A stretch of 64,000 nucleotides of DNA from positions 698,598-762,597 of the forward strand of contig CAVRYD010000014.1 of the NCBI GenBank assembly GCA_963725335.1, read 5' to 3'. The first letter of the stretch is position 1. Each line of letters opens with the position of its first letter. Source of the DNA: an uncultured Acidobacteriota bacterium (GTDB taxonomy: Bacteria; Acidobacteriota; Vicinamibacteria; Vicinamibacterales; 2-12-FULL-66-21). Made by a program: the position numbers and the translations under genes. This document shows positions 1 through 64,000 of the stretch, piece by piece. The notes under the pieces are model-generated. The model was not told the origin of the DNA. It saw only the letters and a list, made by a program, of their open reading frames with translations, and made no database searches.

Positions 1-275
1 CGCGCCTGATCGATGAGCCCTGTGTGCACGTGTGAGACGAAGCCGAGGGTTCGTATCGACGACAGGTCCGCGTCATGTTTCAGTGCGGCGATCGTCTCAA
101 CCGGATTCGCTTTAGCGCTGTTCAAGTCGAAGATCACCAGCGAAGGTCGGAGAGTGCGGGCCTGCTCGAGAATCTCGGGCGGCGTTCTGGCAAAAACAAG
201 GTCGACGCCCGCTTGCTTCGCGGTCGTTCGAATCTTCGAGCTGAAAAGAAGGTCGTCGACGGCCGCGAGGATCAT
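1..275 (-). CDS. response-regulator receiver (CheY-like) domain protein, 5' part only (runs off window start)
   Basis: Absent from the ORF track because no stop lies in the window. Hand translation of the minus strand from ATG 275-273 gives MILAAVDDLLFSSKIRTTAKQAGVDLVFARTPPEILEQARTLRPSLVIFDLN, with the acidic DD pocket and VIFDL phospho-acceptor pattern of REC domains. Confidence 0.5.
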   Translation of the reverse strand, partial: MILAAVDDLLFSSKIRTTAKQAGVDLVFARTPPEILEQARTLRPSLVIFDLNSAKANPVETIAALKHDADLSSIRTLGFVSHVHTGLIDQA

Positions 276-293
276 TCCGAAATCATAGCGCAG

Positions 294-1025
294 TTACTTC
301 GAAGGCACTGCCGGCAGCTCCCCGAGCATCAGTGGCTTCGTCGCTCGCGCCGGCAGCGGCTCTGCCGCGTACAGCGCGCGTGTATTGGCGATCGCTGACA
401 CGATGAACGTCACGACCAGGCCGACGATGGCGACCGCGCCGCCGATGTCGAACAACCGGTAGTCGGATCCCGCAATATGGACCATGTCGGATTGCATCAG
501 CCGGAGCGAACCGATCGCGAGGAGTATGCGCAGTTCGGTTGGCCCGAACTTCCAGAACGAGATCCGGAAGACGCCGACGGCATGTGTGGCGAGCGCGATC
601 TCGATCATCAGCAGATAGTACGCAAGCAGAAAACCTCCGCCGATCGCGATGCTCATATGCCCGCCCAGAACGAGGCCCGCGAAGACGAACAGGATGCAGA
701 GCACGTCGAGCACATGATCGACATAGAAGCCATAGCGCGGGCGTTCATGATGGCGGACCCGCGCCAGCGTGCCATCGAGGCTGTCGCCAAACCAGTTGAC
801 GGCCAGCAGAACGATCGAGGTCAGCAGCGCTGCCGGCGACCCTTGCCAGTAGCAGATGCCGGCTCCGAGCATGGAGATTCCGGCCAGCACCGTCAGGTGA
901 TCAGAATTGATGGCCGCCGGCATCCGTTGGGCCATCCAGATCAGGCACCGCTTTTCCAGCGCCGCCAGCAGACTATCGTGTGCGCGCCGGGCTTCCTTAT
1001 AGGTGGGTTCAGGGTGGTTCGTCAT
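294..1025 (-). CDS. CDP-alcohol phosphatidyltransferase family protein
   Basis: 243-aa ORF. Family signature D-x2-D-G-x2-A-R...G-x3-D-x3-D is present as DSLDGTLARVRHHERPRYGFYVDHVLD, with several hydrophobic TM segments. Confidence 0.85.
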   Translation of the reverse strand: MTNHPEPTYKEARRAHDSLLAALEKRCLIWMAQRMPAAINSDHLTVLAGISMLGAGICYWQGSPAALLTSIVLLAVNWFGDSLDGTLARVRHHERPRYGFYVDHVLDVLCILFVFAGLVLGGHMSIAIGGGFLLAYYLLMIEIALATHAVGVFRISFWKFGPTELRILLAIGSLRLMQSDMVHIAGSDYRLFDIGGAVAIVGLVVTFIVSAIANTRALYAAEPLPARATKPLMLGELPAVPSK

Positions 1026-1072
1026 CTTGCTTGAGAATGCGAAAATGGGGGCGGAAACAGCTCAGAGGGCCA

Positions 1073-1717
1073 ATGATTCTCGAAATACGCGCCGTTCCTC
1101 CGTTCTTCAAGAATGGCTTCGTCGTCGGCTGCGAGGAGACTCGCGAGGGGATTGTCATCGATCCGGGTGATGAGGTTGACGAGCTGCTGGCGGCGGTCAG
1201 CCAGCACGACCTCAGAATCCGTTTCATCCTGCTGACTCACGCCCATATCGATCACATTACCGGCGTGGGCGCTGCGAAAAGGGCTCTCGAGGTTCCCGTG
1301 GGCCTCCACAAGGCTGACCTTTTTCTCTACAACTCGGTGGCCCAGCAAGGGCAGATGCTGGGCGTCCGCGCGGACCCGCAGCCGGACGTCGACTTTTTCT
1401 ACGAAGGCGCTGGTCCCTGGCGATTTGGCCGCTACGGGGCGTGGGTGCATCACACCCCTGGGCATTGCCCCGGAGGCGTGTGCCTGGCGGTGGGCCGTGA
1501 CGGCGAAAGCACCCGCACCCTGTTCGTGGGCGACACGCTCTTTGCGGGATCGATCGGCCGCGTGGATTTGCCCGGAGGCGACCTCTCGACGCTCCTGAAC
1601 TCTATCCGGAACGTTCTCTTTGCATTTCCCGACGACACGGTGGTGTATCCCGGTCACGGCGAGCCGACGACGATTGGCATCGAGAAGCGCACTAATCCCT
1701 TTCTCGTTCAGAGTTAG
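1073..1717 (+). CDS. MBL-fold metallo-hydrolase (glyoxalase II-like)
   Basis: ORF track gives 980..1717. The first 31 codons overlap the divergent gene, so I moved the start to ATG 1073 (MILEIRAVPP). HxHxDH metal motif is present as THAHIDH. Confidence 0.8.
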   Translation: MILEIRAVPPFFKNGFVVGCEETREGIVIDPGDEVDELLAAVSQHDLRIRFILLTHAHIDHITGVGAAKRALEVPVGLHKADLFLYNSVAQQGQMLGVRADPQPDVDFFYEGAGPWRFGRYGAWVHHTPGHCPGGVCLAVGRDGESTRTLFVGDTLFAGSIGRVDLPGGDLSTLLNSIRNVLFAFPDDTVVYPGHGEPTTIGIEKRTNPFLVQS

Positions 1718-1747
1718 GGAGCGGCACTGTCACTGGTAGCCGCGACG

Positions 1748-2038
1748 TTATTCGCGGCTCACGACGAGCTCGACGCGGCCGACGCCCAGCCGGTCGCCTT
1801 CTTTCAGGGTGGATCGGGTCACGCGTGTGCCGTTCACGAACGTGCCGTTCGTGCTATCGAGGTCGTCGACCTGAAGTTCGGTGGCCCCCGCGCTCAGCCT
1901 GCAGTGCAGCCGCGACACCATGGCGGCATCGACGATGAACTGCGCGCCGGGTGAGCGACCGATGGTCTTGATGTTCCCGGGAAGAATGCGGAATGTGAAG
2001 GGTTCGTGCGCCTCATCGGCGCCGCTGAGTATCCACAT
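1748..2038 (-). CDS. stand-alone FHA domain protein
   Basis: 96-aa ORF with the FHA core GRSPGAQFIV...SRLHCRL...DSTNGTFVNG. It starts 6 nt after the pntA-like stop. Confidence 0.8.
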   Translation of the reverse strand: MWILSGADEAHEPFTFRILPGNIKTIGRSPGAQFIVDAAMVSRLHCRLSAGATELQVDDLDSTNGTFVNGTRVTRSTLKEGDRLGVGRVELVVSRE

Positions 2039-2044
2039 CGCGTG

Positions 2045-3178
2045 CTAGGCTGCGGCAACGCGCGCGTGCACGACGGCGCCGCCTCGTGTCAGCAGGGTCT
2101 CCCGCGTGATTTCGTCCTCGGCATTGATTGGCAGCGACGGTTGCGCCGAACCATCCTTGCCGAGCAGGTGAGAGAGGAAGGTGGTGATGTTCTTCGAGTA
2201 CATCTGGCTCGCGTGATAGGGAGCGAGCGCTGGCGGATTGGACGGCCCTAGAATGGTCACGCCACGATGCACCACGACCTCGTCCGGCTTCGTCAGCTCG
2301 CAGTTGCCGCCGCGTTCCGCCGCGAGATCGACGACGACCGAACCGGGTGCCATGGCTTCGACCATTTCGGTTGTCAGCAGAATCGGCGCGGGTTTTCCCG
2401 GAATGAGCGCGGTCGTGATGACGACGTCGCTTGCCGCGACGACCTTCAGCATCATTTCGCGCTGGCGTTTGTAGAAGGCCTCGTCCTGAGCCTTGGCGTA
2501 GCCGCCTTTGTCTTCGGCGTCGCCAGCCTCGAGCGGAAGCTCGACGAACCGCGCCCCGAGGCTCTGCACCTGCTCCTTCACCGCGGGGCGCACGTCGTAG
2601 GCTTCGACCTTGGCTCCCAATCGCCTGGCAGTCGAAATCGCCTGAAGACCGGCGACGCCCGCGCCCATGATGAACACGCGCGCTGGTGAAATCGTGCCGG
2701 CCGCGGTCATCAGCATCGGAAACATCCGCGGCAAGGTTGTGGCCGCGAGGAGCACGCCTTTGTAGCCGGCGATCGTCGCCATCGACGACAACGCGTCCAT
2801 GCTTTGCGCGCGGGTGATACGCGGCATCAGCTCCATCGAGAAAAGGTTGATCCCCGTCGGAGCCAGCTGACGAATGACTCCAGGGTTGCCAAGCGGATCG
2901 GCAAAGCCGATGACCGTCTGTCCGCTCCGAAGAACGGACGCATCGGCCGGCGTGGCACGAACCTGCAGAACGATGTCCGACGTGCTGAAGAGCTCAGGAC
3001 GCGGCACGACAGCCGCGCCCTGCGAGCGGTAGTCGCCGTCGGGAAAGCCGGCGGCTGTCCCTGCCCCCGATTCCACAACGACCTGAAGTCCGGACTTGAT
3101 AAGGCCCGGCACCGCCGACGGAATCACGGCGACGCGGGTCTCACCCGGCCACGTCTCTTTTGGAATGCCGACTCTCAT
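2045..3178 (-). CDS. pntA: NAD(P) transhydrogenase alpha subunit part 1 (PntAA/dI-like)
   Basis: ORF track 2045..3808 is over-extended, since it overlaps the 3199..4896 gene in another frame. The conserved N-terminus MRVGIPKETWPGETRVA begins at ATG 3178. NAD site GAGVAGLQA; 377 aa; length divisible by 3. Confidence 0.85.
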   Translation of the reverse strand: MRVGIPKETWPGETRVAVIPSAVPGLIKSGLQVVVESGAGTAAGFPDGDYRSQGAAVVPRPELFSTSDIVLQVRATPADASVLRSGQTVIGFADPLGNPGVIRQLAPTGINLFSMELMPRITRAQSMDALSSMATIAGYKGVLLAATTLPRMFPMLMTAAGTISPARVFIMGAGVAGLQAISTARRLGAKVEAYDVRPAVKEQVQSLGARFVELPLEAGDAEDKGGYAKAQDEAFYKRQREMMLKVVAASDVVITTALIPGKPAPILLTTEMVEAMAPGSVVVDLAAERGGNCELTKPDEVVVHRGVTILGPSNPPALAPYHASQMYSKNITTFLSHLLGKDGSAQPSLPINAEDEITRETLLTRGGAVVHARVAAA

Positions 3179-3198
3179 CGCTGAAAGTGTAGTCGATC

Positions 3199-4896
3199 TT
3201 ACTTCTTCAACCACTCCGCAATCGTTTTCGCAACCGCTGGCGTGACGGTTTTGTCGGGCAGCGAGGAGTACTCCGACACATCTCCGGTCTGTGCCGGCGT
3301 CAGAAGATGGTTGATTCCCGGGAGATGAACGGCTTCGACCGGGGGCGACTTCTTGCGCGTGCGCGCCAGCGCGGCGAGCTGGTCGGCGTGATGCGGGAAC
3401 ACCTGCTGATCGAGATCCCCCTGAATGATGAGGATCGGCTGCTCGATCTTCTGCATCACTTTCGCCGGATCGAAGAGCAAGAGGCTTCGAAACCAGGCAG
3501 TGTCTGCCTGCTCGCGAAGATCGGGCGGAATCGACTCCCATCCCTTTTCGGTGATGACCGCCGACTGGATCCGGGTCTGGAGCTCGATCTTTGCCTGTCG
3601 ATCGGCCTCTGATGCATTCATCACATCGAGCGCGTGCCGCTGCTGCTCCAGGATCAGGTCCGACCCGGGTGTTCCGGGCGCGGCGATCAGAATGAGCGAC
3701 GCGATCCGCTTTTCGTTCGATGCCGCCAGCATCGCGACGGCGCCCCCTTCGCTGTGGCCGGCGACCGCGATTCTTGGAGAGTCCACATCCGGGCGTTTCG
3801 CGAGCCACCTGACGGCGGTGATCAGGTCATCGGCGTAATCCTGCAGCGTCGCCCGCTCGTTGCGTCCTCCGCTCTGACCGACTCCTCGCTTGTCGTAGCG
3901 AAGCACCAGGAATCCCTGATCCGCAAGCCCGCGCGCGATCTGCGCGAAAATCGGAACGCCCGCGACGACTTCGTCGCGGTCCACCGAGCCTGACCCCGAC
4001 ACCAGCACGACCGCCGCCAGGCGCAGCTTTCCGAGCCCGGTGGGGGTCGTCAATGTGCCGGCCAGGCTGAAACCGGTTGCGGGAATAATCACGTCGGTAT
4101 CATTCGGATTGCGCACCGGCTGTGAACGCACCGCGACCCCCGCCAGGTCGGATCGGATCACGCGCAGACCCGCGCTGGGTATTTCCACGCGGACCAGCCG
4201 GGCCCGCGAATCGATCGTCACGCTCGCATCGAGCGGACGTCCGGGGTTCTGAAACACCAGGTCGTAGCGGCGAGCAGCGATGAGCCCAGCTGGCGAAGAA
4301 ATCTGCTCGATGCTCATGCCTTTGACGTTGACGACGACTTCCCCCTGCGGTGCGACGTAGGCATGAAGCTCGGCGCCCGGCTGCGACCCCGACAGCCGCG
4401 CCGCCAGCGCCTCGTACCCCGCGAAGAACGAGTTCGGAAGGACGATCGTCCTCGCCGAGACCTGATCGGTCTTCGACGTTGTGGTCCCGTTCTGCGTGAT
4501 CTCGTTGATCGCGGTTGTCACACCGAACGACGTCGCGAGCATGAGGGGTCGACCGGATTGCGTGGCCTCGATATGGAGATCGACCGGTTGCCAGTCAGCG
4601 GTGTATTTCACCTCGAACCGGTTGACCGTCATGCTCACGGGTGCGCCGAACTGCGCGGTCGACGAGATGACCCACGTCGATCCCGACCGCGCGACTCGAG
4701 CGTGCTCGATCCCGACACGGCTTCCGGACATAAAGATGGTGAATTCGATATCACCTTCCGCGGGGGAGCCGGCCGGAGCCTCTGCAGCTGTCTGCTGAGG
4801 TCCTGAGACCCGCGCGCCTGCCCGCAGCGCCGCGGACAGGACTGTCGCAAGCATGGCGGACAGCGCTACCGCAGTAAAATGTCGTACTGATTGCAT
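3199..4896 (-). CDS. secreted alpha/beta hydrolase (serine hydrolase)
   Basis: 565-aa ORF with an N-terminal signal-like segment (AVALSAMLATVLSAALRAGA) and the nucleophile elbow GHSEGG in the C-terminal alpha/beta-hydrolase domain. Confidence 0.8.
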   Translation of the reverse strand: MQSVRHFTAVALSAMLATVLSAALRAGARVSGPQQTAAEAPAGSPAEGDIEFTIFMSGSRVGIEHARVARSGSTWVISSTAQFGAPVSMTVNRFEVKYTADWQPVDLHIEATQSGRPLMLATSFGVTTAINEITQNGTTTSKTDQVSARTIVLPNSFFAGYEALAARLSGSQPGAELHAYVAPQGEVVVNVKGMSIEQISSPAGLIAARRYDLVFQNPGRPLDASVTIDSRARLVRVEIPSAGLRVIRSDLAGVAVRSQPVRNPNDTDVIIPATGFSLAGTLTTPTGLGKLRLAAVVLVSGSGSVDRDEVVAGVPIFAQIARGLADQGFLVLRYDKRGVGQSGGRNERATLQDYADDLITAVRWLAKRPDVDSPRIAVAGHSEGGAVAMLAASNEKRIASLILIAAPGTPGSDLILEQQRHALDVMNASEADRQAKIELQTRIQSAVITEKGWESIPPDLREQADTAWFRSLLLFDPAKVMQKIEQPILIIQGDLDQQVFPHHADQLAALARTRKKSPPVEAVHLPGINHLLTPAQTGDVSEYSSLPDKTVTPAVAKTIAEWLKK

Positions 4897-4922
4897 CTAT
4901 TCAGGATACCAGTACGTTCGCC

Positions 4923-5969
4923 ATGTCTTTAGAGACCGAATATCAGGCGCTCCATCACGCGGCGGGGATCGTGGACCGATCGCATCGGGGGAGGCTTCTC
5001 CTTACGGGCGCGGACCGGCGTTCGTATCTCCAGGGCCTTCTCTCGAACGACATCGAGGCGCTTGCGCAAGGCTCCGGCTGCTATGCCGCGTACCTGACAC
5101 CGCAGGGCAGGATGATCGCCGACATGCGCGTATTCGAGACCGGACAGAGCCTGCTCGTCGATCTCGGCGGCTCTCTGGCCCAATCGGTCGCGGCGCGCTG
5201 GTCGCAGTTCGTCTTCAGCGAAGACGTTCAGATCACCAACGAGTCGACATCGACTGCGGAGATCGGGACCTACGGACCCTTCGCCGCGCACGTGGTCGCG
5301 GGTGTGTTCACTGGCGCTGCCGGCGCGCGGATCACAGAACTCGAAGAGACCCTCCGATCTCTTCCGCCGATGGGGAATCGTCAGTGGGACCTGACGGGAT
5401 CGAAGGCATACGTCCTTGCGAGCGACGACATCGGCGTCCCTGGCTTCGACCTCGTCGTGCCAACCAACCTGAAGAGTGATCTGGTCGCGATGCTCGGACG
5501 CGCTGGCGCCGTGACGATCGGCCACGACGCTGCGGAAGCTTCGCGCATCGAGGCAGGCAGGCCTCTCTTCGGCGTCGATATGCACGACGACACCATTCCT
5601 CTCGAAGCCGGCATCGAAGATCGAGCGATCAGCCTCACGAAAGGATGCTACGTCGGGCAGGAAGTCATCATCCGTGTGCTCCATCGCGGCCATGGCCGTG
5701 TCGCCCGAAGGCTTGTTGGCATCATGTTCGAGCGAGGGAGCGCGGTGCCGTCGGCCGGCGATCGCATCGCGATTTCGGGCCGTGAGATCGGCGCGATCAC
5801 GAGCGCGGTGGAGTCCCCTGCGCTCGGTCGTCCGATTGCGCTCGCATATGTGCATCGCGATTTCGTACAGCCCGGAACCGTGGTTGATGTGGGTGCGCGC
5901 ACTGGTGAGATCGCGCGTCTCCCGTTCGTCCCGGCGGCAAACCAGAGCGATCGGGTCGCTGTCGAGTGA
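4923..5969 (+). CDS. ygfZ: YgfZ/GcvT-family folate-binding protein
   Basis: 348-aa ORF. N-terminus resembles aminomethyltransferase-fold proteins (GIVDRSHRGRLLLTGADRRSYLQGLLSNDI) and carries the YgfZ signature KGCYVGQE. Confidence 0.8.
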   Translation: MSLETEYQALHHAAGIVDRSHRGRLLLTGADRRSYLQGLLSNDIEALAQGSGCYAAYLTPQGRMIADMRVFETGQSLLVDLGGSLAQSVAARWSQFVFSEDVQITNESTSTAEIGTYGPFAAHVVAGVFTGAAGARITELEETLRSLPPMGNRQWDLTGSKAYVLASDDIGVPGFDLVVPTNLKSDLVAMLGRAGAVTIGHDAAEASRIEAGRPLFGVDMHDDTIPLEAGIEDRAISLTKGCYVGQEVIIRVLHRGHGRVARRLVGIMFERGSAVPSAGDRIAISGREIGAITSAVESPALGRPIALAYVHRDFVQPGTVVDVGARTGEIARLPFVPAANQSDRVAVE

Positions 5970-5993
5970 CGTGGGATCTGAGATCGAGTCGAG

Positions 5994-7228
5994 GTGAACG
6001 CTGCTGGCAATCCTGCTCGTTCAGCTGATTGTCATCATCTCGGCCGGACGGCTCATGGGGCTGTTGTTCCGACGGCTGGGCCAGACTGCGGTGATCGGCG
6101 AAATGTTCGCCGGAGTCCTGCTCGGTCCGTCGCTGCTCGGTCAGCTGTCGCCGTCGACGGAACTGCGCCTTTTCCCTCCGGCATCGCTCCCGCCGCTGTT
6201 TCTCCTCAGTCAGCTCGGCATCGTGCTCTTCATGTTCATCGTCGGTCTCGACGTCGACGTCATTCGGCTTCGCCGCCGCGCGGGAGCGACGGTCTTCATC
6301 AGCACGACGGGCATCATTGTGCCTTTCTCGCTCGGCATCGGGCTTTCATGGTACCTGCACGATCGGTATGCGCCTCCAGGCGTGCCATACCTGACGTTCG
6401 CGCTGTTCGTCGGCATTGCCATGAGCATTACCGCGTTCCCCGTACTCGCGCGTATTGTCGCTGAGCGTGGTCTCAAGGACACCGATCTCGGCAACACGGC
6501 AGTGGGCTGTGCCGCAATCGACGACGTGACCGCCTGGTGTCTGCTGGCGCTGGCGCTGGCGATCGGCCAGGGTCACGGGTTCGGACCACCGCTGGTGGCC
6601 GTGACGCTCACGGCAGCCGTGGCGTTCACCGCGCTCGTGGTCGTCCGCTCGCGTGCGACGCAGTTCTTTGGTCGTGCCGACGTCGGAGGCGTGTCAAGGG
6701 GCACGCTGCTGCGGACGCTGCTGTTTCTCTTCGCCGCTGCGCTTTCAACCGAGGCCATCGGCGTGCACGCGTTGTTTGGCGCCTTCCTCGCCGGCGTCGC
6801 CGTCGCTGGTGCCGAATCGTTGCGCGAGCCGCTGCGCGAGGCGATTGAGCCGATGGCCTCGACGTTGCTGCTCCCGCTTTTCTTCGCGTACTCCGGCCTG
6901 CGAACCGAAGTTGGCGCGTTGTCCGGCACTGCATGGATTGCGTGCGGCTTCGTACCTGGTTGCGGCGGTGGCCGGAAAGTTCGGCGCGATCTCCCTCGCC
7001 GCGCGCTTTCAGGGATTTCCGTGGCGCGACTGCGTTGCGCTCGGAGCGCTGATGAACACGCGCGGGCTGATGGAGCTGGTGGTCCTCAACATCGGCTACG
7101 ACCTCGGGATTCTCTCGCCGCCGATGTACACGATGATGGTGATCATGGCGCTGACGACGACGTGCATGGCGGGACCGGTGCTCGCGGTGCTCGAGAGCGG
7201 CCGAGCGAGGTCTGCCAGGGTCCTGTAG
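5994..7228 (+). pseudogene. cation:proton antiporter (CPA2/Kef-type), frame broken twice (+1 each)
   Basis: ORF-track pieces 6055..7236 (N-terminal part good to ...SGTAWIA) and 6653..7228 (C-terminal part ...[21 protein letters not shown]...[18 protein letters not shown]). Deleting one g at 6946-6947 joins them. Deleting one a at 5997-5998 links GTG 5994 to [30 protein letters not shown]. 1235 nt minus 2 is a multiple of 3. May be assembly error. Confidence 0.75.
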
Positions 7229-7292
7229 GGCGATAAGAACGCGAGCCCAGAGTGGAGTGGTAGGGCGGAGTCCTGAGACCCCGCCGTCTTCG

Positions 7293-8348
7293 CTACGCGA
7301 GTGCGTCGGCGGACTTCGCGCCGTAGAACTCGTACCAGGGGTGCGCGGCTTTCAGCCGCTCGTTGACGTTCTGAATGTTCTTCACACCCTCGTCTTCCAG
7401 CCATTTTCGGAACGCCGTTCCGCCCTGCTTGCCGTAAACGGCGATGCCGTCTTTCCACGTCGCCCGGCCGCAGAGGACCCCGGAAAACTTCGTTCCCGCC
7501 TCTGCGGCGAGTTCCAGGGCTTCGGTGAACTCGGGATTGCTCACGCCGGCCGACAGATAGATGAACGGTTTCGTGGACACCTGCGCCGCCCGGCGGAAGT
7601 GCTCCATGGCTTCCTGCTTCGTATAGGCATGCTGTCCGCTCGAGACCTTCGCGCCCTGGACGTACTTCATGTTGACCGGCACTTCAACCTTCATGACGTC
7701 AACACCGTAGCGATCCTTCGTGAATTCCTTCATCGCCCCGATGACGATCTCCGGCTTCTTTTTCGCGTATTCGAGGCCTTTCTCGTCCGCTCCTTCCTCG
7801 TAGCCGACGAACTCGAGGAAGAACGGTATGTCGTTCGCGCGGCACTCGTCGCCGATCCGTTCGACCCAGGCTTGTTTGTGGTTGTTGATCGCCTGCGGGT
7901 CGAAAGGTGTGTAGTACAGGAGAATCTTCAGACAGTCAGCCCCCGCCTCTTTCAAGCGGCGAACGGACCAATCGTCCAGCAGATCGGGAAGCCGACCCGG
8001 CGTATTGGCGTCATAGCCGGTCTTCTCGTACGCCAGCAGCAGGCCCGAGCCTGGCGCTCTGCGCTTGCTCGCTGGAAGGCCCCATTCGGGATCGAGAAGA
8101 ATGGCGCTCGCGTGCCTGGTCAGCACCTCCGTGACGAGGGTTTTGAACTCCTCCATTTCCCGATCGCTGACGTCCGCCCCTTTCTCCTTGGCGAGCGATT
8201 TCTTCAGAGAGCCGCGCTGATCCATGGCCGCCGCCGCAATTACGCCGCGATCGTTCGAGACCGCCTTCATTCCCGCAAGCTTGCCCGCTGTGATTTTCAC
8301 GTTCGCTGTCTCCCCAAGCCGTTTCTGAGCCGCAGATGAAACCGTCAT
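7293..8348 (-). CDS. tagatose-1,6-bisphosphate aldolase-like (LacD family class I aldolase)
   Basis: 351-aa ORF. The N-terminal region KAVSNDRGVIAAAAMDQRGSLKKSL matches the LacD-family pattern (ALAFDQRGALK) as I recall it. Its start overlaps the thiI stop. Confidence 0.7.
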   Translation of the reverse strand: MTVSSAAQKRLGETANVKITAGKLAGMKAVSNDRGVIAAAAMDQRGSLKKSLAKEKGADVSDREMEEFKTLVTEVLTRHASAILLDPEWGLPASKRRAPGSGLLLAYEKTGYDANTPGRLPDLLDDWSVRRLKEAGADCLKILLYYTPFDPQAINNHKQAWVERIGDECRANDIPFFLEFVGYEEGADEKGLEYAKKKPEIVIGAMKEFTKDRYGVDVMKVEVPVNMKYVQGAKVSSGQHAYTKQEAMEHFRRAAQVSTKPFIYLSAGVSNPEFTEALELAAEAGTKFSGVLCGRATWKDGIAVYGKQGGTAFRKWLEDEGVKNIQNVNERLKAAHPWYEFYGAKSADALA

Positions 8349-9517
8349 TTTACATCAGGGAATTCGAAGTCCTCCACGATCGCGGCTGCGGTCGCCCGAT
8401 CCACGATCTCGGCAACTGGAAGCGTCGCCTCCGCGCTTTCAACATCTCGCGCGCGTGCCTTCGTGGCGGGATGCCGCGGCGTGAACAGCGTGCAGCAATC
8501 CTGGTCGGGGATAATCGAGATGGGATAAGTCCCCAGGCGCTGCGCCTCGGCGGTGATCTCGTCCTTGTCCATGCCGATGAGCGGGCGCAGCACCGGAAGC
8601 GAGACCACGCTGTTGATCGACGCGAGATTCTCGAGTGTCTGCGAGGCGACCTGCCCGACTACCTCTCCGGTCACGAGGGCCTGGGCGCGGTGGGCCCTGC
8701 CGATGCGTTCGGCGATTCTCATCATCAGGCGCCGGTAGACGACCACGCGCAGGGGCGGCGGCACGCTGAGCGTCACCCGCTGCTGGATTTCTCCGAACGG
8801 CACCAGGAACAGTCGAGAATGGAATTGGAACCGCGCGAGGAGCCGGGCCAGTTCACGCGTCTTTTCCTGCGAGGCACGCGAAAGGATCGGATAGCTGTGA
8901 AAGTGCACCAGCAGGACACGGCAGCCGCGCCGCATCAGCCGCCACGCCGCGATCGGTGAGTCGATGCCGCCGGAGAGCAGGCACGCCACCCGCCCACTCA
9001 CTCCCACCGGCATGCCACCGGCCCCCTGCTCCTTTCCAAAATAATAGAACGCGTCGTCGGTCAGCGCTTCGACGTGGATGGTGAACTCCGGATCATCCAG
9101 GTCCACCGTCCATCCCTTCGCCTCCTTGATGCGGCCGCCAACTTCGCGTTCGATTTGCGGCGAAGTCAACGGGAATCTCTTGTCCGCCCGCCGCGCCGAT
9201 ACTCGAAAGGTACGCGGATTCGGTCGGCCGTCGAGATCGGCGAGGATGGCGGCGGCGATCGCATCCACGTCCAGCGCGGCGCGCCCCGCCTGCGCAAAGT
9301 TCGCCACGCCAAAGACCCGCGCCAGACGATCGCGTACCGCCGGAAAGTCAGTGTTCTCTTCGAGCACCACCTCGATGCGTCCCATCAGGACCCGCACCTC
9401 GCGCACCCCGACATCAGACGTCGCAAGCCGCAGGTTGCGAACGAGCCGCGCGATGAACCAGGGGCGGTTGTTGCCCTTTAGGGCTATTTCCTGGTAATGG
9501 ACGACAACTGACTTCAT
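8345..9517 (-). CDS. thiI: tRNA 4-thiouridine synthase ThiI
   Basis: 390-aa ORF with a THUMP-like N-terminus (VVHYQEIALKGNNRPWF) and the PP-loop SGGIDSPIAAW. Confidence 0.9.
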   Translation of the reverse strand: MKSVVVHYQEIALKGNNRPWFIARLVRNLRLATSDVGVREVRVLMGRIEVVLEENTDFPAVRDRLARVFGVANFAQAGRAALDVDAIAAAILADLDGRPNPRTFRVSARRADKRFPLTSPQIEREVGGRIKEAKGWTVDLDDPEFTIHVEALTDDAFYYFGKEQGAGGMPVGVSGRVACLLSGGIDSPIAAWRLMRRGCRVLLVHFHSYPILSRASQEKTRELARLLARFQFHSRLFLVPFGEIQQRVTLSVPPPLRVVVYRRLMMRIAERIGRAHRAQALVTGEVVGQVASQTLENLASINSVVSLPVLRPLIGMDKDEITAEAQRLGTYPISIIPDQDCCTLFTPRHPATKARARDVESAEATLPVAEIVDRATAAAIVEDFEFPDVK

Positions 9518-9522
9518 CGATC

Positions 9523-9770
9523 GCGGATTGCGGATTGAAGATTGCGGATTTTGTGATGGCCGATTGTCGATTGAGATTGCTGATTGTCGATTGAGATTGC
9601 CAATTTACGATTGTATGGCCGAATCGGCCGGCTCAGAGGCCAATCGCCATTCCAATCAGCAATCGTCAATCCAAGTCAGCAATCGTCAATCCAAATCAGC
9701 AGTCCGCAATCTCAATCCGCAATCCGCAATCAAGAAATCCGCAATCTTCAATCCGCAATCAGCAATTCTT
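9523..9770. repeat. heptamer-phased imperfect palindrome (GATTGNN units / NNCAATC units)
   Basis: Left arm is built of GATTGCG/GATTGAA-type 7-mers and the right arm of their complements. The outer 26 nt are perfect inverted repeats: GATTGCGGATTGAAGATTGCGGATTT at 9526-9551 versus its reverse complement at 9735-9760. The centre lies near 9620-9640. Confidence 0.85.
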
Positions 9771-11136
9771 TTGCGGCTTTGTGCCCGCTAACGACCGCGC
9801 TTTCGATGGTGCCCGGAAGCCCTGTGTCGATCCAGTCGCCGGCGAGAACGAGGCCGTTGAGTGGTGTCGAGGTCGGCGGGCGAGCGGGTTGGCCCGGCGC
9901 GAGCGAGAACGTCGCATGTTTTTCTCGAACGATGGTGGCGCGAACGAGGCGGCGCTGGCGAGCGCCGGGAAGTGCTTCCTGCACTTCCCTCGCGGCCAGC
10001 GCGGTGAGCTCGTCACGTCCCAGCGACGTCAACGCGGTAGCCCCGCTCGAGACCAGCGAGAGATGCGAGGCGCTTTCGCCGAATGCCATGCGCTTGTCGA
10101 AGACCCATTGCATCTCGCGCCCGGGCAGGCCGACGAACGGTTCGTCCATGACGCGGCCGTCGTACCAGAGGTTGACGGTCACGATGGGCATCGATTCCAT
10201 CGCGCTGGCGGAGGCAACGATCGGAACGAGTTCGGGCGGTGGCGAGGGAAGGAACAGGCGTCCGAGATCGAACCATGGAACCGCCGCGATCACCCGGCGG
10301 GTCGCGATGCGCTCGCCGCGGACATCAACGCCGCACACCCGTCCATGTTCCGTGATCACCCTGGCGAGTGCGTTGGTGCGGACGTCGCCGCCTCGCGCCT
10401 CGATGAACCGTTTCGCTGGCTCCGCGTACATTTCGTGCAAGGGACACGCCGGCAGCACAAGCGCCGAGTCGCGCGCATCAGGCCCGAACATCTGCGCGAG
10501 CACACGCACGAACGGCGACGCGGACGCCGCTGCCGGCGACTGGTTGAGCGCCGCGACCGCGAGCGGCTCCCACAACCAGGACCGCAAATTCGGACGCTGT
10601 CCGTGCGCAGCCAGCCATTCAGACACGGTTCCGTCGGGTTTGGCAGAAACGGACCCGGTTCGTGTGAGCTCGCGGCGCGCCCGGCGCAGCTCCCGTGCGA
10701 GCATCAGCACTGAGAGCCGATCGCGCCAGGGAATGGCGCCCCATTGCAGCACCCCGGCGAGCAGGTGGTACGGAGAGGGGAGCTTCGGGCAGCGCAAGAT
10801 GGAACGCCGACCGGATCGATCGAGATACGGCACGGCCAGCGCCGGCTGTACCTGGATGCGATCGAGCGCCTGTATCCGTTCGAGAAATTCAAACGTCGCG
10901 TGATAACAGCCGAAGAGCACGTGCTGGCCGTTGTCGACGAGCTCCCCCGTTTCGCGATCGCGGAAGGCGGTCGCGCGTCCGCCGAGCTGCGACCTGGCAT
11001 CGAGCACGATCACACGCTCGCCACGCGCCGCCAGCGCTGCCGCGGCGCTGAGGCCAGCGAACCCGCCACCGACGACCACGACCGGATCCGATGGACGCAC
11101 GGGAGATCCCATGTCGGGCGTCGCGCTGTCTGACAT
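9748..11136 (-). CDS. hpnE: hydroxysqualene dehydroxylase HpnE (FAD-dependent, phytoene-desaturase fold)
   Basis: ORF track 9748..11460 trimmed to ATG 11136 (MSDSATPD...), which lies 8 nt after the hpnD stop. FAD motif VVVGGGFAGLSAA, followed by GGRATAFRD...DNGQHVLFGCY as in HpnE. Confidence 0.85.
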   Translation of the reverse strand: MSDSATPDMGSPVRPSDPVVVVGGGFAGLSAAAALAARGERVIVLDARSQLGGRATAFRDRETGELVDNGQHVLFGCYHATFEFLERIQALDRIQVQPALAVPYLDRSGRRSILRCPKLPSPYHLLAGVLQWGAIPWRDRLSVLMLARELRRARRELTRTGSVSAKPDGTVSEWLAAHGQRPNLRSWLWEPLAVAALNQSPAAASASPFVRVLAQMFGPDARDSALVLPACPLHEMYAEPAKRFIEARGGDVRTNALARVITEHGRVCGVDVRGERIATRRVIAAVPWFDLGRLFLPSPPPELVPIVASASAMESMPIVTVNLWYDGRVMDEPFVGLPGREMQWVFDKRMAFGESASHLSLVSSGATALTSLGRDELTALAAREVQEALPGARQRRLVRATIVREKHATFSLAPGQPARPPTSTPLNGLVLAGDWIDTGLPGTIESAVVSGHKAAKELLIAD

Positions 11137-11144
11137 GGTGACGG

Positions 11145-11984
11145 TCACCGCACGCGCAGCATGGTGCGCGCCCAGGTGGCGGCCGCGATGACCGCCCGCT
11201 GCGGGCGTGGAATTCGAACGACGCGGGTAAACACATCGTAGTCCGCGCGCTCGATCCGGTTCAGGATGCTGAGGTAGATGGCGCCCATGATCTCGGCTGC
11301 CGCCAGCCGTCGCCCGTCGACCGCCGGCAGTTCGGCGGCCGCCTTGACGTAATAGGTGCGTGCCCGATCCGCCTGCTGCCGAAGGAGGCTTTTCACACTC
11401 GGCGATTGCACGCCGCGTCCCCTCGCGTTTATTTCCCGGACGAGATCGTCTTCGGAACACTGGTGCGCGCGTAGGTCGGCTTGAGGGATATAGACACGGC
11501 CGCGTGAAAGGTCCTCGGGTACGTCGCGCAGGATGTTGGTCAACTGCAGCGCGACCCCAAGATCGGTGGCGTATTGTCGCGAGCGCGGATCGACGTATCC
11601 GAAGATCTCGAGGCAGATGAGTCCGATCGCCGAAGCCACTCGTATGCAGTACCCGTACAAGTCGGCGAACGATTCGTATCGCCGCGAATCGAGATCCATC
11701 TCGACGCCCTCGATGAGCGCGTCGAACGCGGATCGCGGCAGGTGGAACTCACCGACGAGGGGGGCAAGCGCGCGTCCCTGCGAGGTCTGCGGCGGCCCGC
11801 CGTCGAAAACCGTGGCGAGCTCCGCTCTCCAGCGCGCCACCTGCGATCGTGCCGGTTCCCCCACTCCCGCCTCGTCCACGGCATCGTCGACGGCGCGGCA
11901 GAAATCCCAGACGGCGACGATCGCGCGGCGTTTGTCCGGCGGCAGCACCAGGAACGAGTAGTAGAAGTTCGTGTCGCGGGCCAT
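11145..11984 (-). CDS. hpnD: presqualene diphosphate synthase HpnD (squalene/phytoene synthase family)
   Basis: ORF track 11145..12044 trimmed to the conserved start MARDTNFYYSFLVLPPDKRRAI. Asp-rich motif AVDDAVDE. Confidence 0.85.
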   Translation of the reverse strand: MARDTNFYYSFLVLPPDKRRAIVAVWDFCRAVDDAVDEAGVGEPARSQVARWRAELATVFDGGPPQTSQGRALAPLVGEFHLPRSAFDALIEGVEMDLDSRRYESFADLYGYCIRVASAIGLICLEIFGYVDPRSRQYATDLGVALQLTNILRDVPEDLSRGRVYIPQADLRAHQCSEDDLVREINARGRGVQSPSVKSLLRQQADRARTYYVKAAAELPAVDGRRLAAAEIMGAIYLSILNRIERADYDVFTRVVRIPRPQRAVIAAATWARTMLRVR

Positions 11985-11985
11985 G

Positions 11986-12903
11986 TCAGGGCGCTGGCGT
12001 CGCTTTCCTCCAGCGGAGGGCCCGCCAGACGAGGATTGGCGCATCGCCCGCTCCGAGCGTTGGCCGGTGATTCCAGACGTCGAACCGTGCCGCTTCGATA
12101 TTCTGCAGAATCCGCATGCCGCCGAGCCACGTCAATCGCAGTTCCCACCGAAGCCGGCCGCGCACCGCGTCGCAGATGGGACGACCCGCCTCGAATAATT
12201 CCTTGGTCCGTCGCGTCGCCTGCTGCACGGCGAGTCGCCACTCGTGCGTCATCTCTCCACGATCGAGATCCGCTTCCCGCGCACGGGTACGATTGCGTTC
12301 TTCGGCTGGCAGATACAGCCGGCCCCGACTCCAATCGATTGCCAGATCCTGCCAGAAGTTCGTCAACTGCAGCGCCGTGCACACCGCATCGGAGTGTGCG
12401 TCGAGCGACGCGCTGTCATAGCCGGCCACGCGCAGGACCAGGCGGCCGACCGGATTGGCAGACCGGCGACAGTAGTCGAGCACCTCACGCCACGTCTCGT
12501 AGCGGGTGGTGACGACATCCTGTCGAAAGGCGCTCAGCAGATCGTGGAAAAGCGAGCGCGGCAGCTGATGAGCTTGGATGGTGTTCTCGAGCGCCATGAA
12601 TATCAACTCGTCGCTCGGGCCGGCTGCTGCGTCATACACCGCAGGAACTCCGCGATCGAGCCGCGCGCTCCACGCATCCAGCAGCCGCAGCCGTTCGTCG
12701 GCATCAGGACCGGGCTCGTCTGCGAAATCGTCGGCGCGACGGGCAAACGCATAGATCGCAGCGATGTGCGGCCGCATCGGTGCCGGTAACAGCCGGGACG
12801 CGACCGGGAAGTTCTCGTAATGGTTCCGCGCGATGCGCTCGCAGTAGCGGTACGCCGTCTCGATGGCGCTGCCGGCGTTGGTGGGCGCCGGCGATTTCAC
12901 CAT
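11986..12903 (-). CDS. hpnC: hydroxysqualene synthase HpnC (squalene/phytoene synthase family)
   Basis: 305-aa ORF with YRYCERIARNHYENFPVASRLLP and the Asp-rich ARRADDFADE. It sits directly upstream of hpnD-hpnE. Confidence 0.85.
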   Translation of the reverse strand: MVKSPAPTNAGSAIETAYRYCERIARNHYENFPVASRLLPAPMRPHIAAIYAFARRADDFADEPGPDADERLRLLDAWSARLDRGVPAVYDAAAGPSDELIFMALENTIQAHQLPRSLFHDLLSAFRQDVVTTRYETWREVLDYCRRSANPVGRLVLRVAGYDSASLDAHSDAVCTALQLTNFWQDLAIDWSRGRLYLPAEERNRTRAREADLDRGEMTHEWRLAVQQATRRTKELFEAGRPICDAVRGRLRWELRLTWLGGMRILQNIEAARFDVWNHRPTLGAGDAPILVWRALRWRKATPAP

Positions 12904-13436
12904 TCGTCTTCAGCCGCTCCGGACCGGCGATTGGCCGCGCGGCCCATGACGAACAGCAGATCTGACAGGCGGTTGATGTAGGCGAGCACCTCCGGCTCGA
13001 TCGCATCCGTGCCGAGCGAGACGATCGATCGTTCGGCGCGCCGGCAGATCGTGCGGCCGACGTGCACGGCCGCGCCGCCGATCGATCCCCCGGGCAGAAT
13101 GAAACGACGCAGCGGGGGTAGCTCCGATTCGAGACGATCGATCCAGTCCTCGAGTCTGGAGATATCGCCGGGAGCGACGGCAGCTTTCGTGACGCGTTCG
13201 GCAATCCGGTGCGACGGATCCGCGAGGCGGGCTCCGACGGCGAACAGATCGCGCTGGATTTGCTCGAGCATCGCCGTCAGGGTCTTGTCGTTCATCGATG
13301 CGCGTACGAAACCGAGCCACGCGTTCAGCTCGTCCACATCGCCGTAAGCGGCCACGCGCGGGCTGCTCTTCGGCCCGCGCGTGCCGTCGAAGAAACCGGT
13401 GTCGCCGCCGTCGCCGGTCCTGGTGTAAATTTTCAC
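12897..13436 (-). CDS. ATP:cob(I)alamin adenosyltransferase, PduO/MMAB type
   Basis: 179-aa ORF starting MKIYTRTGDGGDTGFFDG, the typical PduO-type N-terminus. Its stop overlaps the hpnC start by 7 nt. Confidence 0.85.
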   Translation of the reverse strand: MKIYTRTGDGGDTGFFDGTRGPKSSPRVAAYGDVDELNAWLGFVRASMNDKTLTAMLEQIQRDLFAVGARLADPSHRIAERVTKAAVAPGDISRLEDWIDRLESELPPLRRFILPGGSIGGAAVHVGRTICRRAERSIVSLGTDAIEPEVLAYINRLSDLLFVMGRAANRRSGAAEDEW

Positions 13437-13501
13437 ATCTTCAATTATTCGCCGGAACAGTCCGGATGGACACGCAATTGACCGACCAGTCGCGCTCGTG
13501 A

Positions 13502-14206
13502 ATGGGAGCTAATCCCCGAAAACGTCCCCGGAAGGCCCCCCTCGCGCTTCCACCGCCCGTCAGCCGCCAGTGGTTCCGGCGACGGTTGCTCGACTGGTAT
13601 CGGCGGAACGGCCGTGATCTGCCGTGGCGCCGGACGCGCGATCCCTACCACATTCTCGTGTCGGAAGTGATGCTCCAGCAGACGCAGGTCGATCGCGTCC
13701 TGCCGAAGTATCACGAGTGGATCGAGAAGTATCCGACTCTTGGCGCCCTTGCGGTCGCGCCAGAGCACGAGGTCTCGAAGATATGGCGCCCGCTTGGCTA
13801 CAACATCCGTCCGCAGCGTCTACACGCGATTGCCCGTGAATCCGTCGCGCGCTACGGGGGCGAGCTTCCCGGCGACGAGGCCACACTTCGATCGTTCAAA
13901 GGGATCGGCGCCTACACGGCCGGAGCGGTTCTGAGTTTTGCTTTCGGACAACGGGCCGCGATTCTCGACACCAACGTTGCACGCGTCCTTTTCCGCGTCT
14001 TCGTAGGCGCCGGCGATCCGAAGGCACACGCGATGCGTCGGCACCTCTGGAACGTCTCGCGAACGGTGCTCCCCATGCGACACGTCTTCGATTTCAATCA
14101 GGCGCTGATGGACTTCGGCGCGACGCGGTGCACGGCGCGCAAGCCCCAATGCCCATCATGTCCACTGCGAACGGGATGCGCCGCGTTCCCGTTCGAACAG
14201 CCGTAA
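13502..14206 (+). CDS. mutY: A/G-specific adenine glycosylase-like (MutY catalytic HhH-GPD domain only)
   Basis: 234-aa ORF with WYRRNGRDLPWRRTRDPYHILVSEVMLQQTQV and the 4Fe-4S loop CTARKPQCPSCPLRTGC. It has no C-terminal Nudix-like domain. Confidence 0.8.
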   Translation: MGANPRKRPRKAPLALPPPVSRQWFRRRLLDWYRRNGRDLPWRRTRDPYHILVSEVMLQQTQVDRVLPKYHEWIEKYPTLGALAVAPEHEVSKIWRPLGYNIRPQRLHAIARESVARYGGELPGDEATLRSFKGIGAYTAGAVLSFAFGQRAAILDTNVARVLFRVFVGAGDPKAHAMRRHLWNVSRTVLPMRHVFDFNQALMDFGATRCTARKPQCPSCPLRTGCAAFPFEQP

Positions 14207-14608
14207 TGGAGCGGCCGCTCCATTCCGTTCCTCGAATCGTGGTCACCGCCGCCGTGATCGAAGAGGACGGCAGATTCCTCGTCACGCGTCGCCCTGGGGG
14301 CGTGCACCTCGAAGGCTTCTGGGAGTTTCCGGGTGGCAAGTGCGAAGAGGGGGAATCGCATGTCGCGTCGCTCGAGCGCGAGATTACGGAGGAGCTCGAC
14401 ACGTCGGTCAGGATTGACCGGGAGTTGTTCTCGGTCGCACACACCTATGCGGACCGCGTCGTCGAGCTGCACTTCTTTGCGTGCCGCCTGACCGGGACGC
14501 CCCGCGCGGGTACTCGGTCAGGAGATGAGGTGGGTGGCGCGGGAGGATCTGCGGTCCCTGCCTTTTCCTCCCGCGGACGAAGAGCTGATTCGAATGCTTA
14601 CCGAATGA
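14206..14608 (+). pseudogene. mutT: 8-oxo-dGTP diphosphatase MutT (Nudix), one +1 frame break
   Basis: Start ATG 14206 overlaps the mutY TAA. Nudix box GGKCEEGESHVASLEREITEELD. After ...LTGTPRA the protein continues in the next frame as VLGQEMRWVAREDLRSLPFPPADEELIRMLTE, with the stop at 14606-14608. Deleting one g of ggg 14508-14510 restores it. Confidence 0.75.
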
Positions 14609-14675
14609 CCGCCGCTCGTCAGTGCCTTTTCAGCGTCTCGATCCCGCTGACCTTGCCCAGGCAGGTGTCGCCGGA

Positions 14676-15203
14676 TCAACGGATGGGGTGCACAATCCTC
14701 GTGTAGAAGTCCTCCAGCGCCTCTCGCGTGCTCTGGAACGCGAGCTGATCCCACGGTATTTCCGCGCGCGCGAAGAGACCCGCTTCCAGCGACTCGTCGT
14801 CAACTCGCAGATCGCCGCCAATCACCGACGCCTTGTACACCACGACGACGATAGGACGTCCGGGGTAGGAGTAGATGTTGATGAGGCCGTCGAGGCGAAC
14901 GTCGAGCCCGGCTTCCTCGCGCGCCTCGCGGATCGCCGCGACGGTAATCTCTTCTCCACGATCGACGTAGCCACCGGGGAACACCCACAAGCCGTAACCC
15001 GGCTCGATGGCTCGGCGGACGAGAACGATTCGCTCGTCACCCGTCTCGATCACGGTCCCGACCGCCACTTTGGGATCGGCGTAATGGATGTACCCGCACC
15101 GTCCGCAGACCTGCCGCGGCGGATCGCGAGCTTTCAGCTGCCGGCTTTCGAGCGGCGCGGCGCAGGCGGGACAGAACCGAAACGCTGAGTCGGAAGACGT
15201 CAT
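14676..15203 (-). CDS. Nudix hydrolase with N-terminal zinc ribbon
   Basis: ORF track 14676..15473 trimmed to ATG 15203 (MTSSDSAFRFCPACAAPL...CGRCG). Nudix box GGYVDRGEEITVAAIREAREEAG. Confidence 0.8.
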   Translation of the reverse strand: MTSSDSAFRFCPACAAPLESRQLKARDPPRQVCGRCGYIHYADPKVAVGTVIETGDERIVLVRRAIEPGYGLWVFPGGYVDRGEEITVAAIREAREEAGLDVRLDGLINIYSYPGRPIVVVVYKASVIGGDLRVDDESLEAGLFARAEIPWDQLAFQSTREALEDFYTRIVHPIR

Positions 15204-15305
15204 CGCAGAAAACCACTCCAGTTTGCACCCGATCCGCTCTCGGATGCCTGCCTTCTGCGCGGCCCTGAGCCGTCCCAAGCCGTCGGCCGCCATATAATTC
15301 CCACT

Positions 15306-15872
15306 ATGTCGATTTTGAAGATCGCGCGCATGGGGCATCCCGTCCTGCGCGCGAAGGCCCGCGCGCTGCATCCCTCCGAGATCCGGACCCCGAAGATTCA
15401 GCAGCTCATCGACGACATGCTCGAGACGATGAAGGAGTATCAGGGGATCGGACTTGCGGCACCGCAGGTCCATGAAGGGCTGCGGATCTTTGTTGCCGGG
15501 TTCCCTCCCCGAAAGGACGTCGACGAGGACGACGAACGCGAGGAAGGGGAGGACGTGCCGCTGATGGCGCTCGTCAATCCTGAAATCGAGATGTCGTCAC
15601 GCGATGTCGTCGAAGATTGGGAGGGGTGCCTGAGCATTCCCGACATCCGAGGCCGCGTGCCGCGGGCGCGTCATATCGTCGTCCGCGCCTTCGATCGCAG
15701 TGGCAAGAAGATCGAGATGCCGGCGTCCGGGTTCACCGCGCGGGTGATCCAGCACGAGACGGACCATCTCGACGGCGTGCTGTTCTTCGATCGAATGAAG
15801 AATTTCCAGTCGTTGACGTTCCTCGACGAGTTTGGACGGTACTGGAGCGGCCACAACGTCCGCGCGGAGTGA
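15306..15872 (+). CDS. def: peptide deformylase
   Basis: 188-aa ORF carrying the three PDF motifs GIGLAAPQV, EGCLSIP and HETDHLDG. Confidence 0.9.
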   Translation: MSILKIARMGHPVLRAKARALHPSEIRTPKIQQLIDDMLETMKEYQGIGLAAPQVHEGLRIFVAGFPPRKDVDEDDEREEGEDVPLMALVNPEIEMSSRDVVEDWEGCLSIPDIRGRVPRARHIVVRAFDRSGKKIEMPASGFTARVIQHETDHLDGVLFFDRMKNFQSLTFLDEFGRYWSGHNVRAE

Positions 15873-15884
15873 GCGAGTGAGCTG

Positions 15885-15985
15885 AATCCCTAATCACTAA
15901 TCACTGATCCTGAATCGCTAATCCCGAATCCTTCAATCCCGAATCCTTCAATCCCGAATCCTTGAATCGCTGAATCGCTGAATCG
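15885..15985. repeat. left arm of heptamer-phased inverted repeat flanking the four-helix-bundle gene
   Basis: The arm reads AATCCCT AATCACT AATCACT GATCCTG AATCGCT AATCCCG AATCCTT CAATCCC GAATCC... Its outer 62 nt (15885-15946) are the reverse complement of 16522-16584, apart from 1 mismatch and 1 single-nt indel (hand alignment). Confidence 0.85.
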
Positions 15986-15997
15986 TGCATCTTCCTG

Positions 15998-16393
15998 TCA
16001 CTCTGATGAGCTGTGCGAGCCCCGGTCGTTCCAGTCGCTTCGGCGCAGGTATTTGATGAATCCTCCGAGCATCTTGCCGAGTTCCTCGCCGGCTGTGAGA
16101 TGCGGGTTCAGTTCGTCCTTCGAGATGAGTTTCTTGTGATGTGCCTGTCGAAGGCGCCTGAGAACCTCTGCCAGCGAAGCTTTCGAGTGGGTCAGGAAGT
16201 GCGCAAACGCACGATCGGTGCCTTGCTCGAAGCCTTCCTCCATGTTTGAGGTAATCGAGTCGTTGGCGTCCGAGATCTGTTCATGGAGTTTGCGATCTCT
16301 GCGCAGCCGTGGCGTCTCCAATATCGCATTAACTGCACTCCAGAAAGCCTCGGCCTTGTGATACATGGGGAGTTCCTCTAGCTTGTGAGCCAT
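15998..16393 (-). CDS. four-helix-bundle protein (23S rRNA intervening-sequence protein family)
   Basis: ORF track 15998..16438; likely start ATG 16393 (MAHKLEELPMYHKAEAFWSAV...). The pattern ...ISDANDSITSNMEEGF...F..FL..SKASLAEV...L matches my recollection of this family. Confidence 0.75.
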   Translation of the reverse strand: MAHKLEELPMYHKAEAFWSAVNAILETPRLRRDRKLHEQISDANDSITSNMEEGFEQGTDRAFAHFLTHSKASLAEVLRRLRQAHHKKLISKDELNPHLTAGEELGKMLGGFIKYLRRSDWNDRGSHSSSE

Positions 16394-16440
16394 GCCCCAG
16401 CAGTTAGGCACAGCACATGCCAGGATCCGGCATCCCACGA

Positions 16441-16584
16441 TTCAGGGATTCAGGGATTCAGGGATTCCAGGATTCAAGGATTCCGGGGATTCGGGGATTT
16501 GATTCGAGGATTCGGGATTGAGGATTCGGGATTGAAGGATTCGGGATTAGGCGATTCAGGATCAGTGATTAGTGATCAGGGATT
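16441..16584. repeat. right arm of heptamer-phased inverted repeat flanking the four-helix-bundle gene
   Basis: GGGATTC/AGGATTC-type 7-8 nt units. The outer part is the reverse complement of 15885-15946. It overlaps the last 5 codons and stop of the thyX-like gene (..SIPDH*). Confidence 0.85.
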
Positions 16585-18176
16585 GACCGCCGTTGTTCGA
16601 GAGCCCGTTCGGAACTCAGACGTTCGAGTTCGACTTCGGAGTGATCCACGAACTGCATCGCGGCGGCCAGTGCGCGGTGGCCGGCCCGCTGCGCGATCAG
16701 CGTGTGCATGCGCTGACACACTCGCCGATATGCGGGGTGGCCCTGCGGCGCGGAGCGCAGCTCGAGAACGTGCATCGCTTCGCGCGCGTTCATCTCCATG
16801 TAGAACCGCACCCGGTACACCATCGCAACCGCATATGGTGCAGCCGCTCTGAGGCCGGCCGCCGTCAGGGCATCGTGAAGGTTCGCGGACCGTTCCATGA
16901 CCTGGTTCCAGTCGTCCCCCGCTCCCGCTTCGACGATCGCTTCCGGCTGAATGAATCCGTGCCGGGGGGTCAGCGGCTGCCACTCGATCGTCAACAGGCG
17001 ATGGCGCTGCAGATCGCGAAACGCGCCATAGTCGGTCAGCACGTCGAAGCGATAACTCGTGCGCTCGAAGGCGCGGCCGGGACGATGGCGGCGGTTGGTG
17101 CGGTTGCCAACGTAGGCGCGAAGGATCGTGAGACGCTCATCAGCCGACAAGCGCTTCGCGATGTCGAGAAGCTGATCGTCGGGGAGGTCGGAAACCGCGT
17201 ACAGCGCCGCCGCGACGACTTTCGTTTCCCCCGCGGGGTCGAAGTCGGTCAGGGTCACCTCATCGCGCGGCTCGGGCTCGACCGCGGACAGGTCCGCCGC
17301 GACGTCTTCGAGTTCCTCGCGGATCGCCGCGAAGTAGCCGCTCCAGCGCCCGCCCCGGTCGGGCTGGTCGACACGCGTGAGGAATGCGGGAATGATCTTC
17401 CGCAACTCGACGAGCATCTGGTCAGCGCACGCACGAACCTCGGAAAGCGGATTGGCGCGCATGCGCAGCAACAACGCCTCGAACGCTTGACCGGTGCCGA
17501 AGATGCCGACGTTCGATTGTGTGGCAGCGGGAAGCATTCCGCGCAGTGTGTCGAGCGCCTTTGCGCGGATCGCCGCGCGATGGACGCCATCGGAATCCCC
17601 CGGCGCTTTTGGATATCGGCGGCTGAAGTACTCCTGCATCGCCGGAATCCATCTGGCGTACGTCTCGAACGCGCGATCCATCGTGTGCACGTACTGGTCG
17701 CGCAATTGTCCGGCTCCGATTTCCTCTGGAACGTGGTAACGCCACCGGTCGTGGAGCTTGTCCGTGTAAGGAACGTACCGCGTCGACTGCTCGAGGTAGG
17801 CCATCAGGCGACCCCATTCGAGCACTTTGGTGAGGACGTTGGACACGTACTCGCACGCGATGTGCGCACCGCCGAGCTGCGCGACGGAATCATCGCCGTA
17901 GTCGCTGAAGACCCGCGCGTAGAGGCGGTCGGCGCGTTCTATCGCGGCGCTGGCGGCAGGCGCGCGCGCACCCCGCTCGTCTTCGGCCGCGCCGACCTTG
18001 TCGGCGAACTCGTCGAGGAACAGCCGGCGAAGACTCTTGGCCGAGCGGGAATATCTCGCGAAAAGCGCGCCCTTGACCGTCTCGGGCAGGTTGATCAGCG
18101 CAAAGATGTGGCTATCGAGGTTGGTGAAGTACGGCGTCAGCCGCGCGCGTTCTTCCGGCGTGAACTCTTCGGACAC
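16569..18176 (-). CDS. ThyX-like FAD-dependent thymidylate synthase family protein (double-length form)
   Basis: 535-aa ORF starting at GTG. ARYSRS and two RHR-containing segments (TNRRHRPGR, DLQRHRLLT) recall the ThyX motif. The assignment is from memory of long Thy1-domain proteins and has not been searched. Confidence 0.55.
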   Translation of the reverse strand: MSEEFTPEERARLTPYFTNLDSHIFALINLPETVKGALFARYSRSAKSLRRLFLDEFADKVGAAEDERGARAPAASAAIERADRLYARVFSDYGDDSVAQLGGAHIACEYVSNVLTKVLEWGRLMAYLEQSTRYVPYTDKLHDRWRYHVPEEIGAGQLRDQYVHTMDRAFETYARWIPAMQEYFSRRYPKAPGDSDGVHRAAIRAKALDTLRGMLPAATQSNVGIFGTGQAFEALLLRMRANPLSEVRACADQMLVELRKIIPAFLTRVDQPDRGGRWSGYFAAIREELEDVAADLSAVEPEPRDEVTLTDFDPAGETKVVAAALYAVSDLPDDQLLDIAKRLSADERLTILRAYVGNRTNRRHRPGRAFERTSYRFDVLTDYGAFRDLQRHRLLTIEWQPLTPRHGFIQPEAIVEAGAGDDWNQVMERSANLHDALTAAGLRAAAPYAVAMVYRVRFYMEMNAREAMHVLELRSAPQGHPAYRRVCQRMHTLIAQRAGHRALAAAMQFVDHSEVELERLSSERALEQRRSIPDH

Positions 18177-18212
18177 TCGCGGATTGTACAGCGGGTTGTC
18201 GCGACCGCGACG

Positions 18213-18428
18213 TCAGACGCCTCAGGTTCCGCCGAATCCGATCGTCACGCTCTCGCCATCCACGATGACCGGCACGCGGCGCGCGCCTTTCGTGTACGCG
18301 AGCATTCTGTCGAGATCCGCTGGGCTCTTCTTGACGTTGAGGTATTGAAACGGAATGTTGGCCTCGACGTAGTGATCGCGAGCGCTCTCGGTATACGGAC
18401 ATCCGTCCTTGCCAAAGATCAGAACCAT
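18213..18428 (-). CDS. glutaredoxin-like small protein; possible selenoprotein if UGA 18224-18222 is read as Sec (conventional ORF is 18222..18428)
   Basis: 68-aa thioredoxin-fold ORF (MVLIFGKDGCPYTESARDHY...RRVPVIVDGESVTIGFGGT). The minus strand continues TGA GGC GTC TGA, a U-G-V-stop tail. Confidence 0.7.
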
Positions 18429-18470
18429 GGATCAAGCCTACGCCGAAAACGCGCAAAATGGGGAACGCGA

Positions 18471-19214
18471 ATGCTCCTTCTGCACGCCAACAACGCCTCG
18501 CCCTGGACCGGTCCCACGGGCAATAACACGTACCTGCTTCCGGGCCGTGTGCCCGCACTCGTGGATGCGGGCACCGGCAACGAGTCCCATCTCCAGAGCA
18601 TTGAAGAGGCGTTGCAGGGACGCCCGCTCGCACGCGTTCTCCTCACGCACGGCCATTCCGATCACGTCGGGGGCCTGCCCGCCGTTCTGCAGCGGTGGCC
18701 GTCAGCTGACGTGGTCCGTTTCGGGCATTCGGAGACCGTGGTCGACGCCGGCGACACGAGTCTGCGGATCGTCCACACGCCCGGACACGCGCCGGATCAT
18801 GTCTGCTTCTTCGATGAGCGCACGCGCGACATGTACTGTGGGGATCTCGTCCGCGCGGGAGGATCGATCGTCATTCCGGCAAGCAAGGGAGGCAACCTGC
18901 GTCAATATCTCGACTCCCTGACCCGCGCGCGGGCGTTGGCCCCGGCCCGGCTCCTGCCAGGGCACGGTCCAATCATCGATAATCCCGACGCCGTGTTTGA
19001 TCAGTACATCCGTCATCGTCGCCAACGCGAAGACGAAGTCATTGCTGCGCTTCGTGCCGGCTCGATGACGCCGGAGGAGATCGTGCCGCGAATCTACGGC
19101 GCGTTGAGCCCGGTTCTGGCTTCCGCTGCCGCCGACAGCGTGCTCGCTCACCTCGTCAAGCTGCACGAAGAGCAGCGCGCCTTCGTTTCAGATGACGGCT
19201 GGCGGCTGGTGTAG
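18471..19214 (+). CDS. MBL-fold metallo-hydrolase
   Basis: Only the last 247 aa of the 873-aa ORF 16593..19214 look real. ATG 18471 begins MLLLHANNASPWTGPTGNNTYLL, with the metal motif THGHSDHVGG and later HTPGHAPDH. Confidence 0.85.
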   Translation: MLLLHANNASPWTGPTGNNTYLLPGRVPALVDAGTGNESHLQSIEEALQGRPLARVLLTHGHSDHVGGLPAVLQRWPSADVVRFGHSETVVDAGDTSLRIVHTPGHAPDHVCFFDERTRDMYCGDLVRAGGSIVIPASKGGNLRQYLDSLTRARALAPARLLPGHGPIIDNPDAVFDQYIRHRRQREDEVIAALRAGSMTPEEIVPRIYGALSPVLASAAADSVLAHLVKLHEEQRAFVSDDGWRLV

Positions 19215-19310
19215 GTGGCGGTTGGCGACGGACGTGTCTGCATTATGGACTGCGCGTGGGGCCTAGCCTCCGCCAAGGCTTCGGCTAACGCGCTCTCGCT
19301 CGGCGACGTT

Positions 19311-19351
19311 GCGCCTCGCTCGGGTCGCAGGCGCTTTCCCTTTTCCCTTTC
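19311..19351. repeat. hairpin (GCGCCT-N12-AGGCGC) plus TTTTCCC heptamer tract, copy 1
   Basis: gcgcctcgctcgggtcgcaggcgctttcccttttccctttc. A near-identical copy in the same orientation lies at 20432-20484. This copy sits downstream of the + strand MBL gene like an intrinsic terminator. Confidence 0.7.
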
Positions 19352-19752
19352 TACGCGGGTAGCCAGCCCTTTGGCAGGTCGGGGACGCGTGCGGCGCGTT
19401 TGGCGGCTTTTGGCATTGCGTCGCGGATCACCTGCTCGAGCTGTTCGAGATAAGCGACGAAGCGCTGACGCCCGTCGGCGCTCAAACGGCAGAGCGTTTG
19501 AGGCCGACGGTTTTCAAATCCTTTCCAGACCTCGACGAGTCCGGCCTCTCGGAGGACGTCAAGGTGTCGGCTCAGGTTTCCATCCGTCAGCGCGCACAAT
19601 CGCTTCAGCTCTGAAAACAGCAGCCCCTCGGGTCGCGTCACGAGCGACGTCATGATCCCAAGCCGCGCCTTTTCATGGAGCACCCGCTCCAGTCCGTCGT
19701 AGGCGAAGCGCCCCTGGTCCTCGTCCCTTTCAGACTTCTTCTTCCCAGCCAT
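19351..19752 (-). CDS. winged-helix transcriptional regulator (ArsR/MarR-like HTH)
   Basis: 133-aa ORF with LHEKARLGIMTSLVTRPEGLLFSELKRLCALTDGNLSRHLDVLREAGLVEV, typical of a wHTH recognition region. Confidence 0.75.
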   Translation of the reverse strand: MAGKKKSERDEDQGRFAYDGLERVLHEKARLGIMTSLVTRPEGLLFSELKRLCALTDGNLSRHLDVLREAGLVEVWKGFENRRPQTLCRLSADGRQRFVAYLEQLEQVIRDAMPKAAKRAARVPDLPKGWLPA

Positions 19753-20386
19753 CGTTCTCCTCGGGACGCGTTCCGGCGGGGTGCGCCGCCGCGCCGCGTC
19801 GTTCCAGGTTCCAGAACAGCACGAATGCCGCCATCAGTTGTCCCGCGCCGAACGTTCCGCCGACCCACCACCCGTGCAGCGGTTCGGGCCCGTGCGCCAT
19901 CCAGAGAAGCGCGACGCCCGCCGCGTAGTAGAACAACGCGACCCATCCGCTCGCGCGCGGCAGATAAGGCCGCGACGCAAAGATGCCGACGCCGAAACAG
20001 ATGGCCCAGATGCCTGGAAGCAGCGGCACCAGCGCCGCGTCCAACCGCACGAAGCTGGCGGAGATGATCGCGCCCGCCATCAGGCTGGGCAGAAACTGCC
20101 CGACGACCTGGCGAGTGCGTCGCCGCGCGGCGGATTCATCCCGCAGGTAGTTATAGATGATCTCGCTCACGCCAACGAGCGCAGCGCATGCGGCAATCGC
20201 GCTCCAGTACCAGACGAATCCAATCGGATCGCGTACGCCAAGCGCGGGCGCCTGAGCCCATGCCGCAGCAATCCCGATGATCCCGGACGCCGCCACCGGA
20301 ACCGATCGATAACCGCGGTAGACCTCTCCCTTCGCAAGCTGCTGGTGGATATCGGCAAGCTGTCCGAGCGCGCGGGAAAGGTCCAT
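19730..20386 (-). CDS. integral membrane protein of unknown function
   Basis: 218-aa ORF with 5-6 hydrophobic segments. It overlaps the downstream regulator gene by 23 nt, so they are probably co-transcribed. Confidence 0.6.
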   Translation of the reverse strand: MDLSRALGQLADIHQQLAKGEVYRGYRSVPVAASGIIGIAAAWAQAPALGVRDPIGFVWYWSAIAACAALVGVSEIIYNYLRDESAARRRTRQVVGQFLPSLMAGAIISASFVRLDAALVPLLPGIWAICFGVGIFASRPYLPRASGWVALFYYAAGVALLWMAHGPEPLHGWWVGGTFGAGQLMAAFVLFWNLERRGAAAHPAGTRPEENDGWEEEV

Positions 20387-20431
20387 CCAGCTATACTTTG
20401 CGATACAAAGGAATTGAAGTCAATGGGCTAC

Positions 20432-20484
20432 GCGCCTCGCTCGAGCCGCAGGCGCTTTCCCTTTTCCCTTTTCCCTTTTCCCTT
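20432..20484. repeat. hairpin (GCGCCT-N12-AGGCGC) plus TTTTCCC heptamer tract, copy 2
   Basis: gcgcctcgctcgagccgcaggcgctttcccttttcccttttcccttttccctt. This is a direct repeat of 19311-19351 with two extra TTTTCCC units. Confidence 0.7.
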
Positions 20485-20499
20485 GTACGATTGTCGGTC

Positions 20500-21337
20500 A
20501 TGAACGGCTACGCGAACTCGCATCTCGTGTTGAGCCCGCGCGATCTGGCGGCGCTGCTCGAGCCAGGTGCTGTGCCGGCGCCGCTGGTGCTCGATCTCCG
20601 ACCACCAGAGGCGTATACGGCGGGTCACATCCCGGGCGCAATCCATCTCGACCTCTGGGGGGTCAGCCTCATTGATACCGATCCGGCGCCGCTCACAGCA
20701 TTCATGTGGATGATCGAGCACGTGCTTGCCGTGCACGGGGTCGATGCGGCCACGCCAGTCGTCGTATACGACGAACAGTCGGGCGTTCGCGCGGCCCGCG
20801 CATTCTGGTTCCTGGAACACTTTGGTCATCCGTCGGTTCGTGTTCTGGATGGCGGTTTCAACGCCTGGACTGCCGCGCGACTTCCCATCACCAGAGACGC
20901 GGAGCCGCCGCCCTTGAGCGAATGGACGGGTCGTCGTGACGAGCGCACGCTGGCGACCTGGAAAGACGTGAAGAGCGCAATCGGCCGCCCCGACGCCGTG
21001 ATTATCGATACTCGAAGCGATGCCGAGTACCGACGGATCTTTGGTGAGGGCGCGTCGCGGCGGCGCCGTCCCAGGCGCCGTGCACATCGAGTGGACCCGA
21101 AACCTTGCCGAGTCCGGCGAGTTCAAGTCCGCCGAGGAACTGAAGAAAATGTATACGGACGCCGGGGTCACTCCGGACCGCGAGGTGATTACCTACTGTC
21201 AAGGCGGCTATCGGGCCGCGAATTCATATCTGGCTCTCCGTCTGCTGGGTTATCCACGCGTCCGGATGTACATCGGATCGTGGAAGGAATGGGGCGATCG
21301 CGAAGACCTGCCCATCGAGCATCCGACGCACCGGTAA
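20500..21337 (+). pseudogene. thiosulfate/3-mercaptopyruvate sulfurtransferase (tandem rhodanese), one +1 frame break
   Basis: ORF-track pieces 20398..21678 (real from ATG 20500, MNGYANSHLVLSPRDL..., good to ...DTRSDAEY) and 21020..21337 (..GAVPGAVHIEW...ITYCQGGYRAANSY). Deleting one c at 21030-21031 joins them. 838 nt minus 1 is a multiple of 3. Confidence 0.8.
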
Positions 21338-21367
21338 CGCCGTCTGCCAGACAATCCTCGAGGCATC

Positions 21368-22735
21368 ATGAACAACGTCATCGATTTCATCAACACACAC
21401 CGAGACCGGTACGTGGAGGAGCTCAAGACGTATCTGGCCATTCCAAGCATCAGCGCGCTCCCGGAACATGCCGCCGACGTAAAGCGCTGTGCGGAATGGA
21501 CCGCCGAGGAGATGCGGCGGATCGGTCTTCAGAACGTCAAGCTGATCGACACGCCCGGATTCCCGGTTGTCTACGGCGACTGGCTCGGCGCGCCGGGCGC
21601 GCCCACGATTCTTTTCTACGGCCACTACGACGTCCAGCCTGTCGATCCCTTGAACCTCTGGGAGTCTCCGCCGTTTGAGGCGACGGTGCGCGATGGCGAA
21701 ATTTACGCTCGAGGCTCTGCCGATGACAAGGGGCAGGTGTTCATGCACTTCAAAGCCATCGAGGCACACCTGAAGCAGAACGGACGGCTGCCGGTCAACA
21801 TGAAGATCATCCTGGAGGGAGAAGAGGAAGTCGGCTCGGAAAACCTCGACAATTTCGTGAAGTCGCACAAGGATGAGCTGTCGGCGGATGTCGTCGTGAT
21901 CTCGGATTCGCCGATGTTCGATCGGGGAATTCCGTCCATCTGCTACGGTCTGCGAGGTCTCGTCTACTTCCAGATCGATCTTCGCGGCACCAGGAGCGAT
22001 CTCCATTCAGGCTCCTTCGGCGGGGCGGTTGCAAATCCGAACATGGTGCTCGCGCAGATTCTCGCGCAGATGAAGGACCGCGGCGGCCGCATCAAGATTC
22101 CAGGCTTCTACGACGACGTGAGGGAGCTGACGCCGGAGGAGCGCGCGCAGTGGAAGCGGCTGCCCTTCAACGAGCGTCGCTACGCGAAGGAGCTGGGCGC
22201 GCCGAAGCTGTTCGGAGAAAGTGGATATTCGACGCTCGAGCGGGTGTGGGCCCGCCCGACATTCGAAGTGAACGGGATACTGGGCGGGTTCACCGGCGAG
22301 GGAGCCAAGACCGTCATTCCGGCCGTCGCCATGGCGAAGGTCAGCATGCGCCTGGTACCCAACCAGGATCCAGACAAGATCGCGAAACTGTTCGAAGAGT
22401 ACGTTCGGAAGATCGCGCCGAAGACGATGGAGGTCAAAGTCACCCGCATGCACGGCGGCAAACCGTGGATGACCGAGTTCAATAACCCGTTTGTCCAGGC
22501 AGCCGGGCGCGCGATTGAGAAAGGATTTGGCCAGGCGCCCGTATTCAACCGGGAAGGCGGGTCCATACCGGTTGTCGCGACGTTCCAGGAAATTCTGGGG
22601 CTGCCTTCAGTCCTCTTTGGCGTCGGGCTGCCTGATGAAAACGCACACGCACCGAACGAAAAGCTGGACCTGGGAAACTTTCACGGAGGCATCATCGCGT
22701 CAGCCTATCTGTACGACGAGGTCGCGAAAACCTAG
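21368..22735 (+). CDS. M20 family dipeptidase (ArgE/DapE/CPG2 family)
   Basis: 455-aa ORF with LFYGHYDVQP and GSADDKGQ metal-ligand regions and the dimerisation-domain layout of M20 peptidases. Confidence 0.85.
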   Translation: MNNVIDFINTHRDRYVEELKTYLAIPSISALPEHAADVKRCAEWTAEEMRRIGLQNVKLIDTPGFPVVYGDWLGAPGAPTILFYGHYDVQPVDPLNLWESPPFEATVRDGEIYARGSADDKGQVFMHFKAIEAHLKQNGRLPVNMKIILEGEEEVGSENLDNFVKSHKDELSADVVVISDSPMFDRGIPSICYGLRGLVYFQIDLRGTRSDLHSGSFGGAVANPNMVLAQILAQMKDRGGRIKIPGFYDDVRELTPEERAQWKRLPFNERRYAKELGAPKLFGESGYSTLERVWARPTFEVNGILGGFTGEGAKTVIPAVAMAKVSMRLVPNQDPDKIAKLFEEYVRKIAPKTMEVKVTRMHGGKPWMTEFNNPFVQAAGRAIEKGFGQAPVFNREGGSIPVVATFQEILGLPSVLFGVGLPDENAHAPNEKLDLGNFHGGIIASAYLYDEVAKT

Positions 22736-22778
22736 ACAGCCCGTGTGCGCTTTTGCTCCGTGCTTCGTTATGTGAGGT

Positions 22779-23045
22779 ATGGAGACACATTTCAACAACC
22801 ACCTGCGGGACGACTCCTCGACGGCAACACTGGAGTCGATTCCCCGTATCTACATGACAACGCGTGAGATCGAGGTCGTTCGGTTGCTGGTGCGCGGCCT
22901 GTCGAACGCGGAAATTGCCGCACAGCTTGGGATCCAGCTGCAGACCGTAAAGAACCTGCTGTCAGCGCTTTACGCGAAGCTCGGAGTCTCGACGCGTCTT
23001 CAGCTCGTCCTTCTGGCCCTGCGGACAGGCTTCATCGCCTCGTAG
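22779..23045 (+). CDS. small LuxR/GerE-type HTH protein (no sensor domain)
   Basis: 88-aa ORF with TTREIEVVRLLVRGLSNAEIAAQLGIQLQTVKNLLSALYAKLGV, the LuxR C-terminal HTH. Confidence 0.75.
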   Translation: METHFNNHLRDDSSTATLESIPRIYMTTREIEVVRLLVRGLSNAEIAAQLGIQLQTVKNLLSALYAKLGVSTRLQLVLLALRTGFIAS

Positions 23046-23097
23046 CCGCCGCGTACGGCAGCTGTACGATCGGCCGCCCCGCGACGTTGTTACCGAC

Positions 23098-23388
23098 ATG
23101 ATGCCTCCATCACTCGCTGGCCGGCTTTCGGAGCCTCAGGTTCTCGAAGCAGCGCAGGGTTCAAACGGGACGACAATGCCCATCTGGCGGTTCTCTCCAA
23201 GGGAGCGGCAAATCGTGACGCTGCTCGTGAAGGGGAGTTCCAATCAGGAGATCGCGGACCGCCTGGGTCTGCGGCTGCAGACGGTCAAGAATCACCTCTC
23301 GCGGATCTACCGCAAACTTGGGGTGCCCAATCGCGTGCAGCTCGCCGTCCTTGCCCTCAATAAGGATGGGTCCGAGAGCACGGTGTAG
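23098..23388 (+). CDS. small LuxR/GerE-type HTH protein (no sensor domain), paralogue of the preceding gene
   Basis: 96-aa ORF with SPRERQIVTLLVKGSSNQEIADRLGLRLQTVKNHLSRIYRKLGV. The start is uncertain; an internal Met at MPIWRF is also possible. Confidence 0.7.
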   Translation: MMPPSLAGRLSEPQVLEAAQGSNGTTMPIWRFSPRERQIVTLLVKGSSNQEIADRLGLRLQTVKNHLSRIYRKLGVPNRVQLAVLALNKDGSESTV

Positions 23389-23461
23389 GGCGCGGTCTTC
23401 GGGCCGCGTCCCGCACATTTCTGCTTGACCCCGTACGCGGGCGATCCGTACCGATCGCCCC

Positions 23462-24121
23462 GTGCAAGCCGCCATTGCCGCACGAGTGCGGCACGGCGTC
23501 GCGCGAATAGTGTGCGCGCTCGTCGCGCTGTGCGCAGGCTGCTCACGCCCCGCCAATCCTCGCGAGACGTCCGGCATCGTTCCGACCTACGACACCAAGA
23601 CGGGCCGGCTCACCCAGCTCGCGTACGACTCCAATCACAACGGCACGTTCGATACGTGGACAGACATGAACGGCAGCCGCGCTGTGCAAACCCGCATCGA
23701 CCGTAATGAAGATGGCAAAATCGACCGGTGGGAGTACTACGACGATCACGGGAAGCTGGTGAAGATCGGGATGTCGACAGGGGACACCGGTAAGCCAGAC
23801 GAGTGGGCGTTTGCTGGCGCCGATGGAAAGTCTCGCCGAATCGAAATCTCATCGTCCGCCGATGAGAAAAAGATCGATCGGTGGGAGCACTACGACGGGG
23901 ACACAATCACGGCCGCAGAAGAGGACACCAATCATGATGGTGTCGTCGACAAATGGGAAAGCTACGAGGCGGGTCAGCTCAAGGCGGCGTCCTTCGATGA
24001 AAACGGTGACGGCAAACCGGATCGCCGGCTGACCTATGCAGCCGGAGCCCTTGTCGGGATCGACACCGACCCGGATGCTTCGGGATCGTTCAGGAAGCAT
24101 ATGGCCGTCACGCCGGACTGA
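23462..24121 (+). CDS. probable lipoprotein with six D-x-[DN]-x-D-G-x2-D-x-W-E-x-Y calcium-binding-like repeats
   Basis: 219-aa ORF with the signal/lipobox-like segment IVCALVALCAGCS. Repeats: DSNHNGTFDTW, DRNEDGKIDRWEYYD, TGDTGKPDEWAF, SADEKKIDRWEHYD, DTNHDGVVDKWESYE, DENGDGKPDRRLTY. Confidence 0.7.
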   Translation: MQAAIAARVRHGVARIVCALVALCAGCSRPANPRETSGIVPTYDTKTGRLTQLAYDSNHNGTFDTWTDMNGSRAVQTRIDRNEDGKIDRWEYYDDHGKLVKIGMSTGDTGKPDEWAFAGADGKSRRIEISSSADEKKIDRWEHYDGDTITAAEEDTNHDGVVDKWESYEAGQLKAASFDENGDGKPDRRLTYAAGALVGIDTDPDASGSFRKHMAVTPD

Positions 24122-24126
24122 GCGGC

Positions 24127-24161
24127 GACTCGCGGCTCGCGACTCGTGGCTCGCGGATTTT
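24127..24161. repeat. heptamer tract GACTCGC GGCTCGC GACTCGT GGCTCGC GGATTTT
   Basis: Five in-phase 7-mers between the lipoprotein gene and fcl. The units are the complement type of the GAGCCGC array at 42275-42337. Confidence 0.6.
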
Positions 24162-24194
24162 GGGTCGGATTAAGCGTTAGGATTACTAGGACTC

Positions 24195-25154
24195 ATGAAT
24201 CTCAACTCCCGAATCTTCGTTGCCGGCAGTCGCGGACTGGTCGGGTCGGCCATCGTTCGGCGCCTCGAGCGTGCGGGGGCGACCCGCTTACTGACGGCGA
24301 CGCGCGAGCAGTTGGATCTGCGCGATCAGGCCGCGGTCAGTTACTGGTTCCGAGCAAATCGCCCCGAATACGTCTTCCTCGTCGCCGGCACCGTCGGAGG
24401 CATTTTCGCGAACTCCACGCGGCCCGCCGAGTTCATCTACGACAACATGATGATCCATGCGACGGTGGTTCACGCGGCCCATCAGTATGGCGTCAGAAAG
24501 CTGCTCTATCTCGGCAGCTCCTGTATCTATCCGCGCCTCGCCCCGCAGCCGATGAAGGAAGAGCATCTGTTGACAGGGCTGCTGGAACCGACCAACGAGC
24601 CATATGCAATCGCCAAGATTGCGGGCATCAAGCTGTGCGAGGCGTACCGCAAGCAGTACGGCGCGAACTTCATCTCGGCGATGCCCACGAATCTGTACGG
24701 CCCGAACGACAACTTCGATCTCACCCAGTCACACGTCCTGCCCGCGTTGATCCGCAAGTTCCACGACGCGAAGGCAGAGGGGCGCCGTGAAATAGAGATC
24801 TGGGGTACCGGCAATCCCCGCCGCGAATTCCTGCACGCGGACGATCTCGCAGACGCGTGCGTCTTCCTCATGGAAAGCTACGACGAACTCGGCCACATCA
24901 ACGTCGGCACCGGCGAGGATCTGTCCATACGCGAGCTCGCTGAGACGTTGAGACAGGTGATCCATCCGGCGGCGACGCTGCGTTTCGATGTCAACAAGCC
25001 CGACGGACCACCGCGAAAGCTGCTCGACGTGAGCCGCCTTCACGCGCTCGGCTGGAGGCATCGGATCGATCTCCGCGAAGGTCTTGCGTCGACGTACCAG
25101 TGGTTCCTGGAGCATCAGGACTCGCTTCGGACGTCAACGGCGGCGATCGGCTGA
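24195..25154 (+). CDS. fcl: GDP-L-fucose synthase
   Basis: 319-aa ORF, collinear with E. coli Fcl as I recall it: IFVAGSRGLVGSAI..., LGSSCIYP, EPTNEPYAIAKIAGIKLCEAY, PTNLYGPNDNF, PDGPPRKLLDVSRL, YQWFLE. Confidence 0.9.
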   Translation: MNLNSRIFVAGSRGLVGSAIVRRLERAGATRLLTATREQLDLRDQAAVSYWFRANRPEYVFLVAGTVGGIFANSTRPAEFIYDNMMIHATVVHAAHQYGVRKLLYLGSSCIYPRLAPQPMKEEHLLTGLLEPTNEPYAIAKIAGIKLCEAYRKQYGANFISAMPTNLYGPNDNFDLTQSHVLPALIRKFHDAKAEGRREIEIWGTGNPRREFLHADDLADACVFLMESYDELGHINVGTGEDLSIRELAETLRQVIHPAATLRFDVNKPDGPPRKLLDVSRLHALGWRHRIDLREGLASTYQWFLEHQDSLRTSTAAIG

Positions 25155-25171
25155 GCATCGTCAGTCCTCTG

Positions 25172-26335
25172 ATGCCGGCCGTTTCCGCGCGCGCACGCAA
25201 CCTGGTCTTTCCTCCGTTCGACCTCCTGAACCAGAAAGCCGCCGCGCTGCGGCAGGCCGGAAAGCCAGTCATCAGTCTGGGGCAGGCGGTGCCTGGCTTT
25301 CCGCCGCCGCCGTCAGCACTGCAGGCTGCCGCTCGCGCGCTCGGCGATCCCGACGTGCACCGGTATTCGTCCGACGCAGGCCTTCTCAGCCTGCGTCGGG
25401 CTTTCTGCGAGCGACTTGCAGAGACGCTCGACATCAGGGCAACTCCGGACGACGTGATCGTGACGGCCGGCGGAAATCAGGCATTCATGCTTGCGGCGAT
25501 GACGGTCCTCGATCCAGGCGACGACGTCGTCCTCGCGGCGCCGTACTTCGTCAATCACGAGATGGCGATTCGCGCCGTTGGCGCGACGCCTATCGAGGCG
25601 CCAGTCGGCGAAGCCTCCGGCTTTGCGGCGCGATGGGCCGACATCGAGCCGCACCTGACGCCGCGCACGCGTGCCGTCGTGCTCTGCACGCCGAGTAATC
25701 CCACGGGCGCGGTGATTCCGCGCGACGAGCTCGAGCGGATTGTCTTCGAGTTGTCAGCACGACGCCTGACGCTGCTGTGCGACGAAACCTACCTTCACTT
25801 CGTGTACGACGGCGCGCATGCCAGCGCGGCGGCGATACCTGCGTGGCGCGAGACCGTCGTCGTCGTCGGAACGTTCTCCAAATCGCTGGCGATGACAGGA
25901 TGGCGCGTTGGATATCTGCTCGCCGACAAGAGAGTCTGCGAAGAGGCGATCAAGATCCAGGACGCGATGATCATCTGTGCCCCGGTCATCTCGCAGATCG
26001 CAGTGCAGGCCGCCATTCGCGACGACTGGAACTACATCACACGTTTTCATGCGGAATTGCGGAGCCGTCGAGCCGCTCTGGCGGGCGCTATCGGTCAGAT
26101 TCCCGCCCTCCGGTGGCAACCGACGGGTGGCGGCTTCTTCGCCTTCGTTCGAGTTACGGATGGGAGAGATTCCGAACAGTTGGCGTCGGAGATTCTGGAG
26201 CGGGCGCACGTGGTGACGATTCCCGGCGCGTCGTTCGGGCAATGCGGAGAGGGCTTTCTCCGCCTGTCCTACGGTGCGGTCGCTGTGGACGATCTGCTCG
26301 AGGCGTGCGAGAGGCTGGGGAGATTCTTCAGTTGA
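25172..26335 (+). CDS. class I/II pyridoxal-phosphate-dependent aminotransferase
   Basis: ORF track 25100..26335 trimmed to ATG 25172, avoiding overlap with fcl. PLP-lysine region FSKSLAMTGWRVGY and PSNPTG. Confidence 0.85.
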   Translation: MPAVSARARNLVFPPFDLLNQKAAALRQAGKPVISLGQAVPGFPPPPSALQAAARALGDPDVHRYSSDAGLLSLRRAFCERLAETLDIRATPDDVIVTAGGNQAFMLAAMTVLDPGDDVVLAAPYFVNHEMAIRAVGATPIEAPVGEASGFAARWADIEPHLTPRTRAVVLCTPSNPTGAVIPRDELERIVFELSARRLTLLCDETYLHFVYDGAHASAAAIPAWRETVVVVGTFSKSLAMTGWRVGYLLADKRVCEEAIKIQDAMIICAPVISQIAVQAAIRDDWNYITRFHAELRSRRAALAGAIGQIPALRWQPTGGGFFAFVRVTDGRDSEQLASEILERAHVVTIPGASFGQCGEGFLRLSYGAVAVDDLLEACERLGRFFS

Positions 26336-27287
26336 AACCAGCCACGCGTTTTCGAAGCGTCTTGACGTGCTCCCAGATCTGCGTCGCGTCGTCGGTCTCC
26401 GCATCGGGAGGCACGGAACCGTCGCTGTCGTCGCCGGAGCTGTCGGCGTCGTGCTCGGCGAGCACATCGTGTTCGCCAGGTTCGACGAGTTTGGGTATCA
26501 GCCGGAGGTATTCCTCGAGATCGCGCAGCGCTCCGGCGAAGTCCTGCAGGTGGTACGCCAGGAGACCCCGATCGCGAAGCTCTGAGATCGCGGAGGGATC
26601 GATCCGGAGAAGCAGGCTCGAGATGAACCTCGCCTGCGGAAACGATCGCATCCTGACGTACAGTCGCTTCAGGTTGACCAGCATGCGAACGACGATCTCG
26701 TGGCGCGTGGCCGGGGCAAGCAGCGACGTGTCGAATGCTGCCTCGTCGCCGACATGCTGCCGAAGGAGCTGACGGCAGTCATATTCGGAGAGTCGCGCAC
26801 CGCTGTGAAACGGATCGATGATCGCGACCTCCGATCGAGCATCGCTGGAGACGCCGTCGCGGATGCGAAGCAGAAAGTGGCCGGGAAAATTCACGCCGTC
26901 GACGTGCAGCCCGGCCCGGCGCGCCACTTCGAGATAGATCACCGCGAGGCTGATCGGGATGCCGGTGCGCCGATCCAGCACCTCGTTGATGAAGCTGTTG
27001 CGAGGATCGTCGTAGCGTTCGCGGTTTCCAGCGAAGCCCTGCTCGTCATACAGGTACTCGTTGAACGCGCCCAGCGAATCGTTCCGGGCCTCATTCAGAC
27101 GGGCGGTCGCTTCCTCACCCATCCGATCGAGCTCGGCGAGATACGGACGCGAATCAAGCGACGGGTATTCGACTCGGGCAATCGCCAGGGCGGCTGGCGC
27201 GAGTTCGTCGCCCGGCCCGTCCATCGCCCTTTGCAGCTCGGCGGCCACCTCGGCGGTGCGTGCATTCAGATGCAGGGAAAACGGCAC
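26328..27287 (-). CDS. SirB1/YchA family protein (transglutaminase-like N-domain plus TPR-like C-domain)
   Basis: 319-aa ORF. GIPISLAVIYLEVARRAGLHVDGVNFPGHFLLRI and RDRGLLAYHL parallel E. coli YchA (RDRGLIYAQL) as I recall it. Confidence 0.75.
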   Translation of the reverse strand: MPFSLHLNARTAEVAAELQRAMDGPGDELAPAALAIARVEYPSLDSRPYLAELDRMGEEATARLNEARNDSLGAFNEYLYDEQGFAGNRERYDDPRNSFINEVLDRRTGIPISLAVIYLEVARRAGLHVDGVNFPGHFLLRIRDGVSSDARSEVAIIDPFHSGARLSEYDCRQLLRQHVGDEAAFDTSLLAPATRHEIVVRMLVNLKRLYVRMRSFPQARFISSLLLRIDPSAISELRDRGLLAYHLQDFAGALRDLEEYLRLIPKLVEPGEHDVLAEHDADSSGDDSDGSVPPDAETDDATQIWEHVKTLRKRVAGFN

Positions 27288-27340
27288 GCCTGAATTCTAG
27301 TGCCCGTGTGCGCGCTTCGCAAGGACGCCTGCGGCGACCG

Positions 27341-27545
27341 CGGAGGATCACGCAGAGAACGCGGAGATCGCAGGGATCGCAGAGAGGACGGATCTCACGC
27401 GGAGAAGCGCAGAGTTCGCGGAGAAGAAACGTGGCGGTCGCCGCCACGTTTTTTTCTCTGCGGCCTCTGCGATCCTCTGCGCGAGATCGTTTTCTCCGCG
27501 GCCTCTGCGATCTCGGCGTGAGATCTCCCGCGATCTCAGCGAGAC
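27341..27545. repeat. long imperfect palindrome built from CGCAGAG/GATCGCAGAG-type units and their complements
   Basis: The left half is rich in cgcagag, gatcgcag and cgcggagaa. The right half is rich in ctctgcg, ctgcgatc and ttctccgcg. The symmetry centre is the hairpin at 27429-27449. Confidence 0.75.
27427..27456 (+). terminator. intrinsic terminator at apex of the palindrome (partly bidirectional)
   Basis: ACGTGGCGG-tcg-CCGCCACGT stem at 27429-27449 followed by a T7 run. The A-rich 5' flank gives a weaker T-rich tail on the minus strand, downstream of the HAD gene. Confidence 0.6.
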
Positions 27546-27546
27546 A

Positions 27547-28228
27547 CTACCGCGGTTCGGTGCGCAGCCCGTCGATCAAGTCGGGAGTGAACTCGTCGAG
27601 GGATGTCACGATTCGATCGGCGCCGGGCAGGTGTTCGTGCGAGTAGGTCGTCGTAATGCCGACGCACGCGAGGCCCGCCGACTTCGCGGATTCGATGCCC
27701 CAACGCGAGTCCTCAATTGCCACGCACTCCTCAGGCGCGAGCGCATGAAGCTCCACGGCACGCCGGTAGGGATCGGGCGCAGGCTTGCCCGCGGGCGTTT
27801 CGCCGGATGCCACGATGAAGCGGAAGTATCGATCGAGACCCGCTCCGCGCAGGATGGCCTCGATCTCATGACGAAGGGCGCCCGACGCGATCCCGAGCGG
27901 ATATCTCGAGGCCATCAGCGCCACGCACGACGCTGCGCCCGGATACAGGATCTCGCCCGAGCCCAGACCCGCCTCGATCGTGTCGTCGAACGTCCGCGTC
28001 TTCTCGTCGATGAGCGCCCGGACTGCCCGAGCGTCCAATGGCAATCCATGCTTGGCGGCGAGCTGCGAGAACACGCCTTCATCGTCGTAGCCGAGGTAAC
28101 TGCGTGTAGTACTCGTTACGGGTCAGCGTGATGCCGAGCCTCGAAAGAACCTGCTGGTACGCACGCAGATGCAATGGTTCGGAATTGGCCAGCACCCCGT
28201 CGAAATCGAACACGACCGCTTTGATCAC
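27547..28228 (-). pseudogene. HAD-superfamily hydrolase (beta-phosphoglucomutase-like), one +1 frame break
   Basis: GTG 28228 begins VIKAVVFDFDGVLANSEPLHLRAYQQVL...YYTQL. The protein then continues in the frame of ORF 27547..28074 (LGYDDEGVFSQLAAKHG...). Deleting one base of gg 28095-28096 restores it. DxDG motif present. Confidence 0.75.
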
Positions 28229-28238
28229 GACGGTCTGG

Positions 28239-28835
28239 TCAATGTCCCGAGAGATTCATGCGCTCGCCAGACCGGATGGGAATGGGTAGCCGGTTTTCGC
28301 GCGGCGGATACGGGCAGTCGTACTTCGGGTTGTAGTAGCAGAACGGGTGAAACGCGCGGTTGAAGTCGAGATCGTAAATGCCCGTCGGCGTACCGATCGA
28401 GCTCGAGATAGCGCCCGCCTGGATACGTTTCGGTGCCGTTCGTGAGATCCCCGAACGGGACGAACAGATGGCTCATGTCCTGCTGACCGACTTCCACGAA
28501 GGCCGTCAGTGTCAGCAGGCGGCCCTTCAGCGTAAAAGACAACTGGCCGACCCGATTGTGAGGACGACGCTCGCCGCGGGATGTGGGAATCTCGATCACC
28601 TCGTCGGTGCGGGCGACGGCCAGAGACGCCGGAATCCGGTATTCCGGCTCGATCGGGAAGTACGTCAGGGGCGGAAACGACGCCCGCTGGTCCGGCGGAA
28701 TTGGCGAGTCAGGAGATCGTTGCATGAACTGGTCCTTCGTCGCCCGCCACTCGCTGATGCTGTCGATGTACGGCACCTCCTTCGCGGTGCATGCCGCCGC
28801 CAGCATGAGGGTCCCGGCAAGGAGCGCCTTACGCA

Positions 28836-28839
<4 letters not shown>
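28239..28839 (-). pseudogene. DUF1684 family lipoprotein, one +1 frame break
   Basis: ORF 28225..28839 is good to ...YPGGRYLELDR. The next frame reads GIYDLDFNRAFHPFCYYNPKYDCPYPPRENRLPIPIRSGERMNLSGH with its stop at 28241-28239. Deleting one c of ccc 28381-28383 restores it. Lipobox-like MLAAAC. Confidence 0.75.
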
Positions 28840-30610
<1,771 letters not shown>

Positions 30611-30617
30611 GACGCAC

Positions 30618-31745
30618 CTACATGCTTTCGAAAATTCCGGCGGCGCCCATCCCGCCGCCGACGCACATCGACACCAGCCCGTAACGCGCCTTCCGCCGCC
30701 GCATTTCGTACAGAATCGTCGCGGTCAGCTTTGCGCCGGTGCAGCCCAGCGGATGACCGAGCGCGATGGCGCCGCCATTGACGTTCAGGCGCTCCGGATC
30801 GATCGGCAGCTCCCGAAGACAGGCGATCACCTGTGCGGCGAATGCTTCATTCAGTTCCACGAGGTCCATCTGATCGAGCGAGAGTCCAGCCAGTTTCAGG
30901 GCCTTGCGGATAGCGGGCACGGGGCCGATGCCAAAACGCTCCGGCTCGACGCCGGCCGTCGCGAAGGCAACGAACCTGGCGAGTGGATCGAGCTTCAGTT
31001 CGCGCGCGCGATCGCGCGACATGAGCAGCACCGCAGCCGCGCCATCGCTCGTCTGAGACGAGTTGCCGGCGGTGACCGTCCCGGTGACGTGGAACGCGGG
31101 CTTGAGCTTCGCAAGCGCCTGGATCGAGGTATCGCGCCGAGGCCCTTCGTCCGTCTTCAGCCCGGAAAGCGGTACGAGTTCCTCGTCGAATCGCCCCCCA
31201 TCGATCGCGGCGACCGCTCGCTGGTGAGAGCGGAGCGCGAACGCATCCTGTTCCTCCCGCGAAACCGAGGCTTCCCGGGCATGGTTCTCCGCGACCAGTC
31301 CGGTGCTGAGATAGACGTCCGGATAGGTGTCGACGAGAATAGGGTTCGGCGCGACCTTGTTGCCGCCCATGGGTACGAGACTCATCGACTCGGTTCCCCC
31401 GGCAATCACCGTCGAGGCGAAGCCGGCCATGATCCGCTCGGCTGCTGACGCAATCGACTGAAGACCTGACGAGCAGAAGCGGTTGATCGTGACGGCCGAC
31501 GCGGACACCGGCACGCCGGCGCGCAGACTGGCGATCCGCGCCACGTTGAGGCCCTGCTCGGCCTCGGGCATCGCACACCCGAGCATCACGTCCTCAACCT
31601 CGCCGGGCTCGAGTGCCGGCACGCGGCGGAGCAGTTCGCTGATGACGACCGCCGCCATCTCATCGGGCCGTGTGGTACGGAGCGCACCGTTCGGGGCTTT
31701 ACCGACTGGCGTACGGACGGCGGAAACGATGACGGCATCTTTCAT
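30618..31745 (-). CDS. acetyl-CoA C-acyltransferase (thiolase)
   Basis: 375-aa intact ORF with active-site regions NRFCSSGLQ and NEAFAAQ, and the C-terminal [13 protein letters not shown]. Confidence 0.9.
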
Positions 31746-31748
31746 GAT

Positions 31749-32414
31749 TCAGTGCCCGGAAAAATCGCCCAGCAGGTCCTCGAGCGCCTCGCCAACCTCC
31801 TGCGCCTTGCCTTCGAACAGGTGATCTGCCCCGTCGATGACCACGAGCTCTTTGGGTTCTTCGAGCTTTGCATAGAACGCCCACATGCCCTCGAGCGGGC
31901 ACACCTCGTCGGACTCTCCCTGTACGAAGAACTTGGGTTTGTGGCTCGCCAGCGTGTTCTCGAAACTGTAATTGTGTCCTGATATCGAGGTGGCGACAGG
32001 CGGAGCGATGCCGATCAGAGCCGACACGCGGTCGTCAGTGGCCCCGACCTCCAGCGCGACCCACGATCCGAACGAGAACCCGGCGGCCCACAATGGTGTG
32101 TCCGGAAACTGCCGCGCCATGTAGTCCAACGCGGCCTTGAAATCGTCCTTCTCTCCCTGTCCCTCGTCGAACGCGCCGTCACTTCGGCCAACACCGCGGA
32201 AGTTGAATCGCAAGACGGCGCAGCCGATACGCGCCAGCCCCTTGGCCCCGCGAAACACGACCTTCGTGTGCATGGTGCCGCCAAACTGCGGATGCGGATG
32301 TGCGAACACCACGGCTGCCTTGACCGCCGTCCGTTCCGACGACCGCCGTTCGGGTTCATCCAGCAGTGCGTCGAGCGCGCCTGCGGGACCCACGAGATCA
32401 GTGACGGTTGGCAT
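31749..32414 (-). CDS. alpha/beta hydrolase (small, COG2945-like)
   Basis: 221-aa ORF with VVFAHPHPQFGGTMH, FNFRGVGRSDG and the nucleophile elbow GFSFGSW. Confidence 0.75.
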   Translation of the reverse strand: MPTVTDLVGPAGALDALLDEPERRSSERTAVKAAVVFAHPHPQFGGTMHTKVVFRGAKGLARIGCAVLRFNFRGVGRSDGAFDEGQGEKDDFKAALDYMARQFPDTPLWAAGFSFGSWVALEVGATDDRVSALIGIAPPVATSISGHNYSFENTLASHKPKFFVQGESDEVCPLEGMWAFYAKLEEPKELVVIDGADHLFEGKAQEVGEALEDLLGDFSGH

Positions 32415-33177
32415 CGATGAATCCCGTGACGATGTCGGCGAACTGCGCCGGATGGGTGAGCAGGCCGATATGCCCGGATCGTCTCATTTGCACGTACTGC
32501 GCGCCGGGGATGAGCTCGCGATATCGCCTCGTGACTTCGGCCGGAACGATCTGGTCCAGATCGTCCTCGCCGGTCACGATGAGCGTTGGCGCTTTCACCC
32601 GGGCGCAGTCCGGAGCGAAGTCCTGCTCCTGCTGCAGCGTGACCCGCTCGGCCATTCGTGGAGGAATGATTGGCGCGCTCACAACCCGCGCGGCGTGACG
32701 AACCGAAAACGCCAGCCGCTCGCGTGGCGAGTCGTACGCCGCGCGGATCTCCGGCCACAACCGCATTGGCGCGTTGGCGACAAACGCTGGCGTCGACCAC
32801 CACGGGTGCATCACATGGCGCTGCTGCCGCGCTGAGGGTACCCAGCCGGGAGCGGGCGACGAGACGAATACGAGCGACGATACCCGCTCAGGATGCATGG
32901 CCGCATAGCGCAAGGCGATGAACCCGCCGTACGAAACTCCACACAACGCCGCCCGCTCGATACCGGCTCGTTCGAACACCAGCTCGAGCTGGCGGACGAA
33001 ATTGTCGAACCCCAGTGACGGATCGAACCTCATTCCCGATCCGATGTCGCCGCACAGCGTGTAGGACAGGGTGCGGCAGCGTTTTCGCAGCTCGTCGAGC
33101 GTGGGCTTCATCCATTCCCATCGGCCCTGCACGCCGGGAATCACGATGAGCGGCGTTCCGGTTCCCTCGTCAAACAC
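32398..33177 (-). CDS. alpha/beta fold hydrolase
   Basis: 259-aa ORF with PLIVIPG, the nucleophile elbow GVSYGG, and a C-terminal SGHIGLLTHP histidine region. Confidence 0.8.
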   Translation of the reverse strand: MFDEGTGTPLIVIPGVQGRWEWMKPTLDELRKRCRTLSYTLCGDIGSGMRFDPSLGFDNFVRQLELVFERAGIERAALCGVSYGGFIALRYAAMHPERVSSLVFVSSPAPGWVPSARQQRHVMHPWWSTPAFVANAPMRLWPEIRAAYDSPRERLAFSVRHAARVVSAPIIPPRMAERVTLQQEQDFAPDCARVKAPTLIVTGEDDLDQIVPAEVTRRYRELIPGAQYVQMRRSGHIGLLTHPAQFADIVTGFIDANRH

Positions 33178-33180
33178 CGT

Positions 33181-35345
33181 TTAGTTCCTCAGCGGCTTTC
33201 CGGTCTTCAGCGTGTGCGCGATCCGTTCCTGGGTCTTGCGTTCACCGCAGAGGCTGAGGAACGCCTCGCGTTCGAGGTCGAGCAGCTGCTGCTCGGTGAC
33301 GGTCGTCGCGTGTGGCGCGTCGCCGCCGGCGAGAATCCACGCCAGCTTCCGGCCGATCAGCGCGTCGTGATCGCTGATGCGACCTGCGCGCCACGCCAGG
33401 TGGATGCCGAGCTTCAGTGTGGCAAGCAGGCCGCTTCCGCCGACGCGGATGGCCGCTCGTGGCTGCGGGCGCACGTAATCAGGCACGCGTGCCAGTGCGA
33501 GCGCCTTTGCGTCCTCCTGCAGGCGATCCCGGTTCATGGAAATTCCGTCCGCCTCGCGCAGATATCCGAGGCGACGCGCATCGGGGCCGCTCGTGGACAC
33601 CTTCGCGAACCCGATCGTCTCGAACACGCGCTGAACGGCCGGTCGCGGATCGGCCGCGGCCGGATCCTGCTCCATCGCGCGCGCGAGCATTTCCTTCGTG
33701 CCTCCGCCGGCTGGAATCAGGCCGACGCCGACTTCAACCAGGCCGATGTACGCTTCAGCCGCGGCCTGCACGCGATCCGCATGCAGTGCAATCTCGCACC
33801 CGCCGCCGAGTGCCAGACCTGCCGGTGCGACCACCACAGGGACGTCGGCATATTTCAGCGCCATCGTTGCACCCTGGAACGCGCGGATCATCAGGTCCAC
33901 CTCATCCCAGTTCCCCTCCTGCGATTCCAGAAGGAGCAACATCAGATTGGCGCCGGCTGAGAAGTGCACCGCATCGTTCGCAACCACCAGCGCACTGAAG
34001 TTCGCGGACGCCTCCTTGACACCGGTCTGAAGCATCTGGATGGTGTCGCCGCCGATCGCGTTCATCTTCGAATGGAACTCGACCGAGAGCACTCCCTCTC
34101 CGAGATCGATGAGGCTGGCACCGCCATTCCGCTTGACGACATGCTTCGAACGTGCGGCCACGAGGGTCGACGAGCCCCGTCCCAGAGTCCTGCATCGTTT
34201 CAAACGGGCCCAGCTCCCAGCCGAATCCCCATCGCATCGCGTTGTCGATGTCTGCCCGGTCGTGCGCGATCTGCGGGGCCACACGCTCCGTGTAGTCCAG
34301 CGTCGGCGCGAGAGTGTCGCGGAGGAACCGTCCGACCTTGTCCTCTCCGTTCATCAGCGTGCGAATGCGCTCCCCGACGCTCTCGATGCTGCGTGCCGCG
34401 TCGAGCGATGGCAGGCGCGCCGGCTGCTTCGCCCGGTATTCCATCGATGAAGGATCGAGCGTCAGGATGTCTCCGTCCGCGGTCTTCTTGTAGAACCCCT
34501 GTCCAGCCTTGGCGCCCACCCAGCCCCGCTGGACCAGATCCGCCACCAGCGTCGGCAGCTCGAAGACGCGGCGATCCTCCGCCGAATCGAGCCGCTCGGC
34601 GAGGTTTCGTGAAACGTGCGCGAGCACATCGATGCCCGCGATGTCCATGGTTCGAAACGTGGCGCTTTTCGGCCGCCCGATCGCCGGTCCCGTGATGGCG
34701 TCGATCTCCTCGATCGTGTACTCGCCCGTCGAGAGCGCGCGGAAGACCTGCATCACGCCGAACAGGCCGAGGTGATTCGCGATGAAATTCGGTGTGTCCT
34801 TCGCCACCACAACACCCTTCCCAAGATGGCGATCCGCGAAGGCGATGACCGCGTCGACAATGGCGGGATCGGTGTCGGGCGTGGGAATGACCTCCAGAAG
34901 CCGGAGGTATCTTGGGGGATTGAAGAAATGCGTGCCGAGAAAGTGCCGCCGGAACCCCGCGGATCGTCCTTCTGCCAGCGCCGCGATCGGAATCCCCGAG
35001 GTGTTGGAACTGACGACGGCGCCGGCTCGCCGGTGCGGTTCGAGCCGCGCCAACAGTGCCTGCTTGATGTCGAGCCGTTCGACGACTGCCTCGAGAATCC
35101 AGTCGCACGTCGAGACCGCGGCGATGTCTTCGTCGAAGCCACCAGTCCGGATCAAGCGTGTGTGTCACCGGCGTGAAGAATGGATCCGGCTTGAGGGCGC
35201 GTGCGCGCTCGAGGCCTTCGCGCGCGGCCTCACGCGTGACGTCAAGCAGAAGCGCTGGGACGCCGGCGTTCGCGAAATGCGCCGCGATCTGCGCGCCCAT
35301 CGTGCCTGCGCCGAGCACCGCCGCCTCCCGCACGTGCCACATCAT
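33181..35345 (-). pseudogene. 3-hydroxyacyl-CoA dehydrogenase / enoyl-CoA hydratase fusion (FadN/FadB-like), two +1 frame breaks
   Basis: Start ATGATG 35345 ([24 protein letters not shown]-binding). It continues in ORF 33902..35155 (..[14 protein letters not shown]..) and then ORF 33181..34284 (crotonase part ..FSAGANL..GLALGGGCE..). 2165 nt minus 2 is a multiple of 3. The start overlaps the TetR stop (ATGA). Confidence 0.8.
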
Positions 35346-35960
35346 CGGCTCAGTCCGCCGACGAACAGATCGACGACCTCGCCGGCTTGCGCCTCGAGCG
35401 AATACTTGCGACGGCTCAGGATCCAGTTCGTCGCCATCTCGTCCAGCACGCCGAAGAACATCTTGGCCGCCAGCGTCGCGTTCACCCCTGAACGGAATAC
35501 TCCGGCTGCCTGACCCTCGGAGATGACGTCGCGGATGATGCCGAGGTACTCGACGAAGATAGGTCGCCGAAAACCGCTCCATGAATTTCGTGGACTGCCG
35601 CAGCTCCACCTGGAAGACGACCGCCAGATCGCGATCGCGGCCGAGCCGCTCGAAATGCAGCCGCGCAATCTCGCGCAGCCGCTCGACTGGACTGCGCCTC
35701 GCCTCAACGCTCTCACGGCCTGCCGCGATCGCCTCGGTCATCGTGCGTTCGAAGATCGAGATCAGCAGGTCGTCCTTGCCGCGGAAGTACAGGTAGACCG
35801 TTCCGGCCGCAACGCCCGCGCTGCGCGCCACGTCGGCCACTTGCGCATTGAAAAAGCCGCGAGCCGCGAACGTCTCGATGGCGGCGCGCAGGATCGCATC
35901 GCGTTTATCGGCTTTGTCCGCGCGCTCTGCCAAGGCCGGGCGCCGCACGGTCGTGGGCAT
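35342..35960 (-). pseudogene. TetR-family transcriptional regulator (FadR-like by context), one +1 frame break
   Basis: ATG 35960 begins MPTTVRRP...[44 protein letters not shown] (TetR HTH). The C-terminal part lies in ORF 35342..35716. 619 nt minus 1 is a multiple of 3. Confidence 0.8.
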
Positions 35961-35977
35961 GAATGAATGTTCATTCA
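35960..35977. promoter_or_regulatory. candidate TetR operator: perfect 8+2+8 palindrome TGAATGAA-TG-TTCATTCA
   Basis: The palindrome was read directly from the sequence and abuts the TetR start codon. The TGAATGA/TCATTCA half-sites resemble operators I recall for TetR-type fatty-acid regulators (unverified). It is the only copy in the window. Confidence 0.5.
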
Positions 35978-36191
35978 CTTTGGCGCGCGCTGTCAATAGA
36001 CGCGCTCGGAGAAGCCTCTCCCTTTCTCCCGTCCTCCTATTTGATCTTCTCTTCTTCTCGATTCCTCAATTCCGCCCCGGCGTTTGCGGGTTGTGGCGGA
36101 TTTGTGGATGTCACACAAAATTCACAGCAAGCTCGGCGCTTTTTCGCGAGAAAGCTGTGCCACTCGAGCGGAGCGGGAGTATACAGGTCCT

Positions 36192-36467
36192 ATGCTCGAT
36201 GAAGCCCAGCAGCAGTCGATCGTCACCCGGTTGAACCGTGTCGAGGGACAGATTCGGGGCATTCGCCGGATGGTCCAGGAACCGAGGCTGTGCATCGAGC
36301 TTCTGCAGCAACTCTCGGCTGCCGAGGCGGCGCTCAATCGGATCAGTCTCGCCGTGTTTCGGCATCACGTGGAGCGATGCGTGCCGGACGGCATCGTGCA
36401 GGGCGACCCTGAAAAGAGCCGCCGCCTTGCGGAGCTCGTGGACATTTTCGACCGGTTCGCCAAGTAG
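36192..36467 (+). CDS. CsoR/RcnR/FrmR-family metal- or aldehyde-sensing repressor
   Basis: ORF track 36084..36467 trimmed to MLDEAQQQSIVTRLNRVEGQIRGIRRMV. The C-H-C ligand pattern is present (RLCIELL ... FRHHVERC). Confidence 0.85.
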   Translation: MLDEAQQQSIVTRLNRVEGQIRGIRRMVQEPRLCIELLQQLSAAEAALNRISLAVFRHHVERCVPDGIVQGDPEKSRRLAELVDIFDRFAK

Positions 36468-36624
36468 CCATTTCTGACCCTTCCGCAGCGCAGCACCCTG
36501 CCCGGCGGGTGGTGACGCACCTCCCCCTTGCGCTAAACTGGAAAACTGCGGTTTGATGAATGACCCGCGTATACGCATGGGCTTTTGCAGGCGCACTTAG
36601 AGCGACGAGAGGCAAGGAGACATC

Positions 36625-37561
36625 ATGAAAGCATTGCGCATAGCCATCCCCGTCCGCACCGCGGTCGTATTGATTGCGGTGGCGATGCTGGCAGGTACCG
36701 CGATGGCACAGCCGAAGGGCAACGCCCGGTTGAGCGGCAAAGTCGTCGATGAGCAAGGTGCTCCGCTCGCCGATGTCGTCGTCAGGGCACAGATGACGGG
36801 TCAGCCCGACATCCTGTCCGGGAAGACCGACAAAAAGGGGGAGTGGAAGATCAACGGCGTCTCCAACGGCGAGTGGAAGGTCGAGATCGGAGGGCCAGGT
36901 CTCGAGACCGCCGTCGAGATGATCGAGGTCAAAGCGGACAAGGCCCCGCCGTTGAACGTTACGCTGAAGAAGGGTTCGCCAAAGGGCGACCCGAGTGCGG
37001 AGATCAACGGAGAGCTGCAGAAAGCCGCCGATCTCGCACAGTCGGGCAAGATTCCGGAGGCACGCAAGATCTACGAAGATCTCCTCGTGAAGTATCCGAA
37101 GGTTTACCAGCTCGAAGGCTTCATTGCTCGGACCTATGCCGCGGAGAACAATATTCCGGCGGCCCTGCAGCACCTCAAAGTCAATCTCGACCAAGAGCCG
37201 AACAACGTCGAGCTGAAGCTCTTTCAGGCCGAGCTGCTGATGGAAAGCGGCGACAAAGCAGGTGCGAAAGCGATTCTCGACACGGTCGACATGAAAGACG
37301 TGAAGGATCCGTATACCTTCATCAATCAAGCGATCAATTTGATCAACGAGAAGAAAGGTCAGGAGGCGGCGGACCTTCTGACAAAGCTCATGGCCCAGTT
37401 CCCGACGACGAGCGAGCTGTATTACTACCGGGGCCGAGCCTACGTCGCATCCGATAAATTGGACGACGCGCGGGCGGACCTCGAGAAGTTCGTTTCGATT
37501 GTCGCCAAACGCGAAAGAAGCGGCGGACGCGAAGAAGATCCTCGAGCAGATCAAGAAGTAG
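36625..37561 (+). pseudogene. secreted CarboxypepD_reg-like plus TPR-repeat protein, one +1 frame break near the 3' end
   Basis: AAGGAG RBS 6 nt before ATG 36625; signal peptide. ORF 36625..37695 is good to ...EKFVSIVA, and the next frame gives NAKEAADAKKILEQIKK with its stop at 37559-37561. Deleting one a of aaa 37507-37509 restores it. Confidence 0.7.
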
Positions 37562-37570
37562 CGGTAGGCC

Positions 37571-39379
37571 GTGAGGCGTTTCTTCGCGGCCATGGCGTTG
37601 GGGTTGCTGGTATCCGCCTGCGGATCCAGCTCGACCCCTTCATCCACTTCCCCTCCCGCCACGACCACAAATCCCTGCACGACGGCGCCGGTTGAAGAAG
37701 ATCAACCGGAGCTGTCGGTCGAGGAGCAGGCCGCCGCCCGCGCGCTGAAAACCAACGTCCTCGATGGCAGCCCGCGATGGCGGGTCCTCGATGCCTTGTG
37801 GACTCATCGCGAATACGCCGACCGGAACCCCCGGACGCCGCAGGAGCGTCAGACGCTCTCTCCCCGGAACGGCGCGGACGTTGGCGAGATCGCGGTTGTG
37901 CAGGACGAGGGGGATCTCATTCTCCCGCCGAACACCTACGATCTCCGGAGTCTCGGCCTCCGATACACGCGAAATGGATCCGGCGGGTACAACGTGACGC
38001 GCATCGACGGCAACTTCCGCGCCACGCTCGGAAATCGGCTGACCCTTGGCGACGACGACAGCGCGTCCAGCGCTGTGCCATTCGGGTTTTCGTTCTACGG
38101 CAAGTCGCAGACCGCCGCCTTCGTCAATTCCGACGGCAACATCACCTTCGAAGAAGCAGACAAATCGAGCACTGAGCGCAACGTCGCGCGCCTCCTCACG
38201 GGCCCTCCGCGCGTCGCACCTTTTCTCTCCGACCTCGATCCCACGACTGGCAACGGCCGAATCTTTCTCAATGCCGCGTCCGATCAGTACACCGTGACGT
38301 GGTGCAACGTCAGGGGATTCGACACGACGCGCACGGTCACCGTGCAGACGACGCTCCTGCCCAATGGCACGATCGAGATGATCTACGGTGCGACGGTGAA
38401 CGTGGGAGACGCCATCGTCGGGCTGTCACCGGGCCGCACGGGGATTTTTACCACCGTCAACTTGAGCGATCAGGGGCCGACTGATGGCGGGAGCGGAGCG
38501 GTCGGTGAGCGGTTCGCGCAGAACGGTCAGCTGGACGTAGTCGCGTTGACGAAAAAGTTTTACGCCTCCCATCCTGACAATTACGACCAGCTCGTGCTCT
38601 GGACCGACGCGCCGGTCATCACGGACGCGTTTGCCTACGAAACGACCGTCAAGAACGAGATCCGTGGCATCGGTGTCGACACCTACGACCTGTCATCTGA
38701 TTTCGGCAGCGCCGGACGCCTTCGCAGCGTCGTCGTCATGGACTGGCTGGGCAAGTATCCCGACAACCCGGCGCAGAAATTCCTTGGTGAGAACAACACG
38801 GTGAGCGTGATGGGACAGGAATGCGGCCATCGCTGGCTCGCCTTCCTGGAGTTCCGGGATCGGACCGGACAGCGTTCGGATGTGCTCCTTGGCAGAGATC
38901 TCGCGCACTGGAGCTTTTTCTTCGACTCCGATGCATCTGTGATGGAAGGGAACGATATCGAGGATCTTGGCGGCGGATCGTTCCGGACCGTCGCGGCCGT
39001 CGAGCGATACAGCCTTCTCGATCAGTATGCGATGGGACTTGTTCCAGATACCGCCGTTCCAACGTTCTTCTACGTCGAGAACCCGACGAACATGTCGGCG
39101 AACCGGATGCCAGAGTCCGCGCCGGAGGTCGGGGTGACCTTCAATGGCACCCGCCGCGATGTTCTCATTCAGGACATTATCGCGATTGAGGGGCCGCGCT
39201 CGCCGTCGGCTGCCGACTCCGCGCGAGTGCACCGTCAGGCCTTCATCTACATCGTCTCGGCAGGCAAGAGCGCCGACGCCGGGCAGGTGTCAAAAGTAGA
39301 CACCATCCGTCGCGCATGGGAATCGTTCTTTCTGCAGGCGACCGACAGACGGATGCAGGCGATCACGACCCTTCGGTGA
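37571..39379 (+). CDS. lipoprotein of unknown function (NIDO-like N-terminal region)
   Basis: 602-aa ORF with lipobox LLVSAC. FGFSFYGKSQTAAFVNSDGNITF...APFLSDLDP...YTVTWCNV...LLPNGTIEMIYG resembles a nidogen-type NIDO pattern (memory-based, weak). No HExxH motif is present. Confidence 0.65.
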   Translation: MRRFFAAMALGLLVSACGSSSTPSSTSPPATTTNPCTTAPVEEDQPELSVEEQAAARALKTNVLDGSPRWRVLDALWTHREYADRNPRTPQERQTLSPRNGADVGEIAVVQDEGDLILPPNTYDLRSLGLRYTRNGSGGYNVTRIDGNFRATLGNRLTLGDDDSASSAVPFGFSFYGKSQTAAFVNSDGNITFEEADKSSTERNVARLLTGPPRVAPFLSDLDPTTGNGRIFLNAASDQYTVTWCNVRGFDTTRTVTVQTTLLPNGTIEMIYGATVNVGDAIVGLSPGRTGIFTTVNLSDQGPTDGGSGAVGERFAQNGQLDVVALTKKFYASHPDNYDQLVLWTDAPVITDAFAYETTVKNEIRGIGVDTYDLSSDFGSAGRLRSVVVMDWLGKYPDNPAQKFLGENNTVSVMGQECGHRWLAFLEFRDRTGQRSDVLLGRDLAHWSFFFDSDASVMEGNDIEDLGGGSFRTVAAVERYSLLDQYAMGLVPDTAVPTFFYVENPTNMSANRMPESAPEVGVTFNGTRRDVLIQDIIAIEGPRSPSAADSARVHRQAFIYIVSAGKSADAGQVSKVDTIRRAWESFFLQATDRRMQAITTLR

Positions 39380-39443
39380 CGCGCTCCCACGGCTGACGCG
39401 GCGGGCGGCGACTGGCTTCCCAACCGCGTCTATAATTCCCGGA

Positions 39444-41837
39444 ATGAAACAGTTTGTAGTCGCGACGCTGCTGGCGCTCACGACCGCGCCGTTCGCGGCG
39501 CAATCGCCAGTCCCAGCGTCTGCGGATCAAACGGTCCTCCTCAAAAACCTGGACGGCATCGAGCCGCTCGTACGGCAGGCGATCGGAGAAAAGAAACTGC
39601 CCGGCGCGGTCGTGCTCATAGGGCGTGGTGATCGCATCCTGTACGAGAAGGCGATTGGCAACCGTGCGCTCGTTCCTGCCCAGGAGCCAATGACGCTCGA
39701 TACGATCTTCGACATTGCATCGTTGACGAAGGTCGTCGCGACGACCACGAGCGTCATGATGCTCGTCGAAGAGGGGAAAATCCGCTTATCCGATCGCGTG
39801 TCGTCATTCATCCCCGGGTTCGAGCGCTACGGAAAGGCTGACATCACGATTCGGCATCTGATGACGCACATGTCCGGGTTGCGCCCGGACGTCGACCTGG
39901 CCGACATGTGGAGCGGTTATGAAACGGCAATTGGCCTGGCGATCGAAGAGGTTCCAACCTCGTCCGCCGGTGAACGGTTCGTCTACAGCGACATCAACTA
40001 CTTTCTTCTGGGGGACATCGTTCGCCGTGTCAGCGGGGAGCCACTCGACCGTTTCGCGCACGATCGGATCTTCGCGCCGCTGGGAATGAAGGACACGATG
40101 TTTCTCCCGCCTGCAACCACTTGGCCGCGCATCGCGCCGACCGAAAGCTGCACGCCCCTTGGATGGCCCTGTGAGGGACCAGGCATGTCGATGCTGCGTG
40201 GCGTGGTCCACGATCCGACCGCAAGGCGCATGGGCGGCGTCGCGGGTCACGCCGGCCTTTTCAGCACGGCCGCGGATCTCACGATTTTCTGCCGGATGCT
40301 CCTGAACGGCGGCGCGTATCGTGGCGCCCGCGTCCTGTCGCCGCTGACGGTCGCCAAAATGACGACGCCGGCGACAGCGCCTGGAGAGCGCAGCGTGCGC
40401 GGCCTCGGCTGGGACATCGACTCTGCCTATTCGTCGAATCGCGGCGAGCTGCTGCCGGTCGGATCGTTCGGACACACCGGATTCACGGGCACCTCGCTGT
40501 GGATCGATCCGGTCACCGACATGTTCGTGATCTTCCTGTCGAACCGCGTCCACCCGGACGGAAAGGGAGACGTGACGCCTCTTCGTGCCCGCGTCGCGAC
40601 GATCGCCGCGTCCGTGATCGGCGACGTTTCGCCGGCCGTTCGATCGTCCTCCGCCTGGACCGGCCGCGACTTCGGACCGTCCGGTACGCCACCGCCAGCC
40701 CCCCCGCCTGTGCCCGTGCTCAGCGGGATCGACGTTCTGCGGGCGAATGGTTTTGCTGCGCTTCAAGGCAAGCGGGTTGGCCTGCTGACCAATCACACCG
40801 GCCGCGCGCGCGACGGCGCCACGACGATCGATCTCCTCCATGCCGCGAAGGGGCTCACGCTGGCGCGACTGTTCAGCCCTGAGCACGGCATTCGCGGCAT
40901 TCTCGATGCGAGCGTGCCGTCGAGTACCGACGAGACCGGGTTGACGATCCAGTCGCTCTATGGCGATACGCGCCGGCCGACCGCCGCGATGCTCGCCGGC
41001 ATCGACACGATGGTGATCGATCTTCAGGACATTGGGGCGCGGTTCTACACGTACATGACCACGATGGCGTACGTGATGGAAGAGGCTGCGAAGAACAAGG
41101 TCGCGGTGGTCGTGCTGGATCGTCCGAATCCAATCAATGGCTTTCAGATTGAGGGGCCGACGCTCGATAAAGCGGCCCTGAGCTTCGTCGGCTACTTCCC
41201 GATGCCGATCCGGCACGGGATGACGCTCGGAGAGCTCGCGCAGCTGTTCAACACTGAAAACAGGATCGGTGTCGAGCTGACCGTCATTCCGGTCCGCAAC
41301 TGGAAGCGTGACGAATGGTTCGATGCGACCGGACTTCCGTGGATCAACCCGTCGCCGAACATGCGCAACCTGATCCAGGCGACGCTGTATCCGGGCATCG
41401 GCGCCATCGAAGGCACCAATGTCTCGGTCGGCCGCGGCACCGATACGCCGTTCGAACAGGTCGGAGCGCCGTGGATCGACGGCGTCGCGCTATCCGACGC
41501 GCTCAACGCCCGTGGCATTCCCGGCATCCGTTTCTACCCGGTACGCTTCACGCCCGCGTCCAGCAAGTTCGCCAATGAGGAGTGTGGCGGCGTGTTCATG
41601 ATCGTCACCGATCGCGCGGCCGTCCGGCCCGTGCGGGTCGGCGTCGAGATTGCGTCCATGCTCAACAAGCTGTACGGCGCAAAGTACGAACTCGAGTCCG
41701 CCGATCGCCTGTTCGGCTCGAAGGAAGGCCTGACCCGGATCCGCTCCGGCGCAGATCCCGTCGACATCGTGACCAGCTGGGCCGCCGGGGAAGCGAAGTG
41801 GCGGCAGCTGCGAAACCAGTACCTGCTCTATCGATAG
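39444..41837 (+). CDS. fusion protein: beta-lactamase-fold serine hydrolase (AmiE/PBP4*-like) + DUF1343/NamZ-like exo-N-acetylmuramidase
   Basis: 797-aa ORF with a signal peptide. The N-terminal half has SxxK (ASLTKVV), YSDINY and FGHTGFTG. The C-terminal half has LSGIDVL...GKRVGLLTNHTG...LFSPEHG, typical of DUF1343. Confidence 0.8.
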   Translation: MKQFVVATLLALTTAPFAAQSPVPASADQTVLLKNLDGIEPLVRQAIGEKKLPGAVVLIGRGDRILYEKAIGNRALVPAQEPMTLDTIFDIASLTKVVATTTSVMMLVEEGKIRLSDRVSSFIPGFERYGKADITIRHLMTHMSGLRPDVDLADMWSGYETAIGLAIEEVPTSSAGERFVYSDINYFLLGDIVRRVSGEPLDRFAHDRIFAPLGMKDTMFLPPATTWPRIAPTESCTPLGWPCEGPGMSMLRGVVHDPTARRMGGVAGHAGLFSTAADLTIFCRMLLNGGAYRGARVLSPLTVAKMTTPATAPGERSVRGLGWDIDSAYSSNRGELLPVGSFGHTGFTGTSLWIDPVTDMFVIFLSNRVHPDGKGDVTPLRARVATIAASVIGDVSPAVRSSSAWTGRDFGPSGTPPPAPPPVPVLSGIDVLRANGFAALQGKRVGLLTNHTGRARDGATTIDLLHAAKGLTLARLFSPEHGIRGILDASVPSSTDETGLTIQSLYGDTRRPTAAMLAGIDTMVIDLQDIGARFYTYMTTMAYVMEEAAKNKVAVVVLDRPNPINGFQIEGPTLDKAALSFVGYFPMPIRHGMTLGELAQLFNTENRIGVELTVIPVRNWKRDEWFDATGLPWINPSPNMRNLIQATLYPGIGAIEGTNVSVGRGTDTPFEQVGAPWIDGVALSDALNARGIPGIRFYPVRFTPASSKFANEECGGVFMIVTDRAAVRPVRVGVEIASMLNKLYGAKYELESADRLFGSKEGLTRIRSGADPVDIVTSWAAGEAKWRQLRNQYLLYR

Positions 41838-41857
41838 CCGTCAGAGGGAGCGACCGC

Positions 41858-42250
41858 ATGCCGAAGCTGAATGCCGAACATGTTGCGCTGAACGTCCGTG
41901 AACCGGCCGCCATGGCCGCGTGGTACGTCGAGCACCTGGGCATGCGCATCGTCAGACAGTCGACGGTTGCCCCCTACATCCATTTCATCGCCGACGCTGC
42001 TGGTCGCACCGTCATCGAAATCTACAGCAACCCCATCGATCAGATTCCGGACTACGCCTCGATGCACCCGTTCCGCCTCCACCTTGCGTTCGCGGCTCCC
42101 GATCCCGATGCCTCGCGGGCGGCGCTCGTCGCTGCAGGTGCCTCGTTGGTCGACGATCAGACGCGGGACGACGGGACGCGCCTGATCATGCTGCGCGATC
42201 CCTGGGGGCTCGCGCTTCAGCTCTGCAAGCGTCCGCAGCCGCTCCTGTAG
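41858..42250 (+). CDS. VOC/glyoxalase-family protein
   Basis: ORF track 41582..42250 trimmed to ATG 41858, preceded by GAGGGAG. 130 aa with HVALNVREPAAMAAWYVEHLGM and HLAF...DPWGLALQL. Confidence 0.8.
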   Translation: MPKLNAEHVALNVREPAAMAAWYVEHLGMRIVRQSTVAPYIHFIADAAGRTVIEIYSNPIDQIPDYASMHPFRLHLAFAAPDPDASRAALVAAGASLVDDQTRDDGTRLIMLRDPWGLALQLCKRPQPLL

Positions 42251-42274
42251 GCCATTCCGACTTGTAGGCAGCCC

Positions 42275-42337
42275 GAGTCGCGAGCCGCGAATCGCGAGCC
42301 GCGAGCCGCGAATGGCGAGCCGCGAGTCGCGAATCGC
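42275..42337. repeat. nine in-phase heptamers GAGTCGC GAGCCGC GAATCGC GAGCCGC GAGCCGC GAATGGC GAGCCGC GAGTCGC GAATCGC
   Basis: Counted base by base from 42275; there are exactly 63 nt with no phase slip. Confidence 0.85.
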
Positions 42338-42364
42338 TATACCGGATCGAATAGGATCTGGCGC

Positions 42365-42934
42365 ATGGAGACCGTGCGCGGGCACGAGTTGGCGGGCAGC
42401 CGTCTTGTCGGCGCGCTACCCTCGAACGACATGGTGGCCCTTTGGCGGGAGGTCACGTCCGGCATCGTGAAGCACGGGTTCGTGATCGAGTATCGTGATC
42501 TCGAGCCACCGCGGACTGGCATCTTTGATGGCCTTCGCATCGTCATCGATCCCGATGTCGGATTCGAGATGCAGTGCTTCCTCCTGCTGCACCTTTTTGG
42601 TCACTCCGTGCAATGGGTCGCGCCGTCGATCGAACACAAGCTCTCCGATCTCCAGCATACCGAAGACAAATCCCGGTTCATGCAGGTCCTCCACGATTAC
42701 GAGCGCGAGGCCGCTGGTTTCGCCATGCAGCTGATGCGCGAGCGCGGCGTGACGACGCTCGATCAGTGGTTCAGCGATTTCGTGGAGACCGACTGGCGCT
42801 ATGTCGAGCGTTATTACCAAACGGACAAGCTGCCGCCATGGGAGGAGTGCGTCGTGCGCGGCGCCGCCATGATTACTCCGACGCCCATTCCGGTGCTCAA
42901 ACACCGTCAGGTCGAGGTGCGGTTCGCCTTTTGA
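42365..42934 (+). CDS. hypothetical protein
   Basis: 189-aa ORF with normal composition and no family I recognise. It contains HLFGHSVQW. Confidence 0.5.
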   Translation: METVRGHELAGSRLVGALPSNDMVALWREVTSGIVKHGFVIEYRDLEPPRTGIFDGLRIVIDPDVGFEMQCFLLLHLFGHSVQWVAPSIEHKLSDLQHTEDKSRFMQVLHDYEREAAGFAMQLMRERGVTTLDQWFSDFVETDWRYVERYYQTDKLPPWEECVVRGAAMITPTPIPVLKHRQVEVRFAF

Positions 42935-42948
42935 TGGCGCGTCCCTCG

Positions 42949-42967
42949 ATCGAAGCCCCTCTTCGAT
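42949..42967 (+). terminator. possible weak intrinsic terminator
   Basis: ATCGAAG-cccct-CTTCGAT hairpin lies 15 nt after the stop at 42934 and is followed by tggttcttcc, a poor T tract. Confidence 0.3.
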
Positions 42968-43135
42968 TGGTTCTTCCCGGCTCAGACTTTCGAAGATCTC
43001 GGCAAATCCGACCGGCGACCCTGTGGTCCGTCGCTTCGCGCGCACAGGTGTGACCGGCAGTCACGCTTCGATTGCGCTATCTTGTTGATCGCAAACGGCT
43101 TCGCTATGGGCTCATTCCTTGCTCTCTCTGAGGGC

Positions 43136-44663
43136 ATGCGCACACTTGGACTCCTCCTCACCCTGCTGGTCACCACGCCGCAGGCCGCGACGGATCAGAA
43201 GCTCGCCGTGCCGGAAGGCACCATCATCACATCGGCGCAGGTGACCGGCTTCGACATCGATCGACTGAGTCCCGGCCTGCGCGAGGCGATTCGTGCGCTT
43301 GCGGGCACACCTCTCAATCAGGAACACCTCGACGAGCTCGCCGCCCGTCTCGAGGCCGAGCGACCGCATTACGTCGCAGCAACTCGTGCCGTGATGGATC
43401 CGGGCGGGCAGGCCCGCGTGTTCTTCGTCATGGGCCGCCAGGACCCACCCGATCGCGAGGACAACGTCAACTCGCGCTACATCGTCGAGCAGGCGGACAT
43501 CAGTGGTGTGCCCGACGCCGAGCTGTCACAGGCGCTGCGCGACGACCTGCATGCGGTCGTCGGCAAGCGCCTCGATTCCGAAGAGGCAGTTCGGCTGCGG
43601 GAGCGCATCGACCGCGAGCTGCCGGGCTACGACGTGTCGCGCCGTATCGAGCGGGGGACGGAGGTGGGCCGCATCCGGCTCATCTACGAAGCTCGGAAGA
43701 AGGCGTTGCCAAGTTGGCTGCGCTTCGAGCCGATTCGATCGAATCTCGTTTATCACTCCGAGCAGGGTGGCGGAGCGGTCCTGGGACATCAACATTGGCG
43801 ACCGTAACATCCGCTTCACACCGATTTTTGCGCTCGACTACGCGGACGATCTCGTCGAGGAGTACTCGGGCTACGGGTTGCGCTTCGAAACGAGGAAACT
43901 CGGCACTCGCCGGCTCGGCGCGAGCTTCGAGTGGTCCTCGTTCGATCAGGACTGGCGTGCCGCTACGCTGGACGTGCTCGCGCTCTCCCCGGAAATACCA
44001 CAGCCGTACGATACGCGATCGACGATCACGCCGCTGTTGAAGTTCGCCTTCAGCCCTGACCTCAGCATCGCCGGGGGCATGAGCATTACCGAGCTGGAAC
44101 CGATCGTCCCGACAACCGGCTCACAGATGGCGAACGCGGTCGTCGCCTCCATCGAGTACGACCGGCGCTGGAAGGACGGATCCAACGGCAACCACCACGC
44201 GGAGGGCAGCTTCGGCGTTCACGCCGGCTCCCGCGAACTCGAAAGCGATCTCACCTACACGCGATACTTCGGTCAGGGTTCCTACCGATTCGACTTCGGA
44301 CACCACCACCTCCAGGCGACCGGCATGGCGGGAGGGATCACCGGTCATGCGCCAATCTTCGAACGGTTCACGCTCGGCGACTCAACGACGCTGCGGGGTT
44401 GGGACAAATACGACATTGCACCCGCTGGTGGCGATCGTATGGCTTACTCGTCGATCGAGTATCGCTACACCGGGCTGGCGCTTTTTCTCGACATCGGGTC
44501 GGTCTGGAACGCAAACAGCGAGAGCCACGTCCGTGTCTCAACTGGTTTCGGTTTTCATGCGGGCCCGGCATTCCTTGTGGTTGGCTTCCCGCTGAACACC
44601 GATAACCTGACCGCCGTCCTGACGATGGGTGTGCGGATCCCTGGGGTTGGTATCCGGTGGTAG
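43136..44663 (+). pseudogene. Omp85/surface-antigen (D15) family outer-membrane beta-barrel with POTRA-like N-terminus, one +1 frame break
   Basis: Pieces are ORF 43082..43807 (signal peptide MRTLGLLLTLLVTTPQAAT from ATG 43136, with GAGGG upstream) and ORF 43503..44663 (..FTLGDSTTLRGWDKY...SSIEYRY...LFLDIGSVW..). The junction is near 43760-43790. 1528 nt minus 1 is a multiple of 3. Confidence 0.7.
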
Positions 44664-45259
44664 CACCGCTGCGGCGAGCCACTGTGGTGTTGCTTGCCCT
44701 GCTGGCATGTCCCGTCGCGCGATCATCAGCCCAGGTGTTGACCATCGACACCGTTGGCGGCGCGGTGAAGATCCGCGCGCCCGGTTTCAGCTTCGTGAAG
44801 GGAGAGCCGCTCGCTCGATTGAAGGATGGCCGATCGGTGCGTGTAGAGCTTGCCGCGATCGTGCTTCCCGGCCCTGGTAAGCCGCCCGCGGCAACGACGC
44901 GGCGGGTTTTCGCGTTGAGCTACGATCTCTGGGAAGAACGATTCGCCGTGACCTCGGTTGAAACGCGCTCCCAGTCCGTGTCGCACCTGACGCTGCCAGC
45001 CGCCGAGGCCTGGTGCGTCGACCAGATTGCGATCCCCCTCACTGCGCTCGGCGCGTTGGGCCGCGATCTGCCGTTCTGGATTCGGCTCGAGTACCGCATA
45101 CTGGATGGCGACGCCCCATCAGAGTCGTCGGACCCGGGCTACACGCTGCAGGCGCTCATCGACGCCCTGAGTCGCCGCCGGAAGACCGAGTCGTCGCCGC
45201 GCGCTCTCGAAGGCGGTCCGTTCAAGCTGCCACAGCGTGGGTCGTCCTCTTCGCGATGA
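44657..45259 (+). CDS. secreted protein of unknown function (occupies the position of DUF4390 proteins upstream of ntrY)
   Basis: 200-aa ORF starting at GTG, with signal peptide VVLLALLACPVARSSAQ. It overlaps the upstream gene by 7 nt and the kinase gene by 4 nt. The DUF4390 idea is memory-based. Confidence 0.55.
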   Translation: MVAPLRRATVVLLALLACPVARSSAQVLTIDTVGGAVKIRAPGFSFVKGEPLARLKDGRSVRVELAAIVLPGPGKPPAATTRRVFALSYDLWEERFAVTSVETRSQSVSHLTLPAAEAWCVDQIAIPLTALGALGRDLPFWIRLEYRILDGDAPSESSDPGYTLQALIDALSRRRKTESSPRALEGGPFKLPQRGSSSSR

Positions 45260-46665
45260 CTCTTCGCAACCGCCTCATCGCAGCCTTCCTTGCGTCAACC
45301 CTCCTGCCGCTCGCCGCAACCGTCTGGATTACAACGACGCTCCTCGACCGAAGCCTCCGATACGCGACAACGGGAGAACTCGATCGCCTTTCGCGCACGC
45401 TCGAAAGCACCGCGAAGCAGTTCTACCAGCGGGAACGCGACGCGTTGAAACAGGACGCGCTGGCGGGCCGGACACCGCCGACGATGTACGCGGCGGTGGA
45501 TGCGCCGCAGTGGCCCGAATCCATTCGATCGTTCTGGGAGAGTGGCGAGGCCGAGCGGTTCGGCATTTCGGGAGCCGGCGGCGCGCGCGTGGACTACATG
45601 CGGCGCGTGGAGAAACCCGGCCGTCGGCCGGGCATCGAGATCTACAGTCGCGACCTGGGAGGCGTCAGCATGGAACAGCTGTCCACCCAGGTGCGAGAGA
45701 CCCGTCGCCTCGTGGATACGATCGATGCGCGCGACCTGCGCCGCGGGTTTACTCTGACGCTGCTCGTGCTGCTGGGCGCGGCCTGGCTCATCTCGCTGCT
45801 CCCGCTGGTCCTGATCGCTCACCGCGTCAGCCGGCCGATTGAGCAGCTCACCGCGGCGCTCACCGATTTCGCCGGCGGAGACTGGTCGCGAAGGTTAGAG
45901 ACCGGCGGAAAACCTGGCGTTCCGCCTCGCGACGAGGTGACCCGGGCCGTCGAGGCGTTCAACCACATGGCGGATCAACTCGAAGAGAACCGCGAGCGGC
46001 TCGTTCACCTGACGCGCATGGCAAGCTGGCAGTCGCTGGCGCGCAAGACCGCCCACGAGTTGAAGAACTCGCTCACGCCGATCCGCCTGACGGTTGAGGA
46101 GATGCAGGCGCGGCAGCCAGCCTCCGAGCGGGCGTTCATGGATCAGGCTGTCCAGATTGTCGTCAGCGAAATCGAATCGCTGGAGCGGCGCGTGCGGGCG
46201 TTCTCTGAATTTGCGAGCGAGCCGCTGGTGCACCCCGAGGTTCTCGACATCAATGCTGTCGTTAGCGAACGGGTTGCGCTGCTGCGTCCGGTGCATCCGG
46301 GCGTGACGTATCATCTCCGGCTCGACGACGGCCGTCCCCGCGCACGGGCGGCGCCGGACATGGTGAATGGAATCCTGACCAACCTCCTGCAGAATGCCGC
46401 GGAAGCGGCCGGGCCCGATGGAACCGTCGTCGTCCTGACGCGAGGCGACGCTCAACGCGTGCTGATCGACGTGCACGACTCCGGACCAGGCCTGAGCGAG
46501 GAGGTCTCCGCGACGTTGTTCGAGCCCACGATTACCTTCAAGAAGCACGGTATGGGTCTCGGCCTGTCCATTGCCAAGAAGAACGCGCTGTTGTCCGGCG
46601 GGGACGTCGCGGTGGTCCCCGGCGAGCTTGGCGGCGCCGGCTTCAGGATCACACTGCCGTCATGA
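45256..46665 (+). CDS. sensor histidine kinase, NtrY-like (TM-HAMP-HisKA-HATPase)
   Basis: ORF track 45013..46665 trimmed to ATG 45256 (MTLRNRLIAAFLASTLLPL). Second TM and HAMP domain, H-box AHELKNSLTPIRL, and the ATPase regions NLLQNAAEA, DSGPG and GMGLGL. Confidence 0.85.
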   Translation: MTLRNRLIAAFLASTLLPLAATVWITTTLLDRSLRYATTGELDRLSRTLESTAKQFYQRERDALKQDALAGRTPPTMYAAVDAPQWPESIRSFWESGEAERFGISGAGGARVDYMRRVEKPGRRPGIEIYSRDLGGVSMEQLSTQVRETRRLVDTIDARDLRRGFTLTLLVLLGAAWLISLLPLVLIAHRVSRPIEQLTAALTDFAGGDWSRRLETGGKPGVPPRDEVTRAVEAFNHMADQLEENRERLVHLTRMASWQSLARKTAHELKNSLTPIRLTVEEMQARQPASERAFMDQAVQIVVSEIESLERRVRAFSEFASEPLVHPEVLDINAVVSERVALLRPVHPGVTYHLRLDDGRPRARAAPDMVNGILTNLLQNAAEAAGPDGTVVVLTRGDAQRVLIDVHDSGPGLSEEVSATLFEPTITFKKHGMGLGLSIAKKNALLSGGDVAVVPGELGGAGFRITLPS

Positions 46666-48011
46666 CCCGCAAGCGACACATCGTCATCGTCGACGACGAG
46701 GCGAACATCGGACGGTCGCTTCGTTTGATCCTGGAAGGAGAGGGCTACCGGGTCAGCGTGTTCGACTCCGCGGCGGCATTTACGACAGACAGAACCCGGG
46801 CGGCGGCCGACATGTATCTCCTCGACGTGCGATTGCCCGACGGGAGCGGAATCGACCTGCTTCGTCTGGTGCGCCAGTCGGACGAGCGGTCGCCGGCCGT
46901 GATGATCTCCGGCCACGGCACCGTGGCCGACGCGGTCCAGGCGACGAAGATTGGAGCGTTCGACTTCCTCGAGAAGCCGCTCGCGCGCGACCGTGTGCTG
47001 CTGGTCGTCAAGAACGCCCTGGAGTGGTCGGACCTGCAGCGCGAGAACCAGCGCTACCGCGAACTGGTCGGGGACGCGCCGAGGATGGTCGGATCGGCGC
47101 CCGTGTTCCAGCATGCCGTGGGCGAGGCGACGCAGGTGGCGCGCTCCGACGTCACTGTGCTGCTGTCCGGGGAGTCCGGTACCGGCAAGGAGCTGCTGGC
47201 CGCGCACATCCACCGCGAAAGTCCGTTCGCCGCGGGTCCGTTCGTGAAAGTCAACTGTGCCGCGATTCCTACGGAGCTGATCGAGAGCGAGCTGTTCGGC
47301 CATGAACGGGGAGCGTTCACCGGTGCCGCGGCGCTCCGGCGCGGCCGGTTCGAACTTGCCGACGGCGGGACCATCTTTCTCGACGAGGTCGGCAATCTGC
47401 ACGGAGCCTCGCAGGCAAAGCTGCTCCGCGTGCTGCAGGACGGCGAGATCCAGCGCGTAGGCGGCGAGCAGACGATCAGGGTCACGACGCGCGTGATCTC
47501 GGCGACGAACCGTCGGCTCGACGAGCTCGTCTCTGACGGGCGATTCAGGGAGGATCTGTATTACCGCCTGAGCGTGGTCCCGATCCGAGTACCGGCCTTA
47601 CGTGAGCGTCCGCAGGACATCGCCGAGCTCGTCCCGTACTTCCTGTCCGAGTTCTGCGGCCGGAACAACTTCCGGCCGCGATCGATCGATCCGGAGGTCA
47701 TCGCGCTGCTCGAGCGCTACGCCTGGCCCGGCAACGTCCGCGAGCTGCGGAACGTCGTCGAGCGAATGGCAATTCTCACCCCGGGCGATCGCATTACCGT
47801 GGAGGCAATCCCGCTGGAAGTCAGATCGGCGCAGACGGCACGCGCAACCACGGGACTGCAGGACGTGCGCGACTCGGCCGAGCGCGAACGGATACGGCAG
47901 GTGCTGGACCAGACGGACTGGAACGTCTCGGCGGCGGCGCGGCTGCTCGACACCGAACGGACGGCGCTGCACAAGCGCATCCGCACACTGGGCCTGAAGC
48001 GGCAGGAGTGA
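46662..48011 (+). CDS. sigma-54-dependent response regulator (NtrC/NtrX family)
   Basis: 449-aa ORF with a REC domain (IVIVDDE...YLLDVRLPD), AAA+ Walker A GESGTGKE, the sigma-54 contact loop GAFTGA, and a C-terminal Fis-type HTH. ATGA overlap with the kinase gene. Confidence 0.9.
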   Translation: MTRKRHIVIVDDEANIGRSLRLILEGEGYRVSVFDSAAAFTTDRTRAAADMYLLDVRLPDGSGIDLLRLVRQSDERSPAVMISGHGTVADAVQATKIGAFDFLEKPLARDRVLLVVKNALEWSDLQRENQRYRELVGDAPRMVGSAPVFQHAVGEATQVARSDVTVLLSGESGTGKELLAAHIHRESPFAAGPFVKVNCAAIPTELIESELFGHERGAFTGAAALRRGRFELADGGTIFLDEVGNLHGASQAKLLRVLQDGEIQRVGGEQTIRVTTRVISATNRRLDELVSDGRFREDLYYRLSVVPIRVPALRERPQDIAELVPYFLSEFCGRNNFRPRSIDPEVIALLERYAWPGNVRELRNVVERMAILTPGDRITVEAIPLEVRSAQTARATTGLQDVRDSAERERIRQVLDQTDWNVSAAARLLDTERTALHKRIRTLGLKRQE

Positions 48012-48026
48012 ATCTCGTGGGGGTAA

Positions 48027-49169
48027 TCATCGTTCGCGGTTCTTGTTGTCGTACATTCTTTCGTCTGCAATCTTGACGAGTGCCATGACGTCAGTCGCGT
48101 CCGGCGCCACTTCGGCGCATCCGATGCTGAGGCCTACACCGGCGGGAAGCGCCTCTGCCTCCGGTGACGTCGCGAAATCTCGCTGCAGCGCGGTGGCTCG
48201 GCGCAGCGCCTCCTCCTCGCGGCACGACATCAGAATCAAGAACTCGTCGCCGCCCCAGCGAAACACGTAGTCCACCTCACGGACATTCCGGATGAAGAAT
48301 GTCGCGACCCGGTGCAGAACGCGGTCTCCTTCCTCGTGCCCGAGAGTGTCGTTGATCGTTTTGAAGCGGTCGACGTCGATGAACACTATCGACAGCGGGA
48401 TGTGATACCGGCGATGCCGCTGGACCTCGCGGCCAATGACTTCGTCGAAATAGCGACGATTGCGACAGCCGGTGAGTGTGTCTGTCGTGACGAGATCGCG
48501 CAGCTCGTCCTGCGCGGCTTTGAGGCGGGTGTTGGTGACGCGCAGCTCGTACGTCATGTCTTCGAACGCCATGAGCTGCATGCCAAGTGCCGCCACGAGG
48601 TTGAGCGCAGTGTTGACGAACGTCAGGCGTCCGACCTCCTGAGTGATCTGCAAGCCAATCAGCAGCCACAGATGCGTGGCGGCGATGATGATGAACGTGA
48701 CGCCCACGACGAGCGCGCCGAGCAGGCGCCCTTGTCGGAGTATCGAGAGATGCCCGATGCCTGCAGCCGTCAGCGCTCCGGCAATGAGTAGATGACCGGG
48801 ACCAAACGCTGCCGTCGCGTACAGCGCGAGCGGAGCGAGGCTGAACCAGAGGAGAAGAGGAAGCAGAACGAGTGCGTAGCCGCGAACGATCCGGAGGCGT
48901 GCGCGATAGGCGTCGGCGGCGAGGACGAAGCTCAGCGCTCCGAGGATCGCGAGAAATTGAGACAATCCATAAGCGACGTAGCCCGCTTTCGGCCGCTCGA
49001 AGCCATGCCCGGCGAGGAGCAATGACAGTGCGGTGACCGCCCAGCCCGAGACCCAGCACACGATATAGGTCCGCCGGCGGTAGACATAGAGGAGGCACAG
49101 GACGCAAGCAACCAGTAGCGTGGCGATACCGCTCAGCGTGCGCGGATCGATGGATGAATCACTAATCAC
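48027..49169 (-). CDS. membrane-anchored diguanylate cyclase (GGDEF)
   Basis: 380-aa ORF with about 6 N-terminal TM segments. RNRRYFDE...IDVDRFKTINDTLGHEEGD...RWGGDEFLIL. The GTG start and first codons lie inside the heptamer array at 49160-49229. Confidence 0.85.
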   Translation of the reverse strand: MISDSSIDPRTLSGIATLLVACVLCLLYVYRRRTYIVCWVSGWAVTALSLLLAGHGFERPKAGYVAYGLSQFLAILGALSFVLAADAYRARLRIVRGYALVLLPLLLWFSLAPLALYATAAFGPGHLLIAGALTAAGIGHLSILRQGRLLGALVVGVTFIIIAATHLWLLIGLQITQEVGRLTFVNTALNLVAALGMQLMAFEDMTYELRVTNTRLKAAQDELRDLVTTDTLTGCRNRRYFDEVIGREVQRHRRYHIPLSIVFIDVDRFKTINDTLGHEEGDRVLHRVATFFIRNVREVDYVFRWGGDEFLILMSCREEEALRRATALQRDFATSPEAEALPAGVGLSIGCAEVAPDATDVMALVKIADERMYDNKNRER

Positions 49170-49229
49170 TGATCACTAATCGTGAATCCCGAATCCCGAA
49201 TCCCGAATCCCGGATCCCGGATCCGAATC
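49160..49229. repeat. ten in-phase heptamers CACTAAT CACTGAT CACTAAT CGTGAAT CCCGAAT x3 CCCGGAT x2 CCGAATC
   Basis: Counted base by base. The array fills the gap between the DUF420 stop (49233) and the GGDEF start (49169). Confidence 0.85.
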
Positions 49230-49232
49230 GGT

Positions 49233-49647
49233 TCACAGCCGATACAGCATCAGGTAGACGATCACGCCCGTGACCGAGACGTAGAGCCAGATTGGAAACG
49301 TCCATCGAGCGATTGCGACGTGACGATCGAAGCGTCCCCGGAGACCACGGATGACCGTGATGAGCGCCAGCGGCAGCACGGTCGCGGCGAGCACGACGTG
49401 CGTCAGAAGGATCATGAAGTAGACCGCGCGAATCGGACCGCGTCCCGGGAATGGTTTCGACCCGATGTTCGCGTGATAGATGACGTACAGATGTGAGAAA
49501 CGCCGTCGACACCGCGCATGCCGTGAGCATCGTCGCGCGGTGGCGGCGCATGTCGCCGGCGCGGATGAACGAGTAACCGATCACCAGCAGAACGGCAGCG
49601 GTCGCGTTCAGGCTGGCGTTGAGCGCCGGAAGATCGGAGAGAGTCAC
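49233..49647 (-). pseudogene. DUF420 family membrane protein (cytochrome-oxidase-associated), one +1 frame break
   Basis: Pieces are ORF 49162..49647 (MTLSDLPALNASLNATAAVLLVIGYSFIRAGDMRRHRATMLTACAVSTAFL) and ORF 49233..49415 (..ILLTHVVLAATVLPLALITVIRGL..WLYVSVTGVIVYLMLY). 415 nt minus 1 is a multiple of 3. Confidence 0.75.
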
Positions 49648-50531
49648 GCCCGGCCAGCGATCATCAGGATCCAGAGCAGCGGCAGGTAGATGATCGAGCC
49701 GAAGAACAGGCGACGGGCGTCGGGCACGGCGCGCGTTCGCGCGAACCGCAGTGTGAGCAGGAAAAACAGAATCCCGAGGGCGAGTGCCGCCGCGAAGTAG
49801 GACACGCTTGTCATCCCCAGGAGCGTCGGTGCAAGGCTAACGGGGACGAGCGCCGCGCAGTAGAGCACCGCCTGTCGCGCGGTGCTGCGGCCGTCGGGCT
49901 CGATCACCGGCAGCATCAGAAACCCCGCGCGTGCGTAGTCCTCGCGATAGATCCAGGCGATCGCCAGGAAATGCGGCAACTGCCAGAGGAACACGATGGC
50001 GAAGAGGACCCATGCGCCCTGCGACAACTCGCCTCGAGCCGCTGCCCAGCCGATGACGGGAGGAAGCGCACCCGGGATTGCGCCGACGACCGTCGCAAAC
50101 GACGACCGGCGCTTGAGAGGCGTGTAGACCACAGCGTAGGTCAGCAGCGTCGCGAGCGCCACGGCCGCGCTCAGCAGGTTGACGACCTCGCCGAGCAGGG
50201 CCAGTCCCGCAAGCGCCAGCGCCGTCGCGAACACCAGCGATTCGATCGGTTGGAGCCGCCCATCAGGCAGCGGACGAAGCCGCGTCCGCCGCATCAGGCT
50301 GTCGGGCACCCGCTCCATGACCTGGTTGAACGCGGACGCGCCACCGGCAACCAGTGCGACGCCGACGACGGTAGACACGGTCACGAAGGCGTTCGACAGG
50401 TCGCCGCCTGCCATCGCATAGCCCGCGAGCGCGGACGCGACGACGAGCAAGTTGAGGCGCGGCTTGGCGAGCGCCACGAAGTCGTTCGTTCGGCTGCGCG
50501 CCGCCGGTAATGCGAGGGTGTCGCCTTTCAT
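49644..50531 (-). CDS. ctaB: protoheme IX farnesyltransferase (heme O synthase)
   Basis: 295-aa ORF with a UbiA-type polytopic pattern: LAKPRLNLLVV..., NQVMERVPDSLMRRTRLRPLP, YTPLKRRS. Confidence 0.9.
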   Translation of the reverse strand: MKGDTLALPAARSRTNDFVALAKPRLNLLVVASALAGYAMAGGDLSNAFVTVSTVVGVALVAGGASAFNQVMERVPDSLMRRTRLRPLPDGRLQPIESLVFATALALAGLALLGEVVNLLSAAVALATLLTYAVVYTPLKRRSSFATVVGAIPGALPPVIGWAAARGELSQGAWVLFAIVFLWQLPHFLAIAWIYREDYARAGFLMLPVIEPDGRSTARQAVLYCAALVPVSLAPTLLGMTSVSYFAAALALGILFFLLTLRFARTRAVPDARRLFFGSIIYLPLLWILMIAGRA

Positions 50532-51511
50532 CCGCGCACCTCTCGCAAGTCATTCTTCAGAAGCGCAGGCTCCTGGCTCGCCAGCACCGGTCCCTCGCTG
50601 GCAGGAGCCATCTGCACGATTCTTCGCCTATGGGCCCGCAGCGTAACCACGAGCGACGTGCCGAGCACGAGTGCGCCGTTTACTACGTGAGCGGTATTGA
50701 TGATCGGCTGGAGCGCCGAGAGCACGACGAGCGCGCCCAATGTTGCCTGGCTGCAGACGAACAACACCAGCAGCATCGTAGGACGGACGAGATCGCCGCG
50801 GTCGCCACGGCTGCGCCAGACGTGAGACGCCGTGACGACAACCGCGGCAATTACGAACAGCGCTCCCACACGATGAGCGAAGTGCACGGCGATCTGCTGC
50901 GTCCAGATTGGAGGAATCAACCGACCGGACGCGAGCGGGAACGTCGGAATCGCCAATCCGGCGCCCGTATGGCGCATCGTCGCGCCCAGAAGAATCTGCG
51001 TGTAGACGAGGACGCTCGTCGCGAGCGACGCCTTCCGCAGAAACCCATCGTCGGGAGGCAGCGATTGGGCGTTCCAGGACGGTGACGTCACAACCGCCAG
51101 CGTCAGCGTGATGCAGAAGAACAGTTGCGCGAGGCCGGCGTGGCCGATCGACACCGCCGGAGGAAGAAGCAGAAGCACGGTCAAACCGCCGAGGAGACCC
51201 TGGAGAATGACCGCGCCGAGCGCGGCGAAACCCAGGCGCCGAACCCAGGCACGGGGCTCGACTCTCCAGGTCCAGATCGCGAGGATGATCGTGAGAAAAC
51301 CAACCGTGCTTGCGATGAGCCGATGGGTGTGCTCGTAGCGAATGCCTCCCACCCATTTGCTCATCGGAAACGAGAACATGAACCAGCCGTACGTGTTCGG
51401 CCAGTCCGGTACGGACAGACCAGAGCCGGTACTCGTCACCATTCCGCCTGCGGCGATGAGCAGCACGGTTGAGACGGTCACGAGCTTCGCGTAGCGATGC
51501 AGCCAGATCAT
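50528..51511 (-). CDS. ctaA: heme A synthase (COX15/CtaA family)
   Basis: 327-aa ORF with GGMVTSTGSGLSVPDWP, YEHTHRL and HFAHRVGA histidine motifs. Overlaps ctaB by 4 nt. Confidence 0.85.
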   Translation of the reverse strand: MIWLHRYAKLVTVSTVLLIAAGGMVTSTGSGLSVPDWPNTYGWFMFSFPMSKWVGGIRYEHTHRLIASTVGFLTIILAIWTWRVEPRAWVRRLGFAALGAVILQGLLGGLTVLLLLPPAVSIGHAGLAQLFFCITLTLAVVTSPSWNAQSLPPDDGFLRKASLATSVLVYTQILLGATMRHTGAGLAIPTFPLASGRLIPPIWTQQIAVHFAHRVGALFVIAAVVVTASHVWRSRGDRGDLVRPTMLLVLFVCSQATLGALVVLSALQPIINTAHVVNGALVLGTSLVVTLRAHRRRIVQMAPASEGPVLASQEPALLKNDLREVRG

Positions 51512-51512
51512 G

Positions 51513-52298
51513 TCAGTTCGATGACGCGGCGGCGGCCGCCTTGAACGCGAACGTCAGCTCCTTCGATTCTTTTTCCCCGAGGGTGACTGTCTGTTGTTGC
51601 GTGCCGAGCTTCTCGTGCCACGCCTCGACTGTGTAGGTGCCCGCGGGAAGGCCCTTCAGCTCGAACTTTCCGCCGTCGTGCGTGACGGCGAAGTATGGGT
51701 GCTCGACCACTCCAACGAACGCGTGCATCCAGTTGTGCACGTCGCACTTGAAGGGGAGCATTATTTCGCGCTTCGTGAAGACCTTCTCGTCGCTCATGTT
51801 TTTGAGCGCCTGTCCCCTGTTCCACTCGCCGTTCGCCGTTCCCATCGCATGCACGTTGTGCAGGGTGTCGTCGCTGTTCGCAATCGCGAGCTTTTGTCCG
51901 ACCTGAATGCCGAGCACGTGCGGCACGTATCTGCAGGCGTGCTGATCGAGCTTTACCCCCTCAGAGGGCACGTCGAAGGCGTACTCGCCAAGACCGTCCT
52001 TCACGTACACGAAGACGTTCTCCAGACCGCCGTCGTCGACGACGAAGTTCTCGAATTTCGCCCCGTTCGGGTTTTGCTGCGCGCAGTAGGGATCCCCCGA
52101 CACCTTGATCGGAGGATTTGCCGGCACGGTTCCTTCAATCGTGACCCGCCCGGCGACGTTTCCCGCCTTCGACTGATCAACGCGCTTCGCGTTGGCCGGC
52201 GGAGCGCTCGGGGCCGCCTCTTTCTGGCCGCTGCACGCTCCCGCCGCCCCGGCCGCGATCATCATCGCCAGGAATGGCCGCAAACCATTCATCCGCAT
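51513..52298 (-). CDS. cupredoxin-like copper-binding lipoprotein
   Basis: ORF track 51513..52319. A terminator abuts 52322, so I prefer the start at MRMNGLRPF (52298). Lipobox-like AAGAC. Type-1 Cu ligand pattern DTLHNVH ... CDVHNWM. The C-terminal tail resembles a CarboxypepD_reg beta-sandwich. Confidence 0.65.
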   Translation of the reverse strand: MRMNGLRPFLAMMIAAGAAGACSGQKEAAPSAPPANAKRVDQSKAGNVAGRVTIEGTVPANPPIKVSGDPYCAQQNPNGAKFENFVVDDGGLENVFVYVKDGLGEYAFDVPSEGVKLDQHACRYVPHVLGIQVGQKLAIANSDDTLHNVHAMGTANGEWNRGQALKNMSDEKVFTKREIMLPFKCDVHNWMHAFVGVVEHPYFAVTHDGGKFELKGLPAGTYTVEAWHEKLGTQQQTVTLGEKESKELTFAFKAAAAASSN

Positions 52299-52321
52299 GG
52301 CTTTATACAAGGCTATCACAG

Positions 52322-52362
52322 AAAAAAGTGGCTGGCACCTTTCCGGGAAAGGTGCCAGCCAC
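52322..52362 (-). terminator. strong intrinsic terminator of the M23 peptidase gene
   Basis: 15-bp perfect stem GTGGCTGGCACCTTT / AAAGGTGCCAGCCAC (52328-52362) with loop ccggg. On the minus strand it is followed by TTTTTT (52327-52322). It begins 3 nt after the stop at 52365. Confidence 0.75.
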
Positions 52363-52364
52363 CT

Positions 52365-53739
52365 TCAGGGCTTCAGCTTACGCAGAATGCGGTCCTGAAT
52401 CCAGTGCTGATCCCACCACTCGACCGGGTTCACCATGTTGCCGTTCACGAGCATCGTGAAATGGAGGTGATCGCCGCCCGCCAATCCCGTCATGCCGCTC
52501 CGTCCGATTTCCTGTTCCTTCTCGACCATCTGACCGGCTTTGACGCCGATGGACGACAGATGTCCATACAGCGACTGCACGCCCATCCCGTGATCGATGA
52601 TGACGCAGTTGCCGTAGATGCCCAGTTCGTCGGCGTACAGCGACCTTGCCGCGGTTCGCCGCGACGATTTTGACTCCGGTAAACGACGCGAGGTCGAAGC
52701 CGAGGTGGACCTGCTGATCGACTTCCTTGCCGTTGTAGATGTAGGTGCGCTGATCCGCGAACGCGGACTCCACGGCGTTGTTCCCAAACGGATGAAAGAC
52801 GACGCCTCGCCACAGGATTTCCGGCGCACTGTCCTTCGCAAACGACGCGATCTTCGCGGCGTTCTTGCGGCGCAGCTCTCCGTTGATCACCAGGAACTTG
52901 GCAAGGTTGTCTCCCTCCGGCTTGACCTCGGTCGTTCCGGCAAGGATGGCGGGAACGACGCGATCGAGGAATTTGTCGTCGAGCAGAATCTTGCTCTTCT
53001 TGAATGGCTTGGGAAACGTCGTGTAGTCGAAGTCGGCGCGCGCCGTGTTGCCCGCCTCATCGCGCGCGAACAGGCGAATCGGCGTCTTGAGATCCTGATC
53101 GTATCGAAGCGCGAAGAACGCGATGCGCAGCGTGGGATCGTCCAGCTTCACACCTTCAACCGCAGATGCCCCCGACGCCGGGTAGCCGGGGTATTCGAGA
53201 TCGCCTACCAGCACGCCTGACGTGATGTCCGCCGGCGCTGCACGATAGACGACCATCTCCGACCCGCCCAGATTGATGTAGTGCTTCGACGAGACGATGG
53301 ATATCTGGGGCCTCTCGAGGCGGACCTGCACGTCGTGACTCGCCGTCGATTGCAGCGTGCGCAGCCCACGCATCACCGCGCGGGAGGCGGTGACGGTAAT
53401 GCGCGCGGGACCGCTCTTCAGATCGGGGATCGTCTCCTTGCCGACCGTGCGAGTAATGCGCAAGGCGTCCGGCCCATCCAGTTTGACGCCTTCCCCCGTT
53501 GGCTGACCGCCGGTCATCTCGTACAGCGTCGTCTGCTTGCCGTTCTGGTCGAAGACGACCTTGATCGTTTTGAGTTGGGCGCCCGGCGCCCCAACCACCA
53601 CCTCGACGGGTGTGCTGGTGCCCACGAACTTCACAGGCTTTGGAATCTGGATTGTGGGGCCGCCGGCTCGTCCCGCGACAACATAAGCGCCGCCGGCGGC
53701 GAGCGCGAGGATCAGAATGAGTCCGAAGAGGTATCGCAT
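52365..53739 (-). pseudogene. M23 family metallopeptidase, one +1 frame break
   Basis: Pieces are ORF 52378..53739 (signal anchor and N-terminal domains, good to ..VAANRGKVA) and ORF 52365..52841 (YADELGIYGNCVIIDHGMGVQSLYGHLS...GGDHLHFTMLVNG). 1375 nt minus 1 is a multiple of 3. Confidence 0.8.
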
Positions 53740-53810
53740 CGGGCTTATTGTTTCAGAAAATCGTCCGCCGTTCAGGTTCGAATGTCGCGTTTCTGCGGCA
53801 CGCCGTCTGC

Positions 53811-53840
53811 TTGACCCTTCTTCTCGGCGGCTGCTAACAT
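53811..53840 (+). promoter_or_regulatory. possible sigma-70-type promoter for tRNA-Glu
   Basis: TTGACC (53811-53816), an 18-nt spacer, then TAACAT (53835-53840), about 24 nt before the tRNA 5' end. Pattern match only. Confidence 0.3.
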
Positions 53841-53863
53841 TAAAGGTTCCTGTCGCGCGCTGT

Positions 53864-53938
53864 GCCGGTATCGTCTAGGGGTCAGGACACGTGGTTCTCA
53901 GCCACGGGACCGGGGTTCGAATCCCCGTACCGGTACCA
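53864..53938 (+). tRNA. tRNA-Glu (anticodon CUC), CCA encoded
   Basis: Hand-folded cloverleaf: acceptor GCCGGTA/TACCGGT, D arm GTCT-AGGGGTCA-GGAC, anticodon arm CGTGG-TTCTCAG-CCACG, variable GGAC, T arm CGGGG-TTCGAAT-CCCCG, discriminator A, CCA. Collinear with E. coli tRNA-Glu. Confidence 0.9.
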
Positions 53939-53957
53939 TTCTTCAAGCCGAAGGCTC

Positions 53958-55430
53958 TCAGTTATTTCGAGCGATTTCCTTCGCGCCATCAGAGTCTTCC
54001 GCGAGACTCTGTTCCGTTGGAACTTGAAAGATTCCTGAAACGTCTGCCTCCGCATCAGCGATCGCGTCGAAAGCCTTGTGTCTAATGCTTCCGATTGTCG
54101 CGAACGATTGGCCGAGCGCGAGCGCCAACGCCAGCAGCAGCACCACACCCGCTCGCGCGGCTGGCACTGCGGTCACCGGCGTGAACAGGGCCAACGGAAT
54201 GGCGGCCGCGATCGCCTGGTAGCCGGCTTGGTTCGGGTGAACGTGATCGCACGTCAAATCAGAGCGCAGGGACCAGGCCGGATCGCTGGCATCTTTGACG
54301 GCTGCTTCGACGTCAATCACCGCATCGAAGCTCGGTTCGGCGGCGCCTTGGCGCTTGTCGTGGTCGCGAATCCATTGGTTCACGACCTGAGCGGTTTGCT
54401 TGTTGTTGCCGACGTCCTTGACGGAGTGGCCAAAAGGGAGGATTGGAACCCCGAGGATCTGCTTCCTCGCCTGGTGAGCTTTGGCGATGGCCTGCTCGTA
54501 GGCGGTCTCGAGAAAGGAGGCGTCGACGTGCTCGTACGAGATGTCGTTCACGCCCATGAGCAGCATCACCCATCGCACCTCCGGCAGCCTCAACAGTTCA
54601 TCCAGGCGCAACAAGCCACGAAGACCCGCGCCATCGGACGAGGCAAAGCGCCCCGACCCGATGCCGGCGTTCAGCACGGCTAGCGCTGTCCCGTCGGGCA
54701 GGGACGGCATCCGTGCCGCGAGCCGATCCGGCCAGTCGCCGTCTGCATCCACCGCGGAGCAGGCCCCTTCGGTGATCGAGTCGCCGAGCGCCACGATCGC
54801 CGCCTCTGGACGGGACGCGAGAACCTGCACCTCGTAGACCGCAAAAACCTGGCGGGTCGTCGACGCCCCCGTCAGAGACGTCGCGGAGACCTGGTTGCCG
54901 GCACCGTGATACGCGGTCTTGACCTGCGCGCGCCCGCCCTCGGTTGTCGGAACGAACGAGCCCGGCACGTACAGCGAGATCGCCAAATCCTGCCCTGCGC
55001 TGACAGGCAGTGTGACGGGATCACTCCACAGGTCGCTGCCAGCGGCAACGAGCGCCGACGAGCTCCCCGCGAACGTGAGCGCACGGTCTGTTCCGCTGGC
55101 GATACCGCTGCCGCTGGTGCGGATCGCGACGTGCCCAGCGCCAATCCCGAGTGATGTCGCGGAGAACCGCTGACTGAGTCGCACCCTCACCTGTGAACCG
55201 CCCGCGGTGAGGTGCGCCATCACCCGCAGCGTGCGGCCGGTCAGATCCGGAACCGGATCCGTGAACGTATGATCGGTCGTAATCGTGGTGGAGAGCGGTC
55301 CTCTTCCTATCCACGCGGACACCCACGTGGGCGCCTGCGCCTGCGCGGTCACTGCGATCAATGCGCATGACAGCGCGAGGACGACAATGATCGACGAGCG
55401 AGGAACGTTTCGTCGCAGCCGTGAGCTCAT
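53958..55430 (-). CDS. secreted SGNH/GDSL-family hydrolase
   Basis: ORF track 53958..55640 trimmed to ATG 55430 (MSSRLRRNV..., signal peptide ..AVTAQAQA). Block I ALGDSITEG, block V DHVHPN. An unusual 75-aa C-terminal tail has one hydrophobic segment. Confidence 0.75.
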   Translation of the reverse strand: MSSRLRRNVPRSSIIVVLALSCALIAVTAQAQAPTWVSAWIGRGPLSTTITTDHTFTDPVPDLTGRTLRVMAHLTAGGSQVRVRLSQRFSATSLGIGAGHVAIRTSGSGIASGTDRALTFAGSSSALVAAGSDLWSDPVTLPVSAGQDLAISLYVPGSFVPTTEGGRAQVKTAYHGAGNQVSATSLTGASTTRQVFAVYEVQVLASRPEAAIVALGDSITEGACSAVDADGDWPDRLAARMPSLPDGTALAVLNAGIGSGRFASSDGAGLRGLLRLDELLRLPEVRWVMLLMGVNDISYEHVDASFLETAYEQAIAKAHQARKQILGVPILPFGHSVKDVGNNKQTAQVVNQWIRDHDKRQGAAEPSFDAVIDVEAAVKDASDPAWSLRSDLTCDHVHPNQAGYQAIAAAIPLALFTPVTAVPAARAGVVLLLALALALGQSFATIGSIRHKAFDAIADAEADVSGIFQVPTEQSLAEDSDGAKEIARNN

Positions 55431-55495
55431 CGGGTGCGCAAATGGCTTCCGAATCGATGACCTGGCCGTCGCCGAGCCTCGATGCGCCTCCCGGC

Positions 55496-58400
55496 TCAGA
55501 ATGAATATTTCAACCCGAACTGAATCTGGCGCATCGGAAGGGCGGTTGAGGTGATGACGCCGAAGCCCTGATGCGCCGCGTTCTCGGCCGCGCCCGGGAA
55601 TGCCGCGCCCGCCAGGATGTTTCCGTTGGGTGCGCCCCACACCGGATGGTTGAACACGTTGAAGGCTTCGACCCTGGCCTGAATGCGGTGGCCATTCGGC
55701 AGCCGGAAATTCTTCGCCAGCGACGCGTCGATCTGCTGCAGATGCGGCGTCGTCATCGAATTGCGCCCGACGGTCCCGAATTGGCCCTCAGGAGACAAGA
55801 CGAACGACGCGGGGTCGTACCAGCGCGTCGGCGAGGGGTCGGCGGCATAGCCGTCGCCCACGCCCGAGTAGCTCGGACGGTCGTTCACCAGGGCGTTGGT
55901 GCCCGATTGAACCTTGCCGGCCGAGAGCGTCTGCGGAACGCCGCTCTGGATCGTGGTGTTCGTGCTCAACTGCCACCCGCCGACAATGCCGTCCAGGACG
56001 GCGTTGTCGATGTTCACCGGTTTGCCCTTGCCGAACGGCAGCTCGTAGACGGCGCCCATGACCCAGCGATGGCGCACGTCGAACGAGGAGGGCCCGGTCT
56101 CGCATTCCATGCAGCGGCTGTCCTGCGGGAACAGCGTGTCGAAGCCCTGCGTGCGGGTTCCGCTGGAGTTGTCGATCGACTTGGCCAGCGTGTAGCTCGT
56201 GTTCAGGCTGAGCCCGTCACCGTAGCGGCGCGTCGCCTTGACGCTGAACGCGTTGTAGTGCCCTTTGTTCTGGTCGGTCACATACGAGATCACGCCGAAG
56301 GTCGGATAGGGCACGCGCGAGCTGATGGTGTTCAGCGGGCCCGGACCGGCCTGGTTAAGGGTCTGGAACCCATACAGATGGCGGCTCTGCGATCCGAGGT
56401 AGCCCACCTCCACTGACCAGTTCGCGGCAAGCTGCCGCTCCACGTTGACCAGATACTGCCAGGTGCGCGGCGTCTCGTGACCGTAGGCGGCCGCCCACGT
56501 CAACGTCGGAGGCACCGAGGCGAGCCCCCCGCCGGGAACGGCATTGGCCCAGGTGAGCAAATTCGTCGTCCCCGCTTGAAAGTCGACGCGGGCGGCGGTA
56601 ATACGGGCCATGTCGAAGTACTCGGCGTTGCCGATGTCTTCCATGTAGTAGAGCCCGACGCCGGAGCGAACGACCGTCTTTTCCCCGAGCGCGTAGGTCG
56701 CGCCGAGCCTGGGCGCGAAGTTCTATGTCTTCGTCTCCCGCAGGTTGTTGTTCATCCCGAAATCCTTGGCGCACCCGACCGGCGTGACTGACCAGCGGAG
56801 GCTCAGACCGGCGTACGGATCGGTGCAGTCGTCGCCCTGGCGCACCAGCGTCGGATAGTTCGACTGCGGCTGATTGAGGCTGTAGTCGATCGTCGGGATG
56901 TGCGACCGTGAAGTAGTTCCCCAGCGTGTTGGTGAACGGCGGCGTCAGCTCGTAGCGCAGGCCGGCCAGCAGCGTGAAATTGTTCGTCACCTTCCAGTTA
57001 TCGTCGACGAACGCGTGGAAGACGTTGCGGACGAATTTTCCCTCGGCGACGGCCAGCGCGACGGTCGTGTGGAACGGCTGGCCGAGCAGGAACTCGGCGA
57101 AGGCGTAGCCGCCGGTGTTGTTCACCGGGTTCCTGGTGGTATTCGCCTGGAAGGAGAAGATCCCGCGGGAAAACTGGTTGCCGACCTCGTTGAAGTGCTG
57201 CCGGTCGTACTCAGCGCCCATGCCGATGGTGTGGCGTCCTTTCACCCACGTCAGCTTGTCGACGAACTGCAGCGTGTTGTTGTCGACGGCGAACGGGCCG
57301 TCGTTGGCATCACCGATGTCGTTGAACCCGGTGAACGAGACGTCCGGAATGCCCCACGTGACCGGGTCGCCGGATTTCAGGTTCGGGATCTTCACATCGG
57401 AGACCACATCGTTGGTAAAGGCCGACAGGGTGCCGATCGAGTTGAAGAACTTGGTGTAGCCGAACCGCGCGTCGTTGACCAGCCTGGAGCTGAGCGTCCG
57501 GGTGTTCGAGGCGCCCCACTGCTTGTAGTTCGTAATGGTCTTCGAACCCGCCAGACCGATGCCCTGGCTCGACTGCGTGTCGTCGCCCCAGTTGTAGCGC
57601 CCCATCCACTGTGACGATGGCGATTCGTTGAAATCGGCGCGAACGACATAGCCGTTGCGATCGAACGGCGCCGAGTTGTCCTGCACGTAGTTGTTTTGCA
57701 GACCCGGAAGCGTCGCCGCGTGGTAGTACGACAGTAAGTTCTTCGAGATCGGATCGATCCGGCCTGCCGGAATGACGTTGCCGGGGAACGGCTGGCCCGT
57801 GGTCGGGTCGTAGATGACGGTGCCGGGAATCTCGCTGAAGTCGCCGGCGAACATCTTCTCGGTCGGCACGGTGAACGTGGACTGGGTGGTCTGCCGGCGC
57901 CGCAACTTCTCGAAGTTGGTCATGAAGAACAACTTGTTGCGGAAGCACGGGCCCGTCCACCTCGTAGCCGAAGTCGTTCCACTTGAATGGCGACTTGGCC
58001 GGGTGGACGCTGGTGAAGGCGTAGGGCTTGGCGTCGAATTTCTCGTCGCGGAGGAATTCGAAGACCGAGCCGTGGAAGGCATTGCCGCCTGATTTGGTGA
58101 CGACGTTCACCTGCGTGCTCTGGTGACCGAACTCGGCCGGGTAGACGCCGGTCTGGACCTTGAACTCCTGAATCGCATCGATCGACGGCAGGGCGATGTA
58201 GTTGTTGAAGTTCGGGTCCGTGTTACTGACGCCGTCGAGCGTGTAGTAGTTGAAGAAGATGCGCTGACCACCGGCGGAGATGGACTGCGCGGCGCGCTCG
58301 CCGCCAAGTCGGGCGCCCGCCTGCCCCGCCGCGGGCGAGAGCACGTTGACGTTGGGCGCGACGGCGACCAGATTCAGGTACTGTCGGCCGTTCAGCGGCA

Positions 58401-58854
58401 GCTCGGTCACGATCTTGTTCTCGATCACCGTACCGAGCGTGGTGCTCTGCGTGTTGAGCAGGGTGGATTCACCGACGACGGTCACCGTCTCGCCGAGCGC
58501 ACCGACCTGCAACGGCACGTCCACTCGTACCGTCTGCTGGACGTCGACCTTGAAGGAAGGGATCTCTGCGGTCTTGAAGCCTTGCAGCTCGACTTTCAGT
58601 TCATAGGAGCCGGGAGGCACAGCGGGGAAGGTGTAGAGCCCTTCCGCGTTGGTCGTGGTATTGCGCGTGCCCCTGGTGGCCGTGTTGGTCACCGTGACGG
58701 TGGCGCCGGGGATAGCGGCACCCGACGAGTCTGTCACCGTGCCGGTGATCCCGCCTTGCGTTTGCGCGCGGCCGGTCACGACCCATGGATAGCTTGTCGC
58801 GAGCAGAATCACTACGGTGAGGAGACGTGCGACCGAACGCGACCTGTGTCTCAT
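55496..58854 (-). pseudogene. TonB-dependent-receptor-like outer-membrane protein with CarboxypepD_reg N-domain; two +1 frame breaks and one in-frame TAG
   Basis: GGAG RBS and ATG 58854 (MRHRSRSVARLL...). Pieces are ORFs 57310..58965, 56355..58082 and 55496..56644, ending in QFGLKYSF. Breaks lie near 57941-57942 and 56898-56903. In-frame TAG at 56725-56723 within ..RETKT*NFAPRLG... Confidence 0.85.
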
Positions 58855-59070
58855 GTTTTCTCCAAAGTCACTGGCGAGCATGGACAGCGAGCTGCTGCAT
58901 GCGCCGTGAATGTGGGGCGTCGGCCACGCCCAAACAAGGTGGCCTACGGTACGCGACGGTGTCATGCGCCCAGTTTGGCGTCGTTTTTTCGAACGATTGG
59001 GTCGCAGGCGTGGTCCGCGCCGGAACCGGTACGGTACCGTCGATCGTGATAGAGTCGACCCCCATTCACC

Positions 59071-60327
59071 ATGGCGCGAGCCTCAAATGCCGAGTCCGGG
59101 CACGCCGACGGCGTCTCGGGGCTCGACCACGCGGCCGTGCATGCGCAGCTCGCCCGGCTACTGGAGAGTCCTCATTTCCGCAACAGCAAGCGGAGCCAGG
59201 CGTTGCTGCGGTTCGTGGTCCAGGCAGCGCTGGCCGGCGACCAGAACTCGCTGAAAGAGAGATGCATCGGGGCTGCAGTCTTCGGCCGCGAGCCCGCATA
59301 TGACACAGCCCAGGACCCGATCGTGCGCAATGCGGCGATCGAGGTGCGGAAGCGGCTCGCGCAGTACTATCTCGAGCCTGAGCATGCTGCCGAGTTGCGG
59401 ATCGAGCTCCCGAGCGGATCGTACATCCCGTCATTTCCGGCCGAATCGGCCGCACTGGAACCAGCGGCGCCACGGCCGAAGGCCCACGGCTCTCCGCTGC
59501 GGTGGATCGCCGTCGCCGCGCTCGCGGTGATTGCGGCGGCAGCGGCATTTCTGTGGGGTGCGCGGCGCACGCCGACGTCGGATCTCGAGGCGTTTTGGGA
59601 GCCGCTCTTCCGAGACGGGAGCGCGATCCAGGTGAGTATCGGCCAGCCCACGCGTCTGTATCGCTTTACCGGACCGCGGATGGAGGAATTGAACCGGCTG
59701 TTCGGCGGTGGGGAATCGGACGGCGTAAAAGGAACCAAACCGCCGATTGCTCCCGACGAAGTCGTCTGGGTGGCGCCGGAGTATCTGTTCCTGCGGGACG
59801 CCCTGGCCGCGTTCAAGGTGGCGGCGTGGATTCAATCCAAAGGCCACGCGTCCCGGCTGGCGTCGGTCGCGCAGACCAACTACTCGCAGCTTCGGCATGC
59901 GCCGCTGGTCGCGATCGGGGCCTTCAACAACGCGTGGTCGATCCGGGTCACCGCCGAGCTGAGGTTCGTGTTCGAGTATCGAGTGATCGACGGGGTTGCA
60001 TATCATTGCATCGTCGACCGGCGCAATCCGACGAGCGTCCTGTGGAAAGTGGCGCAGCCGGCGAGTGGCGGAATGAGCGAAGACTATGCGATCGTGACGC
60101 GGGTTTTCGAACCGACCACGGAGAAGACGGTGATTTCAGTGGCCGGTATCGAGACGTATGGCACGTTCGCGGCAAGCGAGTTCGTCACGGAACCGACCTA
60201 TCTCGAGGCTGCGCTGGGCGCCGCGCCGCCGGACTGGCGGCGCAAGAACGTGCAATTCGTGTTGGGCACAAAAATCATCGATGGGACTCCCGGGCCGCCG
60301 CGGATCCTGGCCGTTCAATTCTGGTAA
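59071..60327 (+). CDS. single-pass membrane protein with conserved cytoplasmic N-domain (type found at the N-terminus of acidobacterial regulator/TPR proteins)
   Basis: 418-aa ORF with LESPHFRNSKRSQALLRFVV...LKERCIGAAVFGREPAYDTAQDPIVRNAAIEVRKRLAQYY...LPSGSYIPSF, then TM WIAVAALAVIAAAAAFLW and a periplasmic domain of about 250 aa. Confidence 0.6.
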   Translation: MARASNAESGHADGVSGLDHAAVHAQLARLLESPHFRNSKRSQALLRFVVQAALAGDQNSLKERCIGAAVFGREPAYDTAQDPIVRNAAIEVRKRLAQYYLEPEHAAELRIELPSGSYIPSFPAESAALEPAAPRPKAHGSPLRWIAVAALAVIAAAAAFLWGARRTPTSDLEAFWEPLFRDGSAIQVSIGQPTRLYRFTGPRMEELNRLFGGGESDGVKGTKPPIAPDEVVWVAPEYLFLRDALAAFKVAAWIQSKGHASRLASVAQTNYSQLRHAPLVAIGAFNNAWSIRVTAELRFVFEYRVIDGVAYHCIVDRRNPTSVLWKVAQPASGGMSEDYAIVTRVFEPTTEKTVISVAGIETYGTFAASEFVTEPTYLEAALGAAPPDWRRKNVQFVLGTKIIDGTPGPPRILAVQFW

Positions 60328-60333
60328 CCGCAT

Positions 60334-60470
60334 TGGCGGACACGTCTACCGTGCCGTCGCGTCCGCATGGTCTACGGCGGGGAGCACGCCACCCTCGAAA
60401 GTGCGAGCGCGCGGGAGCGGCAACTGAAACGGTGGAGCCGCGAGAAGAAACAAGCGCTCGTCCATCACTC
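60334..60470 (+). pseudogene. remnant of a small GIY-YIG nuclease family gene (C-terminal part only)
   Basis: The frame of ORF 60367..60759 reads ..RRVRMVYGGEHATLESASARERQLKRWSREKKQALV, matching the C-terminal ..LVYYE....A..REKQLKGWSR.KK.ALI pattern of that family as I recall it. The N-terminal GIY-YIG half is absent. Confidence 0.4.
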
Positions 60471-61100
60471 GGCGCGCAGCGCGTCAATAGGCTGGATTCG
60501 AAGCGCGCGACGCAGCGGCCCTAAGGTCGCCAACGCCGAAACCGCGACGACCAGGCACCCGTACAGGGCGATGACGCGGACCATGTCTCCCGCCGACACG
60601 CGGTCCGCGATGGCCACTCCGATCACGATACCCAGTCCGACTTGCATCAGTGGGCGCCGGAACAATGCGGCTATCACGTGCCGGCGCCGTCCGCCGAGCG
60701 CGACGCGAATGCCGACCTCTCGCGCCCGTTGCGAGGCGATGAAGGAGAGGACCGTGTAGATGCCGGTCAGCGAGAGCATTACCACGACGATCGCCAGGGC
60801 CAGGAAGAGCCAGAAGAGCAGCGTCATCGTACGGCCAGCTGCGGCTGCCACTTGATCGAAGCGGGCGATGTCCGAGATCTGGAGGGTGGGTTCGACCTCT
60901 CTGGCGAGGGACCGCAGCCGTGATGCGAAGAGCAGGGGATCGCCGGTCGTATGGACGGCCATGCGGACGGGATAGCTTCCGCCCGCCACCAGCGGGTGAT
61001 AGACGCGGGCCCTTCTCGAGTCGCGCTTTTCCGGATCGATGCCAGGATCCCGCACGACGCCCACGACTTCATACCACGGCTGGTTCGGACCGTTCGCCAC
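60465..61100 (-). pseudogene. C-terminal fragment of an FtsX-family (MacB/ADOP-type) ABC permease
   Basis: 211-aa ORF with ..YEVVGVVRD... followed by the four-TM FtsX module (GIYTVLSFIASQRAREVGIRVALGGRRRHV...LRRALRIQPIDALRAE). Full-length relatives are roughly 800 aa, and an in-frame stop lies just upstream (about 61183). Confidence 0.7.
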
Positions 61101-61584
61101 ACTCTGCTGTGTGGGGGCGCTGTTGTCGCCGCATGAGATCGTCGTCGAGTGGATAGAGACGAATCCGATCGCCCGCGACGACGCTCAGTACGCACCGGTA
61201 GGAAGCTACATGTTCATGTCATTGGACAGGTGCGACAAGCGGGTTGACTAACCTTCGGCTGGCTTCGCCACACCGCCGCGAACTCGCGATCCTCCGCGTC
61301 CCAATCAGGAAGATCTTCGTCCCAATAACGCATGATCTGGTACGGCCACGCTGCTTCGGCGCGACAAGTTCTGCATCGCGTCAGTGGCGGCGTCGAAGGC
61401 CTTGCCGGCTTCGAGCCGCGCGACCGCCGCCTGCAGCGCTTCGAGCCGCTGGTTGTCGTAGCGCTCGGTCGTCACGATCAAGCTTGAAGATCAAGTCGAG
61501 ACCGAGCGAGAGCGTGAAAAATCGCGTCGGAGGATCCAGGAAATTCAGCGCCAGTCGCGCCGGTCTCAACAGACGCTCGAATCC

Positions 61585-62058
61585 TTGTCGACGCGGCTGA
61601 GCGACTTGGCGACGAAGATCGGATCGCAAGAAGCCGGCTATGAATTCCAGACGTGGTTCTACGATTTGATGGACTTTTTCGAGGTTGTCAACCGCCGCCC
61701 ATACACGGCGTCGGGGCGCCAGATCGACGGCTCGATCACGGTATCCGGGACCACATATCTCGTAGAGCTGAAGTTCACGCGCGAGCAGGTCGGTGCCACG
61801 GACATCGACAGCGTTGTGAAGAAGATCAACGACAAAGCAGACAATACGATGGGCATCATGGTATCGATGTCCGGGTATTCCACTATCGCGCTCAGCGAGG
61901 CATCCGGGCGAAGGACGCCATTGATGCTCATGGATCACCGTCACGTGTACTACGCGTTGGGCGGTTCAGCCGCGTTTGGCGAGATCGTTGACCGGGTACG
62001 TCGTCACGCGTCTCAAACAGGAGAGGCGTTTTTGCCCTCCGAGTGTTTCGGGGGCTGA
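61585..62058 (+). CDS. restriction-endonuclease-like (PD-(D/E)xK, Mrr-type) domain protein, probably 5'-truncated
   Basis: 157 aa from TTG. GYEFQTWFYDLM...GRQIDGSITVSGTTYLVELKF gives a D...E-x-K pattern. The frame stays open upstream to a TAG at 61459-61461 and encodes a charged coiled-coil-like stretch (KLEDQVETEREREKSRRRIQEIQRQ) without a start codon. Confidence 0.45.
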   Translation: MSTRLSDLATKIGSQEAGYEFQTWFYDLMDFFEVVNRRPYTASGRQIDGSITVSGTTYLVELKFTREQVGATDIDSVVKKINDKADNTMGIMVSMSGYSTIALSEASGRRTPLMLMDHRHVYYALGGSAAFGEIVDRVRRHASQTGEAFLPSECFGG

Positions 62059-62422
62059 GTAGCCATGCGGCGTGGCTCGCGGACCGAAAGCCTCCCTCAT
62101 CAACCGATCCTGGCGATAGTCGAGCGGCTGAGCGAGCGAAAGCTCGGCGCCCTTCACTGTGCCAATATTCTGGCAGTCCGTGCGGCTCTCAGTTGATCGA
62201 TTCCCTCCGCGGTGACTGCAGCGAACCCGAACGCGAATCGATTCGGCCTCAAGTCGTTAAGAAACACCAAGGGCGACCTTCTCCAAGAGGTCGCTGTTGG
62301 CTTCGAGGGTTTCGATTGTCCACATCACGACGATGCCGCGACACGCCGCCCGTCTGCGAACGATGCCGTCGCAGCTTGCTAAACCAGCTCACGAACCTCG
62401 AAGGTTAATTGCAGCCAACCGA

Positions 62423-63051
62423 CTAACGGTGCAGGACGATTTCGGTCGCGAGGGGCATCCCCCTGCGATTGACGACGTAGGTGCCGATCTCTGGCGGGGT
62501 CACGTCGTCAGATTCGCGGACGACCATTCTGGCACCGTCAGGCCCTGTCCTTGCTGACAAATCCTTAAGACGGCTCCGTGCTGACGCTGAGGTGCGAGGC
62601 TGTTCCGTCTCAGAGCGCCCCAAAATGATAATGAGACTCGCTGGCGACTCGCCGACCTCGAATAGAACCGGACCGCGAACCGTAACGTCTTCCCTTTGAA
62701 GAACTGTGTATAGCAATTGCGTACCGAGGCTGCTATTAGGGCTATCCATTCGCCAGACGCTCACAAAGGCGCCAACATTTCCTCGAAGATGCAGCGTCAA
62801 CGAGCCCTGGGCGGAGGGGGCGCGCTCTTCGCTAAACGCCTGCCCATTGGCGTCCTCGAACCAATAGTGAATGCCGACGAAACCGTATTGTGGAAACGGA
62901 CTCGCCCACTTAACCGACTTCAGCCGTTGCCCGGTCCCGCCACCGGCGTCGGCCGGCCGGCCGCCGGATCATAAAACATTGCTTTGGCACTCGAAGACTG
63001 TGAGGGCACCGCGCCCGACGGTCCGGCGGCAAGAACCAAGAACTTTCCCAT
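62423..63051 (-). pseudogene. hypothetical protein (DUF4384-like pattern), frame broken by an apparent 1-nt deletion
   Basis: ATG 63051 (MGKFLVLAAG...PVAGPGNG*) continues in another frame as QRLKSVKWASPFPQYGFVGIHYWFEDANGQAF..SLTLHLRGNVGAFVSVWRMD.. (ORF 62423..62800). 629 nt plus 1 is a multiple of 3. The region is AT-richer. Confidence 0.35.
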
Positions 63052-63431
63052 AAACCGTCCCTCACAATCATCCCTGTCAAACCCTCGGGTCGCTGGCTCC
63101 ACAAACGCGGTATTTCGCGAACGATGTTGGCTATCTGATCCGAAAGCAGTTATAAGTCAAATCCGGCAGCCGCTCGAGGACTCCGCGTCCGATGTGACTT
63201 TTTGTTGCCCGATCTCAGAGCGGCTTAACGACCCTTCCTCCGGAGCATCCGAGCAGTCTCGTTGGCCACTTGCCTCGATAGTGGCCAACTCGATTCGTGT
63301 TTGTACCTTGAAGAAAACTTGAAACTTTGCGCACGAAACGAGCCCTTTCGACCGGAGACGGCCGGAGCGATATGTGCAAATTTCCTAAGGAAACCGACGC
63401 AACCGGACACCGCCGATGTGTCGGGCTGCGT

Positions 63432-63474
63432 TTCTCAGCCACGGGACCGGGGTTCGAATCCCCGTACCGGTACC
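63432..63474 (+). other. 43-nt perfect copy of the 3' part of tRNA-Glu (anticodon loop to C75): att-site-like direct repeat
   Basis: TTCTCAGCCACGGGACCGGGGTTCGAATCCCCGTACCGGTACC is identical to 53895-53937. The 30 nt upstream do not form acceptor, D or anticodon stems. Confidence 0.85.
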
Positions 63475-63475
63475 T

Positions 63476-63565
63476 CAATCGCTAATCCCTCGTCACTGAT
63501 CCGAATCCCCAATCGTCGAATCCCTGATCCTCGAATCCCGAATCCTGAATCCTCCGCATAATCCT
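63476..63565. repeat. heptamer-phased array (CAATCGC TAATCCC TCGTCAC TGATCCG AATCCCC AATCGTC GAATCCC TGATCCT CGAATCC CGAATCC TGAATCC ...)
   Basis: This is the same AATCC-type unit family as 15885-15985 and 49160-49229. It starts directly after the tRNA 3'-half copy. Confidence 0.75.
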
Positions 63566-63723
63566 CGGAGCGATTCTCAGTCCACATCCTGCCGGGCCGC
63601 GTCGATCAGCGTCTGAAGGCCTGCGCGTTTTCTCCCGTCAATTGACCGTCCGCGCGAGCCGCGATAATCTGCGCGCGCTGGGCCGGCTGGGCCGAAGCCG
63701 GGCCGGTAAGAGGGGGATGCTCT

Positions 63724-64000
63724 CATGCGCGCGAAACTCGCCGTCGTCGTCACTGTGTTGGCCGCGGCTTATATCGTAGCTGCCGCTCAGCAGAACCCGT
63801 TCGTCGGACGATGGAACCTCACCGGCACCGGATCCGACAATCACCTGATCTACTTTCTCGAAGTGAAGCAGGTCGGCGACCACCTCGAGGGCATGTTCCT
63901 CGACCGTGTCGCGCACGCCCAACCGATCCCGATGATCAAAGTCGAGAACGGCGAGCTCACGTGGCAGTTCGGGCCTGGCGATACGCTGCCGAAGCCGGCC
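63724..64000 (+). CDS. secreted protein of unknown function, 5' part only (runs off window end)
   Basis: Absent from the ORF track because it has no stop in the window. ATG 63724 gives MRAKLAVVVTVLAAAYIVAAAQQNPFVGRWNLTGTGSDNHLIYFLEVKQVGDHLEGMF..., with a clear signal peptide. Confidence 0.5.

Follow-up and report, generated by a model that had tools for sequence, protein, structure and literature searches.

A probable integrative island, decayed and non-autonomous, inserted into the tRNA-Glu(CUC) 3′ half in a member of the Vicinamibacterales

Introduction

Classical tRNA-linked islands, among them pathogenicity islands and ICEclc at tRNA-Gly, are characterized by lambda/P4-type tyrosine integrases, and temperate phages typically integrate at tRNA genes by means of a paired lambda-like integrase and excisionase. 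The closest parallel to the locus described here is offered by the CIMEs (cis-mobilizable elements) and by the tandem accretion of islands derived from ICEs and IMEs, for example, in the ICESt1 relatives of Streptococcus thermophilus (Pavlovic 2004, Bellanger 2011, reviewed in PMC5704250). In the window (the whole 64-kb stretch of DNA that we analyzed, from an uncultured member of the Vicinamibacterales), we conclude, with a probability of about 0.8, that positions 53938–63474 are an integrative island that inserted into the tRNA-Glu(CUC) 3′ half, has since decayed, and is no longer autonomous; it is likely an accreted composite. The island is of an ordinary, textbook kind, a decayed tRNA-linked genomic island, and as such opens no new question; as an integrase-less, CIME-like composite, it is compared with the described systems below. 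Loci used for comparison are designated by L numbers.

Results

The only tRNA gene in the window identified by ARAGORN and Rfam is tRNA-Glu(CUC), which served as the target for integration and now constitutes attL. The 43-mer TTCTCAGCCACGGGACCGGGGTTCGAATCCCCGTACCGGTACC, which covers its 3′ part at 53895–53937, recurs exactly at 63432–63474, on the same strand and 9,537 bp away. The identity stops precisely at both edges, with not one base extending left or right, and there were no further copies on either strand of the 64 kb, where the chance of a 43-nt exact match is negligible. At the second copy, neither ARAGORN nor Rfam (at the gathering score) reported a tRNA, and a permissive Rfam scan of 63200–63560 returned only subthreshold tRNA-like scraps. 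A second tRNA gene or a duplicated tRNA pseudogene at 63400–63474 was considered and rejected, as no 5′ half or cloverleaf is recognizable there. The sequence upstream of the second copy is a conserved element arm (see below). The features of the island are listed in Table 1.

Table 1. Coordinates of the features of the tRNA-Glu(CUC) island within the window
Feature	Position	Strand	Evidence and remarks
tRNA-Glu(CUC)	53864–53938	+	ARAGORN; Rfam RF00005, 58.2 bits; CCA encoded; intact
attL core	53895–53937	+	43 nt, anticodon loop to C75; exact repeat of 63432–63474
SGNH/GDSL hydrolase, signal peptide, 490 aa	53958–55430	-	Pfam PF13472, E 6.5e-23; cargo
Tyrosine-integrase C-terminal tail remnant	53961–54077	-	~aa 215–253 of L025-type integrase; tblastn
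Paired CTTGAAA repeat CTTGAAAGATTCCTGAAAC	54023–54041	+	86 nt right of core; presumed P′ arm
CarboxypepD_reg + OMP_b-brl_4 beta-barrel (OMP), ~1,120 aa	55496–58854	-	PF25183, PF13620; TonB-dependent-receptor type; cargo
418-aa membrane-anchored protein	59071–60327	+	ORF, GC3 0.79; no Pfam family; cargo
MacB/FtsX-type permease C-terminal fragment, 211 aa	60465–61100	-	Pfam FtsX, E 2e-7; 5′ part missing
Tyrosine-integrase catalytic C-terminus remnant	61359–61478	-	~aa 190–229; tblastn
Coiled-coil/Mrr-like gene, 3′ two-thirds	61480–62058	+	193 of 304 codons; restriction-endonuclease-like
Presumed decayed cargo, 1.25 kb	62059–63306	.	Nonperiodic; low GC, 0.58–0.60; tetranucleotide z 4.2–4.6
Right-end P arm	63307–63431	+	Paired CTTGAAA at 63307–63325; hairpin at 63403–63424
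attR core	63432–63474	+	Copy of tRNA 3′ half; host flank from 63475

Related genomes provided the uninterrupted site. The surroundings of tRNA-Glu are conserved to the extent that an M23 peptidase gene is syntenic with it in 25 of 29 Vicinamibacterales loci. In the window, the second copy is followed by an array of heptamers (63501–63552; TRF), and homologous arrays lie 3′ of the intact tRNA in L001 and L003. The flank 63475–64000 is collinear with the DNA that follows the intact tRNA in both; L003 matches it through the heptamer array, and in L001 the tRNA, the array, and the downstream gene (97% amino acid identity) all fall within 313 nt. When 53938–63474 was deleted in silico, the remaining sequence became collinear with L001 from the upstream flank, by way of the tRNA, the heptamers, and the promoter, to the downstream gene. 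L001 and L003 are therefore the empty site for the island. The contents of the interval between tRNA-Glu and the downstream gene differ in L002, L171, and L172. The original prediction had described an exact, same-orientation repeat 9,537 bp from its partner and had read its second copy as an att-type duplication and not a gene, with the host heptamer arrays beginning directly after it as the former tRNA flank; all of this held, and the comparison of synteny that it proposed found the island missing from L001 and L003.

The DNA bordering the two cores has the features of attachment-site arms. The motif CTTGAAAN4CTTGAAAC, allowing up to two mismatches, occurs just twice in the 64 kb (0.00 expected by chance), at 54023–54041 and 63307–63325, and in both L025 and L004 the paired CTTGAAA motif also lies within the integrase tail. 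Together with the core, the 125-nt arm at 63307–63431 is conserved in 76 soil-metagenome contigs (arm 80–91% identical; nhmmer E 6.7e-51), most of which share a sharp left boundary at 63307. From their position and conservation, we presume that the CTTGAAA pairs are arm-type integrase binding sites. A permissive Rfam scan of the same arm gave no hit above threshold, and RNAalifold, run on 48 arm sequences, showed slight covariation, the hairpin having a single pair that varies; we do not claim a structured RNA in the arm. The hairpin has a few compensatory variants, and the 30 nt left of the attR core equal the tRNA 5′ part in length. As a still weaker extension of the speculation on present-day spread (see Discussion), the arm and core at attR might fold as a tRNA-like RNA that has its own function.

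Integrase genes of one type, named here for L025, are present at tRNA-Glu in L025, L004, L012, L167, and L081. In L167 and L025 the gene is full length and lies beside the tRNA, accompanied by an HTH_17 excisionase; in L004 and L012 it is incomplete and beside the tRNA; and in L081 integrase and excisionase lie 8 kb from the tRNA, which has an integrase tail next to it. Pfam scored the relatives' integrase at 83.6 bits (PF00589) and the excisionase at 47 bits (HTH_17). Neither an intact integrase nor an intact excisionase was detected in the island by Pfam or tblastn, and no integrase domain appeared either among the left-part ORFs or when 60330–63431 was scanned with Pfam in six frames. However, tblastn, and only tblastn with the relatives' integrases as query, revealed two remnants of about 40 codons each. 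Thus, the earlier statement that no recombinase lies between the repeats stands for intact genes but not for debris, and the six-frame HMM search suggested for finding such debris yielded FtsX only. The first remnant (49% identity to the L025 integrase over 39 aa, E 1e-3) now forms the last ~40 codons of the SGNH ORF; its DNA is homologous to the 3′ ends of the integrase genes that lie toward the tRNA in L004, L012, and L025. The second (70% identity over 40 aa, E 1.4e-10) reads ...IVTTERYDNQRLEALQAAVARLEAGKAFDA..., retains the catalytic-Tyr motif TTERY, and is 80 to 85% identical at the nucleotide level to the integrase genes of L004, L025, L081, and L167. Homology between this debris and the L167, L025, and L081 integrase genes, like that between the Mrr-like fragment and L167 cargo (see below), marks the island as derived by decay from an autonomous element. 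We also rejected an arrangement of the SSV type, in which attP interrupts the integrase gene: the stop codon of the attL-side tail points at the tRNA, which is the wrong geometry, and the intact relatives keep a whole integrase gene beside the tRNA.

The two remnants overlap by 15 codons (reference positions 204–218 of the L025 integrase) and are identical at only 9 of these, whereas the att cores are 100% identical. Elsewhere, different elements stand in tandem at tRNA-Glu in 19 of 69 soil junctions, and the cargo block of the island (SGNH, OMP, and 418-aa genes) participates in such arrays. The order is tRNA, 2.3-kb insert, 9-nt tRNA end, and block in L082; block, partial arm with degenerate core, and next element in L085; and tRNA, intact element, and block in L167. 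Because the remnants overlap yet differ, and because the block lies in tandem with other elements elsewhere, the island probably arose from at least two elements that accreted at the same tRNA and then suffered deletions. A single L025-type element could instead have integrated once, with a 7.3-kb segment (SGNH, OMP, 418-aa gene, and truncated FtsX) later entering the 3′ end of its integrase gene, accompanied by a duplication of ~45 nt and followed by deletions. On the L025 integrase the tail remnant does end where the internal remnant starts, and L081 is split in the same way, its tail lying at the tRNA and the body of its integrase 8 kb off. In a protein alignment, moreover, both remnants share the derived motif KAFDA where L025 and L167 have KTFDP and L081 has TVFNT. 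This history is nonetheless unlikely in our view: it leaves the mismatched overlap beside perfect cores, there is neither a transposase nor a pair of terminal repeats around the 7.3-kb segment, and tandem arrays recur at this very tRNA. The shared KAFDA fits one partially duplicated integrase about as well as it fits two elements. As to whether the locus is an old decayed element or the product of successive insertions, which had been offered as alternatives, both apply, in the form of a decayed composite that was probably built by tandem accretion.

The cargo block is far more widely distributed than the island that contains it. It is 95 to 99% identical in at least 11 other assemblies, and 97 to 99% identical in L081–L090 and L167. 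An SGNH gene of equal length is called in L081, L082, and L167, and L014 is 100% identical over the 1.2 kb of 54200–55400. The exact 418-aa protein is encoded on 10 other contigs, adjacent to the same OMP gene wherever the contig reaches, with differing right-hand neighbors. Only L014 and L082 have a comparable flank, and there the flanking genes are just ~77 to 78% identical (77% in L082); in L014, identity climbs from ~0.67–0.88 in the flank to 1.00 just beyond the tRNA. Because the block is 95 to 99% identical elsewhere while the comparable flanks are at ~77 to 78%, the left 6.5 kb, which had been described as host-like in GC and whose gene types (SGNH hydrolase, OMP, membrane protein) had been named correctly, is not host DNA. 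The whole 9.5-kb unit was not found in any other assembly compared, and in L014 and L081 there was no second att copy within ~10 kb. Neither an excised circle nor an empty site in the same species came to light, exact-protein look-ups with the M23 peptidase, SGNH hydrolase, and CtaB of the window having matched no record. In other genomes the block stops at various positions (60327–60554) and no att site marks the end; homologous recombination may therefore have contributed more to its spread than site-specific recombination.

These comparisons leave little room for the view that the interval is ordinary host DNA and the 43-nt copy a local partial duplication of the tRNA. Its gene types are common in Acidobacteria, and 53.9–55.5 kb and 59–61 kb lie inside the host range for GC and tetranucleotide usage; but L001 and L003 present an empty site, integrase remnants exist, the 125 nt left of the second copy are the conserved element end of 76 contigs, and the block is 95 to 100% identical in genomes whose flanks are only ~78% identical. 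We regard this explanation as the least probable of those considered, with hardly any weight.

The OMP gene is spread over three frames, with ORFs that match consecutive PF25183 profile positions (1–52, 49–406, and 489–838). Since near-identical copies each have their own singleton 1-nt indels, these frame breaks are probably long-read assembly errors. The breaks lie at about 56904 and 57883. We make no claim of pseudogenization for this gene, given that frameshifts also affect genes beyond the island, such as those for M23 (at about 52600) and DUF420, and that the copies differ in their singleton indels. Frame breaks of this sort, which are typical of long-read metagenome assemblies, could also suggest that the contig is a chimera joined at a shared tRNA, with the repeat contributed by two strains, and the internal junctions within 60555–61480 are indeed absent from every other assembly compared. 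However, the attL junction (tRNA, tail, and SGNH) was recovered independently in L014 and L081, the attR-type junction (arm, core, and heptamer-array flank) recurs in JGI contigs of independent origin (L117 and L155, for instance), and both outer flanks are in the order seen in L001, so that an assembly artifact is very improbable.

The right 3 kb of the island consists of truncated gene fragments and noncoding DNA. The FtsX match covers just positions 2–65 of the 120-position profile, and a permease of the MacB/FtsX type at a related locus has 885 aa; L082, L086, and L085 keep shorter remnants of the permease 3′ end, forming nested deletions. The Mrr-like fragment, 5′-truncated at its junction with the integrase remnant, has 2,666 homologs that are typically 304 aa long, the best being 94% identical over 99% of the fragment. 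Several homologs carry PF04471, a label that comes from precomputed matches on some of them, and the 304-aa protein itself has no significant Pfam family. The intact element of L167 carries a full-length copy, to which the fragment is 91.6% identical in nucleotides. Beyond it, 62059–63306 has no codon-position signal in a frame plot, no Pfam match in six frames, and no DNA homolog in the loci compared, in plasmids, or in 50,697 phage records. GC in the 2-kb windows of the right part is 0.583 to 0.597, whereas the host averages 0.636 and goes no lower than 0.5985. The compositional outliers are the right 2 kb (z 4.2–4.6) and the OMP gene (z 4.6–6.2), and the remainder lies inside the host range. 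An AT-richer, fragmentary right part had been predicted and is what we see; the GC and k-mer profiling that had been suggested gave a mixed picture, with deviation at the right 2 kb and at the OMP gene and a host-like composition across the rest of the block.

A decayed prophage at the tRNA would share several of these properties, in that integration at a tRNA by an integrase and excisionase pair is phage-typical and the integrase matches phrog_1. In PHROGs, that integrase and a lipase-like match were the only ones obtained. Neither PHROGs nor Pfam gave a match to any family of phage structural, packaging, or lysis genes in the island or in intact L167, the same searches detected no conjugation or other phage genes in the island, and the decayed 1.25 kb resembles none of the phage records. 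The intact relatives are also small (~6.6 kb in L167) and carry toxin–antitoxin genes, nuclease-like genes, and regulators. We therefore consider a prophage origin highly unlikely.

Discussion

We propose that the parents of the island would have been elements like those seen full length in L167 and L025, and in L081 with a replaced integrase tail. This family encodes a tyrosine integrase of ~435 aa (PF00589) and an HTH_17 excisionase. Its attachment site comprises a 43- to 44-nt core, identical to the tRNA from the anticodon loop through the CCA end, with an arm on each side that carries paired CTTGAAA at 11-nt spacing; one arm begins 125 nt left of the core and the other lies 86 nt right of it, in the last integrase codons. 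Integration would duplicate the core, leaving an intact tRNA at attL and a 3′ tRNA fragment at attR on the far end. The copy in the window has retained both cores and both arms but has lost its integrase and excisionase genes. Its proximal part would then consist of the integrase tail, SGNH hydrolase, OMP, and 418-aa protein, and its distal part of truncated FtsX, integrase, and Mrr-like genes, the decayed 1.25-kb stretch, and the P arm.

The island is unable to move by itself. It could be mobilized, however, if a related integrase acted on it in trans or if it accreted with a newly arriving element; the tandem arrays in L082, L085, and L167 and the 95 to 100% identity of the cargo in hosts whose flanks are ~78% identical are indirect signs of this. 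As the att cores and arms are complete, we tentatively raise the possibility, which we hold to be doubtful, that the island or its 6.6-kb cargo block may now spread among divergent soil Vicinamibacterales by hitch-hiking on widespread tRNA-Glu-specific elements, through a trans-supplied integrase or accretion.

The locus defines an integration hot spot at tRNA-Glu(CUC) in Vicinamibacterales, an abundant but little-studied soil group. What is new is a previously uncharacterized integrative family targeting tRNA-Glu(CUC), for which we provide the core and the two arms of the att site together with a candidate arm-type motif. A cassette of esterase, outer-membrane receptor, and membrane protein moves between lineages that are ~22% divergent in core genes, and this should be of use in annotating soil MAGs and tracing gene flow.

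In its attachment site, the island resembles phage lambda attP, which likewise has a short core with same-orientation direct motif repeats on each side, roughly 90 to 125 nt off; unlike in lambda, one arm falls within the region that encodes the integrase, and the role of CTTGAAA is presumed from position and conservation. Like classical tRNA islands, it targets the 3′ half of a tRNA and restores the gene with a direct repeat of ~40 to 50 nt, its full-length relatives have an integrase abutting the tRNA, its cargo is variable, and some relatives keep an empty site. It departs from them in that its integrase is reduced to two ~40-codon fragments and most of its cargo is compositionally host-like. 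The CIMEs, as defined in PMC5704250, come closest: the island retains attL and attR, has no intact integrase or excisionase gene, and is derived by decay, through deletions, from an autonomous element, and the 3′ end of the target gene collects related and unrelated elements in tandem, as in L082, L085, and L167. The differences from the ICESt1-related CIMEs are that the host phylum is Acidobacteriota, that the parent has no known conjugation module and may belong with the ICEs, the IMEs, or plain integrative islands, that cis-mobilization of the island is presumptive, and that integrase debris lies inside an island that is composite in its own right.

A decayed island at tRNA-Glu(CUC)

The last 43 nt of tRNA-Glu up to C75 (53895–53937, the attL core) recur as an exact copy on the same strand at 63432–63474 (the attR core), 9,537 bp away. 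The match cannot be extended by one base at either end, and neither strand of the 64-kb window holds a further copy. As originally predicted, the downstream copy is not a second tRNA gene; it was called neither by ARAGORN, nor by Rfam at gathering score, nor in a permissive Rfam scan of 63200–63560.

We compared this site with relatives by scanning one genome per species with the neighboring M23-peptidase gene (52378–53739, minus strand), rebuilt across its frame break. This query retrieved 80 loci, all from Vicinamibacterales/Acidobacteriota MAGs (closest 84–90% amino acid identity), and tRNA-Glu(CUC) adjoins the M23 gene in 25 of the 29 closest, as in the window. In the relative L001, the counterpart of the window gene starting at 63725 (97% amino acid identity over 92 aa) lies within 313 nt after the tRNA, and 63432–63544, including a heptamer array, aligns with the tRNA 3' half and flank in both L001 and a second relative, L003. 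When 53938–63474 was deleted in silico, the window became collinear with L003 as far as the heptamer array and with L001 over the whole distance between the upstream flank and the downstream gene. This synteny, alignment and in silico deletion show that the 9.5 kb is an insertion at tRNA-Glu and that the downstream copy marks the original tRNA flank, as had been proposed from the repeat and the adjacent array. We conclude that the segment is a decayed, integrase-less island resembling a cis-mobilizable element (CIME).

That array, detected by TRF at 63501–63552, has homologs after tRNA-Glu in L001, L003, and soil contigs L096, L099, L117, L139, L146, and L155. Other intergenic degenerate arrays lie at 9519–9766, 15881–15985, 16439–16584, and 49157–49229; the heptamers are GAATCCC, GATTGCG, CAATCAG, and their reverse complements.

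Features of the island and its tRNA
Feature	Position	Strand	Remarks
tRNA-Glu(CUC)	53864–53938		sole tRNA gene of the window; ARAGORN; Rfam RF00005, 58.2 bits
Integrase remnant, extreme C-terminal tail	54077–53961		tblastn 49% identity/39 aa, E 1e-3
Paired CTTGAAA repeat, attL side	54023–54041		86 nt right of attL core; inside integrase tail
MacB/FtsX permease, C-terminal 211 aa	60465–61100	minus	
Integrase remnant, includes TTERY with catalytic tyrosine	61478–61359		tblastn 70% identity/40 aa, E 1.4e-10
Coiled-coil/Mrr-like gene, last 193 of 304 codons	61480–62058		best match 94% identical
Paired CTTGAAA repeat, attR side	63307–63325		starts 125 nt left of attR core

A travelling cargo block and a debris field

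A travelling block makes up the left 6.6 kb, with genes for an SGNH hydrolase, an outer-membrane beta-barrel protein (OMP), and a 418-aa protein (59071–60327) whose exact sequence is encoded by 10 other contigs. The block is nearly identical in L081 (53862–60448, 98.65%), L082 (53930–60554, 97.45%), and L167 (53931–56074, 97%), and in parts in L083–L090 (97–100%), whereas the M23/tRNA flank of L082 is only 77% identical to that of the window. In L014, flank identity is 0.67–0.88 per 200 nt, rises abruptly at the tRNA to 1.00 over 54200–55400, and falls to 0.86 by 58700, dropping stepwise from 0.99 to 0.86 along the OMP gene; homology stops ∼40 nt before the start codon of the OMP gene. The 1.2 kb of SGNH gene (L014 8400–9600) is 100% identical when neighboring core genes are at ∼78%, a pattern suggesting exchange in the very recent past and a recombination mosaic within the block. 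The block adjoins tRNA-Glu in the window, L014, and L081. Since its right boundary varies (60327–60554), mostly with no att site, homologous recombination may contribute to its spread. The whole 9.5-kb unit was not seen elsewhere.

The OMP gene is readable only across three frames (breaks at ∼56904 and ∼57883), but frame breaks also occur beyond the island (M23 at ∼52600; a DUF420-like ORF at ∼49430–49600), and each of six near-identical block copies has singleton 1-nt indels of its own. We regard long-read assembly errors as the most likely cause of the breaks and therefore make no claim of pseudogenes.

The right 3 kb is debris. Other assemblies hold progressively shorter pieces of the same permease 3' end, and the intact element in L167 carries the full-length coiled-coil/Mrr-like gene as cargo. 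The stretch 62059–63306 has no codon periodicity, Pfam match, or homolog in the fetched loci, plasmids, or phages. The 2-kb windows here have a GC content of 0.583–0.597, lower than all 104 host windows (mean 0.636, minimum 0.5985), with a tetranucleotide distance of z 4.2–4.6, in agreement with the prediction of an AT-richer, fragmentary right part. The left part had been called host-like, which holds for its composition outside the OMP gene; the OMP gene itself deviates (z 4.6–6.2), and the block recurs elsewhere at 97–100% identity.

The coiled-coil/Mrr-like family (304 aa; L167 6309–7223, P0001–P0120) is very widespread (2,666 hits), weakly resembles Effector-associated domain 1 at its N terminus (E 0.01), and in L168 adjoins a Type I restriction-modification operon; it is possibly a defense gene carried as island cargo.

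Integrase remnants and accretion at a hot spot

No tyrosine or serine recombinase had been found between the repeats, and a six-frame HMM search was suggested for remnants. Pfam found no recombinase in the ORFs, and that search, run on 60330–63431, also returned none, but tblastn of the window with the L025 protein revealed two integrase remnants. L025, L004, and L012 each have a gene directed at the same tRNA-Glu whose product ends ...HDLRHEYASRLVERGVPLAQVRDLLGHASILTTERYDNQRLEALQAAV...; the L167 integrase is full length (435 aa), matches PF00589 (83.6 bits) and phrog_1, and has an HTH_17 excisionase ahead of it. The SGNH ORF now ends in the tail remnant, which supplies its final ∼40 codons. 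Between the tail and the other remnant there is a 15-codon overlap with 9 identical positions, and both could possibly derive from one integrase gene that was interrupted by an insertion accompanied by a short duplication. In L082 and L167, another element sits between the tRNA and the block, with only ∼9 nt of the tRNA 3' end preceding the block; in L085, the block ends on the right at window 60512 and is joined there to 30 nt of the conserved arm (63307–63431, left of the attR core) and a degenerate core, then another element's left end, and 19 of 69 soil junctions likewise continue into that element type. Because of these tandem arrangements, and because the remnants overlap yet differ, we favor a reading in which at least two elements would have accreted at tRNA-Glu, with deletions afterwards. 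The island is probably composite, which sharpens the earlier view of an old, decayed element or successive insertions at one tRNA.

The second, unrelated element type at this site (L082 1148–3466; L085 2446 onward; the 19 soil contigs) has a left end starting CCA(T/A)CCTTCGCTC... and a P450 gene in its L082 copy, and it is frequently arranged in tandem with the arm-plus-core junction of the present family.

The tRNA-Glu locus is a general hot spot: what lies between the tRNA and the next gene downstream, which is 3-keto-disaccharide-hydrolase-like, differs from locus to locus. An acyl-ACP synthetase/acyltransferase and a TetR regulator are encoded within 7.2 kb in L002, and a PD40 protein within 3.4 kb in L172. 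In L171 the interval contains a further decayed integrase remnant, and in L170 a fragment of the arm.

Conserved att arms

Searching JGI metagenomes with the 21-nt junction of element end and core yielded 76 soil contigs. Most of those reaching far enough align with 63307–63474 at 80–91% identity, and most stop sharply on the left at the same point, 63307. The island belongs to a family of integrative elements of soil Vicinamibacterales that is widespread but undescribed.

To the left of the attR core, the adjoining 30 nt (within 63402–63474) equal a tRNA 5' part in length and start with ACCGG, which can pair with the acceptor 3'-strand sequence CCGGT. Within them is a hairpin (63403–63424; CCGGACAC-N6-GTGTCGGG) with a few compensatory variants among the 76 contigs (GAGAC/GTCTC, GACAC/GTGTC, GATGC/GCATC) and weak covariation, and nhmmer alignment of real tRNAs extends ∼20 nt into the arm. 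These 30 nt may represent a tRNA 5' half that was captured and has since diverged, or else a structural signal. Two soil contigs, L099 (1697+, 2792−) and L105 (3713+, 1698−), each hold two inverted arm-plus-core junctions 1–2 kb apart, which could reflect inversion, assembly fold-back, or head-to-head elements.

The left edge at 63307 is a paired repeat, CTTGAAgAAAACTTGAAAC. The motif CTTGAAAN4CTTGAAAC (≤2 mismatches) has only two sites in the 64-kb window versus 0.00 expected, both in the same orientation, and the attL-side site is also present in L025 and L004. The island thus retains both cores and both arms, without integrase and excisionase. From their likeness to a lambda-type attP, we infer that the paired CTTGAAA repeats are putative arm-type integrase binding sites.
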